A stretch of DNA of 64,000 bases from an uncultured Gammaproteobacteria bacterium (GTDB taxonomy: Bacteria; Patescibacteriota; Microgenomatia; UBA8517): NCBI GenBank assembly GCA_964600575.1, contig CAZRJH010000005.1, positions 8,040 to 72,039 of the forward strand, written 5' to 3'. Position 1 is the first letter of the stretch; each line of letters opens with the position of its first letter. Of the stretch, positions 1-64,000 are shown in pieces. The translations under genes were made by a program, and so were the position numbers. The notes beneath the pieces are model-generated. The model saw nothing but the letters and a program-made list of their open reading frames with translations. It ran no database searches and had not been told where the DNA came from.

Positions 1-843
1 ACACTTCTTAAAGATGCAGGTTACCAACCATTCGTCTTAACAAAAAAAACTTATGTAGGCGGTGGAGTTTTTGACGGTGTCTGGAAATTTGACGGAGAGA
101 ACTTTGAGATTTTAGAAGAAAAAGTAAAAATGGATTTGGTCTACGATAGAAGTGCAGGCGTCAGCTTCCCGCCAAAAGATGACGGATGCATTTGGGTCAA
201 CAGAATCGATTTTAAAACCCTTTGTTGGGATAAGTGGGCTGGTTACGGAGAAATCGGGGAATATATGCCGCAAACCGTTTTGGTGGAGTCAGAAAACGAC
301 ATCGCAAAAGCCTGCGAAGAAATAAAAACAGATTGGATAGTTTTAAAACCGTTTAACGGATTAAAAGGTCTAGGTGTCTTTATAGGACCAAAAGACGAAG
401 CTGTAAAATTTCGCTTCCCCGAGAAATATAAAAAATATATCGCTCAGGAGTTTGTCGATACTTCCAAGGGAATAGTCGGAGTTACTCCCGAAAAACACGA
501 TTTGCGGGTTGCCGTTGTTAACGGGGAGGTTGTCTGGTGCCACGTAAGAGTTCCCGCAGAAGGGACTTTTCTTGCAAACGCGGCACAGGGGGGGAATTTG
601 ACGGAGGTAAATTACAATGCAGTTCCTTCGGAAATCAAAAGGGTTGTAGAAAAAGTATCCAAGATGTTTTACGAAAAATATGACAATCCGATATTCAGTT
701 TGGATTTTGGAATGAATTTTGACGGCAGGCCGTTAATATTCGAGATCAATGATCAGATAGGTTTTCCTAAGTGGGAAATGGAAAACAGAGATGTATTTTT
801 AAATGGTTTGGTTGCTAATTTCTCACATAAATTAGAAGAGTGA
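1..843 (+). CDS. RimK/GshB-family ATP-grasp ligase (5-prime partial; the frame is open from base 1)
   Basis: The frame of ORF 130..843 has no stop back to position 1, so the real start lies before the window. ATP-grasp motifs are present (DKW...L, LKPFNGLKGLGV, QEFV, FEINDQIGFP). Confidence 0.6.
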   Translation, partial: TLLKDAGYQPFVLTKKTYVGGGVFDGVWKFDGENFEILEEKVKMDLVYDRSAGVSFPPKDDGCIWVNRIDFKTLCWDKWAGYGEIGEYMPQTVLVESENDIAKACEEIKTDWIVLKPFNGLKGLGVFIGPKDEAVKFRFPEKYKKYIAQEFVDTSKGIVGVTPEKHDLRVAVVNGEVVWCHVRVPAEGTFLANAAQGGNLTEVNYNAVPSEIKRVVEKVSKMFYEKYDNPIFSLDFGMNFDGRPLIFEINDQIGFPKWEMENRDVFLNGLVANFSHKLEE

Positions 844-867
844 TACAATCGCTTTGCAAAAATAAAA

Positions 868-1434
868 ATGGAAAAAATAATCGATAGAACACCGGAAAGA
901 AATTTGGAAACTTTTAACAAATGGCTTAAGAACTTATCGGTGGAGGGAAAGGTGGAAGAGATAGATGCGGCCATCGTCCGTAATGTTTTAGAAATGGCCG
1001 GGGCAAATTTTGAGATAGGGGAGGTAGAACATAAATCGCTTGGTAAATATTCCAATAAAGGTAAAAGAGAGGGGTTGGACGCGGTTTGGGGAAAAGATAA
1101 AGTTGATACTTTTAAAACCTGGATAATCGGCGAATACATTCCTTACATCGAAAAATTTGCAGGGAGGGAACTCCATACACTTTATGATAGGGCCACCGAC
1201 ACTTACGACGATATTAAGCATTCGGGAATGATGCAGTTTTTTGGAGAGTTAACGGCTTTTGCCGCGGGTCAAATATCTTTTGAAAAATATCAGAGAATCA
1301 CCGAAAACCGATATAAAAAAGGAAAGACTTGGCAGTACGGAAATCGTGAAGAAATATATGAACCAAGCAAAAATGCAGCCTTTCCGGTAGACTTTCCCGT
1401 GAAGGCTATAGATAGGTTAAATGCCTCATTTTAG
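868..1434 (+). CDS. hypothetical protein
   Basis: 188-aa ORF with no recognisable motif; compact spacing after the upstream gene. Confidence 0.4.
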   Translation: MEKIIDRTPERNLETFNKWLKNLSVEGKVEEIDAAIVRNVLEMAGANFEIGEVEHKSLGKYSNKGKREGLDAVWGKDKVDTFKTWIIGEYIPYIEKFAGRELHTLYDRATDTYDDIKHSGMMQFFGELTAFAAGQISFEKYQRITENRYKKGKTWQYGNREEIYEPSKNAAFPVDFPVKAIDRLNASF

Positions 1435-1544
1435 GGTTATTTTATTACTTCTGAACACATACTTAGAACTGCATTGTGTGAAAATGTCGATGCTTTCACG
1501 GACCGAACAAAATACGAATAATATTTTGAATAGCAAATTTACCC

Positions 1545-1573
1545 CACAAAAAATCCCACCTATTCGGTGGGAT
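1545..1573 (-). terminator. rho-independent terminator after rplL
   Basis: Inverted repeat tcccacc/ggtggga with a 6-nt loop. An A-run on the plus strand gives a T-run on minus, directly downstream of the rplL stop. Confidence 0.5.
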
Positions 1574-1598
1574 AATTTGTTGTCAGCTCAAGTTTTTA

Positions 1599-2003
1599 TT
1601 ACTTAAGCTCGACAGTTGCTCCGGCGGCTTTAAGCTTTTCGCTAGCTGCCTTTGCGTCTTCCGCTTTTGCATCTTTCAAGATCTCTGCGGGAACCGCTTC
1701 GGTCATTCCTTTAGCATCCATAAGAGTCAAGTTTTGGTTGATCTCACGGAGTGCTTTAATAACGCCGATTTTGTTTGCACCAGCGCTCGTCATAACGACT
1801 GTTTGGTTTCCACCTTCTTCTGCTGCGGGTGCTGCTGCTGCTCCTGCTGCTGCGGGTGCTGCTGCTGCGGCTACGGGCATTGCCGTAACACCGAGTTTGT
1901 CTTGTAAAGCATTAACGAGTTCAGAAAGCTCGAGAACTGTGAGTCCGGAAACTTCCTCAACTAATTTTTCTACTTTTGCGGATAATTTAACTTCGTCTGC
2001 CAT
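1599..2003 (-). CDS. rplL: 50S ribosomal protein L7/L12
   Basis: Ala-rich hinge (AAAAPAAAGAAAAPAAEE) and C-terminal domain GVIKALREI...EKLKAAGATVELK. Confidence 0.95.
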   Translation of the reverse strand: MADEVKLSAKVEKLVEEVSGLTVLELSELVNALQDKLGVTAMPVAAAAAPAAAGAAAAPAAEEGGNQTVVMTSAGANKIGVIKALREINQNLTLMDAKGMTEAVPAEILKDAKAEDAKAASEKLKAAGATVELK

Positions 2004-2019
2004 AATTAATTCACCTCCT

Positions 2020-2541
2020 TTATTGTTTTTTGCTGGCCTGATCTAATATGTAAACCAGCTTCTGCATGTTTGCATTCAATGTTCCTACTATTCCATACTG
2101 GGGTGCAATAAGGGCTCCAAGAACCTGTGCCAAAAGGGCATCGCGGCCGGGGAGTGTAGAAAGTTTTGTAAGATTTTCTTCGTTTTGGAACATGCCTTCG
2201 ACAACTCCGACTTTAAATTTGGGTTTGTCGTTTTCCTTAGAAAATTTACCAAGAACTTGGATAGGAGCAACTGCGTCTGCGTCAGCAATAACCAAGGCTG
2301 TTTGACCTGAAAGAACTGTGTCGGTTAAAACTTGTTCGTCGATTTTAGCAGCTTCTGCGGCACGCTTGAGTAGGGTATTTTTGACAACTACCATCCTGCC
2401 GCCAACTTCGGAAAGTTTGGCTTTAAGATCTTGTTGGGCTTTAACAGAGAGGCCTGAATAATTTACGAGGACCAAAGATTTAGCATCTTTAAGCTCCTTT
2501 GTTAGGTCTTCTACAAATGTTACTTTTTCTGCTTTTTTCAT
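2020..2541 (-). CDS. rplJ: 50S ribosomal protein L10
   Basis: N-terminal KAEKV..V..L...L..A.SLVLVNYSGLSV and MVVVKNTLLKRA; positioned upstream of rplL. Confidence 0.95.
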   Translation of the reverse strand: MKKAEKVTFVEDLTKELKDAKSLVLVNYSGLSVKAQQDLKAKLSEVGGRMVVVKNTLLKRAAEAAKIDEQVLTDTVLSGQTALVIADADAVAPIQVLGKFSKENDKPKFKVGVVEGMFQNEENLTKLSTLPGRDALLAQVLGALIAPQYGIVGTLNANMQKLVYILDQASKKQ

Positions 2542-2701
2542 AATAATCAGATTGTTATATAAATCCAGCGGAGTTAAAAAGAAGTCTTTTTGCCTCCAGC
2601 GTGACTTACAATGCGAAGCAGTGCCAAGCTCTGCTTATAGTTATGCGCGCTTTCTTAGGACAAAGGAAGTATAGCAGGGTATATGGGCGTAGGCAAGGGG
2701 A
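2542..2701 (-). promoter_or_regulatory. candidate L10 leader (long structured 5-prime UTR of rplJ)
   Basis: 160-nt non-coding gap upstream of rplJ containing the hairpin aagcag...ctgctt. L10(L12)4 autoregulatory leaders occupy this position in bacteria. Confidence 0.3.
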
Positions 2702-3130
2702 TTAACCGTCGGTTCTAGCCCGTTTAATAGTCTTAACATAGTCAATATCTCTTTGGTCAGTCATATCCAGGCCCTGCGAGACTGCTTGATCATAATCTGC
2801 TCTGTTCAAACCAGTGTAATCCAGCCCTTTAGGTTGGGCGTCCATTTGGCCAATCTGCACAGTCGCCCTACCTACTTTTCGACGATAGTCCTCGACTGTT
2901 ACTTTTCCACGGCGTGGGGCATTACTTTCGGACAATTGCTTGTCGGTCAGTTTTGTGCCTGTATGCTCTCTTAAACCATCCGTTTTTACGGTAACGGGGT
3001 GCCAATTTGCCCAAGCTTCATTTGAGTTAATTTCTCCGATTTCGTTGTCCACCTGATTTTGTTCGGTTATTCCGCCTGTGTCGAGCGGGTTGGGGTTTGC
3101 ATCTTGAATTTTTTGATTATCGTCCATCAT
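2702..3130 (-). CDS. hypothetical protein inserted between rplA and rplJ
   Basis: 142-aa ORF; its start overlaps the stop of the upstream ORF (ATGA coupling). No motif recognised. Confidence 0.5.
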   Translation of the reverse strand: MMDDNQKIQDANPNPLDTGGITEQNQVDNEIGEINSNEAWANWHPVTVKTDGLREHTGTKLTDKQLSESNAPRRGKVTVEDYRRKVGRATVQIGQMDAQPKGLDYTGLNRADYDQAVSQGLDMTDQRDIDYVKTIKRARTDG

Positions 3131-3756
3131 TCCTTAAAAGGTTTTGTTTCAATAATCGGCAGGGCTTTGTAGGTACCTCTCTCCATGGCCAAACTGGGCA
3201 CAAGTTCAACATACACATTTTCGAACTTGGATGAAGGAAGCGCTACCTGATCACGATTAAAAACGCTTTCCGCTTGTGGAGTTTCTTCTGGCGAAATTGT
3301 TTTGTAATACATCGGTCCGTGTGGACCCTCGACTTTTAAAAGCGATGTTCCATTCATTCCATCTACTAGTGCAGGATAAAATGAAGGACTCATTGTTCTT
3401 GGATCTTTGCCTTGGACTGTGTGAACCAGATCGACTACTCTTATTGCGTGTTTGGAGGGGTCTCCAACCATGTTCATTCTGGTAACTTGGAAGATTCTTC
3501 TCTCGCCTTTAAAGTGCTCGTTGTCTTCGGGTTGGGGTATGGACTCTGACTGGGGTTCCTCAACAACCTGTTTGGATTGACTTTCTTTTAGCGCTTCTGC
3601 AGCTTTTCTTTCATCTTCTATTTGTTCACCTCTAGTTTTTTCGTTAGGAATAAATGGTTTGTGATTGGCAATTGTTTCGTTCCAAAACTCTTCCTCCATT
3701 TTTGTTCCGGTTTGTTCAACTATCTGATCATGAAATGATGCACCTTCTTCGGCCAT
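3127..3756 (-). CDS. hypothetical protein inserted between rplA and rplJ
   Basis: 209-aa ORF, acidic/Lys-rich N-terminus, translationally coupled to 2702..3130. Confidence 0.5.
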   Translation of the reverse strand: MAEEGASFHDQIVEQTGTKMEEEFWNETIANHKPFIPNEKTRGEQIEDERKAAEALKESQSKQVVEEPQSESIPQPEDNEHFKGERRIFQVTRMNMVGDPSKHAIRVVDLVHTVQGKDPRTMSPSFYPALVDGMNGTSLLKVEGPHGPMYYKTISPEETPQAESVFNRDQVALPSSKFENVYVELVPSLAMERGTYKALPIIETKPFKE

Positions 3757-3801
3757 AATAAATCCATAGTAGGGAATTTCGTGAAAATTGTCAAAAGGGG
3801 G

Positions 3802-4578
3802 TTAGTTTATAGCCAATTTAACACTGGGGGACATTGTAGACTTAAGGTAGCCGCGAACGATGCTTCTCGCGCCTCCTAGAGCCTTTAGAATGGCTTCTAC
3901 ATTCTCTTTTATCTCTGTATCGGCTTGGCTATTTTTGCCGACTACAGTATGAACCAGGGGGGCTTCCTTTTCTGTCTTTATGGTTACCGCAGATGCCGAA
4001 AATCCTTTGGCTTTTTTAGGGTCGGCAACTAATGTTCCGTTTTTGGGGTTAGGCATTAAGCCTTTGGGTCCTAAAACTCTTGCAAAAGGAACAAGTTTAG
4101 GCATCATGTCAGGTGTGGCGACAAGTACATCAAAGTCGATTTTGCCTGCTTTAATTCTTTCGATTGTTTCGTCTGTCGCGATTTCTACTCTTTTTTCTTT
4201 TCCTGCGGTGTGGGGTAGGTTAACCTGTACACTTACGCCGACTTTTTTAACAACCAAGTGTAATTCCATTGTGCCGTCGAATTTGGAATAGGAGGTCTCT
4301 TTTACCAAAGAAATTGCTTTATCTAAGGGGTAGAGTTTGCCTGCTTCTATTTTGGCTTTAACTCCATGGTATTTTTGTGATCTAACCTTTTCTTTACCGG
4401 GTTTTTTGGATTCTTGAACTTCGGCAGACTCGGTAACAGGTGTTTCGGTTGTTTCTGTATCCACCATTTTCACGCGTGCGCCGCCTTTGAGTCCGCTAAT
4501 GTGGACTTTGTTTTCGTCTGCTTTTGTTGCCTGTTTGTGTTTGTCGTCGTTTTTTGACATATTAGTCGGTTTTGACAC
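3802..4578 (-). CDS. rplA: 50S ribosomal protein L1 (with about 55-aa Lys/Glu-rich N-terminal extension; start uncertain)
   Basis: Core matches L1 (LVATPDMMPKLVPFARVLGPKGLMPNPKNGT). The ORF overlaps the rplK 3-prime end. Confidence 0.9.
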   Translation of the reverse strand: MSKPTNMSKNDDKHKQATKADENKVHISGLKGGARVKMVDTETTETPVTESAEVQESKKPGKEKVRSQKYHGVKAKIEAGKLYPLDKAISLVKETSYSKFDGTMELHLVVKKVGVSVQVNLPHTAGKEKRVEIATDETIERIKAGKIDFDVLVATPDMMPKLVPFARVLGPKGLMPNPKNGTLVADPKKAKGFSASAVTIKTEKEAPLVHTVVGKNSQADTEIKENVEAILKALGGARSIVRGYLKSTMSPSVKLAIN

Positions 4579-4984
4579 CCATGCTTCTGGCTGTTCCTTC
4601 TACTATTTTCATTGCTGCTTCTACATTTTTTGTGTTCAAGTCGTCCATCTTATCTTCTGCAATAGCTTTAACTTGGTCTTTTGTAAGTTTTCCGGCTGTT
4701 TCTCTGGGGGTTTTACCTGAACCCTTTTCTATGCCTAAAGTCTTTTTGATCATGTCTGCGACAGGGGCTTTTTTGATTACAAAATCAAAACTTCTGTCTT
4801 CGTAGATTGTAATAACGGCGGGAACAACTTGTCCGCGCATATCTTTGGTTTTGTCGTTATATGCCTTAACAAACTCCATGATGGCTACACCATGCTGACC
4901 AAGAGCTGTTCCAACCGGAGGGGCGGGAGTTGCCTCTGCAGCCTTAAGGTTGATTTTTACGACTACTTTGATTTTTTTTGCCAT
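4562..4984 (-). CDS. rplK: 50S ribosomal protein L11
   Basis: Internal Met gives MAKKIKVVVKINLKAAEATPAPPVGTALGQHGV, the L11 signature. The ORF-track start at 5089 is an over-extension. Confidence 0.9.
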   Translation of the reverse strand: MAKKIKVVVKINLKAAEATPAPPVGTALGQHGVAIMEFVKAYNDKTKDMRGQVVPAVITIYEDRSFDFVIKKAPVADMIKKTLGIEKGSGKTPRETAGKLTKDQVKAIAEDKMDDLNTKNVEAAMKIVEGTARSMGVKTD

Positions 4985-5156
4985 ATTTATAAAAAGTTGG
5001 TACGCAAAAAGGGAAACTAACTGAAGTTTCGACCTTTCGACCAGCTCAAGGCTAGCTTTGCGTCTGCCACAAATTAATGTGGTATGCAAACTATATCACG
5101 CATGAGCAGAAATATCAAATGCTTAAGTTTAAAAAAACCGAGGGTTGAAGCCGAAA

Positions 5157-6416
5157 TTACCAAGGGGTAACCGTTAATACAAAGCTCTTTGAAGTTACTC
5201 CACCAGCCTGATCTCTGGCGGTTACCTTTATTTTAAATATTCCAAATCTGCGGGGGGCAATTCCCGAATATGTACAGTTATAAGTTTTTCTTTGTGCCGA
5301 AACATTTGTTGTGCAAGTCACATTGTTCAACCACGAAGGTAGTCCTGTTGTGTTGATTGCCACTGTATCGTTTATGTTTACGTCGTATACAGATATATTC
5401 ATGGAATATCTTCTGCCTCCGTGAGCAATTGGAAGGCTTCTTGTGGTTATAACGGGTGCAACATTAGCCACTGGTGATGGTGTCGGGCTAGGAGTTGCCG
5501 ATGCACTAGGAGTAGGCGTAGATGTAGCTATAGGCGTAGGTGTCGGGGACATACTCGGTGTTGGTGTAGGTGTTCCGTAGTTACCCAAGACATTTGCTAC
5601 TGCATAGTAGTTGTCAAAAAAACCTGTGGTAGCAGGATATGCGCCGGAGTTTTCTACAACAAGCCTGGGGAATGTTCCGTCACCGTTAAGGGGTGAATAT
5701 AGCATATCAAGAATGTTTACAAATGTGCTTGAGGTTCCGTCGTAGAGGTATACAAGAAATTCGTTGCCCGTTCTTTGTAGCTTAACCCTCTGAGGAGAAT
5801 TGAGCTGTATAGGTCTGGATACAATTTTTGTGGAATTGGCGGGTGTGTTGTCAGGGCTGGTCCAGACTTCTATAAATTCGGATGAACCGACTTTTGAACG
5901 TCTAACGGATATTGACCCAGCCGGGGAAAACTTAAGCTCTTGCCATCCGCTTTCTGTACTTATGCCAAGAAGATCAACTTCAACCGAGAAATCACCCGTT
6001 ATCTGGGGGATTTGGTAATTAATAAGTGCCTGAACAACAATATCGTTTCCGCCGACTCCGTCTGCGCCCACAGGAACATCTGATCTCAATCTTTGGTTAT
6101 CAATACTTGCCATAGATCCCATGGTTCCGGACCAATTCCACTTGGAAGGATCCAATTGGTTAAACGGTTCATAAATGGTGACTTGTGTAATAGGCCTTGG
6201 TGTAGGCGTGGGTGTAGATGTCCAAACGGGCGTAGGTGTAGGGCTTGGTGTAAAAGGCGGCGTTACAGGAATGGTGGGTGTAGGTGTAACAGGGGAAGTG
6301 ACAGGCGAGGTTATAGGGAATGCTCCATAAGCACGTGAGGCCGTAAGAGTGAATAATGGTAATATTATTGTGGAAAACAAAACGGCATAGACGCCCGCTT
6401 TTGAATTTAATCTCAT
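5157..6416 (-). CDS. secreted surface protein with Pro/Thr-rich linkers and C-terminal Ig-like domain
   Basis: N-terminal signal peptide, TPTPTP linkers at both ends, C-terminal beta-rich module. Confidence 0.6.
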   Translation of the reverse strand: MRLNSKAGVYAVLFSTIILPLFTLTASRAYGAFPITSPVTSPVTPTPTIPVTPPFTPSPTPTPVWTSTPTPTPRPITQVTIYEPFNQLDPSKWNWSGTMGSMASIDNQRLRSDVPVGADGVGGNDIVVQALINYQIPQITGDFSVEVDLLGISTESGWQELKFSPAGSISVRRSKVGSSEFIEVWTSPDNTPANSTKIVSRPIQLNSPQRVKLQRTGNEFLVYLYDGTSSTFVNILDMLYSPLNGDGTFPRLVVENSGAYPATTGFFDNYYAVANVLGNYGTPTPTPSMSPTPTPIATSTPTPSASATPSPTPSPVANVAPVITTRSLPIAHGGRRYSMNISVYDVNINDTVAINTTGLPSWLNNVTCTTNVSAQRKTYNCTYSGIAPRRFGIFKIKVTARDQAGGVTSKSFVLTVTPW

Positions 6417-6417
6417 A

Positions 6418-7575
6418 ATGCGGAATTATAGGAGTTTTATTCTATTAAGTCAAATATTGTTTGCGTGCGTGATTTTAGTGTTCGGGAACTGGGCGGTTGT
6501 TACTTATGAGATACCAAAGGTTATTGTTTTTCAATGGGTCGTTCGTATTCTTGCCTTGATTTTGGCCTACTCATTTTTTAGAAAACCGCGTAAATGGAGA
6601 GTTGACCCTTTGCTTGCAAAAATGATTCTGACTTTTGTCGCGGTTGTGTTTGTAAGTGCTTTTTTTGGAGTCAATATTGCCAAAAGTTTTATTGGTAATT
6701 TTTACAGAGGCGACGGAATAGTAACTTTCTTGAGCTTGGTCGGCTTTTCTTTTATAGTTAGTTACTTTTGGAAAGAAGAATTTAATATCTACTTTGCCGA
6801 GGTCCTGTTTTGGGTCTCAACGCTTTTGGCGGGATTTTCATTGTTTTCTCCTTTTGTACCGCAACTTTCAAATATAAGTGCGGCAGGTTTCGGTAATTCC
6901 GTATTTTTAGCCGGATTTTTAGTCACAGCTTTACCTTTCTCTTTTTATTATGTGCGGGAAAATATCAAAAGGAGATTTATCTTTGGATTTATTGTTCAGG
7001 TAATTTCCTTGTTCTTTTTAAATGCAACCGCCTCTGTAATAGTACTTTTTGTATTCGTATTTTTGATACTAATGCGCTATGCAAAATCAAAAAGAAAAAA
7101 TCTTTTTGGCGCACTACTATTGCTATCGGGTTTGGCCATCGGACTTTTGTGGCTAAGAGATTACAGTATTCAGAGTTCAACTTCGTTAATAGCCGAAGGC
7201 AGGGCCAGAATATTTATAAACGGTTTACAGGGTTTTGCCCAAAGCTCGCTTTTGGGATACGGGTGGGCCAACTTTGACGCAGCCTTTCAAAAAGGAACAT
7301 GGCCTATGCGTTTAAATAACGATGTTTATGTAGACAAAGCGCATTCGGAGTTTCTGGAGGTCCTGGTTGCTACCGGTGCGATAGGTTTTTTGGCGTACCT
7401 TGCCTTTATTTACAACCTATATCGCAAACTTAAAACGGGTCTCAAGACCGATTGGGGCCATACTTTGTTTGCAGTATTTGTTATATATCTTCTACACTCT
7501 CAAACAAATGTAACCTCGATTACGGAGCAAATACTCTTCTGGTTTGTGGTCGGGGTTTCGCTACGAGAAATTTAG
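6418..7575 (+). CDS. O-antigen ligase/polymerase-like (Wzy_C family) membrane protein
   Basis: Multi-TM protein; motif DKAHSEFLEVLVATGAIGFLAYLAF matches the O-antigen ligase family. Confidence 0.6.
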   Translation: MRNYRSFILLSQILFACVILVFGNWAVVTYEIPKVIVFQWVVRILALILAYSFFRKPRKWRVDPLLAKMILTFVAVVFVSAFFGVNIAKSFIGNFYRGDGIVTFLSLVGFSFIVSYFWKEEFNIYFAEVLFWVSTLLAGFSLFSPFVPQLSNISAAGFGNSVFLAGFLVTALPFSFYYVRENIKRRFIFGFIVQVISLFFLNATASVIVLFVFVFLILMRYAKSKRKNLFGALLLLSGLAIGLLWLRDYSIQSSTSLIAEGRARIFINGLQGFAQSSLLGYGWANFDAAFQKGTWPMRLNNDVYVDKAHSEFLEVLVATGAIGFLAYLAFIYNLYRKLKTGLKTDWGHTLFAVFVIYLLHSQTNVTSITEQILFWFVVGVSLREI

Positions 7576-7605
7576 GCTTTTTTCTACGCTTAGAGTCAGA
7601 AGTGG

Positions 7606-8250
7606 TTACACTTTTGCTATCTGAAGAAAATCTAACTCAACCGGAGTTTCGCGGCCGAAGATGGAAACCAAAACTTTAACCTTACCTTTTTCTTCGTCCA
7701 TTTCGTGGATTGTTCCCAAAAAGTCAGAGAAAGGACCGTCTGTGATCTTGATTGCTTCTCCAACGGAGAATTTTGTTTTGAATCTGGGAGCTGGGGAGCT
7801 GACGAATTTTTGAATGTTGGCAACTTCGGTTTCGGACAATGGTGTGGGCTTGTTTCCTGCACCGACGAAGCCTGTGATTCCTGCTGTTGTGCGTACGGCA
7901 AGCCATGTGGGATCGTCCAAAATCATTTTAACCAAAAGATAACCCGGGAAGATTTTTTCTTTAACTGTGGCTTTTTTGCCTCCGCGGATAATCACTCTGT
8001 CCTGGGTGGGAACCAACATCTCGAATACCTTGCCTTGAAGATTCATAGTTTCTATTCTTTGTCTAAGGGTCTCCATAACTCTAATTTCGTGCCCGGATGA
8101 GGTGTGGACTACATACCACTTAGCATTTGGATCGGTTGTTTCGGATACGACAATATGACCGGGGATTTTCTTTTTCCCGGTTCCTCTTTCGTTAACTTCG
8201 ATTATGTCAGTTTTTTCGACTGGCGTGTCTGTTTTTTGTGAGTCGTCCAT
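7606..8250 (-). CDS. nusG: transcription termination/antitermination factor NusG (N-terminally extended)
   Basis: KWYVVHT...GHE, KOW motif, C-terminal ...KVLVSIFGRETPVELDF... Confidence 0.9.
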   Translation of the reverse strand: MDDSQKTDTPVEKTDIIEVNERGTGKKKIPGHIVVSETTDPNAKWYVVHTSSGHEIRVMETLRQRIETMNLQGKVFEMLVPTQDRVIIRGGKKATVKEKIFPGYLLVKMILDDPTWLAVRTTAGITGFVGAGNKPTPLSETEVANIQKFVSSPAPRFKTKFSVGEAIKITDGPFSDFLGTIHEMDEEKGKVKVLVSIFGRETPVELDFLQIAKV

Positions 8251-8474
8251 TATCTTGCAACTACTAAGGATAAGAGTCTGGTGAAGCCGTAGTCAAGACC
8301 TCCAACATAAAGTCCGAGTACCGCCGATACCAGTAATACTATCAAAGTAAGTTTGATTACGTCATTCCTACTTGGCCAAGTAACTTTTGTAAGTTCAGTT
8401 CTAACTTCGTTAATAAAAGAAGTTACTTGTTTCATCTCGAAGAGAATTGTATCAAATAAACTATGAGCGTACAA
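8250..8474 (-). CDS. secE: preprotein translocase subunit SecE
   Basis: Single TM with a SecE-like C-terminus (VTWPSRNDVIKLTLIVLLVSAVLG); its stop overlaps the nusG start. Confidence 0.75.
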   Translation of the reverse strand: MYAHSLFDTILFEMKQVTSFINEVRTELTKVTWPSRNDVIKLTLIVLLVSAVLGLYVGGLDYGFTRLLSLVVAR

Positions 8475-8500
8475 GAGCGGGAGTTTTAAGATGTTAGAAT

Positions 8501-9193
8501 TTGTTGATGAAAAATAGATTACCAGATTTTGAATATGAAACCAGGTTGTGGCAAAAGGGTTTAAAAATAATAGGTGGGGTAGACGAAGTCGGGAGAGGGG
8601 CGTTTGCGGGCCCTGTTGTTTGCGGGTGTGTGGTTTACGATTGCGAACGGGTTTTAAGAGACTGTGGGTTTCAAAGCGGGGTGTTAATAAACGACTCCAA
8701 AATGCTGAACCATAGGCAGCGATCTGCCGCTTCTAAATGGATAAAAGAAAATTCATTAAGTTGGGGCATCGGTATATCAAGTGTGTCCGAGATAAATAAC
8801 TACGGCATAGTAGGTGCTACAAATAGAGCATTTAGGCGGGCTATTATCCAAACATCAAAAAACATTGGCATCGTCTTTGATCACCTTTTGACCGACGCTT
8901 TTTTGATTCCCAACACAAAATATATTCCAAAGTCCAAACAAACGCCGATTATAAAAGGGGATAGTCTATCTGTAACCATTGCTTCCGCCTCCATCGTAGC
9001 CAAAGTTGAACGAGACCTGATTATGACCGAACTAGGGAATGCACCTGAATTTTCAGTATATTTTTGGCACAAAAACAAAGGTTACGGAACAAAGTCCCAT
9101 AGGCAAGCTATTAAAACACACGGAAAGTCCCTTCTACACAGAAAAAAGTTTGTGGATACCTGGGAGCTAAAGTCACAAAAAAGCAGAGCTTAA
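8501..9193 (+). CDS. rnhB: ribonuclease HII
   Basis: GVDEVGRGAFAGPVV and DSKML motifs. Confidence 0.85.
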   Translation: MLMKNRLPDFEYETRLWQKGLKIIGGVDEVGRGAFAGPVVCGCVVYDCERVLRDCGFQSGVLINDSKMLNHRQRSAASKWIKENSLSWGIGISSVSEINNYGIVGATNRAFRRAIIQTSKNIGIVFDHLLTDAFLIPNTKYIPKSKQTPIIKGDSLSVTIASASIVAKVERDLIMTELGNAPEFSVYFWHKNKGYGTKSHRQAIKTHGKSLLHRKKFVDTWELKSQKSRA

Positions 9194-9393
9194 TAATTTC
9201 GCTTTTTCTCCAGTTCTATCTGGTGTGCGATTCTGTATTTTTGCTCTTTTCTTTTTTCGGACGGTTTTTTGTAGTGTTCGCGGTCTCTAAATTCCTGCAA
9301 AACACCTTCCATAATAGTCTTTTTTCGGAATCTGGCGATGAGTTTGTCGTCGCTTTCTCCTTTTTTCTTTTTAATTATGAACATAAATTTCAC
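9190..9393 (-). CDS. rpsU: 30S ribosomal protein S21 (true start probably the second Met, MFIIKKKK)
   Basis: ...LIARFRKKTIMEGVLQEFRDREHYKKPSEKRK... aligns to S21. Confidence 0.8.
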   Translation of the reverse strand: MKFMFIIKKKKGESDDKLIARFRKKTIMEGVLQEFRDREHYKKPSEKRKEQKYRIAHQIELEKKRNY

Positions 9394-9527
9394 AAATATC
9401 TGTTCCCTTAATTCGAGGGAACATATTCGTATATTTTCGCCTCCTTCCTCTGAAGAACCAATTAAAGCCCTTCTAAATACTAACTGCTAATTGTACCACC
9501 CAAAAATATTTAGTCCAAGACCAGATT

Positions 9528-10559
9528 TTAACCAAAAGGCACTTGGGGAGGGGCTCCGTCGGGCGGAGTCATGGGCGGAGGTGGCATGGGTGGCGCACCC
9601 GGGGGCGGTAAATTTTTGCCTTTGTGGGCCCTAAGATATTTGGCTATTGCAGCTATAATCGCAGCCAAAAGTGCCAAAAGAATTCCCCAAGCGGCAATCT
9701 TTTTAAGATCTATCTTTTTACCGGCAACCTGACTCTCCTCAGGTGCAGCTGTGGGCAAATTCAAAGGAGCGGGTGTGTATTTTTTGAGCACAATAAGTTG
9801 CGGTGTCGGTTTTACAACAGCAGAAGGCCTTGGGGTAGAAGACCTTGCCAGGACCCTAGGAGTGGGAGTTGGATTTGTACAACCGCAGGTGTTGTCACTC
9901 GGACAATCGGGGTTTCGGCAATATCCGCCGTCACAGTAAAGTCCCGCATTGCAGTTGTAATGGCTTCCGCATGTTCCGTTGCAGGCATTTGTCGGCCCTC
10001 CTGAATTGTTGTTATTGTTATTTCCACCATTGTTACCACCGTTATTGTTGTTTTCACCGCTATAGTTAATTCCCAAGGTGTTCAAAGAGGAACAGGAAAG
10101 GATATTGTTACCCGTCGAATTTAATATTTCCGTGTCGTTTCCCGAACCGTCACAATTAAAAGTTATTTGCCCGGAACCCGAAGTTTTTTGTGGGGTAAAT
10201 ACCAATGTTGCAAAAGTTCCCGTTCCGCTTTTGGTTTGATAAGCGGCGGAGAAGAAGCCGTGTAGTTCTACATTTGACCCGCTAGGTGCGTATGAAAAGT
10301 CCGAAAAGAAGTTTCCGTTTGTGGCCGATTTTAAAGTCATATCCGCAACAGGGAACTTTACAATTGCGTCTGCACCAAAGGCCTGGGTGCCGTCGGTATC
10401 AATCATTACGTTCACAACAAAATCGGAGTTGTAGGAACTTGTTGCGGCACTCGGTTCAAAATAAAGTCTGGCGGCGGCTTCTGCTTTGGCGGGGAGGACT
10501 GCAGCAAACACCAATAAAATAGCCGACAATAAAAATGATTTGGACAGTTTAATTTTCAT
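9528..10559 (-). CDS. membrane-anchored surface protein with an N-terminal cohesin-like beta-sandwich, Asn/Gly run, Cys-rich module, PT linker, C-terminal TM and Pro-rich tail
   Basis: Signal peptide and a domain FVVNVMIDTDGTQAFGADAIVKFP...GSGQITF whose pattern resembles cohesin. C-terminal TM IAAWGILLALLAAIIAAIA is followed by PPPGAPPMPPPPMTPP. Confidence 0.5.
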   Translation of the reverse strand: MKIKLSKSFLLSAILLVFAAVLPAKAEAAARLYFEPSAATSSYNSDFVVNVMIDTDGTQAFGADAIVKFPVADMTLKSATNGNFFSDFSYAPSGSNVELHGFFSAAYQTKSGTGTFATLVFTPQKTSGSGQITFNCDGSGNDTEILNSTGNNILSCSSLNTLGINYSGENNNNGGNNGGNNNNNNSGGPTNACNGTCGSHYNCNAGLYCDGGYCRNPDCPSDNTCGCTNPTPTPRVLARSSTPRPSAVVKPTPQLIVLKKYTPAPLNLPTAAPEESQVAGKKIDLKKIAAWGILLALLAAIIAAIAKYLRAHKGKNLPPPGAPPMPPPPMTPPDGAPPQVPFG

Positions 10560-12804
10560 CGTACTTCGTCTGCAAAGTTTGCCTCATTAAAAAGGCATCT
10601 TTAACATTAACATAACCGTCGTAGTTAAGATCCGCAGTCATTAAGTCCAAGTCTGTAAGAGCCGCATACGACTTACTCATTAATTGTGTTACTTTTGCAA
10701 AGTCCGCAGCATCCGCTCTGCCGTCTTGTATGTATAAATCACCCGGTTCAAGAGCAACTCCGGTAAAGTCCAATACAAATGCGGCCGGGTTTTGGGCGGG
10801 GGCGGGGACATTAATATTACCGTTACCTGTGCATTCACCTGTTTGCCCGGTTGCCTGACAGAACTTTCTGGCTAAGTGTTTTTCACCTTTTACATAAACT
10901 GCATATCCTTGTCCGCCGGCACTTGGGGGGAGGTAGTCGGGGGAAACAATGGCTTCGTAGACACCGCCGCCAATATGGTGGAATTCGATAGGCCCTGTTG
11001 TAAGGTCCGCAACGGGGACGCTTACAAATCTTATGTTTGCTTTTGCTCCTTCTGCATCTCCGCCACTAACTCCTGCAAACTTAATTCTTATATCAAATTG
11101 TTGAGACAGCTGCGCTTGGGTTAACTCGTATACAAAATTTGTACCGCTTGTGTTTTGAGGTACGTTTGGTGTGGTTGCTGTTATGTTAATAGAATGGTTG
11201 CCAAGGGCATAGCTGCTTGTTGGGGAAGTTACATCTATATAACTTGTGTAAGTTGCACCGGGAGCAACATTAAAGCTTGTTTGTCCAAAATTGATGTTCC
11301 ATCCGTTTGCTGTTGAATTACCGTTGGGCCATTGAACATTTCCTACTTGTAGATTTACAGTTGGTGTTCCGCAGTTAACATCATCGTTATTTTTAACAGA
11401 GAGGAAATATCTCACTGTTGTTCCTGGGTTTCCTTTTTGATTTGCAGGGGTAACGGTTAGAGCCAAAGGTCTTGAAGTGCAAGCCGTAGGGGGAGGTGTT
11501 CCGCAGACAGATGATCCGTTGGTTTTTACACAAATTCCTGATTGATCAGGGTGCGGTTGTCCGGACATTTGGCAAACCAAACCTGTCTGGCACTGTATTC
11601 CCGCAATTCCGCCACACATTCCGCATTCGGCACCAGTGGGTGGCGCAGAAGGAGTCGGGCTGGGAGATGCCGTAGGGGGAGGTGTTCCACCGCAAGGGCC
11701 TATGTAACCCATATATCCAAAGTTGGCAACATCTCCAAAAATAACGGGTGATGTAGAAAACGGACAATAAACATTGTTAGCGGGATTAAGTTGAGGGTCT
11801 TGGGAAATATTATGATTTAAACCCGTCTGATTGGAATATCCGTAGTAATTAAAGTCGTTACCAAAGACATCGTTGTATGTAAAAGTGGAGAAGGTGAGTC
11901 CGTTTTGTCCTTTTATTCCCGGTCCGTTATTGTCGGAAACTATATTGTATGAAAATTCATTGTTATTTGATTGGGTATAGCCCAACTCTATTCCTGATTG
12001 ATTATCTGTAAAAGTGTTTCTGGAGATTTGTAAGTCGTGGCTATCGTTTATTCTTAAACCGTATTCTCGGTTTCTATAAACTAAGTTGGCAACAACCTGT
12101 ACGGGGCCCGAGTTTTGAATAGCGATTGCATTGGCCGTGTCGTGAATTCTGTTGTTCATAACATTTATATCCGTTGATGTGGAAATCTCCAATCCTCCTG
12201 CAGAGCTTTGAATTTCGGTGTTATAAACACTTATATCGTGGGAACCCTGGATATCTACGGTGTGAGAGGTTTGTGAGTTGACACTCATATAACCCAGAGA
12301 AAAGTTGCTGCTGTTGAGAATGCTTATCATTCCATTGCTGGACCCGCCTTGAACCGTTAACCATTGAATAGATCCCGATGAGTTTTCAACTAAAAATCCC
12401 CATCCTCCCGGGGTAAAGTTAAGTACGGCAGCACCGTTGCCTGCAGAAGGGCTCCCTGTGATTGTTAAATTTGTTTTACCCGAAACATTAACTGTGGAAG
12501 GAACCGTGTATGAACCGGGGTTGATTTGGATAGTGTAACCCGAACCTGTTACCTGATTAACGGCATTTTGGATATCGTGGCAAGTTCCGTTTACATCCGT
12601 AACGGGGGTAACTGTAATTACTTTGTTTTGAGCAATACAAACTCCCGGTTCATTGCTTGATGCCCGCTTAAGCGGATTAAAGTTTAGGTTGATTATTGCC
12701 CATATAAATAAAGGTAAAGCCACAACCAAAGCGATGATGATACTTAAACTAAAGAGTTTTTTAGAAGATTTAGGCAACAACTTATAACGGGATAAAAGGT
12801 CCAT
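10549..12804 (-). CDS. large exported right-handed beta-helix protein with CBM1-like Cys module, CARDB-like region and C-terminal dockerin-like repeats
   Basis: N-terminal signal-anchor; repeated N..I..N.....I.......N motifs typical of pectate-lyase-fold beta-helices; CGMCGGIAGIQCQTGLVCQ...C resembles the CBM1 pattern; C-terminal DLNYDGYVNVKDAFLM matches the dockerin D.N.DG.VN..D..L consensus, preceded by a degenerate repeat DGRADAADFAKV. Overlaps the downstream gene by 11 nt. Confidence 0.55.
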   Translation of the reverse strand: MDLLSRYKLLPKSSKKLFSLSIIIALVVALPLFIWAIINLNFNPLKRASSNEPGVCIAQNKVITVTPVTDVNGTCHDIQNAVNQVTGSGYTIQINPGSYTVPSTVNVSGKTNLTITGSPSAGNGAAVLNFTPGGWGFLVENSSGSIQWLTVQGGSSNGMISILNSSNFSLGYMSVNSQTSHTVDIQGSHDISVYNTEIQSSAGGLEISTSTDINVMNNRIHDTANAIAIQNSGPVQVVANLVYRNREYGLRINDSHDLQISRNTFTDNQSGIELGYTQSNNNEFSYNIVSDNNGPGIKGQNGLTFSTFTYNDVFGNDFNYYGYSNQTGLNHNISQDPQLNPANNVYCPFSTSPVIFGDVANFGYMGYIGPCGGTPPPTASPSPTPSAPPTGAECGMCGGIAGIQCQTGLVCQMSGQPHPDQSGICVKTNGSSVCGTPPPTACTSRPLALTVTPANQKGNPGTTVRYFLSVKNNDDVNCGTPTVNLQVGNVQWPNGNSTANGWNINFGQTSFNVAPGATYTSYIDVTSPTSSYALGNHSINITATTPNVPQNTSGTNFVYELTQAQLSQQFDIRIKFAGVSGGDAEGAKANIRFVSVPVADLTTGPIEFHHIGGGVYEAIVSPDYLPPSAGGQGYAVYVKGEKHLARKFCQATGQTGECTGNGNINVPAPAQNPAAFVLDFTGVALEPGDLYIQDGRADAADFAKVTQLMSKSYAALTDLDLMTADLNYDGYVNVKDAFLMRQTLQTKYDEN

Positions 12805-12836
12805 CTCAAAATCATATTAGTTCTACTAAAAATTGT

Positions 12837-13907
12837 TTGCAAGTGGGGATATATACTTTGTATATGTTTAATTTCTTCTTAATTTTTTGGCTGGCTTTAC
12901 TCCCTCTTGTTAACTTTGATGGACACTTTGAAGAACCCAAAATTTTGATTTTCTTAATAGGAAACTTTTTACTTTTTATAAATTGGATAATTAAAGGCGG
13001 AACTCAAAAGTTATTTCTAAAAAAGTCCGACTATTTATATTTGATTTGGATTTTAGTTTTGGGAATTTCGAGCTTTGTTTCCGGGGATTTCGCCGCCGGT
13101 ATAACCGGCGGGGGCTATAGGCACCAGGGAATACTTTTTTTCTTTTCGCTTTGGATAATTGGGAAGACTGTTGAATCACTACCTTCTAACAAAAAGGATT
13201 TGTTGGGCAGGTTTATCTCGTATGTTGTTCTTTGCGAAGTCTTAATTGTTTTTGCTCAAATTGTTTCGGGGAAGGTCTATTTTGGCAGGCCTCTGGGAAC
13301 AATGGGAGATCCAAATGCGGTTGCCGGCGTTCTTTCGATTGGAATTTATTTCGTAGGTGAGTATTTACCTTCTATTTTTTCGCTTGGGGTCTTTGCGGCA
13401 ATAATTTTAACCTGGTCCAAATCCGGTATTTTGTCGGTGGTCACCTATTCGGCGGGATTGTTGCAAAAAAAATTTGGCAAAGCCCTTATTCTTGTTGCAA
13501 TTTCCTCGGCTGCTATTTGGGCTATGTTCTCATATGCAACCTCGGATAACACTTCATTCTTTGAAGATCGTAGGGTTATCTGGGATATTGCAATACAAGC
13601 AATTTCCCAAAAACCTCTTCTTGGTTGGGGCGTGGGGCAAACAGAGCAAATCTACATCAGTAGCTTTTATAAAAAGGGTATACCTTTAGAATCTTTGGAT
13701 ATAGATAGTGCCCACAACTTGTTATTGGATATTGTGCTGGCGTCCGGCATCATTGGGGCAGCTATTTTTGCATACTATATATACAGTCTCTTTTATGAAC
13801 TTAGTTTTGCTAAAAAAGTAGGTATTTGTTGTTTTTTGGTTTATTCGATGTTTCAACCATTAATGGTCTCACATTGGTTATTGGCAACAATTTTAATTTT
13901 CATTTGA
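12837..13907 (+). CDS. O-antigen ligase/polymerase-like (Wzy_C) membrane protein, second paralog
   Basis: Multi-TM protein; motif SAHNLLLDIVLASGIIGAAIFAYYI. Confidence 0.55.
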   Translation: MQVGIYTLYMFNFFLIFWLALLPLVNFDGHFEEPKILIFLIGNFLLFINWIIKGGTQKLFLKKSDYLYLIWILVLGISSFVSGDFAAGITGGGYRHQGILFFFSLWIIGKTVESLPSNKKDLLGRFISYVVLCEVLIVFAQIVSGKVYFGRPLGTMGDPNAVAGVLSIGIYFVGEYLPSIFSLGVFAAIILTWSKSGILSVVTYSAGLLQKKFGKALILVAISSAAIWAMFSYATSDNTSFFEDRRVIWDIAIQAISQKPLLGWGVGQTEQIYISSFYKKGIPLESLDIDSAHNLLLDIVLASGIIGAAIFAYYIYSLFYELSFAKKVGICCFLVYSMFQPLMVSHWLLATILIFI

Positions 13908-13941
13908 AAAATAACGGGTAAGTTGTGTTAATATATTTCCG

Positions 13942-14946
13942 ATGGCCAAGAAAGCTTTAATTACAGGAATTACAGGGCAAGACGGCAGTTACCTGGCCGA
14001 ACTTCTTTTGGAGAAAGACTACGAAGTTTCGGGCATTGTCCGCAAAACCTCGCACGAAGAATATGCCAACATCGGTCATATTCAGGACGATCTAAAGCTC
14101 TTCCAGGGTGATTTGCTCGACCCGGTGTCTCTTAGAGAAATAATTCAAAAAGTAGAACCCGACGAGGTTTACAACTTGGCATCACAATCCCATCCTTCGG
14201 AGAGTTTTAAGCAGCCCATTCATACTGCAGAGATTACAGGAATCGGCGCCCACAGGGTTTTGGATGCAACCTTAGATGTTAATCCCAGAACAAAGTTTTA
14301 CCAAGCAAGTAGTAGCGAGATGTTTGGTTGGGTAAGGGAAATTCCCCAGACAGAAGACACGCCTTTTAATCCCGCAAACCCTTACGCGGCCGCAAAACTT
14401 TACGCATACGCAATGACTCGTATTTACCGTGAGAGCTACAATATGTATGCAACAAACGGAATTTTGTTTAATCATGAATCTCCCAGAAGACATTTAGGTT
14501 TTGTTACTCAAAAAGTTACCTACGCGGCCGCCTGCGCCAAGTTAGAAGTTAAAAACTCAGTTCATCTTAACGAAGAAGGCGAACCGATTGTAAAAGACAG
14601 AAAAGTTTCGTTGGGGAATCTTGAGGCAAAAAGAGATTGGGGTTTTGCAAAAGATTATGTAGAAGCAATGTATTTAATGATGCAGGCAGATAAACCCGAC
14701 GATTTTGTTGTGGCAACAGGGGAGACTCATTCGATCAAAGAACTTTGCGAAGAAGCATTCACTTATGTAAATCTGGACTGGAACGACTATGTAATTATAG
14801 ACAAACGCTTCGTAAGGCCCACAGAAACGGGTCCGTTGGTGGGTAGTCCTAAAAAAGCTAAGGATATACTAGGCTGGGAGCCAAAAACTTCATTCAAGGA
14901 TTTGGTGCATCAAATGGTAGATGCACATGTGGCGAGGCTAAAATAA
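13942..14946 (+). CDS. gmd: GDP-mannose 4,6-dehydratase
   Basis: ALITGITGQDGSYLAELLLEKDYEVSGIVRKTS and an SDR catalytic YxxxK are present. Confidence 0.9.
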   Translation: MAKKALITGITGQDGSYLAELLLEKDYEVSGIVRKTSHEEYANIGHIQDDLKLFQGDLLDPVSLREIIQKVEPDEVYNLASQSHPSESFKQPIHTAEITGIGAHRVLDATLDVNPRTKFYQASSSEMFGWVREIPQTEDTPFNPANPYAAAKLYAYAMTRIYRESYNMYATNGILFNHESPRRHLGFVTQKVTYAAACAKLEVKNSVHLNEEGEPIVKDRKVSLGNLEAKRDWGFAKDYVEAMYLMMQADKPDDFVVATGETHSIKELCEEAFTYVNLDWNDYVIIDKRFVRPTETGPLVGSPKKAKDILGWEPKTSFKDLVHQMVDAHVARLK

Positions 14947-14966
14947 GCTGATTTCTCCTAAAAATG

Positions 14967-15010
14967 TTTCCGGAAGGCAAAACTTGTTGTTTTTGCTTGC
15001 CTTCCGGAAA
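14967..15010. terminator. bidirectional rho-independent terminator between gmd and the convergent small gene
   Basis: Perfect 14-bp stem tttccggaaggcaa / ttgccttccggaaa with T-rich flanks. Confidence 0.55.
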
Positions 15011-15082
15011 TTAGGGATTACTTTTTACCTGTTTTTGGTGTGGTACGCTGCCCCTGTTTGATCTTCTTTTTCTTGGACATTT

Positions 15083-15379
15083 TTACTCCACAAAATCAGC
15101 GTACTGATCTTCCGATTCCGAAGGAACAGCCTCTTCATCGGGTACCTGTAACCAGGAAAGTTGTCCGGTCGGAATTGCCTCGTGTTGCTTGCGCTCAGCC
15201 GGGTGAACCACGTCGTGCAGGCGGGTATGGTTCATCCAGGTATGAGGGTGACATCTGCGACAGGTGGGATTATCACCGGAATGTTTGGGTTCGCAGATAC
15301 AATTCGGGTGGCACTTCGGACATTTCTTATTTTTGCCCGAACCGACAGGGCGACATACACATTTGACTGAATCGGCCAT
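15083..15379 (-). CDS. Cys/His-rich small protein (four CxC/CxxC pairs) with acidic C-terminus
   Basis: 98 aa beginning MADSVKCVCRP..CPKCHPNCICEP..CRRCHPH. An AGGAG Shine-Dalgarno sits upstream, and local GC is higher than the flanking DNA. Confidence 0.45.
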   Translation of the reverse strand: MADSVKCVCRPVGSGKNKKCPKCHPNCICEPKHSGDNPTCRRCHPHTWMNHTRLHDVVHPAERKQHEAIPTGQLSWLQVPDEEAVPSESEDQYADFVE

Positions 15380-15503
15380 ATAACTCTCCTGAAAAAAAGT
15401 AATAGTTGTTCTCTGTAAGGTGCAAGAGAAATCAAGCCTATTATACGCATAATTTGGTAACGGTCAACTTGACCTTCCTGGAGTTATCGTGCAATTATGA
15501 ATT

Positions 15504-16748
15504 ATGGTAGGGAAGCGTTTTTTTGAGACAGTAAAAGACCCGCTTTGGTTAAAGGTTTTTTCTTTTTCGTTAGTACTATTCTTCCTTTTTCTAGGGGATG
15601 CCATCCTTTCTTTTTGGGTTCCCAATCTTTTGGAAGATGCTATGGGCAGCTCCTTTGTAATGGGACTGGTCATGAGCTTTTCTTCGGTGGTGGGGCTTGT
15701 AATGGATTTAATTTTTCCTCAGTTGATTCAAAACGTGACGGTAAAAAGACTTGTGGTTTTTTCTGCAGGTACCAGCATACTTTTTTCCGTATCGCTTTTA
15801 ACAGCGCTTGAAATGCCGGTTATCTGGATATTTCTTTTGGCAATGGCAATTTGGGGGATTTATTATGAGTTCTTTGGATTTGCCGAACAGCAGTTTATTG
15901 CAGATACGCTACCTCTAAAAATGCGTTCGAGCGGTTGGGCTTTTTATGGGGTATTCAAGAATCTGGCTTATTTTTTGGGCCCTTTAATAGCTGCCTGGTT
16001 GGTAATCAAGGGCGAGTGGGCTCCTGCGGCGAGTGCAATATTCTTTGTAACGATAGGGACGGCTTTCCTTTTTATTTTCAAAAAGAGCCACGATCGAAAG
16101 TTTAATGTTGAATTTAAGAAGGTAAATGTATTTGCGGAGATGGGTCACTGGAAGGTCCTGTTTGAACATGTTTGGCCGATGATTCTTCTTAGCCTTGTTT
16201 TAGGCCTAATTGACGCTACTTTTTGGACAACAGGAACCGTTTTAACGGAAAAGCTGGCAAGAGAAAATTTTGCGGGGAGTTTTTTCCTTTCTTTGTATCA
16301 GTTGCCCCCGATGTTTATGGGTCTGGTTATGAGTAGGATGGCAATTTCCGAAGGCAAAAAGAAGCTTGCAATCAAATTCCTTTTGGTTTCGGGAGTTCTT
16401 TTGGTATTAATGGGTTTTACATCGAATGTTTATTTGATACTTGGTGCAGTCTTTGCTTCCAGTGTGGCCTTGGCGGTTTCTTATCCTTTGGTTAACGCCG
16501 TTTATTCGGACATTGTGGCAAGAATGGGTAGGGAACGCAGACATTTAATAGGGTTAAACAACTCCTCAATAAGCGTTGCTTATATAATCGGCCCTGTTTT
16601 GGCGGGATTTATAACAACTCTGGTGGGGGATGAAAAAACATTTTCGGTAATAGGGGCCCTGGCTGTAGTAGTTGGGGCGATACTTTTGGTTGTTACACCT
16701 AAAAAGATCAAACTTCCGGAGAATGTGATTGAGACTTGGGATAGGTAA
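15504..16748 (+). CDS. MFS transporter
   Basis: About 12 predicted TM helices with MFS-like topology and loop motifs. Confidence 0.75.
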   Translation: MVGKRFFETVKDPLWLKVFSFSLVLFFLFLGDAILSFWVPNLLEDAMGSSFVMGLVMSFSSVVGLVMDLIFPQLIQNVTVKRLVVFSAGTSILFSVSLLTALEMPVIWIFLLAMAIWGIYYEFFGFAEQQFIADTLPLKMRSSGWAFYGVFKNLAYFLGPLIAAWLVIKGEWAPAASAIFFVTIGTAFLFIFKKSHDRKFNVEFKKVNVFAEMGHWKVLFEHVWPMILLSLVLGLIDATFWTTGTVLTEKLARENFAGSFFLSLYQLPPMFMGLVMSRMAISEGKKKLAIKFLLVSGVLLVLMGFTSNVYLILGAVFASSVALAVSYPLVNAVYSDIVARMGRERRHLIGLNNSSISVAYIIGPVLAGFITTLVGDEKTFSVIGALAVVVGAILLVVTPKKIKLPENVIETWDR

Positions 16749-16818
16749 TTAAGCCGGGCACACTCCTTTGTAAATTCAAAAAAAAGGAGCGTACCCGTCT
16801 TTCTGATTCCAACCGGAA

Positions 16819-17322
16819 TCAATTATTGCGATAATTTCCGCCGGGGAAACCGCCGCCGCCAAGCATCTGGCTGATGACTAAGATTGCCGCAAGACTCGCG
16901 AGTGCGTGTCTGCCGCTACCTTGAATCAAAGCAATTTCTGACTTGGCCTCAAGGTAATCCTCGATATAAATATCTTTGGACTCCAAAAGCGCGGTGTTGA
17001 TATCGCCATTGGCTTCTACCTCGGTAACCAGTTGTGTCCACAAGTTGATAACTTGAGGAATCTCACTCTTGGTTGCCTCGACCAACGCTTCGATGCCATA
17101 GAATTTGGCGATGATGTCTTCTGCCTGAATTCCTTGATCGTAGCCTCGCAAACGAGTGGTCATTGCCATGTCTTTCTGCATACCGTTTTTGAAGGCAAGC
17201 GGTCGCTGGCAGGCTGGTCGGCAATTGCACGGCCGCCAAAGGTATCTCTCGCCGTTATAGGTGAACATTTCGCCTTGCGGGGGGAGCGCGAAGAGGTCAC
17301 CGTCCCAATCTAAAAGAGCCAT
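16819..17322 (-). CDS. hypothetical Cys-motif protein, paralog A (CxCxxxC-RP core, MTTRxRG, Gly-rich tail)
   Basis: 167 aa; clearly paralogous to 17478..17954 (shared W.DGD..ALP...Y.G..Y.W..C.C....RP..F, MTTR[LI]RG, EVE.NG, Gly-rich C-terminus). GC-rich codon usage and a strong GGAGG Shine-Dalgarno. Confidence 0.55.
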   Translation of the reverse strand: MALLDWDGDLFALPPQGEMFTYNGERYLWRPCNCRPACQRPLAFKNGMQKDMAMTTRLRGYDQGIQAEDIIAKFYGIEALVEATKSEIPQVINLWTQLVTEVEANGDINTALLESKDIYIEDYLEAKSEIALIQGSGRHALASLAAILVISQMLGGGGFPGGNYRNN

Positions 17323-17420
17323 ATCTACCTCCAGACATAATACGAATAGACAATACTGAGCGTGCAGTATAGCAAATTATATTAAATAAGTCAAATTATA
17401 GGATATATCTTAAATTGTGA

Positions 17421-17465
17421 AGAAAAATAGAGGCGTGCTCTTTCGAGATCTAAATGAAAGAGCAC
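17421..17465 (-). terminator. rho-independent terminator after paralog B
   Basis: 10-bp stem gtgctctttc/gaaagagcac followed on the minus strand by a T-run. Confidence 0.45.
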
Positions 17466-17477
17466 ACCTGCTTGGGT

Positions 17478-17954
17478 CTAGTTCAAAAGCGGGTCGCCGC
17501 CAAAAAGACCGTCTCCGCCTAAGCCGGAAAGCGGGATGATTATCATCGACCGCCGCATCTCGGCAAGCATCTCTTCCAGGTCGACCTTGGCTTCTTTGTA
17601 TTCCGCGACGGTAATGTCTCTGGAAGTCAGTTGCGCTTCGTTGAGTGTCCCGTTGGGTTCAACTTCTGCAACCAGGTCTTCCCAGGTGTTCAAAGGGTTT
17701 TCGCCGGATTCGATGCGATTGACGAATTCGTCCATACCGATGAACTTGACGATGACATTTTCGAACGGCGCACCTTGGTTAAGGCCGCGGATACGGGTTG
17801 TCATTGGCTGATCGTAGTCGCCCGCGAGGGTGAATACCGCGGGACGCCCGCATTCGCAGGGGCAGTCGATCCAGCGATAAGTATTGCCGCCATATTCGAA
17901 CGGCAAGTCCTTTGTGGGAAGAGCCGATGAATCGCCATTCCATTTTTGAGTCAT
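17478..17954 (-). CDS. hypothetical Cys-motif protein, paralog B
   Basis: 158 aa, same family as 16819..17322 (CPCECGRP). GC-rich, own GGAGG Shine-Dalgarno and terminator. Confidence 0.55.
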   Translation of the reverse strand: MTQKWNGDSSALPTKDLPFEYGGNTYRWIDCPCECGRPAVFTLAGDYDQPMTTRIRGLNQGAPFENVIVKFIGMDEFVNRIESGENPLNTWEDLVAEVEPNGTLNEAQLTSRDITVAEYKEAKVDLEEMLAEMRRSMIIIPLSGLGGDGLFGGDPLLN

Positions 17955-18084
17955 GTTTACCTCCGTAAACGGTTAAGATTGGGAATAAAGTGCGAAAGTC
18001 AATTTTATATTAACAGGCACAAAATGTCAAATTATAGGGTTAAATTGAATAAATTGGGTAATAAATAATGGATGTGTAATTAGA

Positions 18085-18140
18085 GGAAAAAGAGGAAAAA
18101 TGTAGCTTAGCAGGCAACTGTGTTCAAAAGTTGCCTGCTA
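18085..18140 (-). terminator. rho-independent terminator after the Ala/Lys-rich gene
   Basis: 12-bp stem tagcaggcaact/agttgcctgcta with a 9-nt loop; T-rich on minus downstream. Confidence 0.45.
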
Positions 18141-18172
18141 AGGCTGTGCTGTGGATCAGCAAGGAATGCTGT

Positions 18173-18538
18173 TTAGGCTTCGGGTTGTTCGGGTTTCTGA
18201 GTCTTGGGTTTGCGGGTGCGCTTCACGGAAGGATCGCGAGTAGGTACACTCGTAATGCCTGCCTTTTTGGCGGCTTCCTTGACCAGATTCAGGTTGACCT
18301 TGGCATCCCGTGCCCCAGCGAAAGCGTCGAGCGCACCCTTGAGGGCGGCCGCGAATTCGGCGTTGGCATCCTTGTTCTTGCGGTCGGCGTGGTAGAGGGC
18401 AAGGCGTGAAATCTCAGCGTAAGTGGGAAGACCCGCTTCGCGAAGAGCCGCGTCCAATACGACAACGTTGACCTTCTTGGCACCGGATTTCTCACGGAGA
18501 GTACCGATCCAGGCAGTGAAAGAAACAAAAGGATTCAT
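18173..18538 (-). CDS. hypothetical Ala/Lys-rich protein with basic C-terminal tail
   Basis: 121 aa ending KRTRKPKTQKPEQPEA; GC-rich (GCC/CTG codons); AAGGAG Shine-Dalgarno. Confidence 0.5.
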   Translation of the reverse strand: MNPFVSFTAWIGTLREKSGAKKVNVVVLDAALREAGLPTYAEISRLALYHADRKNKDANAEFAAALKGALDAFAGARDAKVNLNLVKEAAKKAGITSVPTRDPSVKRTRKPKTQKPEQPEA

Positions 18539-18785
18539 GTTGGCTCCTTGTCGAACTTTCTTGATTGAATAATTAAGTGCAAACTAACTACTGTCTTGCT
18601 TATTCAGCAATAGGGACATACTAACATATCCTGTAGTATTTGTCAAGTGTGACAACACTTTTTTGCACAGAATGGCGAAAATATAAAACAAATCTTAAGT
18701 TATGTCAAAAAATAGCCTCAAAATCGAAGATTTTTGTTGTGATACAATCTTTTTTGCTTGCACTTTGTTAGCTAAGGAGTAGCCA

Positions 18786-19163
18786 ATGGCCAAGAAAAAG
18801 AAGAAGGACCCAGGTCTTCCTAAGGGCCCCAAATGCGTCATATTTTTCAGAGGGGAGCTTATCAAAGGAATACGGGCTAAAGACGGATCTGTCTATTGCG
18901 AGGACGGCCACCGCTATCTTGCGGATGAAACGGGCCGGTACCACTATGCAGATGGAACCAAATCGCCGGACCTTATTTATACCATGGCTGATTTTGGCAG
19001 AATTGAATATCGCCCAGACGGCGTATACAGATGTCAGGAATCTGACGGTGTTCTGCGCATGGTTCGAATTCAAGCACTGCCTCGTTCGGTTGTTTCTTTG
19101 AGTCTGGACAATATTCATCGTTACGGGCGCTATCCTGCAAGTAGGACAAAAGTATCAAAATAG
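18786..19163 (+). CDS. hypothetical protein (Lys-rich N-terminus)
   Basis: 125 aa, AAGGAG Shine-Dalgarno 8 nt upstream, followed by a terminator. Confidence 0.5.
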   Translation: MAKKKKKDPGLPKGPKCVIFFRGELIKGIRAKDGSVYCEDGHRYLADETGRYHYADGTKSPDLIYTMADFGRIEYRPDGVYRCQESDGVLRMVRIQALPRSVVSLSLDNIHRYGRYPASRTKVSK

Positions 19164-19173
19164 TAAGCAAGTA

Positions 19174-19217
19174 TCCCGGAGGGAAACAAATAGCCCAGTT
19201 TTCCTCCGGATTTTTTT
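19174..19217 (+). terminator. rho-independent terminator
   Basis: ccggagg...cctccgg hairpin followed by a 7-T run. Confidence 0.5.
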
Positions 19218-19227
19218 GGAATGGAGG

Positions 19228-19647
19228 TTATTGTTCCAACCCCAGTATCCGGGCAATGTCTGTTGTAGAAGAGATCTCTATTTTTGGAATTTCAACCAAG
19301 GTTGCGTTTACCTTCTTGGCATGGGCCTCTTTTTTGGATTTAACTAAATCTCCTTGTGTTATGGCAACAATGTGGGGAGAAACATCCAAAACCAGTTTTT
19401 CGTAGTCGGTATCGGTCATAGAATCTCCCAAAACTACTACCTCATCCACAAAACTTAAAGATTCCAGAATTTCTTTTCTTTGGTTTTGGTTGTGGAACGG
19501 CCTACCTTCACCTTTAAGTTTTTTGATGTTTTTGTCGGATTCTATAGCCACAACCAAGTAGTCTCCCAACGCCTTTGAACTTTTAAGAAAGTGAATGTGA
19601 CCAAAGTGTAAAATATCAAAACACCCGCCGACAAGAATTTTCTTCAT
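19228..19647 (-). CDS. cytidylyltransferase-like nucleotidyltransferase (CTP_transf_like; RfaE-II / glycerol-3-P cytidylyltransferase family)
   Basis: N-terminal GGCFDILHFGHIHFL (the HxGH motif of the family). Confidence 0.7.
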   Translation of the reverse strand: MKKILVGGCFDILHFGHIHFLKSSKALGDYLVVAIESDKNIKKLKGEGRPFHNQNQRKEILESLSFVDEVVVLGDSMTDTDYEKLVLDVSPHIVAITQGDLVKSKKEAHAKKVNATLVEIPKIEISSTTDIARILGLEQ

Positions 19648-19710
19648 GATCCAAGTATATCAGTAGTTTTTGGCAATTTTTCCGTTTATGTATTAAAATC
19701 CCAAGTCTGT

Positions 19711-20823
19711 ATGTCCGCCGAACTAAAGCAAGAACAAGTAGAGACAAAAGAAAAGCTTCATCCAAATAATGTTCTCAACCGTGCCATGGACTATTACCTT
19801 TTGAATGCAATCGAAAAAGGAATGCTAAGGGAGAAAGGGGATCCTAAGATAGTAATGGGAGTAATAGAACACTTTGCCAGGACATCTGACTTTAACAGTA
19901 GAGACGGCGGGCTTCCTCCAAAAGAGGATTTTGAAGAAGATAAAAATACGATTTTAGAACTCGGTAAAGCCGCTTTTACAGCCTACTCAACAGGGAAAAG
20001 TGTAAGAGAGGTTGCCAGAGGAAAATTTGATCCTAGGCTTTTGGCATATGCTCCGCAAGCACTTTTGTTTTACTCTTATCTTCCTTTGCTTTCGAATCTA
20101 AAAGAAGTTGCACTTGGAGAAATGGAGTATGGTTTTGGCAAAAAACTAAATAGACTCCAACCTCATAATGCCTTAGCTGCTGGAGAAATGATGAAGGCGG
20201 CATCAATCAGAGTTGCAGGGGCACTTGTAGAAAAATATAAAGGTAAAGATACTTCTAATCTTTCGATATTTGAGCTTGGGTGTGGAAACGCCAGTTTTTC
20301 TGCGGAAGTTATTGAAGCGTTTTCCAATGCGGGACTTATTCCTCCCGTGATACTTGCCACAGATCTTGACCCGGCAACTCAAGTTGCGGCACAAAAACTA
20401 TTTAGAGAAAAAGGAATTTCGGAAAAACTTAATGTTATGAAGGTTGATATGGGTAATCTGGTAGAGGTTGCTAAAGCGGCTAATAAACTAGGAGACAGAG
20501 AAGCCTTGGTGCATATAGGTTTTATTCTCCACGAGAGTAGAGAATTGGCCGAAAGAACTTTATCTGCGCTAACCCAAGTGTTTAAAAACAAGAAAGTAAC
20601 TTTTGCTTTCTCCGAATACTTTTTGCAGGACGATCCTTCTAACGAAGTTCCTGCCTGGTTTCAGACCCTTCATCATATGACTCAGGAGCTTTTTGATCGA
20701 GACGGATTTTTTGAGTTCAATAAAAGCTTTGGCCTTAAACTTGTGCAGGAAATTCCCCACAACTTAAGAAAAGATACCGGGGAAGTAATAAACTCCACAA
20801 CTCTCTGGACTGTTGCCAGTTGA
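19711..20823 (+). CDS. putative SAM-dependent methyltransferase-like protein
   Basis: Motif-I-like IFELGCGNASFSAEV; the rest is unassigned. Confidence 0.45.
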   Translation: MSAELKQEQVETKEKLHPNNVLNRAMDYYLLNAIEKGMLREKGDPKIVMGVIEHFARTSDFNSRDGGLPPKEDFEEDKNTILELGKAAFTAYSTGKSVREVARGKFDPRLLAYAPQALLFYSYLPLLSNLKEVALGEMEYGFGKKLNRLQPHNALAAGEMMKAASIRVAGALVEKYKGKDTSNLSIFELGCGNASFSAEVIEAFSNAGLIPPVILATDLDPATQVAAQKLFREKGISEKLNVMKVDMGNLVEVAKAANKLGDREALVHIGFILHESRELAERTLSALTQVFKNKKVTFAFSEYFLQDDPSNEVPAWFQTLHHMTQELFDRDGFFEFNKSFGLKLVQEIPHNLRKDTGEVINSTTLWTVAS

Positions 20824-20855
20824 TTTTCACACGCAACCCTCGTTAATATGGGTAT

Positions 20856-22001
20856 ATGCTGCCCGCAAAAGAAAAACCCGAAGAAGTAAAAGAAGCTAAA
20901 GTAACTGTAGACTCTAAAAAAGAAACAAAAGAACCCAAGGATATAAAAGAGGTTAAAGAGGTTAAAAAAGCCGAACCAAAAAGCAAGGTTAAACTTGCCA
21001 TAGATTACTCCGCTCTTAAAAAGTTTAGACTTGTTGTTGTTGCTTACTCCAGTATTCAGCGTGAACATTTTGCTACAAAAGATGCATACGAAGCAGAGAT
21101 AGAGGTTGAACAAAGAGCTATCGAGGTTTCGGAAGAGATACGAAAGTTGGGGGTTCCCGTGCGCACACTTCCCGGTGATCAATATTTTTACACCAACTTG
21201 TTAGTTGATAAACCCGATCTTGTGGTTAACTTGGTGGATACTATAAAAGGAAGAGATGTTCTTCAGACATCTGTTCCTGCTGCACTTGAGTTGGCAAACA
21301 TTCCATACACAGGTGCAGGAATGGAAGGTTTGGTTGTGGGTAATAACAGGAACTTAACCAAAAGACTTTTAATGGCATACGATGTTCCCACACCTCCTTT
21401 TCAGTTCATAAGACGCGGCGGAACAAATATAGACGAAGATTTGGGTGTTCCTTTGATAGTTAAACTAAACGAAGGCGGGGGAAGCGTGGGAATAAACAAC
21501 AATGCAGTAAAAGAAAGCGGTAGGGCCGCAAAACTTAGAGCTAACAGTTTAATCTCCACATATAAAGTCCCTATTATCGTAGAAAAATTTGTAGACGGAC
21601 CGGAAGTTACGGCGGTCGTCTTTGATGACGGCGTTAAGCGTCATGTGTTTATGGCACAAAAGAAGTTTGGTTTTAAACCCGACGGTAAACATGAGTTTAC
21701 TAGTATAGAATCCTACAGAAATTGGAAGTCTTATCGGTATGTTCCGGTTGACGAAAACAATAAATATGAAATTACAAAGCTTGCGGTCCGCGCTTTTGGC
21801 GGATTACAACATAAAGATTATGCAAAGTTCGATATTAGAATAGACGGTGACACGGGAATTCCATATTTTACTGACAGTAATCCTAATACAGCTTTTGGCC
21901 CTGACAAAGGTTTACCGATGACGGAAGTTTTGGGAATGAACGGCGTAGATTTTTCTGATGTTCTGGCTAGTCTTCTTTCTAAGTACGCCAAAGACCTCTA
22001 A
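20856..22001 (+). CDS. ATP-grasp enzyme, D-alanine--D-alanine ligase-like, with Lys/Glu-rich N-terminal extension
   Basis: LIVKLNEGGGSVGI, EVTAVVFDDG and KFDIRIDGDTGIPYFTDSNPNTAFGP resemble the Ddl family C-terminal half. Confidence 0.6.
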   Translation: MLPAKEKPEEVKEAKVTVDSKKETKEPKDIKEVKEVKKAEPKSKVKLAIDYSALKKFRLVVVAYSSIQREHFATKDAYEAEIEVEQRAIEVSEEIRKLGVPVRTLPGDQYFYTNLLVDKPDLVVNLVDTIKGRDVLQTSVPAALELANIPYTGAGMEGLVVGNNRNLTKRLLMAYDVPTPPFQFIRRGGTNIDEDLGVPLIVKLNEGGGSVGINNNAVKESGRAAKLRANSLISTYKVPIIVEKFVDGPEVTAVVFDDGVKRHVFMAQKKFGFKPDGKHEFTSIESYRNWKSYRYVPVDENNKYEITKLAVRAFGGLQHKDYAKFDIRIDGDTGIPYFTDSNPNTAFGPDKGLPMTEVLGMNGVDFSDVLASLLSKYAKDL

Positions 22002-22049
22002 AAACCGCAAAAAGCGGCAATTGGACAAAGATAGCTTCACTTCGTATAA

Positions 22050-22751
22050 TTGCCTTGCCTGCCGTCAGGCAGGGAACCCAATATGGTATTAGAGAAAAAC
22101 CCGAAAACCAGGCATTTAGTTAAAAAGCTTCTCGAGGCTGAGGATCACATCAAAGGAAAACCGTTCCCATCTATGCTTAGGGTGCGTCAGGTTACCAAAT
22201 CCACCTGCGGCCCGGCTACTCTGGAGATGCTTTTTTCTTTCGTGGGGGGAAAGGTTAGCCAGAAAAACTTGATCAAACTTGGCGGTTTAGCCCGAAAAAT
22301 AGACCTATACGGCCTTAACATTAATGACATGGCCAAAGCGGCAAACGCCTTTGGTAAGAAAAAGTATACCTTCTGGAGAAAACAAAGCTCCACACTTAGC
22401 GACTTGGATAAGGTTGTTAACAAATTCCATTTTCCGGTTGGGGTTGAGTGGCAGGGCGTATTTTACGAAAACGAGGACGAGGATTCCGGGCATTACGGAG
22501 TTGTTACAAAGGTAGACAAAAAGACGGACTCAATGAGAATAGCCGACCCGTTTTTTAACGGTTATTTTAACTTCAAAGGGACGGACAGAAAGTTTAAACT
22601 AACCGAGTTCAAAAAGAGGTGGTGGGATGTTAACGAGATAAAAGTGGCAGGGTCTAAAAAAACAAGAACAATAAAAGATGTGAGAGTCATGTTTATTATT
22701 ACTCCAAAAGGGGATGTCTGGCCCGAGAAGCTAGGGATGGTTAAGATATAA
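22050..22751 (+). CDS. peptidase C39-like domain protein (standalone)
   Basis: Putative catalytic Cys in KSTCGPATLEML and His in SGHYGVV, in C39-like spacing. Confidence 0.5.
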   Translation: MPCLPSGREPNMVLEKNPKTRHLVKKLLEAEDHIKGKPFPSMLRVRQVTKSTCGPATLEMLFSFVGGKVSQKNLIKLGGLARKIDLYGLNINDMAKAANAFGKKKYTFWRKQSSTLSDLDKVVNKFHFPVGVEWQGVFYENEDEDSGHYGVVTKVDKKTDSMRIADPFFNGYFNFKGTDRKFKLTEFKKRWWDVNEIKVAGSKKTRTIKDVRVMFIITPKGDVWPEKLGMVKI

Positions 22752-22816
22752 AAAATCTGGGCGCAGAAGTTTTTTGATTCCACGCCCAGCATGCACTATT
22801 TGTTGTCGACATTACT

Positions 22817-23341
22817 TCATCTCTCGATTACCGTTGCGGTTATTTGTGAATTTTGACAATCATCCTTGTCGAATGTTGCGTCTATTCTGACAATAACCGA
22901 ATCATAAGTTTGGGTTATGCTTTGTTTTTCGGCTGTTCCGCCAAAAGGAACTCTGCTCACTTCGACAACATTGCCTCGCACTACATATACAAGATTAGCG
23001 AGCCAAAAAGACTCGGCGTCATAACTGCAAAGATCAGGATGTGCTAAGGCAACGCCCCAACCGTAATCGGGTGTTGTAAAAGTGTTTGTGTTTAAAAGAA
23101 GAGATCTGTCGCCGTTGTTGTGTGCGTCAAGTTTGAAACTTGCCTCGTCTTGCTGCCAACCTAAAAAACTTAGCTTAAGTGCTTCGTCTAAGTTCTTAGG
23201 AACTTGTGGAAGTATTTTGGTTTGCAGTGTGTTTAACGCTTTAGCATCCGCCACAGGGTAGGGAAAGATAAGCATTGCAAACACGGTTGCGGCAAGAAAG
23301 ACGGTTCGAATGTATTGCATTAAAGATGCAACCTTTTTCAT
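22817..23341 (-). CDS. hypothetical secreted protein
   Basis: N-terminal signal peptide (AMLIFPYPVADA). Confidence 0.45.
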   Translation of the reverse strand: MKKVASLMQYIRTVFLAATVFAMLIFPYPVADAKALNTLQTKILPQVPKNLDEALKLSFLGWQQDEASFKLDAHNNGDRSLLLNTNTFTTPDYGWGVALAHPDLCSYDAESFWLANLVYVVRGNVVEVSRVPFGGTAEKQSITQTYDSVIVRIDATFDKDDCQNSQITATVIER

Positions 23342-23429
23342 ATGCGTCTCCTTTAGAGTAGGCCACTCTTTTAAATATATTTAAAACGTACAAATAGTCA
23401 GACAGAAAGTATATGAAAAATTTGGATAT

Positions 23430-24476
23430 CTAATCAAGACCTATTTGAAATTTAACTTTATCTTGGAGGTATTTTGGGGTAGGATAAACCCTTTGTTTAA
23501 ATGCAAATATTCGCTCGTCGTTTTTCATAAAACCTTTATTTTTTAGAATCGATACCTGATCAGAAATTCTTGCCTTAGCAATCGTATTATCTACACCGTC
23601 TGTAGATTCACGTCCCCATTCCTGAAGATATCCGGCCACACTATGGTGATCCGGCACATTATATTCGGTAACGACCGCTCTTTGGCTTATTGTGTCGGTG
23701 ATATGTAAGCCTCCGAAGCCGGAAATTTCCTGTAGAAAATATCCCAGCTGCTTTGTTGGAATATCTTTTCTTGTTGTGCGCACCGAACGTAAGTTGGTGT
23801 TGTATGCTCTTGCTAATCCAACCGAATTTCTTTCGCACGAAACAAACGCATTAACAGATGAATTTGGAGCTTCGGTAACACCTTCCAAGGCAAGTGTGGT
23901 GTTTTGAATAAGAGTCATGAATTGAGTACCGGACCATACCATATCGTCGATTACTGTTGCCGATATATCTTTGCTGTTTAGTTTATTCTCTTCCATTGTT
24001 CGTCTAATGCTTTCTTTTATTCCGCCTTTGTTTCCTGTGGCGTCTACCATATATGCCGAACCTTTTCCCGCAACATCTTCTATTAAGCCGAATAGAGCCT
24101 GTGACATCATCCACTGACTTTTGTGATATTTTTCGGTTCCATGAACGGGGATTAAAACCTTTTTGCCTTTTTTAATTTCTTCTAGGCTGTGTTTTAGAGC
24201 CATTTTTAGACAGTCTAGGTGATCCTGTTCGGAGACTAGTCCAAACTGTTGTTTGTATTCGTCGACCAAAACTGCTGGATCAAGGTTGTACATTTTTCGC
24301 TTTTCCGAAAATGCCTCCATAATAATTTTTAGTCCGTCCAGATACTTTTGATTTATTTCTCCCTCTGGCATGGGTTCCAACGGTTTATTTTCGGGAATGT
24401 TTTTGAGTGTTTCTAAAGCCAGGTCTATTTTTTTGTTTCCCGCTTCTTCCATAAAAACTTTTGAAGATTCTGCCAT
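23430..24476 (-). CDS. hypothetical protein with phosphoribosyltransferase-like motif
   Basis: ATVIDDMVWSGTQ resembles the type I PRTase PRPP-binding motif. Confidence 0.35.
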   Translation of the reverse strand: MAESSKVFMEEAGNKKIDLALETLKNIPENKPLEPMPEGEINQKYLDGLKIIMEAFSEKRKMYNLDPAVLVDEYKQQFGLVSEQDHLDCLKMALKHSLEEIKKGKKVLIPVHGTEKYHKSQWMMSQALFGLIEDVAGKGSAYMVDATGNKGGIKESIRRTMEENKLNSKDISATVIDDMVWSGTQFMTLIQNTTLALEGVTEAPNSSVNAFVSCERNSVGLARAYNTNLRSVRTTRKDIPTKQLGYFLQEISGFGGLHITDTISQRAVVTEYNVPDHHSVAGYLQEWGRESTDGVDNTIAKARISDQVSILKNKGFMKNDERIFAFKQRVYPTPKYLQDKVKFQIGLD

Positions 24477-24542
24477 AACGAACAGTATAGCATCGGCTGA
24501 ATTTTGTTTGACAACCTATAGCTATAGGTGTAGCATACCCGC

Positions 24543-25082
24543 ATGGAAAGAGATATTTGGTTAAAAGAATACATGGCCCGAATCGAGGCCAACTATAACG
24601 ATAGTAAAGAGTTTGGCCGCAGGTGGGCGGACAGAATAGAATCAGCTTCTAACTTACTTGCCAAAAAAATACCTCAGGCTGCAGGAACAATTAAATCCGG
24701 TGACTTTGAATCTCATTTAGCAAAGATAACGGGCACAACCGGGAAAATATCAGAAATGCTGGGGGTAGTTGTTATGGGTGAGGGTTTAAAACGAGAAATT
24801 TACAGTGTTCATTATTCCGAGGAAGATTATTCGTTTGCTCATATCAAAAAAGGTTTTACTGTCAGGTACTGTATTAGTCCCGGAGAGTATAAAAGCGTCC
24901 TAAACCTTGCCGGAAAGCCGCATATTTGGCAAGAAATGGGAGAAAAAACAGGAAAGGCCCTGGAAGTAATTGGTGTGTTTTTAGATAGCCAATTGCCAAG
25001 GCTTACAGAAGACTCACATAGTGCCGACTTCAACAAAATTATGGCACAATTAGAAGAACAAGTTGGCAATCTTCCATACTAA
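24543..25082 (+). CDS. hypothetical protein
   Basis: 179-aa ORF, no motif recognised. Confidence 0.4.
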   Translation: MERDIWLKEYMARIEANYNDSKEFGRRWADRIESASNLLAKKIPQAAGTIKSGDFESHLAKITGTTGKISEMLGVVVMGEGLKREIYSVHYSEEDYSFAHIKKGFTVRYCISPGEYKSVLNLAGKPHIWQEMGEKTGKALEVIGVFLDSQLPRLTEDSHSADFNKIMAQLEEQVGNLPY

Positions 25083-25092
25083 TTTTTTTTCG

Positions 25093-25386
25093 TTATATTT
25101 CTTTTTTGATTGCTCGGTAGATTGTTAATGTGGCGTAGGGGATCACCAGAAAAAATAAATACTCTTCTAAAGGCAAAACTCCAATCCTTATTCCCAAGAG
25201 ATTATCCATATTAAAATACCAATGTCCCCGTATTACTGCAAAACTGTCCCACAAAACACCTATTACAAAGAAAACCAAAGGAATAATAAGTCTCTCTTTT
25301 CTGGACTTATATAGATGAATTCTGTACTTAATTTCTAGCCCCAGAGAAAAAATAAAAAGAAGAATTAGTATTATTAAATATTCCAT
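25093..25386 (-). CDS. small membrane protein
   Basis: 97 aa with 3 predicted TM helices. Confidence 0.35.
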   Translation of the reverse strand: MEYLIILILLFIFSLGLEIKYRIHLYKSRKERLIIPLVFFVIGVLWDSFAVIRGHWYFNMDNLLGIRIGVLPLEEYLFFLVIPYATLTIYRAIKKEI

Positions 25387-25428
25387 TGATTCATTTTAGC
25401 AAAAAAAATTCTGGTATATTTAATATTC

Positions 25429-26076
25429 ATGACAAAACCTGTTTCTGTAAGAAGAGTAGTATGGACATCGTTTTTTGTTGACCTTCTGGACATAATTTTA
25501 AACATAACCGTAGCAGTTTTAACGGGTAGTATTGTTATGGTTGCCGAACTTTTACAAGCTATCGCAGATTTAACATCCTCCTTATTTTTGATAGTGGGTA
25601 TCAATAGGTCTAAAAAAGAAGTATTTATGTGGACCATGCTTTCTGCACTAATGATGCTATTTGTCGGCGCCAGTATGTCGTTTTACTTTGGCTACCAAAG
25701 ATATATAAACCCCGAGGCAATTGACAATATTGTTATTGCTTTTATAGCACTGATAATAGCCGCCGTTTCTAACGGTTATGCCTTTTTTATAAGCGTAAGA
25801 AGAATACAAGGTTCCAAAAAAAATAAAAATATTTTTGAGTCGTTTGAAAAGTCGAAACTAATAATGACCAAAAATACATTTGTCTTGGACCTTATGGGCA
25901 TGAGTTCTGCATTAACAGGGCTTACTGCTTTGGCTTTGTATTTACTTACTGGTAATTATAAATTTGACGGACTTGGAGCTATGGGAATAGGTGTAATCTT
26001 GGGAATACTTTCTTTAAGATTAATTTTTGATTTAATAGTAAAAAACAACAGGGGGGAGCTGGAGTCGGAAACTTAA
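25429..26076 (+). CDS. cation-diffusion-facilitator-like membrane protein (TM domain only)
   Basis: N-terminal TM1-TM2 pattern resembles CDF (SIVMVAELLQAIADLTSS) but the metal-binding His/Asp residues are replaced; no cytoplasmic domain. Confidence 0.45.
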   Translation: MTKPVSVRRVVWTSFFVDLLDIILNITVAVLTGSIVMVAELLQAIADLTSSLFLIVGINRSKKEVFMWTMLSALMMLFVGASMSFYFGYQRYINPEAIDNIVIAFIALIIAAVSNGYAFFISVRRIQGSKKNKNIFESFEKSKLIMTKNTFVLDLMGMSSALTGLTALALYLLTGNYKFDGLGAMGIGVILGILSLRLIFDLIVKNNRGELESET

Positions 26077-26312
26077 ACACTACCCAAATGTTCATCTCCG
26101 TCGGCTTCTAGCAGGTTGGCGGATACCTTTAGTTGGGAGGCCGCATCCTCCGCAATAGTGCGTGCTTCCGCAAAATTTCCTCCGTTCTTTTTGAATGCTT
26201 TTAGCCTTGAATCTGTATTGTCGTGGCTTTTATTGTGCCATTCATCAATGCGAGTAGAACCAGAGGCATGGTGGGACCGAACATATTTGGAGATATCGCC
26301 TTCGTTATCCAA
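26073..26312 (-). CDS. hypothetical small protein
   Basis: 79-aa ORF, His/Asp-rich. Confidence 0.3.
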   Translation of the reverse strand: MDNEGDISKYVRSHHASGSTRIDEWHNKSHDNTDSRLKAFKKNGGNFAEARTIAEDAASQLKVSANLLEADGDEHLGSV

Positions 26313-26353
26313 CTTGGGTGATTATACCAAAGAATAGGAATGGCGGTCAAAAT

Positions 26354-26572
26354 TTAACCCTCAAAATTTAATTCGGAAGCAAGTTTTCTAAGGTCAAGTT
26401 TTGTAACAGGAAAGGTTGATTCCAACAATTGTTTGTAATCATCCAATGTCATGCGTCCTTCGAGATACTCAACGGTTGCAGCTCTTTCTTTTTCTTGAGC
26501 TTTGGTTATTTCTTCCAAGGTAGGGGGGGTGTTTAAGGCAAAAATTTCTTGTAAGTTTTCTCTGAGTGACAT
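26354..26572 (-). CDS. hypothetical small protein
   Basis: 72-aa ORF. Confidence 0.3.
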   Translation of the reverse strand: MSLRENLQEIFALNTPPTLEEITKAQEKERAATVEYLEGRMTLDDYKQLLESTFPVTKLDLRKLASELNFEG

Positions 26573-26640
26573 GTTCGTTAATAATACTTCATATTTTTAA
26601 TAGTCACAATTTTTAAACTTAAAACAAGCTTTGTGGCACT

Positions 26641-29358
26641 ATGTCTTGGCTGGTGGTAAAATTAGCCACGATGACGGAAAGCGAAAGAAAGGTCCAAATG
26701 TCCTCGGCAGACCTTAAAAGGGAGTATCCCCACGTGATCTACGAACAGGTTTCCGACTCCACAGCCTATGAAGTTTTTGTGTCCGCCTCATACAACGCAA
26801 TGGCCGCTGCCGGTTACCAGATTGCAGTCGAGGTGGAAAGCAACGAAAGACAAGGAACTAGTACCTATACAATAAGAACCAAAGAGTCAGATAGACACGA
26901 GCAGGCTTTGCAAGGAACACTCTTTTTAGGTTTAACCGAGGCCACTAAAGCTGTCTTGCTAAATGGAAATAGTTATGACAATTTAGAAGTCGAAGCGGCT
27001 GGGGTTTCCGATAAGCTCTTGCACGATTTGGTTGACGACGAGGAAATGTTTAAAGCGTTTAGGGAGTATTACACGGGACTGCGGTGGAGTACAGATCAGG
27101 AGAAACTTGTCCGCGCGGTTTTTAGATACTCTACCGAGTATAACGAAAAAGATATAAAAGACAATTTAAACGGCGGCTTTTTGGGTAGTTTGGTTTTTGA
27201 TTTGGGACTCGATTCCAAGATACCCTACGAACAAAGAAAGAACTGGTACACAGCCGACCCCGAACAAATTTTGGCTCGGCACAAAGAAATAGACTACAAA
27301 CGACTTAAGGACGCGACTTTTGCAGAATCAGAGGAAGGAAAAAGATTAAAAGCCGCCTATGCAAGAGCAGTGGGGCAGGTCACAGGTGATGCTTATTACA
27401 GGGGCGAAAGAACCATAACAGGTAAAGGAGAGGTGCTGCCAAGGCCACAAATACCGCTTTTAAAAGTTCCAATAGTTGAAGCTCTAATGATAGATGAGGT
27501 TAGTTTGGATAGGCCAAAGGCCAAGTACAATATGGGTCCAAGTGATGTTGTCGGTCTTTTGGCATATTCAAGTAGCGAAAGGGCTCATACAGCACTGGTT
27601 AAAAGTATCAACACCAGGGTTCCCAAGGATGCAAGGCATGTGTTTGATGGACCAAGTGAGTTTCAACATAAGCTGGGAAACATTTGGGACATAATTAGAG
27701 CTTACACTGAATATAAATCTTACCCCGACAAAAGAAAACTCCTTGCGGCAGATCTTACGGCGATTCTTGATGCCTACTCAAATCAGGGTGAAATTGCAGA
27801 AAGCGTTCGCGAAGGGCATTTTGAATATGTAAGAGTACACGGACAAAAATATTTTGGAGAAGGAGTGCATACTGTTAAAGAAACCGTTATCGATTTGTTG
27901 CAAGTTGCCATCGCATCGTCCGACAGCTCCCTTACCGCCAAGGCCCAGGAAGTCATGCGAAGTTATATTGGGGGCGCCGGCGGTTTAGTGGTAGACAGAG
28001 ATCCTTTGGTGCTTTCCAGGGGCGAGCTGGTATTGATTGTTTTGGATTCAATAAAAAACTTTGACCCAACGGGCAACCCGACACTTTTAAAAAATATAGC
28101 TATTGAACTCCTGGGCGGAAAAGGCAAAAGCGTTGCTGACTTGGCAGCTCTTCATATGACGGCAGTTGGGCTTAGGCAAAAACCAAATGTTTCCTTGGCA
28201 CTTAAAGAGATGCGCAGACACAGTTTTCAAATAGACGGAAAATCAAAAGAGGCAGACGTTGCTAGGGAAAAGTTCAACCAACTTACAAAACGGTCGGATA
28301 ATATTTTCGATGATATTCGTACCCAAAAGAACAAAATTCTAATCGGTTTGATAGATGATTTAATGGGCGACGGCGAGGACCCTGATAGATTAATCGAGGG
28401 ACTTATTAACAGAGTCGAAATGCGAAGTCGTGAGATTTCGGAATTGCCATCGGAATATTATGAACTAATAAGAATAGCAAAATTGCTTGGGCCGGGAGAG
28501 CCTAGAGTGAATGTAATTGCCTGGCACATGCAGAAACAGTTTGAATACATGAGCAAAGAGTCGGCGCATCTTTTGGTTCCTGTTGTTATAGATTTATACG
28601 AGGTTATTTTAGGAGAACCCGGAAATGTAATTTTCCCTAACGACTCAACTTCGCACGGCCTTTCTGCGGTGAGCGGACTGGTAAGAAGGCAGGGTAGAGA
28701 GATCTTTAAATCGGCTTCCCCCGAAGATCTACAGGTTATTCAAAACTATGTTTTAGAAATTGCCGCTCACGCTCAAAGGATCACAAACGGAGAGCTTTTA
28801 CCCCAAGATCTCGGAGAAGAAGTAGATAAGGTTGAATATAAGAAGTGGCAGCAGGAAAAGATGCAACAAATTAAATATTCACTCCAGCAACTTCAGCAAG
28901 TTGGGGAATACTACAAGGAGTTTTTGCATATAGAAGCCGTAAAAGTAAGGCCCGATGTTTATTATCCTTGGATGCTTAAACAATTGGTGCCTTTTTACAG
29001 AGCAATGCAGTTTGAAGTTTCGGAAGGAAATCGGCCAAATCATGCAGTCAGAACTCTGCATCAAACACTGGCGGATTATATAAAGAACCGCTTGGTAATT
29101 AAGGAACAGTATCCCGAAAACTTTGATGTTATAAAAGACGGCAATCTGGATACTTTCCTTTACGAGATGTATAAACAAATGGTTGTACCCTACGAAATAA
29201 AAAACAACGGAGCTGTTTGGAAAGAGGGACTAACATTTATGCACTATGCAATTTCTGGCATGCCCGAGTCTGTGGTAAAAGAAATAGAGAAAAAATATCC
29301 AAACTCCGACTTTGCTAAGTTTGTAAGAAAAGAGCACGATAGACTTCAGGATAACTAG
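26641..29358 (+). CDS. large orphan protein (905 aa), function unknown
   Basis: Uninterrupted 2.7-kb ORF; no TM, signal peptide or known catalytic motif recognised. Confidence 0.55.
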   Translation: MSWLVVKLATMTESERKVQMSSADLKREYPHVIYEQVSDSTAYEVFVSASYNAMAAAGYQIAVEVESNERQGTSTYTIRTKESDRHEQALQGTLFLGLTEATKAVLLNGNSYDNLEVEAAGVSDKLLHDLVDDEEMFKAFREYYTGLRWSTDQEKLVRAVFRYSTEYNEKDIKDNLNGGFLGSLVFDLGLDSKIPYEQRKNWYTADPEQILARHKEIDYKRLKDATFAESEEGKRLKAAYARAVGQVTGDAYYRGERTITGKGEVLPRPQIPLLKVPIVEALMIDEVSLDRPKAKYNMGPSDVVGLLAYSSSERAHTALVKSINTRVPKDARHVFDGPSEFQHKLGNIWDIIRAYTEYKSYPDKRKLLAADLTAILDAYSNQGEIAESVREGHFEYVRVHGQKYFGEGVHTVKETVIDLLQVAIASSDSSLTAKAQEVMRSYIGGAGGLVVDRDPLVLSRGELVLIVLDSIKNFDPTGNPTLLKNIAIELLGGKGKSVADLAALHMTAVGLRQKPNVSLALKEMRRHSFQIDGKSKEADVAREKFNQLTKRSDNIFDDIRTQKNKILIGLIDDLMGDGEDPDRLIEGLINRVEMRSREISELPSEYYELIRIAKLLGPGEPRVNVIAWHMQKQFEYMSKESAHLLVPVVIDLYEVILGEPGNVIFPNDSTSHGLSAVSGLVRRQGREIFKSASPEDLQVIQNYVLEIAAHAQRITNGELLPQDLGEEVDKVEYKKWQQEKMQQIKYSLQQLQQVGEYYKEFLHIEAVKVRPDVYYPWMLKQLVPFYRAMQFEVSEGNRPNHAVRTLHQTLADYIKNRLVIKEQYPENFDVIKDGNLDTFLYEMYKQMVVPYEIKNNGAVWKEGLTFMHYAISGMPESVVKEIEKKYPNSDFAKFVRKEHDRLQDN

Positions 29359-29384
29359 ATTACATATTTCGTATACAATTAATT

Positions 29385-29963
29385 ATGAAGGTTGGCATAA
29401 CTCTTACATCTTCAATGGATGTTGGCCAGGAATATATACAATTGACCGAAGAAGTTGCTTCGGTGTTTGCAAAAAAAGGCTATGGAATTGTTTATGGTGG
29501 AACTTCGTATGGAATGATGAAAAGACTTGCCGAGGTTTATAAAGAAAACGGAGGAATAGACCTTACTGGAGTTATGGCGGAAGATTTAATTGCGGCCACA
29601 AAAAATTACGAGAAATTTGGTAAATTGGACCAAGAGTTTACGGTTAAAACAATGGAGGACCGAAAGCGAAAAATAATAACACTCTCAGATGCTTATTTAA
29701 TACTTCCCGGTGGGTGGGGAACTTTTGAAGAAATCGCATCGATTGTGGGAGGGGTGGCAAATAAACTCTATTCTAAACCGATAGCTTTTTATAACTACAA
29801 AAACTATTACAATTCTTTGTTCCGTTTTCTGGAAGAAATGTACAAATTGAAATTTTCGAGAGTAAGGCCGGACCAAACTTATTTTTCTTCCGACAATCTT
29901 AACGAAATAATTTACTTTTTTGAGAACTACTCATCCAAAGACCTTCCTGATAAGTTTGTTTGA
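29385..29963 (+). CDS. LOG-family protein (TIGR00730; cytokinin riboside 5-prime-monophosphate phosphoribohydrolase-like)
   Basis: GYGIVYGGTSYGMM and PGGWGTFEE motifs. Confidence 0.75.
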   Translation: MKVGITLTSSMDVGQEYIQLTEEVASVFAKKGYGIVYGGTSYGMMKRLAEVYKENGGIDLTGVMAEDLIAATKNYEKFGKLDQEFTVKTMEDRKRKIITLSDAYLILPGGWGTFEEIASIVGGVANKLYSKPIAFYNYKNYYNSLFRFLEEMYKLKFSRVRPDQTYFSSDNLNEIIYFFENYSSKDLPDKFV

Positions 29964-30001
29964 TTCAGATTTTTTCGTACTGTTTTGTTTGGTGATAAAA
30001 T

Positions 30002-30652
30002 TTGCTGATGGCAAAGAAATCGTATCTTTATTCGCTTTTGTTTGTTGGTCTTTTTGCTTTAACTCTGGTTTTTACATATTGGTTTATGAAGTCGCCCCAG
30101 TTTGTAATAGCCGACAACTGGGTTAAACAAAATGTTTTAACATATGTGGTTTTTCTCTTTATTGTTAAGACCTTAGGGATTCTTTGGCCGCCTATCCCGG
30201 CAGGTTTATTTACTTTACTTTCGATTCCATTTTTAGGCTGGTTTGGTGCGTATATGGTTGACTTGACGGGAAGTGTAGTCGGAGGCTCTGTTGCTTACTA
30301 CTTGGGTAGAAAATACGGAATACCATTTTTGAAACATATTTTTGACGAGAAAATGATTACAAAGATTAAAGATGTAAAAATTAAAAAAGGTAAAGAAATA
30401 GAAGCCGTGTTTGTGTATAGAGTTTTACTTGGAACGGTAATTTTAGAAGCTGTATATTACGGAGCAGGACTTTTGAAAGTTGAGTTTGGTAAATTTCTAG
30501 TTGGAGCTATTTTATCCCACATTGCGGTTGGAGTCCCTATGTTTATTTTAGCTCAAAATATTTTTGGAGGTAATAATATTGTTGTAACAATTATCTTGGT
30601 TGTCGGGGGAGCCTTTTTTGTTTATAAAACGAAAGATAGGTACTTTGAATAG
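30002..30652 (+). CDS. DedA/TVP38-TMEM64-family membrane protein
   Basis: Multi-TM protein with a Gly-rich re-entrant motif (LTGSVVGGSVAYYLGRKYG). Confidence 0.5.
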   Translation: MLMAKKSYLYSLLFVGLFALTLVFTYWFMKSPQFVIADNWVKQNVLTYVVFLFIVKTLGILWPPIPAGLFTLLSIPFLGWFGAYMVDLTGSVVGGSVAYYLGRKYGIPFLKHIFDEKMITKIKDVKIKKGKEIEAVFVYRVLLGTVILEAVYYGAGLLKVEFGKFLVGAILSHIAVGVPMFILAQNIFGGNNIVVTIILVVGGAFFVYKTKDRYFE

Positions 30653-30655
30653 GTT

Positions 30656-31237
30656 TTAAATTCCCATCAAAATCCTGATTTCAATTGAAAAGTTGACTAA
30701 GTCTTCATCGTCAATTATTGATATAAGACTTTCGAACACCTTCTCTTTGGTCCAGGCCTGTTTGTAAGATCTAACACTTAACAACGAGTCTGTATGGTCT
30801 GCAAGTGCAAGGAGTTGTTGTAATTCTTTTATTTCTCTGTTTTCGTTCTCTCTGTCTAGTAGGCGAGGGTGGCGTCTTTTTTGGAATTCGTGATGACCTA
30901 CTACGATCTGTGCGATTTGTGGGTCATTCTTTGCAATCAGTTCGTAACCGACCCTAACATGCTTGTCCATTTCGGCGAGCTCTGTTTCGGTTAATTCAGA
31001 CTCCTTTTCTAAAATATCTTTTGGCACGGTTGCTTTGCCTATATCATGCAAAAGACCGGCTTTGGTTATGTTGTCAACAGTTTTTGAATCAAGTCCTTTA
31101 TGTTTTGCAAGTTCATAAGCAATCCGAGCTACTCTCAAGGAATGTTCGTAATATATAGGAGTTACAGATTCAAGAACTGTCAATTGTTCAGAAAGCCATA
31201 TGTTTTTTCGGTAATAATCTGGCAGGTTTTCGACCAT
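30656..31237 (-). CDS. HD-domain phosphohydrolase
   Basis: H...LLHDIGK ... VVGHHE motifs. Confidence 0.7.
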   Translation of the reverse strand: MVENLPDYYRKNIWLSEQLTVLESVTPIYYEHSLRVARIAYELAKHKGLDSKTVDNITKAGLLHDIGKATVPKDILEKESELTETELAEMDKHVRVGYELIAKNDPQIAQIVVGHHEFQKRRHPRLLDRENENREIKELQQLLALADHTDSLLSVRSYKQAWTKEKVFESLISIIDDEDLVNFSIEIRILMGI

Positions 31238-31316
31238 GCCGAATCATACAACTTGTTGTATAGGATGTAAATTTTTGCGATCCAGATGTTGTGGTGTTAG
31301 TAGAAAACGTGAGAAA

Positions 31317-31859
31317 CTATTTGTTTAGAATTTCAAGATATTCACCCTTTTCTATCCAGCCAGGTATTTGAGACTCTTTTGCATTAGCCTGATATTGTGG
31401 TAGTTTCTTGATATAGGAATAGAGTGTCGCAAGTGGATCGCCGTGTCCACAAACAATTATGTTTCCTTTAACTTGTTTAGATATTTCATCCCACCAGTTA
31501 CCAACTCTTTCTCTGATGTCTTCTAGACTCTCGCCACCTAAATCACCGTAATGGCTAAAAAAATGGAATCCAGAGCCATGCCAATTTTCTCCCCAGTATC
31601 CTTGATATGCCGAGTGAGTCTCGAGCAATCTCTTATCGTATATTATGGGGATTTTTTTATTGGCTATTATCTCAGCAGTTTCTTTACATCGTTGAACTGC
31701 GCTCGAGTAAATAGTTTTTATATTTTTGTCAGAAAAAAATTTTTGTAGTTTTTGTGCCTGTTCTTTACCCAAATCGGAAAGGGGGAGTGGTAGTCTTCCG
31801 GGCAATATGTTTCTAGGGTTCTCATAATCGCCGTGACGCACCAGATATATGCTATTCAT
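31317..31859 (-). CDS. histidine phosphatase family protein (phosphoglycerate mutase-like)
   Basis: N-terminal LVRHGD (RHG motif). Confidence 0.7.
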   Translation of the reverse strand: MNSIYLVRHGDYENPRNILPGRLPLPLSDLGKEQAQKLQKFFSDKNIKTIYSSAVQRCKETAEIIANKKIPIIYDKRLLETHSAYQGYWGENWHGSGFHFFSHYGDLGGESLEDIRERVGNWWDEISKQVKGNIIVCGHGDPLATLYSYIKKLPQYQANAKESQIPGWIEKGEYLEILNK

Positions 31860-31959
31860 GGTTAAGATTATACTTTATTGTTTGGTGATAGTCCTCAAAC
31901 TGCTTATATCAAAAGTGCTTATTGCTTGCTGTAACAAATTTGTGTAGTTTTATTAGGTT

Positions 31960-32439
31960 ATGGATGACACAATGAAATTGGACAATTCCGATCAGGAAAT
32001 TATAGATATCGTTACTGTAGATGGGGAACAAATTCCGGATGCAGTAAAAACGCAGCTTTCTGTTGAGTCACTTATAAAAACACTTATAACCCGAATAGCC
32101 AGGCTCAAAGAAGACTTAAAACCTGTAAACGAAATGCTTACCGATCTTCTTGAGAATAACGAGCAATATCAAATTGCCGCCAAGGAAGCCAAAGAAGCTT
32201 CAAAGAAAAAACTAGTAGCCAAAAAGGAAGTTCTTTTTACGCCCGAAGGTAAGATGGCGCAGACTAAAGTCAACGATCTTAAGAGCGAGTTAAAAGATGC
32301 GCAGGAGTCTTTATCTTCTTATTTGGCGGACTACCAGAGGCTTACAGGGTCTGCCGAGATTGAAGGTGAAGATGGAGAACTTAGGCAAATTGTCTATGTT
32401 GCCAAATTGGTGAGAAAGACCAACCTCGAGAATAGGTAA
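31960..32439 (+). CDS. hypothetical protein
   Basis: 159 aa, coiled-coil-like Lys/Glu-rich. Confidence 0.4.
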   Translation: MDDTMKLDNSDQEIIDIVTVDGEQIPDAVKTQLSVESLIKTLITRIARLKEDLKPVNEMLTDLLENNEQYQIAAKEAKEASKKKLVAKKEVLFTPEGKMAQTKVNDLKSELKDAQESLSSYLADYQRLTGSAEIEGEDGELRQIVYVAKLVRKTNLENR

Positions 32440-32505
32440 ATACCACTATTATCCAAAATCGAAAAGGTTAAGTTAAGGCCAAGGCGAAGGGTATTTAAAT
32501 CACTC

Positions 32506-33711
32506 TTAATTTTTTAAATTTATATTTACCAATTTAATCATATCCTTAATATGATTTGCGTTGTCCAGATTTATTTTTTCGTAAAAAATTTTTTTGGAAA
32601 AAAATCTGTCTCTTGATCTTGTTTCACTTTGATAACTTGCAAAGTGTCTTTGATAACTGTGGAATGCATGCCTAACTATTAATAAAAAAGTTCCGTGATC
32701 AAGCCCAACTTCTTTCAGCATCGACTGGTTCGCAATTTGCACCGTACTGTTTCCTAGATTGATTTGTATCCCCTTTATAACAGTTTCAAGTTTTCGGGTT
32801 GCATTGTCGCGGGCGTCGTTTGCAACTGTTTGAAGTGTTATTGCTGTTGTAGGAATGCCGGACTCTTTGCCTAGTTGTGAATTTACCATATATACAAGGT
32901 GTTTGGAGACTTCATACTCAAGTTTTGTGGGATCGAGCGGTTCTCTCATTTGGGTGTGGTGAGTGACTAGCTCATATTCTTCGGGTTTGCCTTTATAGTA
33001 CTCTAGAATTTTTTTTCCGCGTTCAACAAGTTGCCTGCCCAAGTCTTCAAAATCGGGCGGATTACCCTTCGTGTTAACGCTGTCCACTAAGGCCAAACTC
33101 ATTTCCTTATGATTTGGACCAAATTGCAATGACAGGAGTTCAAAAATTGCATCATTGTCCTCGTTGAGGGAGCCGTCCGGATTAAACAAAAAACTTTCGA
33201 TGTCGCGGGTGTAGTTGTATATCATTGCTCCCAGTTCGGCATAATTCACAATAGGATATCTAAATCTTTTATTGACCTCTTTGCCCAGTGGTGTTTTGTC
33301 CCATTTGGATTTTGTATTTGTTTTATGTTGTTTTGCAAACTCTTCCGTAACACGGTCAGCAAGGCCCGCCCAATAGGAGAATTCTTGGGCTCCTATTTCC
33401 GCGGCTGCAGAAGAAAGTACGCGATCAATAAGTATGGATCCGTGTGTAGCGGCATTGATCGAAGCAAAACTGACACGTTTATCGAGATACTTAAGCCCAT
33501 CAACATTGCCCATGCTTAGTTCTTGTGCAGCGTGGAAATATTCTTCTTGGGTAACAGGTAAAATTTTGGTTGAAATTTGAACTCTGGCTTTAACTTTACT
33601 TTCTATGAACTGCTTTTTTTCTTTGCCGTCCATTTCCCATAAAAACATATTTTCTCCATGTCCAACTTGTCGTTCCGCATCCATCTCAATTTTTGCTTTA
33701 TCGTATACCAA
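32506..33711 (-). CDS. hypothetical protein
   Basis: 401-aa ORF, no motif recognised. Confidence 0.45.
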   Translation of the reverse strand: MVYDKAKIEMDAERQVGHGENMFLWEMDGKEKKQFIESKVKARVQISTKILPVTQEEYFHAAQELSMGNVDGLKYLDKRVSFASINAATHGSILIDRVLSSAAAEIGAQEFSYWAGLADRVTEEFAKQHKTNTKSKWDKTPLGKEVNKRFRYPIVNYAELGAMIYNYTRDIESFLFNPDGSLNEDNDAIFELLSLQFGPNHKEMSLALVDSVNTKGNPPDFEDLGRQLVERGKKILEYYKGKPEEYELVTHHTQMREPLDPTKLEYEVSKHLVYMVNSQLGKESGIPTTAITLQTVANDARDNATRKLETVIKGIQINLGNSTVQIANQSMLKEVGLDHGTFLLIVRHAFHSYQRHFASYQSETRSRDRFFSKKIFYEKINLDNANHIKDMIKLVNINLKN

Positions 33712-33758
33712 CGAAAAGGCGGGATTGCTACCAACAAAGTATGAATAAAAAGCACCTC

Positions 33759-34133
33759 TTACAAACGAATCAAACGGCCTAAGCTGTGGTTCGCGTTGAA
33801 AATAGTTTCGTAAAATTCAGTCAGATCTTCCTTGAATGATTTATCAAGAAAAACGGGGAGAGGCGTTTTCAATTTGTTTCTCTCCTCTTCTTCAATCGCG
33901 GCTTTTCTTTCTTTGTTTACATAGCCCGAACCCGGGGTAAGCTCCAATACATCCTCTTTCATCTGGTTAGCTAATGCAGTAAGTGCGTTTACAGTATATT
34001 TGGGGCCAAAAACGGCGGCAACACGTCCTGATTTTACCTCTTGCTCCATCTCTAAAGTTATATGGTGGATGTCTTGCGAAAAGGTTTCCTTTGTTGCCCC
34101 TGTGGTTTGTTGTGTGTTTTTAAACTCTGTCAT
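33759..34133 (-). CDS. hypothetical protein
   Basis: 124-aa ORF. Confidence 0.4.
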   Translation of the reverse strand: MTEFKNTQQTTGATKETFSQDIHHITLEMEQEVKSGRVAAVFGPKYTVNALTALANQMKEDVLELTPGSGYVNKERKAAIEEEERNKLKTPLPVFLDKSFKEDLTEFYETIFNANHSLGRLIRL

Positions 34134-34142
34134 TGTAGATGT

Positions 34143-34162
34143 CTGCAGGCCAAGAGGGAATC
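34143..34162. repeat. 20-bp exact direct repeat of the tRNA-Trp 3-prime end (att-like)
   Basis: tgcaggccaagagggaatcg occurs at 34143..34162 and again at 34188..34207; the second copy is the 3-prime end of the tRNA. Confidence 0.6.
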
Positions 34163-34189
34163 GTCAAACTATGTTTCTATTCCTGTTTT

Positions 34190-34260
34190 GCAGGCCAAGA
34201 GGGAATCGAACCCCCAATAGCGGTTTTGGAGACCGCTGTTATACCATTTAACTATTGGCC
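34190..34260 (-). tRNA. tRNA-Trp (anticodon CCA)
   Basis: Cloverleaf: acceptor AGGCCAA/TTGGCCT, D-arm GTTAAATGGTATAAC, anticodon loop CTCCAAA, T-arm GGGGTTCGATTCCCTC. Confidence 0.85.
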
Positions 34261-34335
34261 TTTGAATTAAGACCGCAAAACACGGCCCTCCTTGCCTTGT
34301 AGTATATCAATTTTGACCCACTTGGAGTATCCCGT

Positions 34336-35004
34336 TTAGGCTTCCGCCTTGTGTTTTGGGTTTCTGGTAAAGCAAACTCTTATGTTTGTTTCACCCAGAT
34401 CGGCCGAGTTGGCCCTAAATCTATCCATTACTGGATTGTCTTCGTCTAATCTAAATCCGTTTTCGGCCATCCAAACATTTATTGCCCGTTTTGCTTGCCT
34501 TTGATACGTTGCGGCTTCTTGGGTTCTTTTGTCCAAAACAATAACAATACTTTGGGGCTTTTCGGAGCTAAGAAATTTTCTTAGATCATCGTTAAATATT
34601 TTATCATCGACTATGTCTTTTTGGTTTGGTGCGACAACCGATATTACATCGGGGAAAAAGGTGGGTACTTCGTCGGCGGGTGAAGAAAAAAGATCAAGCT
34701 CCGCGTCCGTACTTACTGTTTTTATACCTCTATGGACCATTCCCGATTCTCCTTCGGATTTCATTGCGGGGTCACAGCCTACCCAAAGATCTAGAGCGTT
34801 AAGTTTCCACGAAAGTCTTGGTTCTTTACCGCAGCCTATATCAAATATTGTGAATTGAGCTTTGTGGAGAGATTCATCGAACTTTTCTTTTTTAGGATTA
34901 AGGTTGGCGGCAAGATATGTTCCAAGCTTGTGTTCTGATCCTTGCACAATAACCAGAGGCATTTTTCTTACTTTTACTTCGGGTGCGTTGTCGATTCCTG
35001 ACAT
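34336..35004 (-). CDS. hypothetical protein
   Basis: 222-aa ORF; contains FDIGCGKEP (weak methyltransferase-like glycine motif). Confidence 0.45.
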   Translation of the reverse strand: MSGIDNAPEVKVRKMPLVIVQGSEHKLGTYLAANLNPKKEKFDESLHKAQFTIFDIGCGKEPRLSWKLNALDLWVGCDPAMKSEGESGMVHRGIKTVSTDAELDLFSSPADEVPTFFPDVISVVAPNQKDIVDDKIFNDDLRKFLSSEKPQSIVIVLDKRTQEAATYQRQAKRAINVWMAENGFRLDEDNPVMDRFRANSADLGETNIRVCFTRNPKHKAEA

Positions 35005-35036
35005 TTCTCAAAAAAGATTATACAGGAATTATTATT

Positions 35037-35684
35037 ATGCAAAAGTTGTATCATATGGCTATGGCAGAAGAGAATTTAACAGCAGGATCAAAAGAAGGTA
35101 GAACCGAGGCTTTAAACAAAATTGTAGAAAAGTTTAGGTATCAACCAATTTCTGCGGATGAGGCCAGATCTCAAGGGATAGATTCCGGATCGTTGCATAG
35201 CAGAATGGTTTCAATAAGAAACGATGAAGTTGTGGGGGATTATTTCGTAATGCGCAAATCCGCAGTGGAAAGCGGCAAAACCGGACCAAACGGTTATTTT
35301 CCCGAAGGTAGTCTTAAAGCCCCGGAAATCTTGGACAACAACCAACTGGATGCAGGTGTTCTTGCTTATCTCAAAACCAGGGAAGCACATTTAACTCTAA
35401 AAGCCAGGGAACTCGCACATAAAGGCAGAATGGGAAATGTAGAAGAGCACGAAGCAATGAGAGTGGGTATAGCCATTAGGGTTTTAACAGGGGAAAATAC
35501 GGATTCCGATCACACTCGTTTTTTGGCGGAGCAAATGGACAAAATGAAGCAGGAAGCAATGGATTCTTATTGGTTGGATCCTAGAATGAAAGAGGAAAAA
35601 AGAGTTTTGGGGGAATATTACGACAAGATTAAACAGAATGTTACAACTAGATTTGCTCCAAAAAGAAGTTTATTTGAGCTTTGA
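35037..35684 (+). CDS. hypothetical protein (internal Met chosen as start to avoid overlap with the divergent gene)
   Basis: ORF 34983..35684; no motif recognised. Confidence 0.4.
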   Translation: MQKLYHMAMAEENLTAGSKEGRTEALNKIVEKFRYQPISADEARSQGIDSGSLHSRMVSIRNDEVVGDYFVMRKSAVESGKTGPNGYFPEGSLKAPEILDNNQLDAGVLAYLKTREAHLTLKARELAHKGRMGNVEEHEAMRVGIAIRVLTGENTDSDHTRFLAEQMDKMKQEAMDSYWLDPRMKEEKRVLGEYYDKIKQNVTTRFAPKRSLFEL

Positions 35685-35855
35685 AGATTCTTTGTGAGGT
35701 TGGGACTTTCTGCAGACTTTGCAATATTTGGCAATTTGGAGCTTGCCTTTGCCTTTTGTGTCCATATTAACTTTATTCCTCTCTGTAATGTAGTTTTGGC
35801 TTTTACAGACAGTGCAAATCAATGCTACAAGTTCGCGGGCTCCTCTTTTTGCCAT
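35670..35855 (-). CDS. rpmG: 50S ribosomal protein L33
   Basis: MAKRGARELVALICTVCKSQNYITERNK...KYCKVCRKSQPHKE: two CxxC pairs and the L33 pattern. Confidence 0.85.
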   Translation of the reverse strand: MAKRGARELVALICTVCKSQNYITERNKVNMDTKGKGKLQIAKYCKVCRKSQPHKESSKLK

Positions 35856-35921
35856 ATGAGGCTATTTTACACGATTGGTGGAGGTTTGGGAAGATGAAGT
35901 CGTAAATGTCGAACTTAATCT

Positions 35922-35993
35922 GAGCCTGAGGTGGGGATTGAACCCACGACCCCGTCATTACCAATGACGTGCTCTACCACTGAGCTACCCAGG
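35922..35993 (-). tRNA. tRNA-Thr (anticodon GGU)
   Basis: GCCTGGGTAGCTCAGTGGTAGAGCACGTCATTGGTAATGACG...GGTTCAATCC; anticodon loop TTGGTAA. Confidence 0.85.
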
Positions 35994-36039
35994 CGGGACG
36001 CATAATTATACCAAACCAAAAGTTGGTATACTGGTACAA

Positions 36040-36987
36040 ATGAAAGTTTGGCAGGTTACACTTTTGATACTCTCGGCAAGTCTCCTTTTTATGATTCTTT
36101 ACAAAATCAGTCCCGAAACGGGTGCAAATTTGCCCGTTCGGACCCAAAACCCTGTTCAGAATTTTATTACGACAGTAACAGAAAACTCCTCCAAAAAACC
36201 TATAAAAATACTTTTGACTGGCGATATCATGGTGGGTAGAAGCGTTATGACCAAAAGTTTGGCGGCAGATAACCCCGGGTATCCGTTTGAACAAGTATCT
36301 CAAAGACTCAAGTCCGCCGACTTAGTTTTTGCCAATTTAGAAACCCCTGTCATAGAAAATTGTCCTAAACACGACTCTGGGTTTAAATTTTGTGCCGACC
36401 CCAAAATGCTTAAAGGTTTATTAGATTCAGGGATAGATGTTGTTAATTTGGCCAATAACCACACGCTTAATTGGGGAGAGGCCGGCATAACAGAAACAGA
36501 AAAACATTTGGACGAGGCAGGTATTGCATATACGGGCCGTAACAATCTGATTGCCAAAGAAGTTAACGGGACTAAATTTGGATTCTTGGGATTTGATTAT
36601 GTTGCTACACATCCCAAACAAAGAGATTTGGATCTTATTACGGAATCAAAACAAAAAGTAGATATTTTAATAGTGGCTATCCATTGGGGAGTGGAATATA
36701 CAGATAAACCCAACACTTTCCAAAAAACGGTTGCAAAAAGTATATTGGAAGCCGGCGCAGATGTAATTTCTGGAACCCATCCACATTGGGTCCAACCCCA
36801 AGAAACAGTGGACGGCAAGCCTGTTTTTTATTCTTTGGGCAACTTTGTTTTTGATCAAATGTGGAGCGAGGGCACAAAAACAGGTGCGGTTGCGGAGCTT
36901 ACTTATCAAAACAAAGTCATAACGGGGGACAAAATCTACAAGATTTATATGGAAGAATTTGCCCAGCCTAAATTTTTGGAGAATTAA
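36040..36987 (+). CDS. CapA/PGA_cap family metallophosphatase-like protein (poly-gamma-glutamate capsule biosynthesis-type)
   Basis: N-terminal signal/TM; motifs LLTGDIMVGR, NLANNH, VAIHWGVEY, GTHPHWVQP, SLGNFVFDQ. Confidence 0.8.
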   Translation: MKVWQVTLLILSASLLFMILYKISPETGANLPVRTQNPVQNFITTVTENSSKKPIKILLTGDIMVGRSVMTKSLAADNPGYPFEQVSQRLKSADLVFANLETPVIENCPKHDSGFKFCADPKMLKGLLDSGIDVVNLANNHTLNWGEAGITETEKHLDEAGIAYTGRNNLIAKEVNGTKFGFLGFDYVATHPKQRDLDLITESKQKVDILIVAIHWGVEYTDKPNTFQKTVAKSILEAGADVISGTHPHWVQPQETVDGKPVFYSLGNFVFDQMWSEGTKTGAVAELTYQNKVITGDKIYKIYMEEFAQPKFLEN

Positions 36988-37337
36988 ACTTCGATCGGTT
37001 GTCTAAAAGGAGAAATTGTTGTTATTCCTTCCTGATACAAGACTTGGCCGTGACCTTTTATAACAAGTGCCATTAGTTTTCCGTCGGGAGAAGTTTCTAC
37101 TCCTTGGACAACTCCGTTTATAGCCTGGCTTTCGTTATCGGATTTAAAAGATACAGACATATGCAAAAGCAGGTTGGGATCTTCTTTTATTCTGCCTTGG
37201 GTAAACAGCTGGCCTTCCAAGCTGTGTAAAAGTTGGAATTCCGCGTCAAGGCTTTCGGTGTGGCTAAAACCGGACAATTGAGAAGAAATCCCAATATATT
37301 CTGCAGCTATTTCTTTTATGGGTCTTTCGGTTGTCAT
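36984..37337 (-). CDS. hypothetical protein
   Basis: 117-aa ORF. Confidence 0.4.
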   Translation of the reverse strand: MTTERPIKEIAAEYIGISSQLSGFSHTESLDAEFQLLHSLEGQLFTQGRIKEDPNLLLHMSVSFKSDNESQAINGVVQGVETSPDGKLMALVIKGHGQVLYQEGITTISPFRQPIEV

Positions 37338-37382
37338 GTTTGGGATTATATTACTCGTTTCCCAATAAAACCACCCTTAAAT

Positions 37383-38381
37383 TCAGTAGACAAAAGAAGC
37401 ATCTCCAAAGCTAAAAAATCTATATTTTTCGTCGACTGCTGTTTTGTAAACTTTATTAAGTGTCTCCATCCCTGTAAACGCACCAACCAAAGCTAAGAGA
37501 GTGGATTTTGGCAAGTGAAAGTTGGTAATTAGGGCGTCGATAAATTTAAATTTGTAACCCGGGTAGATATAAATATTTGTCTCTCCCGATTTTTTAGGGA
37601 AAGATTCCAATACCCGTACCGTAGTTGTTCCTACTGCAATTATTCTTTTGCCTTGTTTTTTGGCAAGATTGAGCCTATCAAAAGTGCCGTCGTCCACCTC
37701 GTATTTTTCTGAGTGTATTTTGTGCTTGGTTATATCGGTTTCTTTTACAGGGGCAAAAGTTCCAAGCCCTACATGCAAAGTTACATATTCAACTTGAACA
37801 CCCTTGGATTTTATTTTTTCCAGAAGCTCTTTTGTAAAATGCAAACCTGCTGTTGGTGCTGCAACCGAGCCTTTGAATTTTGCATAAACTGTTTGATACT
37901 TCTTTCTAATTTCTGACTCCTTTTCTGAACTTTTAATATACGGGGGGAGGGGTGTAACCCCTTTTGCGTCCATTGTTGCAAAGATGTTGTTTCTAGTTTC
38001 GTGCGTTTTTAATATTGCAGTTTGGTCCTCGTGCCCCGTGCATTCAAATTCTAAGTTTTCGAATTTTATCTTTTGGCCTACTTTTACACCGGGCTTTGTG
38101 AGAACTTTCCAGACTCCCGTTTCTGTTTCTTCCAAAAGTAGCACTTCAATCTTTCCGCCTGTATCTTTTACACCAAAAAATCTGGCGGGGAAGACTTTGG
38201 TTTGGTTTAAGACTAAAACATCGTTGGGAGTTAGGTAATCAACAATTTTGCGGAAAATTTTATGTTCTATTTCTCCCGTATTTTTGTTTACAACCATAAG
38301 GCGACTTCTGTCACGGGGGTTTGCAGGGGAGTTGGCTACAAGTTCCTTGGGAAGTTGATAATCGAAAAGGGAGATATCCAT
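37383..38381 (-). CDS. queA: S-adenosylmethionine:tRNA ribosyltransferase-isomerase
   Basis: MDISLFDYQLPKELVANSPANPRDRSRLMV...GTTTVRVLES. The ORF-track N-terminal extension to 38537 overlaps tRNA-Tyr and is rejected. Confidence 0.9.
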   Translation of the reverse strand: MDISLFDYQLPKELVANSPANPRDRSRLMVVNKNTGEIEHKIFRKIVDYLTPNDVLVLNQTKVFPARFFGVKDTGGKIEVLLLEETETGVWKVLTKPGVKVGQKIKFENLEFECTGHEDQTAILKTHETRNNIFATMDAKGVTPLPPYIKSSEKESEIRKKYQTVYAKFKGSVAAPTAGLHFTKELLEKIKSKGVQVEYVTLHVGLGTFAPVKETDITKHKIHSEKYEVDDGTFDRLNLAKKQGKRIIAVGTTTVRVLESFPKKSGETNIYIYPGYKFKFIDALITNFHLPKSTLLALVGAFTGMETLNKVYKTAVDEKYRFFSFGDASFVY

Positions 38382-38458
38382 ACTATTGTGTGCCTGGGAC
38401 AGGTCTAAAGATCCCCGCAGGGGAATTCGTATGCGTATGCATCGAAGACTGTTCCGTG

Positions 38459-38543
38459 TGCTGAGGACAGGATTCGAACCTATGTAGCCCTTTCGGACGC
38501 GAGATTTACAGTCTCGTGCGTTTGACCGCTCCGCCACCTCAGC
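38459..38543 (-). tRNA. tRNA-Tyr (anticodon GUA, long variable arm)
   Basis: GCTGAGG...CGAGACTGTAAATCTCG...GGTTCGAATCC...CCTCAGC, 85 nt. Confidence 0.8.
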
Positions 38544-38569
38544 GCGACGATATTTTATAGGAAATTATG

Positions 38570-38641
38570 AGCCGACGAAAGGATTCGGACCTTCGACCCC
38601 CTGTTTACAAAACAGGTGCTCTACCACTGAGCTACATCGGC
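38570..38641 (-). tRNA. tRNA-Thr (anticodon UGU)
   Basis: GCCGATGTAGCTCAGTGGTAGAGCACCTGTTTTGTAAACAGG...; anticodon loop TTTGTAA. Confidence 0.85.
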
Positions 38642-38651
38642 TAATCAACTT

Positions 38652-38697
38652 CAAATCTGCCAGTGGCAAGCCTGTGCCACCACTGAGCTGCATTGGC
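38652..38697 (-). pseudogene. truncated tRNA-like fragment (5-prime half resembling the adjacent tRNA-Thr)
   Basis: GCCAATGCAGCTCAGTGGTGGCACAGG... matches an acceptor/D-arm but has no anticodon or T arm. Confidence 0.35.
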
Positions 38698-38947
38698 AAA
38701 TGCAAACTACTTATATATTATAACCTATTTTGAAGCTAAGTAGTTGGTTTTTTAGCAAAAAAAGACCCCGCACTCCAAAGTTCGGTGACTTCCTGGAAGA
38801 TCCAGGTGGGTGAGCTGTCACCTTCGTCTCCTAGAGTGAACTCCGCTCTCCCAAATTAAAAAAATAGTCAGAAAGTTACGACCGAACCCCTTTGTACAGG
38901 GTCAATAATAATCTAACACATTGGTGCAAATTAGCAAATATGACGAA

Positions 38948-39607
38948 CTATATCATTGAAGCAGAAGGAACCAACAAATGGATAACTAAATTAATAACCG
39001 GGTCGATAACAATTCCCACAACAGATTGACCGCCAAATATTGGGAATATCATCATAAGTAAAAGCATGGTCCCAAACCTGTCCAAAAACAAATCGAAAGT
39101 TTGCGCGTCTTTTTCTTCCATAAGTCCTGCTATAACTTTACCGCCGTCCAGTGGGTGAATCGGTATAAGGTTAAAAATAGCCAAAGAAACATTAAGAACA
39201 ATAACGGGGTAAAACAGCAAAAACACCATGTCCCCGCCAGTTATACCGATTATTAACGAAAGAATGGCTGCCAGTGCCAAATTAACTGCAGGGCCCGCTA
39301 GGGCAATAAGGGCAACGTCTTTACGATGATTTTTAAGGTTGTAGGGGTCGATTGGTACAGGTTTTGCCCATCCGAAAGGGATTATATAGGGATTTCCCAT
39401 TGCTCTAAGAAATGTTAAGAAAAGTAGAAGTGTTGTGCCCACCGGGTCGTAGTGTGCAAGGGGGTTAAGGGTTAGCCTGCCGTTTGCCCGTGCTGTAGGA
39501 TCCCCAAGTCTGTCTGCCATCCAGGCATGGGCCGCTTCGTGAATTGTTATTGTTATTGCGAATGCCAGTATCCAAATTATAATCATGGTTGATAGAACGA
39601 GCCTCAA
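38948..39607 (-). CDS. peptidase M50 family site-2-protease-like (SpoIVFB-type, no PDZ)
   Basis: HEAAHAWMA (HExxH in a TM helix) and NLIPIHPLDGGKV (LDG motif). Confidence 0.8.
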   Translation of the reverse strand: MRLVLSTMIIIWILAFAITITIHEAAHAWMADRLGDPTARANGRLTLNPLAHYDPVGTTLLLFLTFLRAMGNPYIIPFGWAKPVPIDPYNLKNHRKDVALIALAGPAVNLALAAILSLIIGITGGDMVFLLFYPVIVLNVSLAIFNLIPIHPLDGGKVIAGLMEEKDAQTFDLFLDRFGTMLLLMMIFPIFGGQSVVGIVIDPVINLVIHLLVPSASMI

Positions 39608-39625
39608 CTAGTATAATACACCGAT

Positions 39626-39877
39626 ATGGCATACATGTGCGACAATTGTGGTAAAACAACCGTTTACGGTCGAACAAGCACCCACGGTAGAGGTGTTGCA
39701 GGCCGAAGATGGAAGAAAAGAGCCCAATCTACAATTAGAACCTTTAGGCCCAATCTCCAAAAAATGTCCTTAGTTTTAGACGGCAAAAAGGCTCAGTTCA
39801 AACTTTGCACCAGTTGTATCAAGAGATTCAAAAAAGATGGGCTTATAAAGTCCCATTCTGCAATAAACCCCGTCTAA
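39626..39877 (+). CDS. rpmB: 50S ribosomal protein L28
   Basis: MAYMCDNCGKTTVYGRTSTHG...RTFRPNLQK...CTSC: the L28 pattern C..CGK...SH...R.F.PNLQ. Confidence 0.8.
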   Translation: MAYMCDNCGKTTVYGRTSTHGRGVAGRRWKKRAQSTIRTFRPNLQKMSLVLDGKKAQFKLCTSCIKRFKKDGLIKSHSAINPV

Positions 39878-39882
39878 CTCCT

Positions 39883-40419
39883 ATGATGTCCGTAGAATCC
39901 TTACCAGATTACGGAGAGATTTTTCTTAAACAATATGCTGTTATGGCCGAAAGCGGCATTCGTGTTAGCTGGGCGGTAAGAAGCGGTGAAATTTACCCCA
40001 TGCAGATTGATTTATCGGATTTTTCTGGGAACGATTTGGATGTAATGAACTTGGCTGTAGAAAGCATGGCTAAATATGTTCTAATGCCTGCAATCGATGA
40101 CGACTTTGTTACAGACCCGGAAAGACACAACTGGATAGACGCTCAAAGCGAAAGTCTGGAAGATGCTTATACAAACAACAGATTAAGAAGAAACAAAATT
40201 AGTACCGTTAAAGGGACGATGGAGCTTGCCATACGAATTCTTAAAGGAAAGTCGGATTATCGAGCAGCTGCTGTCGAAGAAATTCACAAACAAATTTCCG
40301 GTCTTTTAGCCGAAGAAAGTATAGATAAAACCAGCTTGGAGTTTGCCGCTAAAGTTACGGAGGCTTCTTTGGATTTTCTTAAACTTTTTTCAGCTGAAGA
40401 AAGTTTTGTAAGCGCTTAA
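39883..40419 (+). CDS. hypothetical protein
   Basis: ORF 39805..40419 trimmed to an internal Met after the rpmB stop. Confidence 0.4.
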   Translation: MMSVESLPDYGEIFLKQYAVMAESGIRVSWAVRSGEIYPMQIDLSDFSGNDLDVMNLAVESMAKYVLMPAIDDDFVTDPERHNWIDAQSESLEDAYTNNRLRRNKISTVKGTMELAIRILKGKSDYRAAAVEEIHKQISGLLAEESIDKTSLEFAAKVTEASLDFLKLFSAEESFVSA

Positions 40420-41349
40420 GAACTGGTTTCCGCCTACGACTGTTTTTCCTTCTATTTGAACTTCGTCCAAAACAAGCTCTGCATATCCCTCCTTGTTTTC
40501 TACATGCGATTTTAGGATTTTGAGCCTTTTGTCGTTGGGTAGAGTGGTCCAGACATTTGGCCACGGGTCCATTGCACGTACAAAGTTATTTATATTTGTG
40601 GGTGTTGCCTCCATTGAAAAGTCTTTTATGAATGCAATGTCTATTTTTTCTTGAGGCACTTCACCTTTTACTGCGGACTTAATGATATCGAATTTTACAA
40701 ATGCGTCATCCCTTTTGATTGTTCGCGTAAAAGTGGCCTGGTCTTCGTCTTGTGGTTTTAAGTGAATCTTGGTTTGAATGTATGGCTTAAGGAGTTCGAT
40801 TAGCACATCTTCACTTCTTTCAAAGAGTCTTTTTCTGAGTGTTCCAAAAGTATCATCGGGTAATATTTCTTCCTCGAATTGGGTAATTATTGGCCCGTGG
40901 TCTAGCTTTGCGTCCATTTTCATTATTGTTCCTCCTGTCGCCTTACCGTCGACAATTATTGCGCTTTGGACGGGGGAAGCCCCTCTAAATTTGGGTAAAA
41001 GTGAAGGATGTATATTAAGCATTCCCTGGGGAAAATAAGAAAGTATCTCATCCGGTAAAAACTCGCTGTAGGCGGCCAAAATTCCGATATCCGCAGTAAT
41101 TTGAGATTCCAAAAAGTCTTTGGAGGAATAAAATGTGGCGATATTTCTTTCGTGTGCCCATTTATCTATCGGGGAATATTCCAAGTATTGTTTTCTGCCT
41201 ACGGGCTTTGGGGATTGGGTAACAACCGCAACAATGGGTGACTCTCCGGGCCCGGACACATATTCCTTGTGAAGTCTCTCAAGAATCGGTAGAACATAAT
41301 CAGGTGTACCAAAAAATACAATTTTCAAGTGAGCTCTACCTCCTCCCAT
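40390..41349 (-). CDS. fmt: methionyl-tRNA formyltransferase
   Basis: KIVFFGTPDY..., NIHPSLLPKFRGASPVQ, C-terminal domain; immediately downstream of def. Confidence 0.9.
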   Translation of the reverse strand: MGGGRAHLKIVFFGTPDYVLPILERLHKEYVSGPGESPIVAVVTQSPKPVGRKQYLEYSPIDKWAHERNIATFYSSKDFLESQITADIGILAAYSEFLPDEILSYFPQGMLNIHPSLLPKFRGASPVQSAIIVDGKATGGTIMKMDAKLDHGPIITQFEEEILPDDTFGTLRKRLFERSEDVLIELLKPYIQTKIHLKPQDEDQATFTRTIKRDDAFVKFDIIKSAVKGEVPQEKIDIAFIKDFSMEATPTNINNFVRAMDPWPNVWTTLPNDKRLKILKSHVENKEGYAELVLDEVQIEGKTVVGGNQFLSAYKTFFS

Positions 41350-41909
41350 TCGTCGCCGTCTACTTTGTAAAGCGGTTTACCGGCTTGTAGCAATCTGTCT
41401 ATAAACAAAATTCCTTCCAAGTGGTCTATCTCGTGGAGAATTATTTGAGCGTTAAAGCCTATAAACTCTTCTTTAACCTCCTTGCCGTCCTCGTTTAGGT
41501 AGGTTAACGCCACTTTGTCTGCCCGTTTGAGAGGTCCGTAGTAAAAGGGAAGAGAAAGGCATCCTTCTAAAATTTCTTTTTTACTTTTTTTCTTAGGTTC
41601 TTCTTTAATGCCGCTTATTTCGCTTACTTCGGGATTAATTACAACTCTTTTAAAGTCTTTGTAGTCGGCTATAAAAATACGCACATTTTGGCCTATCTGG
41701 GGTGCAGCAAGGCCCACCCCTTCGGGATCTTTTTGGGTTGCCAGGGTATCTTTTAAGTCTTGAATAATCGCCAAAGTTTTTTTGTCCAATTTAGGAACAT
41801 TCTTTGATTTTGTGCGTAGAATCGGGTCTCCCGATTGTAAAATTTTTCTAATCATTTGAATAAAATCACGGCCGTCAAGGCTTTGAAACCTCAACCGTGA
41901 TAGCTTCAA
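41325..41909 (-). CDS. def: peptide deformylase
   Basis: GVGLAAPQIG, EGCLSLP and HEIDHL motifs. Confidence 0.9.
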   Translation of the reverse strand: MKLSRLRFQSLDGRDFIQMIRKILQSGDPILRTKSKNVPKLDKKTLAIIQDLKDTLATQKDPEGVGLAAPQIGQNVRIFIADYKDFKRVVINPEVSEISGIKEEPKKKSKKEILEGCLSLPFYYGPLKRADKVALTYLNEDGKEVKEEFIGFNAQIILHEIDHLEGILFIDRLLQAGKPLYKVDGDEWEEVELT

Positions 41910-41932
41910 TTATACCAGAAGTAGGTTTATTA

Positions 41933-43927
41933 TTACTTAATACTTTCTAATGTTTGTTTTGCCAGTTCGTCTTTTGGATCAATTTTTGTCAAAATATATT
42001 CAAGCTGCTCTTTGGCTTCGGCGTTTCTTTTAAGGTCGATTAGATAAATTGCATAAGCAAGTCTGGCTTCTTTGTAGTTTGCTTTAAGCTCGATTGCTTT
42101 TTTAAATGTCTCCTCACCCTTATTTGGATTTCCAATTTGAATGTAATAGAGTGCCAGGTTGTAGTGAAGTTTGGCATCTGTTGGGGCGGAATTAATAGAA
42201 TCAACTAAAACTTGTCCTGCAGGAACTATATATTGGGAGTTGATGGTGGAAAGCATAACAAAAATGCCAAACCTTGTTCGTTTGATATTCATATTGCTAG
42301 GAGATAACTCGGAAGCCATTTGGGACTCGCTTACAGCAAAATTTGCAAGTTGGGCGGCGGCGGTTGCTTCGCCTGCTTGGTTGTAGGCGCGCGCAAGTGC
42401 GGTATAGGAGCTTGCCAGTTCTATGTGGTACAAAGCTTGATTTGGGTTAAGGGAAGTGGCTTTTTTGGCATTTTCTAGGGCCATGTCGCTTCTTTTGTTG
42501 CCGTTATATATTTTTGCTTTTGAATAATAAAGATCTGCTTTCCAATAATTGTAAACGGCGAAGATCATATAAATTGCGGCAACGGAGATCGAAGTAAAAA
42601 GAATTTTTTGGAAGGCATTGGAGTTGTTTTCCTTTTTCGCGGGATTTGCGTCGGCCAGTGCGAATGCCGGAAAAAGGAAGAATAGCAAATCGGTGGGTAC
42701 TACCGAAAAACCAAAAAAGTTTGTAATTAAAAGACTAAAGTATCCGGCGATTAGTCCAAAGTTATAGAGGTCGTTTTTGTATAAAACAACTATGGTAATA
42801 ACTATTAAATAAATATATGCCCCAAGCCCCAAGGAACCCGAATTTGCGGCAAAGTTAAGGTATTGATTATGGGCTTTGTTATAAACAAAATCCCATTCGG
42901 AAACAAGGTTCTGAGCAGGCGGGCGGTACTTGTAAAAAGAATAGGCAAAAGTTTCTACTCCCGTTCCAAAAAGGGGATAATTCTTCCACACATCCATTGC
43001 CCCGGTCCAAACTATCTTTCTTATGGTCCCGGATTCCGTTCCGCCTACCTCCAAAGCAGGACCAACAGGGAGCTTATTTTCCTGGGTAATTTTTTTATTC
43101 AATAAAGAATAAATATTCGGAGTCCATTGTGTTCCTGATATTAAACAAATAGCAACAACTAGGCAGCCAAAAATAACCGCAGGCTTAAAAATATGTTTAA
43201 CTTCAGAAGACTTTTTCCAGATAACTAAAATTGCAAAAATTAGTGCGGAAATTCCAAATCCCAAAAAACCGGAACGTGACTTAGTGAAAATTAAAACCCA
43301 AAACAAAAGTAAGGAAAATGAAAGGTATATCCAAAATGTATGTTTTTTAATGTTTTCTTTTAAACCAAGTGCTAAGGAAACCGGAATTAATGCAACCAGC
43401 CAAGATGCCAACCAGTTTGGTTGTCCTAGTGTCGAAAAAACGCGGGATTTAACATCCTGTACCCAAAGTTCGCTGTCGATTCCAAAGTGTTCCAAAACCC
43501 CGTAAATCGAAACTAAAAATGCAGAAACAAAAGTTGTTTTTAAAAGAGAAAAAGATTCCTCTTTGGTTATGTTGGTTACAAATGCCCAATATAAGACCGA
43601 ATAACAAAGTGTGGTTAGTAAGCCGCCGTTGAATCTTGAGTAATAACCAAACCACGAAGTAGAAGGGTCAATAGAAATTAAAGTGGAAATAAACTGAGAC
43701 AAAACAAAAATAACGAGTGGTGTATCAAGTTTGGTTTTTACAAATATAAACCTCTTTTCGGAAACTATTCTCAGTAACCAAAATGCAGAGACAAGAACGG
43801 TAGATGCATACAAAAGCACTGTTTTATTGAATTCAAAAACCTCAGAAGTGTAAGGCCAGAGAACTAGAGGAATAAAAAAGAAAGCAAACCCGAAGATAAA
43901 GAAAATTATTTTTCTAAAATTAATCAC
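41933..43927 (-). CDS. O-antigen ligase-like (Wzy_C) membrane protein fused to C-terminal TPR repeats, third paralog
   Basis: About 12 TM helices, NKAHNQYLNFAANSGSLGLGAYIYL motif, and a C-terminal TPR-like module of about 230 aa. Confidence 0.6.
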   Translation of the reverse strand: MINFRKIIFFIFGFAFFFIPLVLWPYTSEVFEFNKTVLLYASTVLVSAFWLLRIVSEKRFIFVKTKLDTPLVIFVLSQFISTLISIDPSTSWFGYYSRFNGGLLTTLCYSVLYWAFVTNITKEESFSLLKTTFVSAFLVSIYGVLEHFGIDSELWVQDVKSRVFSTLGQPNWLASWLVALIPVSLALGLKENIKKHTFWIYLSFSLLLFWVLIFTKSRSGFLGFGISALIFAILVIWKKSSEVKHIFKPAVIFGCLVVAICLISGTQWTPNIYSLLNKKITQENKLPVGPALEVGGTESGTIRKIVWTGAMDVWKNYPLFGTGVETFAYSFYKYRPPAQNLVSEWDFVYNKAHNQYLNFAANSGSLGLGAYIYLIVITIVVLYKNDLYNFGLIAGYFSLLITNFFGFSVVPTDLLFFLFPAFALADANPAKKENNSNAFQKILFTSISVAAIYMIFAVYNYWKADLYYSKAKIYNGNKRSDMALENAKKATSLNPNQALYHIELASSYTALARAYNQAGEATAAAQLANFAVSESQMASELSPSNMNIKRTRFGIFVMLSTINSQYIVPAGQVLVDSINSAPTDAKLHYNLALYYIQIGNPNKGEETFKKAIELKANYKEARLAYAIYLIDLKRNAEAKEQLEYILTKIDPKDELAKQTLESIK

Positions 43928-44057
43928 AAAAGTTATTTTACAATACTTTTTTTAAAGTCCGGAGACTCTTTGCAATCAACGGTCAAATCGGTATACTGCG
44001 TTGCGACTTAAAATGAAATTTTTTAAATTTAAAAACCCCGTTAACCATCTTCTGGGT

Positions 44058-45077
44058 ATGTTCTCGCATGATGTGGGAATAGACCTTGGAACGGCAAATA
44101 CTCTGGTTTATGTAAAAGATAAAGGAATAGTAATAAGAGAGCCTTCTGCTGTGGCACGCCACAAAAAAACTAAAGAAGTTTTAGCAATCGGTACTTCCGC
44201 CAAAAAAATGTACGGTAGAGCACCCGCAACAATCGAGGCAATTAGACCTTTAAGAGACGGTGTTATAGCCGACTTTGATGCAACTGCGGCAATGCTTAAA
44301 TACTACATTAAAAAGGTTCACGAATCTGGTGGAATTATCCCCAAAATACCGCGCCCCAGGGTTATTGTGGGTATCCCTTCAGGTGTAACCGAGGTGGAAA
44401 GACGAGCTGTTGCAGATGCCGCAGTTGATGCAGGGGCAAGGGAAGCACATTTAATAGAAGAACCGATGGCGGCGGCAATTGGAGCAGGGCTTCCTATAGA
44501 AGGGGCGGAGGGTGTTTTTATAGTAGACATAGGCGGCGGGACAAGCGAAATAGCTGTAATTTCTTTAGGAGGAATTGTTTTAGGAAGAAGTGTAAGAGTT
44601 GCGGGGGATGAAATGGATGACGCGATTATCAATTATGTTCGTCTAAAGTATTCGCTTCTTTTAGGACAACCCACAGCCGAGGCGGTAAAAATAGGAATAG
44701 GTTCTGCCTCTGCCGTTAAAGATAAATTTACAGTTGTTAGAGGGCGTGATTTGGAAACGGGCTTACCAAAATCTATTAAATTAACATCAGGGGAAGTCCA
44801 AGAAGCTCTTTCTCCGATCATTCAGGAAATTGTTATGAATATAGTTGATACTTTAGAAGAAACCCCACCCGAGCTTACCAGCGATATCATGGAAAAAGGC
44901 ATTACTCTTGCTGGAGGCGGTTCTTTGATAAGCGGAATAGACAAAATTATTGCAGAAGCTACAAAAATGCCTGTTTGGGTGGCGGACGACCCTTTGACTT
45001 GTGTGGTAAGGGGTTGTGGAATTTGTTTGCAGGATAACGGTTTACTAAAAAGAATCAGAGTTACAAAAGGTTTATAA
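44058..45077 (+). CDS. mreB: rod shape-determining protein MreB
   Basis: MFSHDVGIDLGTANTLVYV... actin-fold motifs. The ORF-track start at 44001 is probably an over-extension. Confidence 0.9.
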   Translation: MFSHDVGIDLGTANTLVYVKDKGIVIREPSAVARHKKTKEVLAIGTSAKKMYGRAPATIEAIRPLRDGVIADFDATAAMLKYYIKKVHESGGIIPKIPRPRVIVGIPSGVTEVERRAVADAAVDAGAREAHLIEEPMAAAIGAGLPIEGAEGVFIVDIGGGTSEIAVISLGGIVLGRSVRVAGDEMDDAIINYVRLKYSLLLGQPTAEAVKIGIGSASAVKDKFTVVRGRDLETGLPKSIKLTSGEVQEALSPIIQEIVMNIVDTLEETPPELTSDIMEKGITLAGGGSLISGIDKIIAEATKMPVWVADDPLTCVVRGCGICLQDNGLLKRIRVTKGL

Positions 45078-45081
45078 CTGC

Positions 45082-46773
45082 TTGCTCTCTTGTACAATAA
45101 GTTATATGTATTCGCTTTCATCTTCCGGCAGCGGCTCGTGGCTCTCCTGGTTTCTTAAAGGGTTACTCATTTTGTCTTTTTTGATTCTTACAACAAAACT
45201 TTTTGAGATACAGATAATAAAGGGTTCTTATTATCAGTCTTTAGCTAAGGAAAACAGAATAAGACATATCGCAATCCCGGCACCCCGGGGAACTATTTAT
45301 TCAAGAGACGGAGAAGTGTTGGCAGGCAATATTGCGGTTAAAAAGAAAATCAAATTTGATCCCACAAAAGGTTATAGTTTGGACAGTGACATTGCAGGGG
45401 CTCAAGGTGATGAGGTTGTAATTGATTATAAACGAACTTATCCTTTAGCCGAAAAATTTGCCCATGCATCTGGTTATATTGGTAAAGTAGACGAAAAAGA
45501 AGTGGGAACAATCAACCCCGGTTGCCCGGAAAAGGGAATACGTTTTTCAACAAGTTTTGTCGGTAAAAATGGAATAGAATTTCAATATGAATGTTTGCTG
45601 ACAGGAATAGACGGGGAAGAGTTGGTAGAGGTTGATACAAAAGGTAAAAAAATAAGGTCGCTAGGCAGAAAAGAACCCGTAAGCGGTACAAACATTCATC
45701 TTTCGATAGACTCAAATCTTCAAACGGAAGTTGCAAATAGTATGGAAGGCAAAAAAGGAGCGGTTATCGTCTCGGACACAAAGGGAAGTGTATTGGCTTA
45801 TTATTCGGGTCCGTCTTTTGATCCAAATCTTCTTATTCCTCAGGATAAAAATATCGACACCCAAACTGGAGAAGCAAACCAAGAAAAGTTAACATCGCTT
45901 TTTAAAGATCCCGACCTACCCTTTTTTAATAGAGTCATCGGTGGCACTTTTCATCCGGGCTCTGTTTATAAACCGTTGGTTGCCTTGGCTGCGTTACAGG
46001 AAAATGCCATAGATAAAGATTTTACATATGATGACCCCGGGGTTATAACCGTGAACGAATTTTCCTATAACAACTGGTACTTCACGGAATACGGAAGAAA
46101 AGAAGGCACAATAAATCTTGCAAGAGCAATTGCCAGGTCGACCGATACTTTCTTTTACAAAATGGGAGAAAAAACAGGGCCTAACGCAATCGCAGACTGG
46201 TCCAAAAAATTCGGACTAGATAAGATTACGGGCATCGATTTACCGGGAGAAGTTTCGGGTCTAATTCCAACACCCGAATGGAAAAAGAAGACAAAAAAGG
46301 AAAATTGGTTTTTGGGGAACACTTACCATATGTCTATCGGTCAAGGTGATGTTAGCTCTACTCCTATCGAGATCAATACTTACATTTCGGCAATTTCGGC
46401 GGACGGTCGTATCTGCACTCCTAAAATACTTCAGGGTGAAAGTGCATGTAAAACAGTCGAAGTTAAAAAAGAAAATTTGGATTTTGTTAAAGAAGGAATG
46501 CGCCAGGCTTGCGAACAGGGCGGAACCGCTTATACTTTTTTTGACTTTGCCGCCACCCACGGAGGAAACGAAGTGGGCTGTAAAACGGGTACTGCGGAGG
46601 TTGGAGTTACAGGCGAACCTCACGCTTGGTTTACCCTTTTTGCACCTTTAAACACGCCGCAGATAGTTGTTACAGTGTTAGTTGAGAAGGGCGGACAGGG
46701 TTCACAAGTTGCGGGCCCAATTGCCAGAAAAATAGTTGACTACTACTTTGCGGGCTCCAAAACTTCTCCCTAG
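45082..46773 (+). CDS. mrdA: penicillin-binding protein 2 (elongation-specific transpeptidase)
   Basis: N-terminal TM, SxxK at GSVYKP, SxN and KTG (CKTGTA) motifs; follows mreB. Confidence 0.85.
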   Translation: MLSCTISYMYSLSSSGSGSWLSWFLKGLLILSFLILTTKLFEIQIIKGSYYQSLAKENRIRHIAIPAPRGTIYSRDGEVLAGNIAVKKKIKFDPTKGYSLDSDIAGAQGDEVVIDYKRTYPLAEKFAHASGYIGKVDEKEVGTINPGCPEKGIRFSTSFVGKNGIEFQYECLLTGIDGEELVEVDTKGKKIRSLGRKEPVSGTNIHLSIDSNLQTEVANSMEGKKGAVIVSDTKGSVLAYYSGPSFDPNLLIPQDKNIDTQTGEANQEKLTSLFKDPDLPFFNRVIGGTFHPGSVYKPLVALAALQENAIDKDFTYDDPGVITVNEFSYNNWYFTEYGRKEGTINLARAIARSTDTFFYKMGEKTGPNAIADWSKKFGLDKITGIDLPGEVSGLIPTPEWKKKTKKENWFLGNTYHMSIGQGDVSSTPIEINTYISAISADGRICTPKILQGESACKTVEVKKENLDFVKEGMRQACEQGGTAYTFFDFAATHGGNEVGCKTGTAEVGVTGEPHAWFTLFAPLNTPQIVVTVLVEKGGQGSQVAGPIARKIVDYYFAGSKTSP

Positions 46774-46779
46774 TTAAAA

Positions 46780-47859
46780 ATGACGGAAAAAGAGTATTTG
46801 GTTTGTTTGTCTGCATTTTCTTATTTTGGTCCTAAAAGGGTCAAACTTCTTATTGGTTATTTTGGTAGTGCAAAAAAAGTTTGGCAAGCACGCATATCCG
46901 ACCTTAGTGGAGTCGGTTTGAAGTCGAAAGCGACCGAGTTTGATAAATTTAGGAACAATTTTGATGTAGACCGATATTTCAAAAAACTAAAAAAATTTGA
47001 AGTAAAAATTTTAACCCTTTCCGACAATGAATACCCCAAGAATTTAAAAGAAACCGAAGATGCACCACATGTGCTTTATGTCAGGGGAGAAATCACCCCC
47101 ACAGACAGTTCCGCAGTCGCAATCGTGGGGACGCGTATGATGACAAGTTATGGCCGCGAGGTTACAGAAAAGGTTGCAAGTGAATTCGCGGAATTCGGAG
47201 TTACGATTGTATCGGGTTTGGCGCTTGGTGTTGATGCGGCCGCCCAAAAAGCCGCCCTTAAAGCCGGCGGGCGTACTATTGCAGTTTTGGCAAGCGGCCT
47301 TGATATCATTAGCCCCTATTCCAATAAGTTTTTAGGAGAGGAAATATTAAAAGGTAATGGGGCAATTGTTTCGGAGCAACCTTTGGGACATTTACCTTTT
47401 AAACAAGATTTTGCCGTAAGAAACAGGCTGATATCGGGTTTGTCTAAGGCAGTTGTTGTTGTCGAAGGTAGAATGAAAAGCGGAACTTTTTACACTGTTA
47501 ACGCTGCAAACGAACAAGGCAGGCCTGTATTTGCAGTTCCCGGACCCGTCACATCTCCCGCATCGGAAGGGCCAAACTTTTTGATCCAAAACGGGGCAAA
47601 AATGGTTGTTTCTGCAAGGGATGTAATGGAGGAGTTGGACATACAGATAAAAGTCGATTCAACGGAGGTTTCCAGGCTAATGCCGGAAGATAAAAAAGAA
47701 GAAAAAATATATAAAATTTTGGAAACGGAACCCCTGCACCTTGACGAACTTGCTAGAATATTGGGTTTACCGACAGCCGAAGTGTCTGCTAGACTTACAA
47801 TCATGGAAATTAAGGGAACGGTTAAAAGTTTAGGTAAAGGAGTATACAAAAAAATTTAA
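46780..47859 (+). CDS. dprA: DNA processing protein DprA
   Basis: AIVGTR...GLALGVDAAAQKAAL...AVLASGLD Rossmann-like DprA core. Confidence 0.85.
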   Translation: MTEKEYLVCLSAFSYFGPKRVKLLIGYFGSAKKVWQARISDLSGVGLKSKATEFDKFRNNFDVDRYFKKLKKFEVKILTLSDNEYPKNLKETEDAPHVLYVRGEITPTDSSAVAIVGTRMMTSYGREVTEKVASEFAEFGVTIVSGLALGVDAAAQKAALKAGGRTIAVLASGLDIISPYSNKFLGEEILKGNGAIVSEQPLGHLPFKQDFAVRNRLISGLSKAVVVVEGRMKSGTFYTVNAANEQGRPVFAVPGPVTSPASEGPNFLIQNGAKMVVSARDVMEELDIQIKVDSTEVSRLMPEDKKEEKIYKILETEPLHLDELARILGLPTAEVSARLTIMEIKGTVKSLGKGVYKKI

Positions 47860-47861
47860 AA

Positions 47862-49796
47862 ATGGATCTTATTATTGTCGAGTCACCAACAAAAGCCAAA
47901 ACGCTTTCTAAATTTTTAGGAGACGGCTACCAAGTGGAAGCCACAATGGGTCATGTTAAAGACTTACCCAAAAGCAAGCTTGGTGTGGATATCGAGCATG
48001 ATTTTGAGCCTGACTATGTAGCCGTTCCAAAAAGAGCCGACACAATTAAACTTTTAAAAGCCAAAAGCGCCAAAGCAACTACTACTTATATAGCGTCCGA
48101 TCCTGACCGCGAAGGAGAGGCTATTGCTTCTCATGTTAGAGATGTCCTTTCTTCCAAAAACAAAATAGAAAGAATAACTTTCCACGAAATTACTAAAGAT
48201 GCGGTAGAAGAAGCACTGAAAAATCCAAGAAAGATAGACCAAAATCTTGTTGATGCCCAAACGGCAAGAAGAGTTTTGGACAGACTTGTGGGGTACAAGC
48301 TTTCCCCTTTGCTTTGGAAAAAGGTTAGACGCGGGCTTTCGGCGGGCCGTGTTCAGTCCGTAGCCGTACGTTTGATAGTAGAAAAAGAACGGGAAATAGA
48401 AAAGTTTAAGGCCGTCGAATACTGGGAAGTTTCGGTTGATGTTAAAAGAAAAAAAGACAAAGAAGAAGAGTTCAAAGTTTGGCTTATAAAAATCGGTGAT
48501 CAAAAAGCGGTAGTTGGGTCAAAAGCCGAAGCCGATAAAGTTTTGGCCGAACTGGAAAAAGAAAACTACTCCGTATCAGAAGTTAAAAAGAGAGAAGTTG
48601 TTAAAAAACCATACCCGCCGTTTACAACTTCTACAGTGACACAGGCCGCTGCAAGAGTGTTTGGTTGGTCATCCAAAAAAACAATGTCTATTGCTCAAAG
48701 ACTTTACGAAGAAGGCTTGATTACTTACCACAGAACCGATTCCCTCTCGCTTTCCAAAGCTGCGGTTGATGCTTGTAGAAGTTTGATTAAATCGGAATTC
48801 GGCGATAAATATTTGCCAGAGTCTCCGAGATTCTACAAAACACAATCAAAAGTTGCCCAGGAGGCCCACGAAGCAATCCGGCCAACCAATGTTTCCAATA
48901 GAGGGGAAAATGCGGGGGAGGCAGACTTTGTAAAACTTTACGAACTTGTCTGGAGAAGATTTGTTTCTTCGCAAATGAATTCCAGTGTTTACGACGAAAC
49001 TACTATAGATGTTGCGGCAGGGGTTTATACACTAAGAGCATCGGGACAAATTTTGAAGTTTGACGGGTGGCGAAAAGTTAGCCCGCCCAAAAAAGACGGC
49101 GAAGAAGTAATTCCTTTGCCTGATGTTTCGGTGGGCGAGGATTTGGCTAAATTAAAAGTTAACGGTGAGCAGAAGTTCACGGAACCCCCGGCAAGATTCA
49201 ACGAGGCTTCCCTTATTAAAACTTTGGAAAAATTAGGAATTGGTAGACCGTCTACCTATGCGCCTACTATTTCTACAATAATTGTCAGAAACTATGTGGA
49301 GAAAAACGACAGCAAGCAGTTTACTCCCACAACAATCGGAATAGCCGTTAATGATTTTTTGGTGGAAAACTTCCCCAATGTTTTTGATTACGAATTTACG
49401 GCGGGTATGGAAGGAAAGTTGGACGAGATTGCAAACGGAAAACTGGTTTGGGTAAAAGAAATTTCATCTTTTTGGAAACCTTTTGATAAAAAAATAGTTG
49501 ATGTAGAAAAAAATTCCAAACGAGTAAAGATCGAAGTAGAAAAATTAAATAAAGAATGCCCGGATTGTAAAGAAGGTGAGTTGGTAGTTAGAACGGGAAG
49601 ATTTGGTAAATTTATTTCATGCTCGCGTTTCCCGGATTGCAAACACACCGAAAAATATTTGGATAAAGCTGGAATGCTTTGTCCGGACTGCGGCAAGGGA
49701 GATGTTATTGTCAAAAAGACAGGCAAGGGAAGACATTTCTTTGGCTGTTCCCGTTACCCCGACTGTAAGTGGGCCTCCTGGCGTAAACCCCAATAA
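47862..49796 (+). CDS. topA: DNA topoisomerase I (short form, 644 aa, with C-terminal Zn ribbons)
   Basis: Toprim IIVESPTKAK, catalytic-Tyr region, C-terminal C4 ribbons (CPDCKEGE...C..C; CPDCGKGD...C..C). Confidence 0.9.
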   Translation: MDLIIVESPTKAKTLSKFLGDGYQVEATMGHVKDLPKSKLGVDIEHDFEPDYVAVPKRADTIKLLKAKSAKATTTYIASDPDREGEAIASHVRDVLSSKNKIERITFHEITKDAVEEALKNPRKIDQNLVDAQTARRVLDRLVGYKLSPLLWKKVRRGLSAGRVQSVAVRLIVEKEREIEKFKAVEYWEVSVDVKRKKDKEEEFKVWLIKIGDQKAVVGSKAEADKVLAELEKENYSVSEVKKREVVKKPYPPFTTSTVTQAAARVFGWSSKKTMSIAQRLYEEGLITYHRTDSLSLSKAAVDACRSLIKSEFGDKYLPESPRFYKTQSKVAQEAHEAIRPTNVSNRGENAGEADFVKLYELVWRRFVSSQMNSSVYDETTIDVAAGVYTLRASGQILKFDGWRKVSPPKKDGEEVIPLPDVSVGEDLAKLKVNGEQKFTEPPARFNEASLIKTLEKLGIGRPSTYAPTISTIIVRNYVEKNDSKQFTPTTIGIAVNDFLVENFPNVFDYEFTAGMEGKLDEIANGKLVWVKEISSFWKPFDKKIVDVEKNSKRVKIEVEKLNKECPDCKEGELVVRTGRFGKFISCSRFPDCKHTEKYLDKAGMLCPDCGKGDVIVKKTGKGRHFFGCSRYPDCKWASWRKPQ

Positions 49797-49811
49797 TGAC
49801 TATATAATGGT

Positions 49812-50807
49812 TTGATGAGAGTCAATTATTTAGTACTTTTCCCCAAAAAACAAAAAATTGAGGCGGGTGGCGAAAAAAACGAACGATTAATAAAACGGGC
49901 CCCTTATTTTTTAGATCTTGATATTGATATTCAAAAACTCACTCATCACAGCTTTAAAGTTTTGGATACAGAGGTAAAACAGGAAGTTTATTTATACGAC
50001 GACCTGGTTTTTGTTCTTCAGTTTGAATATGAAATAGGCCCCTCTCTTACCGAAGAAGTTTTTGAGCTCAAGAACAAATTGAACCTGGAGTTTAAGGACA
50101 TTGCTATATCCAACTTTGGGGCAGACCCCAATCTTGTCGAGGAATATACAATTCTATTGGAAGATAAGCCGGGAAAGATTAAAGAGTTTTTGGAGAAAAA
50201 CGAGTTCTCTTTAGCGAGATTTATTAGGTCGTTGGAGAAAAAAGTAAATAAAGCCGACGCGGAGGATATTTTGGTTTCGCAAGTAAGTTACTCCAAAGAA
50301 GATGTTGCAATTGTCGATTGGGAAGGGGCGATTCTTGCGGACCCGGAAGGAGACTTTGATTCACAAATTGAACTTCTTAAAATAGGTAACTATCAATTGG
50401 TACGGTATAGGATACTGGATCAAAAAATAGAAAAGAGCCTAGAAGATATAAGGCATGCGGTTAACGGCAAAGGCAAGAAAGTTTTGGGCAATGTTTTTGT
50501 CAGAAGCGCCATAGAAAATAAACTTTCGCTTCTTTTGGATTTTGACAAAGTAGATCAGTCAATTCTTTTGGTAGGTGATTGGTACTCGTCTAACTTGTAC
50601 AGGGCTATTATGCAGGAGTTTTATATCGATGATTGGCGTGATCTTATCAAAAACAAACTGGAAAATTTGGAAGCAATTGACGCAACAGCAAGAGAACATA
50701 TAGTTTTTGATTGGAATCGAATTTTGGATATTGTCCAGTTGGTGGGTTGGCTTGTCCTCTTGGTGGGTTACATCTATTTATACTTCAAGGACGCGGGTCT
50801 TTTTTAA
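49812..50807 (+). CDS. hypothetical protein with C-terminal TM helix
   Basis: 331-aa ORF; single C-terminal hydrophobic helix. Confidence 0.4.
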   Translation: MMRVNYLVLFPKKQKIEAGGEKNERLIKRAPYFLDLDIDIQKLTHHSFKVLDTEVKQEVYLYDDLVFVLQFEYEIGPSLTEEVFELKNKLNLEFKDIAISNFGADPNLVEEYTILLEDKPGKIKEFLEKNEFSLARFIRSLEKKVNKADAEDILVSQVSYSKEDVAIVDWEGAILADPEGDFDSQIELLKIGNYQLVRYRILDQKIEKSLEDIRHAVNGKGKKVLGNVFVRSAIENKLSLLLDFDKVDQSILLVGDWYSSNLYRAIMQEFYIDDWRDLIKNKLENLEAIDATAREHIVFDWNRILDIVQLVGWLVLLVGYIYLYFKDAGLF

Positions 50808-50852
50808 TGGTTATTGACAGGTAAGAAGGCCTGTTGATAAAAGTTATTTATT

Positions 50853-51809
50853 ATGTCCAAAGAAAACCAGATCGAGCTGTCGCGTGCAGAAACAAAAAGA
50901 GTGGTTAACCCCGGAGCAGAAAAGTGGTTAGGCCAACCAATTGAAGTTTTAGACAAAGGATATGTTTATTTAGTCGACTATATGGGTGACGATGCCGCGA
51001 TAGAACAGGCAGCAAGAACATCTTATGGCTACGGTACCAGGAGTGTTAATCAGACGGAAGGTCTTATTAGATATTTAAGACGCCATAGGCACTCTACCCC
51101 TTTTGAAATGGCGGAGATGAAATTTCATGTAAAAATGCCGATATCCGTTGCTAGGCAATGGGTGCGCCATAGAACCGCAAACATAAACGAATACTCCGCT
51201 AGATATTCGATCATTCCCGATGAATTTTATGTGCCTTCCGAGAATTCAATTGCTGTTCAATCAAAGGATAATCGCCAGGGAAGAGGAGAGTCTGTCGATT
51301 CCGAATATGCTGCGGAAGTTAAAGCAATATGGGAGAAAAACGGATATTCAAGTTATCAGGATTATATGTTTTTAATTAATGACGACGGGGAGGGTAACCC
51401 CATAGATCCCAACCGTCCCCAGGTTGCAAGGGAGCTTGCCAGAAATGTTTTACCCGTTGATTACTATACTCAGTGGTATTGGAAAACCGACCTTCACAAC
51501 TTGTTTCGCTTTTTGTCATTAAGGATGGATACCCACGCTCAATGGGAAATAAGGCAATATGCCGACTCAATGGCAAAAATAGTTTTGGATTCATACCCGC
51601 TATCTTATAAAGCATTTGAAGACTATGAACTTTTTTCGGTTAACTTTTCCAAGCCCGAACAAAATGTGCTTACAGAACTTTTGAAAACCAGTGGAATCAC
51701 TTTCTCATCGGAAGACGCCGAACAGATAGCGGCCAGTTTGGGGCTTAAGAACAAAAGAGAAAAATCGGAAATGTTGGATAAGTTTAGGAATTTAGGATTG
51801 ATTAAATAA
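50853..51809 (+). CDS. thyX: flavin-dependent thymidylate synthase ThyX
   Basis: ThyX signature RHRHSTPFEMAEMKF...S.RY (RHRX7S). Confidence 0.9.
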   Translation: MSKENQIELSRAETKRVVNPGAEKWLGQPIEVLDKGYVYLVDYMGDDAAIEQAARTSYGYGTRSVNQTEGLIRYLRRHRHSTPFEMAEMKFHVKMPISVARQWVRHRTANINEYSARYSIIPDEFYVPSENSIAVQSKDNRQGRGESVDSEYAAEVKAIWEKNGYSSYQDYMFLINDDGEGNPIDPNRPQVARELARNVLPVDYYTQWYWKTDLHNLFRFLSLRMDTHAQWEIRQYADSMAKIVLDSYPLSYKAFEDYELFSVNFSKPEQNVLTELLKTSGITFSSEDAEQIAASLGLKNKREKSEMLDKFRNLGLIK

Positions 51810-51810
51810 A

Positions 51811-52416
51811 ATGCCCGAACGTTACGCCGAAAAAAGAAGAGTTTTGCAACCCGAACTGATTGTCTATTGCGGCCCTATGTTTAGCGGCAAAAGTGACGAG
51901 CTAATACGTGAACTCAAAAGAGCTCCTCATGCAAAATACAATGTTATAGCTTTTAAGCCCGTTGTTGATAACAGAAGGGGTAGCGATACTATTAATTCTC
52001 AAAACGGAAGCGACTATCCTGCTATTTCCGTAGAAAACCCCGAAGACATCTTGGCAATGGTAGGGCCTGATATAGACATTGTAGGAATAGACGAAACGCA
52101 ATTTTTTGACAACAGAATCGTAAGTGTTGTTTTTAATCTTTTGGCGCGCGGTAAAAAGGTAATAGTTGCGGGGCTTGATAAAGATTTTAGAGGTGAACCG
52201 TTTGGCCCCATGGCGTTTTTTAAACAGGAGGCCGACCACACAGAATCCTTTCATGCATATTGTGCCGTTTGCGGGGAATCCGCATCTTTTACACAACGCC
52301 TTGTAAACGGTAAACCGGCAAAATATGACGATCCCGTAGTTGTTGTAGGGGCAGACGAAATGTATCAGGCCCGTTGCCGCACACATCACGAGGTTCCCGG
52401 AAAACCAAAAAAGTAA
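51811..52416 (+). CDS. tdk: thymidine kinase
   Basis: P-loop GPMFSGKSDELI and C-terminal Zn site CxxC...CxxC. Confidence 0.9.
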   Translation: MPERYAEKRRVLQPELIVYCGPMFSGKSDELIRELKRAPHAKYNVIAFKPVVDNRRGSDTINSQNGSDYPAISVENPEDILAMVGPDIDIVGIDETQFFDNRIVSVVFNLLARGKKVIVAGLDKDFRGEPFGPMAFFKQEADHTESFHAYCAVCGESASFTQRLVNGKPAKYDDPVVVVGADEMYQARCRTHHEVPGKPKK

Positions 52417-53072
52417 TGTCCAAAGAACTCAAAGAGTTTTTAGCAAATGAATCCTTTGTAATAGGAACGCTTGGAGCAATCGGAAGCGGCAAGTCTACTT
52501 TTTCCAAAGCACTGGCTGATAATCTGGAAGTTGCTCGTATAGAAGAAAACTTTCCTCTAAATCCTTTCTTGGCAGATTTTTACAAAGACCAAGTCGATTA
52601 TAGTTTTAAATCTCAACTATGGTTTCTAAAAAGCACTGTTGACCAGATGATGAATACTCCCGAATTCCATACAGGAAGCGCCGTAATACTGGACCCCGCT
52701 AACGAAATGAATTTTATATTCGCACAAACCCACAAGGATATGGGGTGGATGGACGAACGCGAGTTTGAAGTGTACTCCGAACTTTACAAAATCCTTTCCG
52801 AAAAAAGCGGAGTCAAAAAACCAGATCTTTATATTGCTATGAGTGCGGGTGCCGATCTTTTGATGAGTAGGATTGTGACAAGAGGAAGAGGATTCGAAGT
52901 GGGGATGCTTAGGAACAATCCTAAATATTTGGTAAAACTAAACGAGAACATCGCCCGTTTTGCGGCAGGTAAAAAGAATGTTTTATTTATAGATTCCGAA
53001 CACAATTATCAGAACCCCGACTCTTTACAGAGGGTTATGTTTACAATCGGAGAAAAAATAAAAAGTTTTTAA
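52416..53072 (+). CDS. deoxynucleoside kinase (dAK/dCK/dGK family)
   Basis: P-loop GAIGSGKST, ERS-like and LID regions; TAATG overlap with tdk. Confidence 0.75.
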   Translation: MSKELKEFLANESFVIGTLGAIGSGKSTFSKALADNLEVARIEENFPLNPFLADFYKDQVDYSFKSQLWFLKSTVDQMMNTPEFHTGSAVILDPANEMNFIFAQTHKDMGWMDEREFEVYSELYKILSEKSGVKKPDLYIAMSAGADLLMSRIVTRGRGFEVGMLRNNPKYLVKLNENIARFAAGKKNVLFIDSEHNYQNPDSLQRVMFTIGEKIKSF

Positions 53073-53113
53073 TTTCAACGGTTGTAAGTTTTATTTTTTT
53101 CATTTAATCTCTC

Positions 53114-53773
53114 TTGAAGATGGAAAGAGATAGAGGTAGATTTGTGGTATTCGAAGGTGTCGGAGGATGTGGAAAAGGAACTCAAATAGAAATAGCTAGG
53201 AATCTTCTTATAAAAAACGGCATAAATACAATATCTACTCGTGAACCCGGAGGAGTCGGCCCCAGCGAAGAAATAAGAAAACTTATTTTTGATCTTAAAG
53301 GTCAGGGCTTGATTGGAGCAGAAGGGCAGATGGTCATGTTTTTTACGGCACGCAAATTTTGGGTGGATCAGTTGGTAGCACCGAATATTGATTTGGGAGT
53401 TAATGTTTTGGGTGATAGAAGCTATGTTTCTACCGGTGCTTATCAGGGTTATGCCGAAGGCGGGGATATGAATAGAATTTTGAGAATTGCTGACTTTATA
53501 ATGGGAGACTACAAACCCGATGCTGTGGTATTGCTGGATATATCACCGACTACTTCTAAAACCAGACGCGGATCCGATACAAACGGAGATCCTTTTGACA
53601 GAGAAAACTTTGAATATTTAGAAAGACTTGTTGCGGGATATCGTGAGATGTCCAAAACTTCATGGGGAAATCTTAACTGGTTTATCGTAAACGGTGAACC
53701 AAACGCGGAGATTGTTTCGGATTCGATTGCTAAGACACTAGAAGACATCTTTGAAACAAAACTATCCAAATAG
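53114..53773 (+). CDS. tmk: thymidylate kinase
   Basis: FVVFEGVGGCGKGTQ P-loop, DRY-like motif. Confidence 0.9.
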   Translation: MKMERDRGRFVVFEGVGGCGKGTQIEIARNLLIKNGINTISTREPGGVGPSEEIRKLIFDLKGQGLIGAEGQMVMFFTARKFWVDQLVAPNIDLGVNVLGDRSYVSTGAYQGYAEGGDMNRILRIADFIMGDYKPDAVVLLDISPTTSKTRRGSDTNGDPFDRENFEYLERLVAGYREMSKTSWGNLNWFIVNGEPNAEIVSDSIAKTLEDIFETKLSK

Positions 53774-53794
53774 TGGTGTATAATTTAGCTTCAA

Positions 53795-55018
53795 ATGGAT
53801 AATGTTTTTGATTTAATTCAAAAAGAAGAGCTGCGGCAGGAAGAAACAGTCACTTTGATTCCTTCCGAAAATTATGTCTCTAAGGCGGTTAGACAAGCTC
53901 TTTCTTCTAAACTTGTGAATAAATATTCGGAAGGTTATTCGGGTAGAAGATATTACCAGGGAAACGGGGTAATCGATGAAGTGGAAAGCTTGGCAATAGA
54001 GAGGGCAAAGAAACTCTTTGGAACACCGCATGCTAATGTGCAACCGTATTCAGGGTCGCCGGCAAATTCAGCAGTCTACTTTGGTCTACTAAAACAGGGA
54101 GACACTCTAATGGGTTTAACACTTTCTTCGGGCGGGCATCTTACACACGGACACCCCAACATAACTCTTTCGGGAAAATATTTTAACTCCGTCCAATACG
54201 GTGTGGATAAAGACGGATACATCGATTACAAGGGTTTAGAAAAAGAGGCCCGAGAACTTAAACCTGCAATGATAGTTGCGGGGATAACGGCTTATTCCAG
54301 GGTGCTCGATTTTGAAAAGTTCGCGTACATTGCAGACTCTGTTGGTGCAATTTTACTTGCAGATATTTCTCATATTGCAGGACTTGTGGTTACAGGGGAG
54401 CATGTTTCGCCCGTTGAATATGCTCATGTAGTTACAACAACCACACACAAAACTTTACGCGGCCCAAGGGGAGCAATGATCATGGTAACCGATAAGGGGT
54501 TGGCAAAAGATCCCGACATGGCCAAAAAAATTGATAGAGCGGTTTTTCCGGGGCTTCAGGGCGGACCTCATGATAATCAAACAGCAGCAATTGCAGTTGC
54601 TCTGGAAGAAGCATCAAAGCCTGATTTTAAAAAATACGTCAAAGCCGTAAAAGAAAATGCTGACACCTTGGCCAAAGAGCTTTTATCCTACGGGTTCGAT
54701 GTGGTAACAGGGGGAACCGATAATCATCTTTTGCTATTGGACCTGCGGCCAAAAAATATTTTAGGAAAAGACGCCGCAATTAAGTTGGAAGATGCGGGCA
54801 TTGTTACAAATTACAACACAATTCCAAATGATCCAAACCCTCCCGCGAATCCGTCGGGATTAAGAATCGGTACTCCCGCGTTAACAACCAGAGGTATGGG
54901 TATTTCTGAAGTTAAACAAATAGCGGCTTGGATAAATAAGATTCTAAGCGGGCAAGCAGAAGCCTTGGAGGTTAAAAAAGAGGTCGAGTCGCTTTGCAAA
55001 CAGTTCCCAACCCCATGA
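53795..55018 (+). CDS. glyA: serine hydroxymethyltransferase
   Basis: VTTTTHKTLRGPRG PLP-lysine motif. Confidence 0.95.
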   Translation: MDNVFDLIQKEELRQEETVTLIPSENYVSKAVRQALSSKLVNKYSEGYSGRRYYQGNGVIDEVESLAIERAKKLFGTPHANVQPYSGSPANSAVYFGLLKQGDTLMGLTLSSGGHLTHGHPNITLSGKYFNSVQYGVDKDGYIDYKGLEKEARELKPAMIVAGITAYSRVLDFEKFAYIADSVGAILLADISHIAGLVVTGEHVSPVEYAHVVTTTTHKTLRGPRGAMIMVTDKGLAKDPDMAKKIDRAVFPGLQGGPHDNQTAAIAVALEEASKPDFKKYVKAVKENADTLAKELLSYGFDVVTGGTDNHLLLLDLRPKNILGKDAAIKLEDAGIVTNYNTIPNDPNPPANPSGLRIGTPALTTRGMGISEVKQIAAWINKILSGQAEALEVKKEVESLCKQFPTP

Positions 55019-55815
55019 TAATTTTTGACGGAAAATCATTTGCCGAGAAAAAAAGAGAAAGTTTAAAACCAAGAATAGAGGAGCTAAAACAAAAAGGAAT
55101 TAAACCAAAACTTGTTTCTGTTTTGGTGGGTGATAACCAAGGCAGTGTCTTTTATACAAATCTCAAGAAAAAAACAGCCGAAAGTCTGGGTATTATTTTT
55201 GAAATTGTTAACTTTGACGAGAATTCTAAAGTCGATTCAATTAAAAACAAAATTACGGAGCTAGGGGCCAATGATTCGGTTTACGGGATTATGGTGCAAA
55301 TGCCTTTGCCACAAAATTTGAAGGGTAATCAGGAAGAAATAATAAGCCTAATTTCTCCCAATAAAGATGTAGACGGACTTTTGCCAGACGGCCCTTTTTT
55401 GCATCCTACAGCCGCTGCAATTATTGCTGCCATAAACGAGAGCGGGAAAGATAAAAATTCGATAGTTGCGGTTATCGGGGCGACGGGAATGGTGGGCAGG
55501 TCGTTAACTAAAGAACTTAAAAAGCAAAACTACTCGGTAATAGAATGCAACAGCAAAACCCATGATTTGGGTGAAGAAACAAGAAAAGCGGACATAGTTG
55601 TTTCCGTAACGGGTAGGCAAGGAATTCTCAAAAAAGAAATGCTTAAAACGGGAGCGGCAGTTATTGATGTGGGTTATCCAAACCCCGATGCAAACATAAA
55701 TGTAAGGGAGGTTGCTTCTTTTATTACCCCGGTTCCCGGCGGGATAGGGCCTGTTACACTCGGGTCGTTAATGGAGAACTTGGTTTTGGCTTGCGAAAAT
55801 AGTTTAAGTCGTTAA
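55015..55815 (+). CDS. folD: bifunctional methylenetetrahydrofolate dehydrogenase/cyclohydrolase
   Basis: MIIFDGKSFAEKK..., GxSxxxGxP-like NAD(P) site; ATGA overlap with the glyA stop. Confidence 0.9.
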   Translation: MIIFDGKSFAEKKRESLKPRIEELKQKGIKPKLVSVLVGDNQGSVFYTNLKKKTAESLGIIFEIVNFDENSKVDSIKNKITELGANDSVYGIMVQMPLPQNLKGNQEEIISLISPNKDVDGLLPDGPFLHPTAAAIIAAINESGKDKNSIVAVIGATGMVGRSLTKELKKQNYSVIECNSKTHDLGEETRKADIVVSVTGRQGILKKEMLKTGAAVIDVGYPNPDANINVREVASFITPVPGGIGPVTLGSLMENLVLACENSLSR

Positions 55816-55816
55816 C

Positions 55817-56338
55817 TTATTTAAAAATATCGGGTCTTTCGTCTAGAAATTTTTGAAACGGGTTCAGACTTTTATCTTTTCCTCCTGTAACTCTGCTCCA
55901 ATAAACTCCTGTAGACATTGCAAGCCAGATTGTGCTTCTTGCCGTTTTAATTTCGTCCAGATTTTTTGGAGTCTTTAGGCTACCCAGCTCAACCAAAGTT
56001 ATCGTCACATCATCACAAACCTTGGCAGCTTCCTGCATATTTCCTATTTGGTGCCCTAGTGCGGCAATCATTTCTATTAACCCGACTTGGTCCTCGGGAG
56101 TCATTCCCGGATGGAATATTTTTTTAAATCCCGCCTGGGTCCAGATGGGGTATATCCCTAAGTGAAAAAAATTGTCTCCAAAAAAATCTTCCAATTTGTG
56201 AATTTCTTTTTGAGATTCACCTATTAAGACATTAAAATTCAAAGGGTCAATCCTGGTCATTGGGTCCAAAAGTGCCTTAAGAAGGGGGCTTTTGTCCAAA
56301 ATAGCCTGCCTTTCTTTGTCGTTTAATTCATTTTCCAT
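55817..56338 (-). CDS. hypothetical protein
   Basis: 173-aa ORF, convergent with folD. Confidence 0.4.
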   Translation of the reverse strand: MENELNDKERQAILDKSPLLKALLDPMTRIDPLNFNVLIGESQKEIHKLEDFFGDNFFHLGIYPIWTQAGFKKIFHPGMTPEDQVGLIEMIAALGHQIGNMQEAAKVCDDVTITLVELGSLKTPKNLDEIKTARSTIWLAMSTGVYWSRVTGGKDKSLNPFQKFLDERPDIFK

Positions 56339-56390
56339 AGCCTATAATACACCAACTTTAAAATTAACTCAAATTTGGCCTGGTTCGCAA

Positions 56391-56419
56391 TTGCAAAGAG
56401 ATTTTTTACCTGTTAGAAT
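56391..56419 (+). promoter_or_regulatory. candidate sigma70-type promoter of the rpsB-tsf-frr operon
   Basis: TTGCAA, 17-nt spacer, TG-extended TAGAAT; about 45 nt upstream of a structured leader preceding rpsB. Confidence 0.4.
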
Positions 56420-56463
56420 ATCGACTACACACACCGGTCAGGTTTCCTGGAGTCTTCCGACTG

Positions 56464-57189
56464 GTGGCGGTACAAGGAAACCAAAATATATATCAAATGG
56501 CAAAAGTATCTCTAGATGACTTATTGAATGCGGGAGCGCATTTTGGACATCAGTCCAAAAGATGGAATCCCAAAATGGAAGATTTTCTCTACGGCGAAGA
56601 TTCCGGAGTCCATGTTTTTGATCTTACAAAAACCAAACCCATGTTGGAAGAGGCTTTGGAGTTCCTTACAAAAACAGTATCCGAAGGCAAAACCGTCCTT
56701 TTCTTGGGCACAAAAAAGCAGATTAAAGAGAAAGTAAAAGAAGTAGCGGAGGCTGTCGGTATGCCATATGTTAACGAACGCTGGCTAGGCGGAACCTTCT
56801 CCAATTTTGAGCAGATGAAGAGATCTCTCAAGAAGATGGAAGAGATGAAGGAAAATATGGCCACAGGCGGTTACAACAAGCACACCAAAAAAGAAAGACT
56901 TCTTATAGAACGCGAAATCGCCAGACTAGAAAGATTCTTTGGCGGAGTTAAGAATATTTCCGGAATTCCCGATGCACTATTTGTAATCGACACAAAGCGC
57001 GAACACGGTGCAGTTCGTGAAGCAAATAACAGAAAAGTACCCGTAGTCGGAATCGTAGACAGCAACGCCGATCCCGATATGGTTGATTATGTTATTCCTA
57101 TGAACGATGATGCAAGTAAAGCCTTAGAATATATATTAGAACTTGTTAAAGAGGCTATTTTGGAAGGTTCCAAAAAATCAAACAAATAA
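56464..57189 (+). CDS. rpsB: 30S ribosomal protein S2
   Basis: VSLDDLLNAGAHFGHQSKRWNPKM. Confidence 0.95.
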   Translation: MAVQGNQNIYQMAKVSLDDLLNAGAHFGHQSKRWNPKMEDFLYGEDSGVHVFDLTKTKPMLEEALEFLTKTVSEGKTVLFLGTKKQIKEKVKEVAEAVGMPYVNERWLGGTFSNFEQMKRSLKKMEEMKENMATGGYNKHTKKERLLIEREIARLERFFGGVKNISGIPDALFVIDTKREHGAVREANNRKVPVVGIVDSNADPDMVDYVIPMNDDASKALEYILELVKEAILEGSKKSNK

Positions 57190-57200
57190 AAGAAGACATA

Positions 57201-57653
57201 ATGGCAGGGATTGATATTAACTTACTAAAGAAACTCAGAGAAGAAAGCGGAGCACCTATTATTCGTGTTAAAAAAGTTTTGGAGGAGTTTAAAGGAGACG
57301 AAAAGAAGGCCTTGGAAGTCCTTAAAAAAGAAGGATTCGAGAAAGCCGAAAAAAGGACAGAAAGAGTTACGGGGCAGGGTAAAATCTTCACATACACTCA
57401 CCACACAGGCAAAATTGTAAGCTTGGTAGAACTCCTTTGCGAAACAGACTTTGTTGCTAAAAATGAGCTATTCGAGGAACTGGGTAAAAATGTAGCAATT
57501 CAGGTTGCTTCTATGGGTGATGTCAATTTGTTGGAACAGGATTTTATAAAAGATCCTTCCCAAAAAGTTTCCGACTTGGTTAAATCTGTTATTGCCAAAA
57601 CAGGAGAAAATGTTCGCATCGGCAGAGTTTATCGTGTAGAATTGGGTAAATAA
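57201..57653 (+). CDS. tsf: elongation factor Ts (short form)
   Basis: LLKKLREESGAPIIRVKKVL UBA-like N-terminus and dimerisation core. Confidence 0.85.
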   Translation: MAGIDINLLKKLREESGAPIIRVKKVLEEFKGDEKKALEVLKKEGFEKAEKRTERVTGQGKIFTYTHHTGKIVSLVELLCETDFVAKNELFEELGKNVAIQVASMGDVNLLEQDFIKDPSQKVSDLVKSVIAKTGENVRIGRVYRVELGK

Positions 57654-57656
57654 TTC

Positions 57657-58211
57657 ATGGACGAAGCTTCAGTAAAAAACAAAATGCAGTCTTCAGTTGA
57701 TTCTTTGGCCTCCGATATTGCCGGAATCCGCACGGGCCGCGCAACCCCCGCCCTTGTAGAAAATATAATTTGTCCCGCTTACGGCGGAACTCAAAGATTA
57801 AGAGTCATGGAAGTAGCCTCTATTACTTGTCCCGATCCAACCTCAATTGTAATTAGCCCTTGGGACAAATCCATTATCGGGGACATAAGAAAAGGCATAT
57901 TAGAAGCAAATGTGGGAATGAACCCTTCTATAGACGGAGCGATAATCAGGATTATTATGCCTCCTTTAACAACGGAAGATAGGGAAAAATATGTAAAACT
58001 TTTGTCCGCCAAGTTAGAGGTCGGCAGAGTAGCGGTTAGACAAGTTAGGGCAGATATTATGCATGACATAAAAGAAAAGTCGGAGAAAAAAGAAATTACA
58101 GAAGACGATAAGTTTGCCCAGGAAAAAAGAGTTCAGGAAATTACGGATGAATTTATCGGCAAAATAGATGAAATGGGTGAGAAAAAGAAGACAGAGCTTC
58201 TCCAAATTTAA
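57657..58211 (+). CDS. frr: ribosome recycling factor
   Basis: RRF pattern, including IRIIMPPLTTEDR. Confidence 0.9.
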   Translation: MDEASVKNKMQSSVDSLASDIAGIRTGRATPALVENIICPAYGGTQRLRVMEVASITCPDPTSIVISPWDKSIIGDIRKGILEANVGMNPSIDGAIIRIIMPPLTTEDREKYVKLLSAKLEVGRVAVRQVRADIMHDIKEKSEKKEITEDDKFAQEKRVQEITDEFIGKIDEMGEKKKTELLQI

Positions 58212-58256
58212 TACTTCTTGATATTCCTCTAACAAATGGTGTAGTGTTATTGTTGT

Positions 58257-59696
58257 ATGACAAGCTCCGACAGAGAACTAAGGACAATTTCTGGTCTAAG
58301 AGAAGATGGTTTTGGCGGCATGAATAGGATGCCCGACCCCGAAAAAGATGACGAAAAGCTTCAAAACGGTGAGACTCCTTATGCCAGAGGCAAAGATTGG
58401 AAGCTTCAATATGAAGGTAAAAAGGGAGCAGTCGAAGTTCTTAACGAAATTGACGATGTTTTTGACAACCCCGGTAGCGTTGACCCACTATACATAATAG
58501 AACTAGATGAATTCTTAAAGGAGAGGTTTGGAGAAGGTATCAGTTACGAAAACGGTATGGATGTTCCGGGCATAGACAGAGAAGAGCTTAAGTCTATGTA
58601 TGCGGAATGGCGAATGAAAGACGACGAATCAGACAGAGACGATAGTCGAGAAGAGAAAACAGATAAGTCGAAGCGAACCGAAAGACACTTTAAACCTGGT
58701 GGGGTTCCTATCGATTTATCAACCCAAGCGGCTCAGCATGATACGGCTGTTTCTTTGGCATTTGAGGACTTAGATCCTGTTTGGGGAGATGAAAAGACAG
58801 TTGCACACTATATATTTGGCGAAAAAGGTAAACCCGATGTTATCGCCTTCACCAATTCTGAACTTGTAGGAACTCGCAAAGGGGGTGCCGTAGCAATTGA
58901 AGTTTCAAAGTTTAATGAGGTTTTGGAGGCTTCTGATATTAAAATGCGTTTGAGAAGGCCAAAGCACGGAGATCCGACAAATGTGCAAAAAGTTTTATCC
59001 AATCTTAGGCTTGGCAAGAAAGGTTCCAGATACGGCGGTGAAAAGACTAGAATTATCTACCCTGAAAAACCCAAGGAAGACAAGAAAAAACCAGAAGCTA
59101 CTAAAACAAAAGTTGAAGCACTACAGCCTATGGAAGGCAAATTTAACATTTACATAAACGGTAAAGAATTAGATAGACTTACCAAAGATGTCCATGGCCC
59201 CGGAGCAGACGAAGCTCAGAAAAATAGAGATAGTGTTAATGATTTTGCTTATTATCTAAGTAGTGAGCAAGAAAATGTGGAGTCATTAATGTTTCTAACC
59301 GATTCTGTAGACGGCAGTGAACCCACCAAGATTAAGGCAGTAGTTCTTCAGGTTCTGGATATTCCAAAAGGTGGAACAAGGGAAGATGCCGAGAGAAAGT
59401 CGATTGTTATTCCAATTCATATATTCAACAGAGTCTTTAATAGCACCGAGCCTTATCATAAGTTTAATAAGCAAGAAAACGAAGTCGTTGGTGTGAAGTT
59501 CAGGACAAAACTTGGCAGTGGAGGTGGTTGGGAAGGTTTCATTCATCCCAAAACAAACGATGAAAACTTACAAAAGGTTATCGACAAAATGAGGTTTGAA
59601 GGAAAATCGCTTAGCTCAGATATCAAAGTTAGTATAGGACCTAGAAAAGAATACTCTCCTCAGGTTGCCGAGACTCCTGTGGCCGAGGCAGCTTAA
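58257..59696 (+). CDS. hypothetical acidic protein (479 aa)
   Basis: Long ORF between frr and rseP, Asp/Glu/Lys-rich; no motif recognised. Confidence 0.5.
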   Translation: MTSSDRELRTISGLREDGFGGMNRMPDPEKDDEKLQNGETPYARGKDWKLQYEGKKGAVEVLNEIDDVFDNPGSVDPLYIIELDEFLKERFGEGISYENGMDVPGIDREELKSMYAEWRMKDDESDRDDSREEKTDKSKRTERHFKPGGVPIDLSTQAAQHDTAVSLAFEDLDPVWGDEKTVAHYIFGEKGKPDVIAFTNSELVGTRKGGAVAIEVSKFNEVLEASDIKMRLRRPKHGDPTNVQKVLSNLRLGKKGSRYGGEKTRIIYPEKPKEDKKKPEATKTKVEALQPMEGKFNIYINGKELDRLTKDVHGPGADEAQKNRDSVNDFAYYLSSEQENVESLMFLTDSVDGSEPTKIKAVVLQVLDIPKGGTREDAERKSIVIPIHIFNRVFNSTEPYHKFNKQENEVVGVKFRTKLGSGGGWEGFIHPKTNDENLQKVIDKMRFEGKSLSSDIKVSIGPRKEYSPQVAETPVAEAA

Positions 59697-59735
59697 CTGG
59701 TTCCAAATTGCTAACAATCTCTATATACTTTTAGT

Positions 59736-60836
59736 ATGCTTGTTTCGATTTTAATATTTATTCTAGTTCTCTCCATTTTGGTATTGGTTCACGAACTGGG
59801 GCATTACATAATGGCAAAACGGGCAGGTGTTTGGGTGGAGGAGTTTGGTTTTGGCCTTCCCCCCAGAATTTTTGGTAAAAAAATAGGTGAAACAATATTT
59901 TCTCTAAATGCGTTGCCCTTCGGCGGTTTTGTAAAACTTCACGGTGAAAGTACAGAGGATGGGGTAAGCGATCCCAAGCGCGCATTTTTAAATAAATCCA
60001 AAAGGCAAAGAATAGGAATAGTAATCGCGGGAGTTGTTATGAACTTTTTGTTGGCAATTTTTGCTTTTATGATTGTTTATTCGTTTTCGGGTATTCCCAG
60101 AGACACAGGGCATCTTAAAGTTATGGATATAGCGGCCGATTCTCCCGCACAAAAAGCAGGGATTGTTGTAGGGGATGAGATTACTAAAGTGGGAAAAGAT
60201 AGCATTTCAACATCCGACGGTTTTATATCAAAAGTAGGCTTGGTCAAAGGTAGAAACACACCTTTCGAAATAAAAAGAGGAGATAGTGTAATTAAAGTTC
60301 AAATGACTCCGAGAGAAACTCCTCCTCAAGGACAAGGCCCATTAGGTGTTACCGTCTCTACTGTAGAAATATATTTCCCGCCCGTTTGGCAAAGGCCGTT
60401 TTACGGGATTTATTACGGTTTTAAAGAAGCTATTTTTTGGGGTAAAACGATCGGTCTTGGGCTTTGGGATCTGGCTACAAACATATTCAATGGTAAAGCC
60501 GGTGAACAAGTTGCAGGGCCCGTCGGGATATTTGCCGTAACGACCGAAGCGGCAAAGAGCGGGGTTCTAACACTTATAAACTTTGTCGGAATACTTTCTG
60601 TTAACCTTGCGGTTTTGAATATTCTTCCTTTTCCGGCCTTGGACGGGGGAAGACTTTTGTTTATAGGAATAGAGGCCTTAATAGGTAAAAAAGTTTTGCC
60701 CAAAGTTGAATCTGCAATCCACACAGCTGGAATGATCCTACTTTTACTTTTGTTTTTAGCTATAACAATTGGCGATGTTAAAAAGCTTATCATGGCGGGC
60801 GGGGTGGAAGGGTTTATAAAAACCATGATTAAGTAA
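59736..60836 (+). CDS. rseP: RIP metalloprotease RseP (M50 with PDZ)
   Basis: HELGHYIMAK in TM1, PDZ-like middle region, C-terminal LDGG motif. Confidence 0.85.
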   Translation: MLVSILIFILVLSILVLVHELGHYIMAKRAGVWVEEFGFGLPPRIFGKKIGETIFSLNALPFGGFVKLHGESTEDGVSDPKRAFLNKSKRQRIGIVIAGVVMNFLLAIFAFMIVYSFSGIPRDTGHLKVMDIAADSPAQKAGIVVGDEITKVGKDSISTSDGFISKVGLVKGRNTPFEIKRGDSVIKVQMTPRETPPQGQGPLGVTVSTVEIYFPPVWQRPFYGIYYGFKEAIFWGKTIGLGLWDLATNIFNGKAGEQVAGPVGIFAVTTEAAKSGVLTLINFVGILSVNLAVLNILPFPALDGGRLLFIGIEALIGKKVLPKVESAIHTAGMILLLLLFLAITIGDVKKLIMAGGVEGFIKTMIK

Positions 60837-60849
60837 TTTGACAGAAAAC

Positions 60850-61031
60850 ATAGCATTGATATAATGAGCTTTGCAGGCAAAGAAGGAGCCCCACTCCGGA
60901 GCCTTAGGACAACCTTTTTGATAGGCCCAAAGCAACAAAGGCCAAAAAGAGTATAAATTAAGGTGGTACCACGGTTCGGCTAGCTCACCGCAAGCTTCAC
61001 CCGTCCTTAGAAGGAGCGGGTTTTTTGTTTT
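60850..61031 (+). promoter_or_regulatory. T-box riboswitch leader with intrinsic terminator upstream of proS
   Basis: Conserved T-box sequence AAATTAAGGTGGTACCACGG at about 60955..60974. Overlapping terminator hairpin cccgtcctt/aaggagcggg followed by TTTTTTGTTTT, directly before the proS start. Confidence 0.6.
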
Positions 61032-61041
61032 AAAAAACTAT

Positions 61042-62271
61042 ATGAAATTTTCTGAAACATTTGTAAAAACTCTTAAAGAAGCGCCAAAAGACGCCGAAAC
61101 AGTTAATCACAAACTTCTTGTGAGGGGTGCTTATGTAAGACAACTTATGGCGGGTGTTTATACATACCTTCCGTTGGGTTTAAGGGTTCTTAACAAAATC
61201 TCTCAGATTGTACGCGAAGAAATGAACAGTGTGGGCGGACGCGAAGTTCTAATGCCTTTAATGCACCCGGCCGCAAATTGGAAACAAACTGGGGGTTGGG
61301 ACAATATAGATGTTTTGTTTAAAGTTAAAAGCAGAACTAAAAAAGATTACGCTTTAGCGCAAAGTCACGAAGAGGTTGTTACTCCGTTGGCCAGGGAGTT
61401 TGTTCATACCCACAAAGATCTTCCTTTGGCAATTTATCATATTCAGTGGAAGTTTAGAGACGAGCTAAGGAGTAAATCCGGAATCCTAAGAGGACGAGAG
61501 TTTTTAATGAAAGACCTTTACAGCTGGCACCTAAATCAGGCCGATTTCGAAGATTATTATAAAAGAGTTAAGGAGGCTTACTTGCGTGTTTTCAAAAGAT
61601 TGGGTTTAACTGCTAAAGTAACGGAAGCTTCCGGGGGTGCCTTTTCGGAGAAGATTTCTTACGAGTTTGAAGTCCTAACAAATGCAGGTGAGGCAAATAT
61701 TCTTTACTGTAGTGAATGTGATTACTGTGTGAATGTTGACGATATAGATAAATACTCGGAGGGGGATTCCTGTCCGGGATGCGCTAAATCTAATCTCAAA
61801 TCAGCAAAAGCTGCCGAAGTCGGAAATGTTTTTGATTTAGGACAAAAATACACAAAAGCCTTTAACTTTTTAGTGACAAACGAAAAAGGAGAGAATGTTT
61901 ATCCGATAATGGGTTGCTACGGAATCGGAATAAGTAGAACAATGGGAGTTTTAGTAGAAGAGTTTAATGACGAAAAAGGAATTGTTTGGCCAAAATCTAT
62001 TGCTCCTTACGATGTTTATTTAATAGATCTTCCCGGTGCAAAAGAACCGGCAAAACTTTACGATTCATTACAAAAGGCAGGGGCAGATGTGTTGTGGGAC
62101 GATAGAGACATTACGGCGGGTGCCAAATTCGGAGACGCAGATCTTTTGGGAATCCCTGTACGACTTGTTGTCTCGGGCAAAACAGGGGATATGGTTGAGT
62201 GGAAAGATAGAACTTCTGACAAAACCGAATTAATTAGTATAGAAGAGGTTGTTAATCGCCTGAGCAAATAA
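61042..62271 (+). CDS. proS: prolyl-tRNA synthetase (short bacterial-type without INS editing domain, with a Cys4 insertion)
   Basis: Class II motifs (FRDE...RGREF, GCYGIGISR); Cys cluster CSECDYC...CPGC. Confidence 0.9.
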   Translation: MKFSETFVKTLKEAPKDAETVNHKLLVRGAYVRQLMAGVYTYLPLGLRVLNKISQIVREEMNSVGGREVLMPLMHPAANWKQTGGWDNIDVLFKVKSRTKKDYALAQSHEEVVTPLAREFVHTHKDLPLAIYHIQWKFRDELRSKSGILRGREFLMKDLYSWHLNQADFEDYYKRVKEAYLRVFKRLGLTAKVTEASGGAFSEKISYEFEVLTNAGEANILYCSECDYCVNVDDIDKYSEGDSCPGCAKSNLKSAKAAEVGNVFDLGQKYTKAFNFLVTNEKGENVYPIMGCYGIGISRTMGVLVEEFNDEKGIVWPKSIAPYDVYLIDLPGAKEPAKLYDSLQKAGADVLWDDRDITAGAKFGDADLLGIPVRLVVSGKTGDMVEWKDRTSDKTELISIEEVVNRLSK

Positions 62272-62307
62272 AATACCCGATAGTATTAAATAAATTCACA
62301 AAATAGG

Positions 62308-64000
62308 CTATTTCACGGTTACAGATTTTGCCAAATTTCTTGGTTTGTCGGGATCCAATTTTTTAAGCATAGTAAGATAATAGGCAACGAGTTGACCCGC
62401 AATTATATTGGGAATTACGGTTGCTTCTTGGCAATCTTCAATCTTTATAAACTCATCAAAGACTTTGTTGTTTTGATCAGAAATGCCTATTAAATATCCG
62501 CCGCGGGCTTTTATTTCGTGGGCGGCATTTAACATATCAGGTTTTGTTTCGTCGTTTGGGATAAGCAATACTACAGGGATTCCATTTTCTATTAGCGCTA
62601 AAGCTCCGTGTTTAAGTTCGCCGCCTGCAAAAGCCTCTGCATGAACATAACTTATCTCTTTTATTTTAAGTGCAATTTCTAGTGCGGCGGGATAATTTAT
62701 CCCTCTCCCGATAATATAAATATCTTTTGATTTTAGTAACTTTTTGGCCGCTTGTTTTGGACTATCCGAAAGTATCAGTTTGCGTGCGCTATCTGCAGCT
62801 TTAAGCAAATTACTTTTTGAATGTTTAAGCTTTGAAAGTTTAAGTAGATGCGCAATCATTCCGGTTAAGGCTTTTGTAGAGGCAACTGCTTTTTCCCTCC
62901 CGGCACCGATAAGTATATTTTTATCCGAAAGTCTAAAAAGTGAAGTTTGTGGAACATTTATTAAAGCATTAATTTTTGTCTTTTTGTTTTTACAAATTTT
63001 TACAACTTCCAAAAGATCCATTGTTTCCCCTGATTGTGAAATCGCAAGGATGTTCGTGTTTTGATCGACTAAGTTTGTTTGATAGACAAACTCACTTGCA
63101 GAAACTGCTTCGGTATTGACCCCTGCTTTTGCAAAGAAGTATTTTCCGACGGTAGCAGCAAAGAATGCTGAGCCGCAGCCGACCAAATAATTTTTATTAA
63201 CTCCAAAGTCGACTTTGGTGGTAGGCATATTTGCAATATCTGCAAGCATTTTTGGTTGTTCGTTAATTTCCTTTAGCATAAAGTTGGAAAATCCGGCCAT
63301 TCCTTCTACTCCTTCGTCTTTTGCAATATTTACAATCTTGGGTTTAATTATTTTTCCGTTTTTGGTATTCACTATTTTTATTTCTTGGTTTGTTATTACT
63401 GCCGCTTCGTTATCTTCGAGAAAATAAACCTTATTTGTATGTTCTGCCAGTGCCAGAGAATCACTTGCAAGAAAATTTTCGTTTTTTCCAAAACCGACAA
63501 CGAGGGGGGACCCGACTTTAGCTGCGATTATTTTATCGGCTTCGTGGTTTACGGCAACAACCGCATTCATCCCGTTAACTTGGGAGAAAAGTTTAAAGAA
63601 TCCCTGTTCAAAACCCAGATCGTCTGAATATTCTTCCAAAAGATGAGACATTACCTCTGTATCGGTCTCAGACAAAAATTCATGCCCCTGTTTGATAAGA
63701 GTTTCTTTGTAGGGGGAAAAATTTTCGAATATACCGTTATGGATTAGTGCTAATTTAGAATTACAGTCGGGGTGGGGGTGGGCATTGGCATCGGTTACGC
63801 CTCCGTGTGTTGCCCAACGCGTATGAGCAATGGCTATATTGGATTTTGTTTTAGGAGTTTTTGCATTACCTATCTTGCCTGTTTTTTTGGAAATTGTTAG
63901 AAAGTCTTTATTCGCAAAAGCATAACCCCAGCTATCGTAGCCGCGGTATTCAAGGTCTTTTATTCCGTTGAAAACAATTTCGGGCGCGTTTGAGCTCCTG
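62308..64000 (-). CDS. glmS: glutamine--fructose-6-phosphate aminotransferase (3-prime majority; N-terminus lies beyond the window end)
   Basis: Frame stays open from 63675 to position 64000 with no stop, translating ...LEYRGYDSWGYAF...HTRWATHG...NAHPH...HNGIFEN...SETDTEV (GATase-II domain). Two SIS domains follow. The ORF-track start at 63675 is a TTG inside the gene. Confidence 0.9.
   Translation of the reverse strand, partial: RSSNAPEIVFNGIKDLEYRGYDSWGYAFANKDFLTISKKTGKIGNAKTPKTKSNIAIAHTRWATHGGVTDANAHPHPDCNSKLALIHNGIFENFSPYKETLIKQGHEFLSETDTEVMSHLLEEYSDDLGFEQGFFKLFSQVNGMNAVVAVNHEADKIIAAKVGSPLVVGFGKNENFLASDSLALAEHTNKVYFLEDNEAAVITNQEIKIVNTKNGKIIKPKIVNIAKDEGVEGMAGFSNFMLKEINEQPKMLADIANMPTTKVDFGVNKNYLVGCGSAFFAATVGKYFFAKAGVNTEAVSASEFVYQTNLVDQNTNILAISQSGETMDLLEVVKICKNKKTKINALINVPQTSLFRLSDKNILIGAGREKAVASTKALTGMIAHLLKLSKLKHSKSNLLKAADSARKLILSDSPKQAAKKLLKSKDIYIIGRGINYPAALEIALKIKEISYVHAEAFAGGELKHGALALIENGIPVVLLIPNDETKPDMLNAAHEIKARGGYLIGISDQNNKVFDEFIKIEDCQEATVIPNIIAGQLVAYYLTMLKKLDPDKPRNLAKSVTVK

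What the first reader, a model, noticed from the sequence alone, without database searches (positions are those of the whole stretch)
60850..61031. T-box riboswitch controlling proS in a reduced, CPR-like genome
The 205-nt leader upstream of proS has the canonical T-box sequence AAATTAAGGTGGTACCACGG overlapping a strong intrinsic terminator (cccgtcctt/aaggagcggg plus a T-run). This is the classic antiterminator/terminator switch. The UGGU in the T-box bulge predicts pairing with an ACCA acceptor end, that is a discriminator A. That fits bacterial tRNA-Pro. T-boxes are mainly a Firmicutes feature, so one in this type of genome is worth noting.
Basis: partly seen in the sequence, partly recalled or inferred. 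Interest (0 to 1): 0.6.

Follow-up and report, generated by a model that had tools for sequence, protein, structure and literature searches.

The report
Minimal proline T-box leader in CPR
The leader in front of the prolyl-tRNA synthetase gene of this ultrasmall (CPR) bacterium looks like a real tRNA-sensing T-box transcription switch, but a stripped-down one whose proline codon sits in the tip of a tiny hairpin, a design so far described only for translation-controlling T-boxes of Actinobacteria.

Summary
A 205-nt spacer lies between rseP and proS. It holds a perfect sigma-70 promoter, a T-box sequence (AAGGUGGUACCACG), an antiterminator with a UGGUACC bulge, and a mutually exclusive intrinsic terminator plus U-run.

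RF00230 scores only 25.3 bits against a gathering score of 93, because about 76 nt of Stem I are missing. What remains is a K-turn base, a 4-bp helix and a 5-nt terminal loop C-CCC-A.

Comparative data rescue the call. I found seven distinct leaders in three CPR ProRS clades, all upstream of proS operons. All have CCY plus a purine in that terminal loop, compensatory changes in Stem I and the antiterminator, and strong terminators. Against its 88% relative the window leader is 90% identical, while proS third-codon positions are 50% identical. Fourteen of the 15 substitutions fall outside the helices.

The element is patchy: about 4% of CPR proS loci have it, and sisters at 82–88% ProRS identity lack it.

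It is best read as a tRNA-Pro-sensing transcription attenuator with an ultrashort Stem I, a new variant of a known kind. Matching to tRNA-Pro (anticodon, A73) could not be tested.

The parts
60838..60865 (+). Sigma-70 promoter: -35 TTGACA (60838-43), 16-nt spacer, extended -10 TGaTATAAT (60857-65). It starts 2 nt after the rseP stop codon.
   Evidence: 12 of 12 hexamer matches. The hexamers are conserved in L161 while the spacer has diverged.
60869..60882 (+). Perfect 14-bp palindrome CTTTGC-AG-GCAAAG. It straddles the predicted transcription start, and its 3' arm is the K-turn 5' strand. Unexplained.
   Evidence: L161 reads CACTGC-AG-GCAGTG, so two symmetric compensatory changes keep the palindrome.
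60877..60902 (+). Ultrashort Stem I: C-stem GC/GC (60877-78 with 60901-02), 3-nt bulge AAA, K-turn G.A pairs (GA 60882-83 and GA 60899-60900), 4-bp helix GGAG/CUCC (60885-88 with 60894-97), terminal loop CCCCA (60889-93).
   Evidence: Rfam's own alignment replaces 76 model positions with 5 nt.
60890..60893 (+). Proposed Specifier: CCC (Pro) plus the trailing purine A, inside the terminal loop.
   Evidence: CCY plus a purine in the equivalent loop of all 7 leaders. Only about 8-9% of background hairpins of the same motif have it.
60906..60915 (+). Small hairpin AGG-ACAA-CCU. It occupies the position of Stem II, but no S-turn is recognisable.
   Evidence: Analogous 5-6 bp hairpins with GAYAA-type loops and compensatory changes occur in L095, L018 and L013 (sequence reading).
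60924..60943 (+). Hairpin GGCC-(12 nt)-GGCC. By position it is equivalent to Stem IIA or Stem III; the assignment is uncertain.
   Evidence: The stem is invariant in L161 and two loop substitutions occur.
60944..60958 (+). Purine-rich linker AAAAAGAGUAUAAAU preceding the T-box. No hairpin directly abuts the T-box here.
   Evidence: Stem III aligned with 0 nt. Compare GAGAAGUAAG and AAGAAGUAAG in L018 and L095.
60959..61009 (+). Antiterminator: helix A1 (60959-63 with 61005-09), 7-nt T-box bulge UGGUACC (60964-70), helix A2 (60971-74 with 61001-04), 26-nt apical insert (60975-61000).
   Evidence: On six aligned leaders 96.3% of cells are paired against 21-59% in slid registers, and 0 of 500 shuffles reach the covariation score.
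60975..61000 (+). Apical insert UUCGGCUAGCUCACCGCAAGCUUCAC in helix A2, about 85% identical to the insert of the distant Dojkabacteria leader L179.
   Evidence: Staphylococcal stem Sa is a precedent for a functional insertion at this place (PMC9177973).
60999..61031 (+). Intrinsic terminator: 9-bp stem with one bulged G (60999-61021), loop UAGA, then U6-G-U4.
   Evidence: terminator -11.8 kcal/mol against -4.4 for the tRNA-free antiterminator. The stem is invariant and the loop is changed in L161.
61042..62271 (+). proS, the regulated gene: a 409-aa bacterial-type ProRS without the INS editing domain.
   Evidence: TIGR00409 434.5 bits, above its cut-off of 306.7.

Best explanation
This is a tRNA-Pro-responsive T-box transcription attenuator with an ultrashort Stem I.

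Transcription starts from the consensus promoter at about 60872. The nascent leader first folds a K-turn-based hairpin whose 5-nt terminal loop presents CCC followed by A. I infer that this loop pairs, loop to loop, with the anticodon of tRNA-Pro, most simply the GGG isoacceptor. No tRNA-elbow platform exists.

If the bound tRNA is uncharged, its 3' ACCA end pairs with the UGGU of the T-box bulge. That stabilises the weak antiterminator (60959-61009), RNA polymerase reads through, and proS is transcribed. If the tRNA is charged or absent, the more stable terminator (60999-61021 plus the U-run) forms and transcription stops. ProRS synthesis therefore rises when tRNA-Pro charging falls.

Shown: the sequence and structure elements, their mutual exclusivity, their conservation and covariation, and the match between codon and gene.

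Inferred: tRNA binding, the loop-loop decoding geometry, and the read-through response.
For: - The T-box core, the bulge, helices A1 and A2, and the overlapping terminator are all present.
- All seven leaders have strong terminators, -10 to -23 kcal/mol plus U6-U8, that share a strand with the antiterminator.
- In the window the terminator is -11.8 kcal/mol and the tRNA-free antiterminator -4.4, the polarity a T-box needs.
- RF00230 hits are sub-threshold but significant for relatives: L068 52.8 bits (E 5.8e-9), L095 41 bits, L013 39 bits. In them the K-turn, Stem II, IIA/F-box, Stem III and discriminator align, and only the upper Stem I is missing.
- All seven leaders lie upstream of proS or a proS operon.
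- All carry CCY plus a purine in the terminal loop: CCC in six, obeying the 'C-rule' (PMC7778990), and CCU in one. The background rate of that loop content is about 0.09 per hairpin.
- Three of the four Stem I helix positions show compensatory changes, and the K-turn C-stem changes G-C to A-U in L179.
- Antiterminator covariation beats all 500 shuffles.
- There is purifying selection. The leader is 90.3% identical to L161 against 49.5% at proS third-codon positions, and 14 of 15 substitutions fall outside helices and motifs (Fisher p = 0.0019).
Against: - RF00230 does not reach its gathering score in any of the seven leaders (23-53 bits against 93).
- The published generalisation is that transcriptional T-boxes require the long Stem I with the elbow-docking motif for fast co-transcriptional capture (PMC7583486). 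That motif is absent here.
- In the window itself no Stem II S-turn or IIA/B pseudoknot, which compensate in Actinobacteria, can be recognised.
- No tRNA-Pro gene was available, so neither the anticodon match nor A73 has been verified.
- The element is missing from sister lineages at 82-88% ProRS identity. It is therefore dispensable.
- Only about six independent sequences support the comparative statistics.
Confidence: 0.77

Rival explanations
1. It is a decaying T-box relic. The discriminator and terminator survive as a constitutive or leaky attenuator or transcriptional insulator between rseP and proS. The truncated Stem I no longer recognises tRNA.
For: Stem I has lost the platform regarded as essential for transcriptional T-boxes. 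The Rfam score is low. Presence is patchy, with loss in close relatives. The genome is reduced.
Against: The same truncated design recurs in three ProRS clades with compensatory changes in the short helix and an unbroken CCY-purine loop. The leader is far more conserved than synonymous sites, and substitutions avoid helices, bulge and specifier. A relic would not keep a perfect promoter, K-turn, bulge and specifier at once.
Confidence: 0.1
2. It is a generic sensor of uncharged tRNA. Only the UGGU-ACCA contact is used, and the Stem I hairpin is structural. The switch would then respond to any uncharged tRNA with discriminator A rather than specifically to tRNA-Pro.
For: There is no elbow platform and, in the window, no recognisable Stem II S-turn to inspect the codon-anticodon helix. 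A 3-bp loop-loop contact on its own is weak.
Against: CCY plus a purine is conserved in every leader although loop length and flanks vary (5-7 nt), and all members regulate proS. The chance expectation is about 0.09 per hairpin.
Confidence: 0.07
3. Control is translational or dual. The 3' hairpin sequesters the ribosome-binding site, as in actinobacterial ultrashort ileS T-boxes, rather than terminating transcription.
For: All previously described ultrashort Stem I T-boxes are translational. In L095 the terminator 3' strand GGAGGUG lies 9 nt before the AUG, and in L013 the U-run abuts the AUG, so a dual effect is possible there.
Against: In the window the hairpin is followed by U6-G-U4, a standard intrinsic terminator. 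Its AAGGAG lies about 25 nt from the AUG, too far to act as a Shine-Dalgarno sequence. No Shine-Dalgarno sequence precedes proS here or in relatives that lack the leader. All seven leaders have G+C-rich stems followed by U6-U8.
Confidence: 0.05

Closest known systems
Canonical (class I) transcriptional T-box leaders, Rfam RF00230, for example Bacillus tyrS and glyQS and the Firmicutes proline T-boxes
   Same: The 14-nt T-box sequence; the antiterminator with a 7-nt bulge beginning UGGN; helices A1 and A2; a mutually exclusive intrinsic terminator; a K-turn at the base of Stem I; a codon for the cognate amino acid followed by a purine; the C-rule; an aaRS gene downstream.
   Different: The Specifier is in a 5-7 nt terminal loop, not an internal loop with an S-turn. 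The whole upper Stem I is absent (AG bulge, distal loop, elbow-docking platform; about 76 model positions). In the window no Stem III abuts the T-box, and Stem II and IIA/B cannot be recognised. The score is 25 bits against a gathering score of 93. The host is CPR/Patescibacteria.
Actinobacterial 'ultrashort'/short Stem I ileS T-boxes (class II, translational; Sherwood et al. 2015; the Mtb ileS structures)
   Same: Stem I is truncated and lacks the elbow platform. tRNA is read through the anticodon and the NCCA end only. In L013 and L018, F-box-like CGUCA and CGUUA sequences follow a IIA-like hairpin, as in Mtb ileS (CGUCA).
   Different: Those leaders sequester the ribosome-binding site, whereas this one has a G+C-rich hairpin plus a U-run, that is, transcription termination. 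They regulate ileS and this one proS. They occur in Actinobacteria and this one in CPR. The compensating Stem II S-turn and IIA/B pseudoknot, essential there, are not evident in the window. I could not read Sherwood 2015 itself, so the exact loop geometry of its ultrashort class is quoted from reviews and from memory.
Staphylococcal glyS T-box with the stem Sa insertion (PMC9177973)
   Same: A lineage-specific insertion in helix A2 of the antiterminator/terminator domain. There it modulates tRNA discrimination.
   Different: The sequence is unrelated. Stem Sa T-boxes have a full-length Stem I. The function of the CPR insert is untested.

Membership tests
T-box leader (RF00230 sensu lato) | Conserved 14-nt T-box sequence (AGGGUGGNACCGCG) | tested here: met
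   AAGGUGGUACCACG at 60960-60973, 12 of 14 identical to the consensus quoted in PMC11297988. Present in all 7 leaders.
T-box leader (RF00230 sensu lato) | Antiterminator with a 7-nt bulge starting UGGN, flanked by helices A1 and A2 | tested here: met
   96.3% of cells paired, 3 pairs changed on both sides, 0 of 500 shuffles reach the covariation score.
T-box leader (RF00230 sensu lato) | Mutually exclusive, more stable terminator (or sequestrator) that shares a strand with the antiterminator | tested here: met
   -11.8 against -4.4 kcal/mol in the window. Seven of seven leaders have terminators with U6-U8.
T-box leader (RF00230 sensu lato) | K-turn (GA motif) at the base of Stem I | tested here: met
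   GC-AAA-GA ... GA-GC. Six of the 7 leaders fit this. L018 has GG and an extra mini-hairpin instead.
T-box leader (RF00230 sensu lato) | Specifier codon matching the regulated gene's amino acid, followed by a purine | tested here: met
   CCC+A in the window, and CCY plus a purine in 7 of 7 leaders, all upstream of proS. The background rate is about 9%.
T-box leader (RF00230 sensu lato) | Specifier presented in an internal Specifier Loop with an S-turn | tested here: not met
   The codon sits in a 5-7 nt terminal loop.
T-box leader (RF00230 sensu lato) | Distal Stem I platform (AG bulge plus distal loop) that docks the tRNA elbow | tested here: not met
   76 model positions are replaced by 5-8 nt in Rfam's own alignments.
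T-box leader (RF00230 sensu lato) | Stem II S-turn and Stem IIA/B pseudoknot with F-box (absent in glycine T-boxes) | tested here: inconclusive
   Short Stem II-like hairpins with compensatory changes, and IIA-like hairpins followed by CGUCA or CGUUA, occur in L013 and L018. In the window only two short hairpins are present, and neither an S-turn nor a pseudoknot can be supported.
T-box leader (RF00230 sensu lato) | Stem III directly 5' of the T-box | tested here: inconclusive
   Present in L013, L068 and L179. In the window Rfam aligns 0 nt. The GGCC hairpin, 15 nt upstream, may be its equivalent.
T-box leader (RF00230 sensu lato) | Score at or above Rfam's gathering score | tested here: not met
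   25.3 bits against 93 for the window, and 23-53 bits for the other six.
T-box leader (RF00230 sensu lato) | UGGN pairs with the NCCA of the cognate tRNA, and the anticodon pairs with the Specifier | not testable with these tools
   No tRNA-Pro gene is in the window or in the 181 loci. The collection scans and contig look-ups were exhausted.
Class II (translational, actinobacterial ileS) T-box | Truncated Stem I without the elbow platform | tested here: met
Class II (translational, actinobacterial ileS) T-box | Expression platform sequesters the Shine-Dalgarno sequence and has no intrinsic terminator | tested here: not met
   A G+C-rich hairpin plus U6-G-U4. Its AAGGAG lies about 25 nt from the AUG.

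The most novel reading that the evidence does not exclude
These leaders define an undescribed third architectural class of T-box: transcription-terminating, yet with an ultrashort Stem I. That hairpin would be an anticodon-arm-like 7-nt loop (UU-CCC-AG) that reads tRNA-Pro by a loop-loop kiss, with no elbow docking. This contradicts the current view that co-transcriptional T-boxes need the elbow platform for fast tRNA capture. The class would be confined to, and patchily exchanged among, CPR/Patescibacteria as a compact promoter-plus-leader cassette inserted between rseP and proS. Its conserved A2 apical insert, which in L179 contains an ACCA acceptor-end mimic, would add a further, unknown regulatory layer.
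Probability: 0.35. Interest if true: 0.75.

Novelty: new variant of a known kind. Interest (0 to 1): 0.6.

Why it matters
T-box reviews draw a sharp line (PMC7583486). Transcriptional T-boxes need the long Stem I with its elbow-docking platform, because the tRNA must be captured within the short co-transcriptional window. Only translational actinobacterial T-boxes get by with short or ultrashort Stem I.

A conserved, selected, terminator-type T-box with only a 4-bp Stem I helix and a terminal-loop codon would break that rule. It would be the smallest natural tRNA-decoding module for a transcriptional riboswitch, useful for mechanism and for engineering.

It also shows that CPR bacteria, whose gene regulation is called 'virtually unknown' (PMC11665869), use tRNA-sensing riboswitches that standard annotation cannot see (23-53 bits against a gathering score of 93). 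They use it on a gene tied to an amino acid that, as I recall, these reduced bacteria are thought to take from their hosts rather than make; I did not check this here.

The presence/absence polymorphism among close relatives offers a natural experiment on the gain and loss of riboswitches.

Tried and rejected
- The Rfam gathering-threshold scan of the window gave no T-box, only 4 tRNAs.
- A strict T-box regex missed L068 and L179, whose bulge reads UGGUAAC. The covariance model R1 recovered them.
- A looser regex sweep gave no further true members.
- R1 hits at L005 (- strand, inside a gene) and at window 4934-5071 were rejected as false positives.
- L180/L181 have a 294-nt gap before proS but no T-box.
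- The search for tRNA-Pro in the window and all loci, with ARAGORN and Rfam, found none.
- No other aaRS was found among the 10 further large window ORFs scanned with Pfam, and there was no other T-box-like hit window-wide at E <= 1.
- MAFFT alignments of whole leaders mis-registered L013 and all the 3' strands. I therefore specified helices explicitly or used Infernal's alignment, keeping only the discriminator.
- The K-turn-plus-hairpin motif proved non-specific on its own, with about 150 distinct background sites in 2 Mb. I used it only to estimate the background rate of CCN-purine loops.
- An attempt to assign a IIA/B pseudoknot in the window found only an untestable UUUUG/CAAAG option.
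- A tRNA-synthetase operator (anticodon-arm mimic, as in thrS) was rejected, because the loop carries the codon CCC and not a Pro anticodon.
- No target-site duplication or other insertion scar was found at the junctions when compared with relatives that lack the leader.
- Sherwood 2015 and 2018 are not held in the library.

Full report
**What is in the sequence**

The rseP (M50 peptidase) ORF ends at 60836 and proS starts at 61042. The proS product is a 409-aa bacterial-type ProRS without the INS editing domain (TIGR00409 434.5 bits).

The 205-nt spacer opens, 2 nt after the rseP stop, with a 12/12 sigma-70 promoter with an extended -10: TTGACA-16-TGaTATAAT, 60838-60865.

I laid the antiterminator out base by base:
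- Helix A1: 60959-63 with 61005-09.
- Bulge: UGGUACC, 60964-70.
- Helix A2: 60971-74 with 61001-04.
- Apical insert: 26 nt, 60975-61000.

The terminator is A-CCCG-UCCU [UAGA] AGGA-(G)-CGGG-U at 60999-61021, followed by U6-G-U4. Its 5' strand is the antiterminator's 3' strand, so the two folds exclude each other. Evaluated on the same 67 nt, the terminator is -11.8 kcal/mol and the tRNA-free antiterminator -4.4.

RF00230 does not reach its gathering score. Nothing appears at the gathering threshold. The score is 25.3 bits against 93, with E = 6.8e-4 on 321 nt and E = 0.13 window-wide.

The alignment shows why. The K-turn base and the discriminator align well, but 76 model positions, the Specifier Loop and the whole upper Stem I, are replaced by 5 nt, and Stem III is aligned with 0 nt. 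What is left of Stem I is GC-AAA-GA-A-GGAG-[CCCCA]-CUCC-G-GA-GC (60877-60902). That is a K-turn, a 4-bp helix and a terminal loop holding CCC followed by A.

**Comparative evidence**

I fetched 181 loci. Of these, 160 came from the genome and metagenome scans anchored on ProRS. A further 21 came from contig look-ups of close relatives. All relatives are Patescibacteria/CPR, and the window is nearest to Woesebacteria (72%).

A regex, a covariance model built from the window lineage (R1) and a looser sweep together found seven distinct leaders:
- The window and L161-163 (ProRS 88% identical to the window).
- L095 and L013 (Curtissbacteria/Levybacteria-like, 62% identical to each other).
- L068, L018 and L179 (L068's lineage is Dojkabacteria; L068 and L018 are 66% identical).

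All are on the proS strand, directly upstream of proS or of a short operon ending in proS. In L013 the operon is tRNA_bind then proS. In L095 it is a 91-aa ORF, tRNA_bind, then proS. In L179 it is a 242-aa ORF then proS. R1 E-values for the distant members range from 8e-9 to 1e-4. RF00230 gives 23-53 bits, up to E = 5.8e-9 for L068, always below 93.

For L068 and L013, Rfam's alignment places the K-turn, Stem II, IIA/F-box (CGGAUCC..AACCGUCA), Stem III and the discriminator normally. Again it replaces the 76 upper-Stem-I positions, here by 7-8 nt. The truncation is therefore a shared, defining feature, not damage in one sequence.

**The Specifier**

The terminal loops are:
- C-CCC-A in the window and L161.
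- UUU-CCC-G in L095.
- UU-CCC-AG in L068, L018 and L179.
- CU-CCU-A in L013.

CCY followed by a purine is the only triplet family common to all, and it is a proline codon in front of proS. Six of the seven end in C, the 'C-rule' of T-box specifiers (PMC7778990).

A loose K-turn-plus-hairpin motif occurs about 150 times in the 2 Mb scanned. Only about 8-9% of those loops contain CCN-purine, so six independent leaders all having it is roughly a 5e-7 event.

The helix under the loop shows G-C/A-U, G-C/A-U/U-A and G-C/A-U/U-A at three of its four positions, with every pair canonical. The K-turn C-stem changes G-C to A-U in L179.

**The discriminator**

On Infernal's alignment of six leaders (the window itself was not among the sources, so L161 stands in for its lineage), the nine A1/A2 pairs are 96.3% paired, against 21-59% in slid registers. 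Three pairs change on both sides, and 0 of 500 shuffles reach the covariation score.

All seven leaders have terminators of -10 to -23 kcal/mol followed by U6-U8, each re-using the antiterminator 3' strand.

**Selection**

Against its 88% relative L161, the transcribed leader (154 nt) is 90.3% identical. proS is 76.8% identical overall and 49.5% at third-codon positions, and the promoter spacer and post-terminator sequence have diverged.

Fourteen of the 15 substitutions lie in the 86 positions outside helices, bulge, specifier and K-turn. One lies in the 68 annotated positions, at the outermost A1 pair (Fisher p = 0.0019).

**Mechanism**

The best-supported reading is a tRNA-Pro-sensing transcription attenuator.
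- Shown: all cis elements, their exclusivity, their covariation, and the codon-gene match.
- Inferred: the terminal loop pairs with the tRNA-Pro anticodon (GGG would read both CCC and CCU), and an uncharged ACCA end pairs with UGGU to hold the antiterminator.

The 7-nt loops UU-CCC-AG have the layout of an anticodon loop (pyrimidine, U, triplet, purine, N). I therefore suggest a loop-loop kiss, which is my inference and untested.

The window has no Shine-Dalgarno sequence near the AUG, and neither do relatives that lack the leader. Control there is transcriptional. In L095 the terminator 3' strand GGAGGUG sits 9 nt from the AUG, so a dual effect is possible in that lineage.

**Comparison with what is known**

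The discriminator half is canonical class I. The decoding half resembles the short or 'ultrashort' Stem I of translational actinobacterial ileS T-boxes, which lack elbow docking and rely on Stem II and the IIA/B pseudoknot (PMC7583486, PMC12990946, PMC11297988).

[quoted passage not shown] The CPR leaders combine the two halves the other way round. In the window the compensating Stem II/IIA-B elements cannot even be recognised. Only two short hairpins are present, at 60906-15 and 60924-43.

The 26-nt insertion in A2 has a precedent in staphylococcal stem Sa (PMC9177973).

I found no paper in the held library that links T-boxes with CPR/Patescibacteria. A 2024 perspective calls regulation in these bacteria virtually unknown (PMC11665869). 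I could not read Sherwood 2015. I also cannot exclude that canonical T-boxes at other genes are already annotated in CPR genomes. I therefore rate this a new variant of a known kind, not categorically new.

**Distribution**

Only about 4% of roughly 165 distinct CPR proS loci carry the leader. Sisters lack it:
- Relatives of the window at 82% ProRS identity have a 6-7 nt rseP-proS gap.
- Relatives of L095 at 86-88% run rseP straight into tRNA_bind-proS.
- Three of the four other Dojkabacteria ProRS lineages sampled have gaps of 1-49 nt with no leader directly before proS. One of these three, L179, carries its leader further upstream, ahead of the 242-aa ORF. The fourth (L180/L181) has a 294-nt gap but no T-box.

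Leader sub-features are mosaic with respect to the ProRS tree. Stem III and an extra GCUG hairpin are shared by L013 and L068. The A2 insert is shared by the window and L179. Repeated loss, or lateral exchange of a promoter-plus-leader cassette, could explain this. No insertion scar was seen.

**Unexplained**

1. A perfect 14-bp palindrome, CTTTGC-AG-GCAAAG (60869-82), begins 4 nt after the -10 hexamer and includes the K-turn 5' strand. L161 keeps it through two symmetric compensatory changes. It may be an RNA hairpin in rseP read-through transcripts that competes with Stem I, or an operator. This is unresolved.
2. The A2 apical insert is about 85% identical between the window and the distant L179, while the rest of the leader cannot be aligned. 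Its loop UCACC is complementary to the T-box GGUGG, and in L179 it reads ACCA.

**Verdict**

Confidence in the tRNA-Pro attenuator model is 0.77. The main gap is the untested tRNA match. Interest is 0.6.

Noticed in passing
window 60869-60882: A perfect 14-bp palindrome CTTTGC-AG-GCAAAG straddles the predicted transcription start and overlaps the K-turn 5' strand. The 88% relative has CACTGC-AG-GCAGTG, so two symmetric compensatory changes keep the palindrome. It could be an RNA hairpin in rseP read-through transcripts or a protein operator.
   Followed up: partly
window 60975-61000; L179 671-700: The 26-nt apical insert in antiterminator helix A2 (UUCGGCUAGCUCACCGCAAGCU...) is about 85% identical to that of a Dojkabacteria leader whose ProRS is only about 42% identical, while the rest of the leader cannot be aligned. 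Its loop UCACC is complementary to the T-box GGUGG, and in L179 it reads ACCA, like a tRNA 3' end.
   Followed up: partly
L161 5023-5230 (-); window just beyond 64000: A bona fide glmS ribozyme (RF00234, 63.8 bits, gathering score 37) lies upstream of glmS in the 88% relative. In the window the same glmS gene (SIS-domain ORF from 62308, - strand) is cut by the window end, so the ribozyme should lie just outside. T-box and glmS ribozyme flank proS convergently in this CPR lineage.
   Followed up: no
window 38761-38905 (-): A sub-threshold 6S RNA match (36.4 bits, gathering score 46.4, E = 9e-4 window-wide) lies next to the tRNA-Thr(UGU)/tRNA-Tyr(GUA) pair.
   Followed up: no
L013 2652-2984; L095 1169-1501; L168 2165-2497; L169 172-504: A 110-aa PF01588 tRNA_bind (CsaA/Trbp111-like) gene sits immediately upstream of proS in Curtissbacteria/Levybacteria-type loci, with or without the T-box. 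These ProRS lack the INS domain.
   Followed up: partly
L095 894-1169; L179 751-1479: ORFs with no Pfam match (91 aa and 242 aa) lie between the T-box leader and proS, so they would be co-regulated by tRNA-Pro charging.
   Followed up: no
L165 1994-2001; L167 1993-2001; L169 about 170; L175-L179: The leader shows presence/absence polymorphism. Relatives at 82-88% ProRS identity have rseP abutting proS (or tRNA_bind-proS) with gaps of a few nucleotides and no leader.
   Followed up: yes
window 26641-29358 (+) and 58257-59696 (+): Large ORFs of 905 aa and 479 aa have no Pfam family at E <= 0.001.
   Followed up: no
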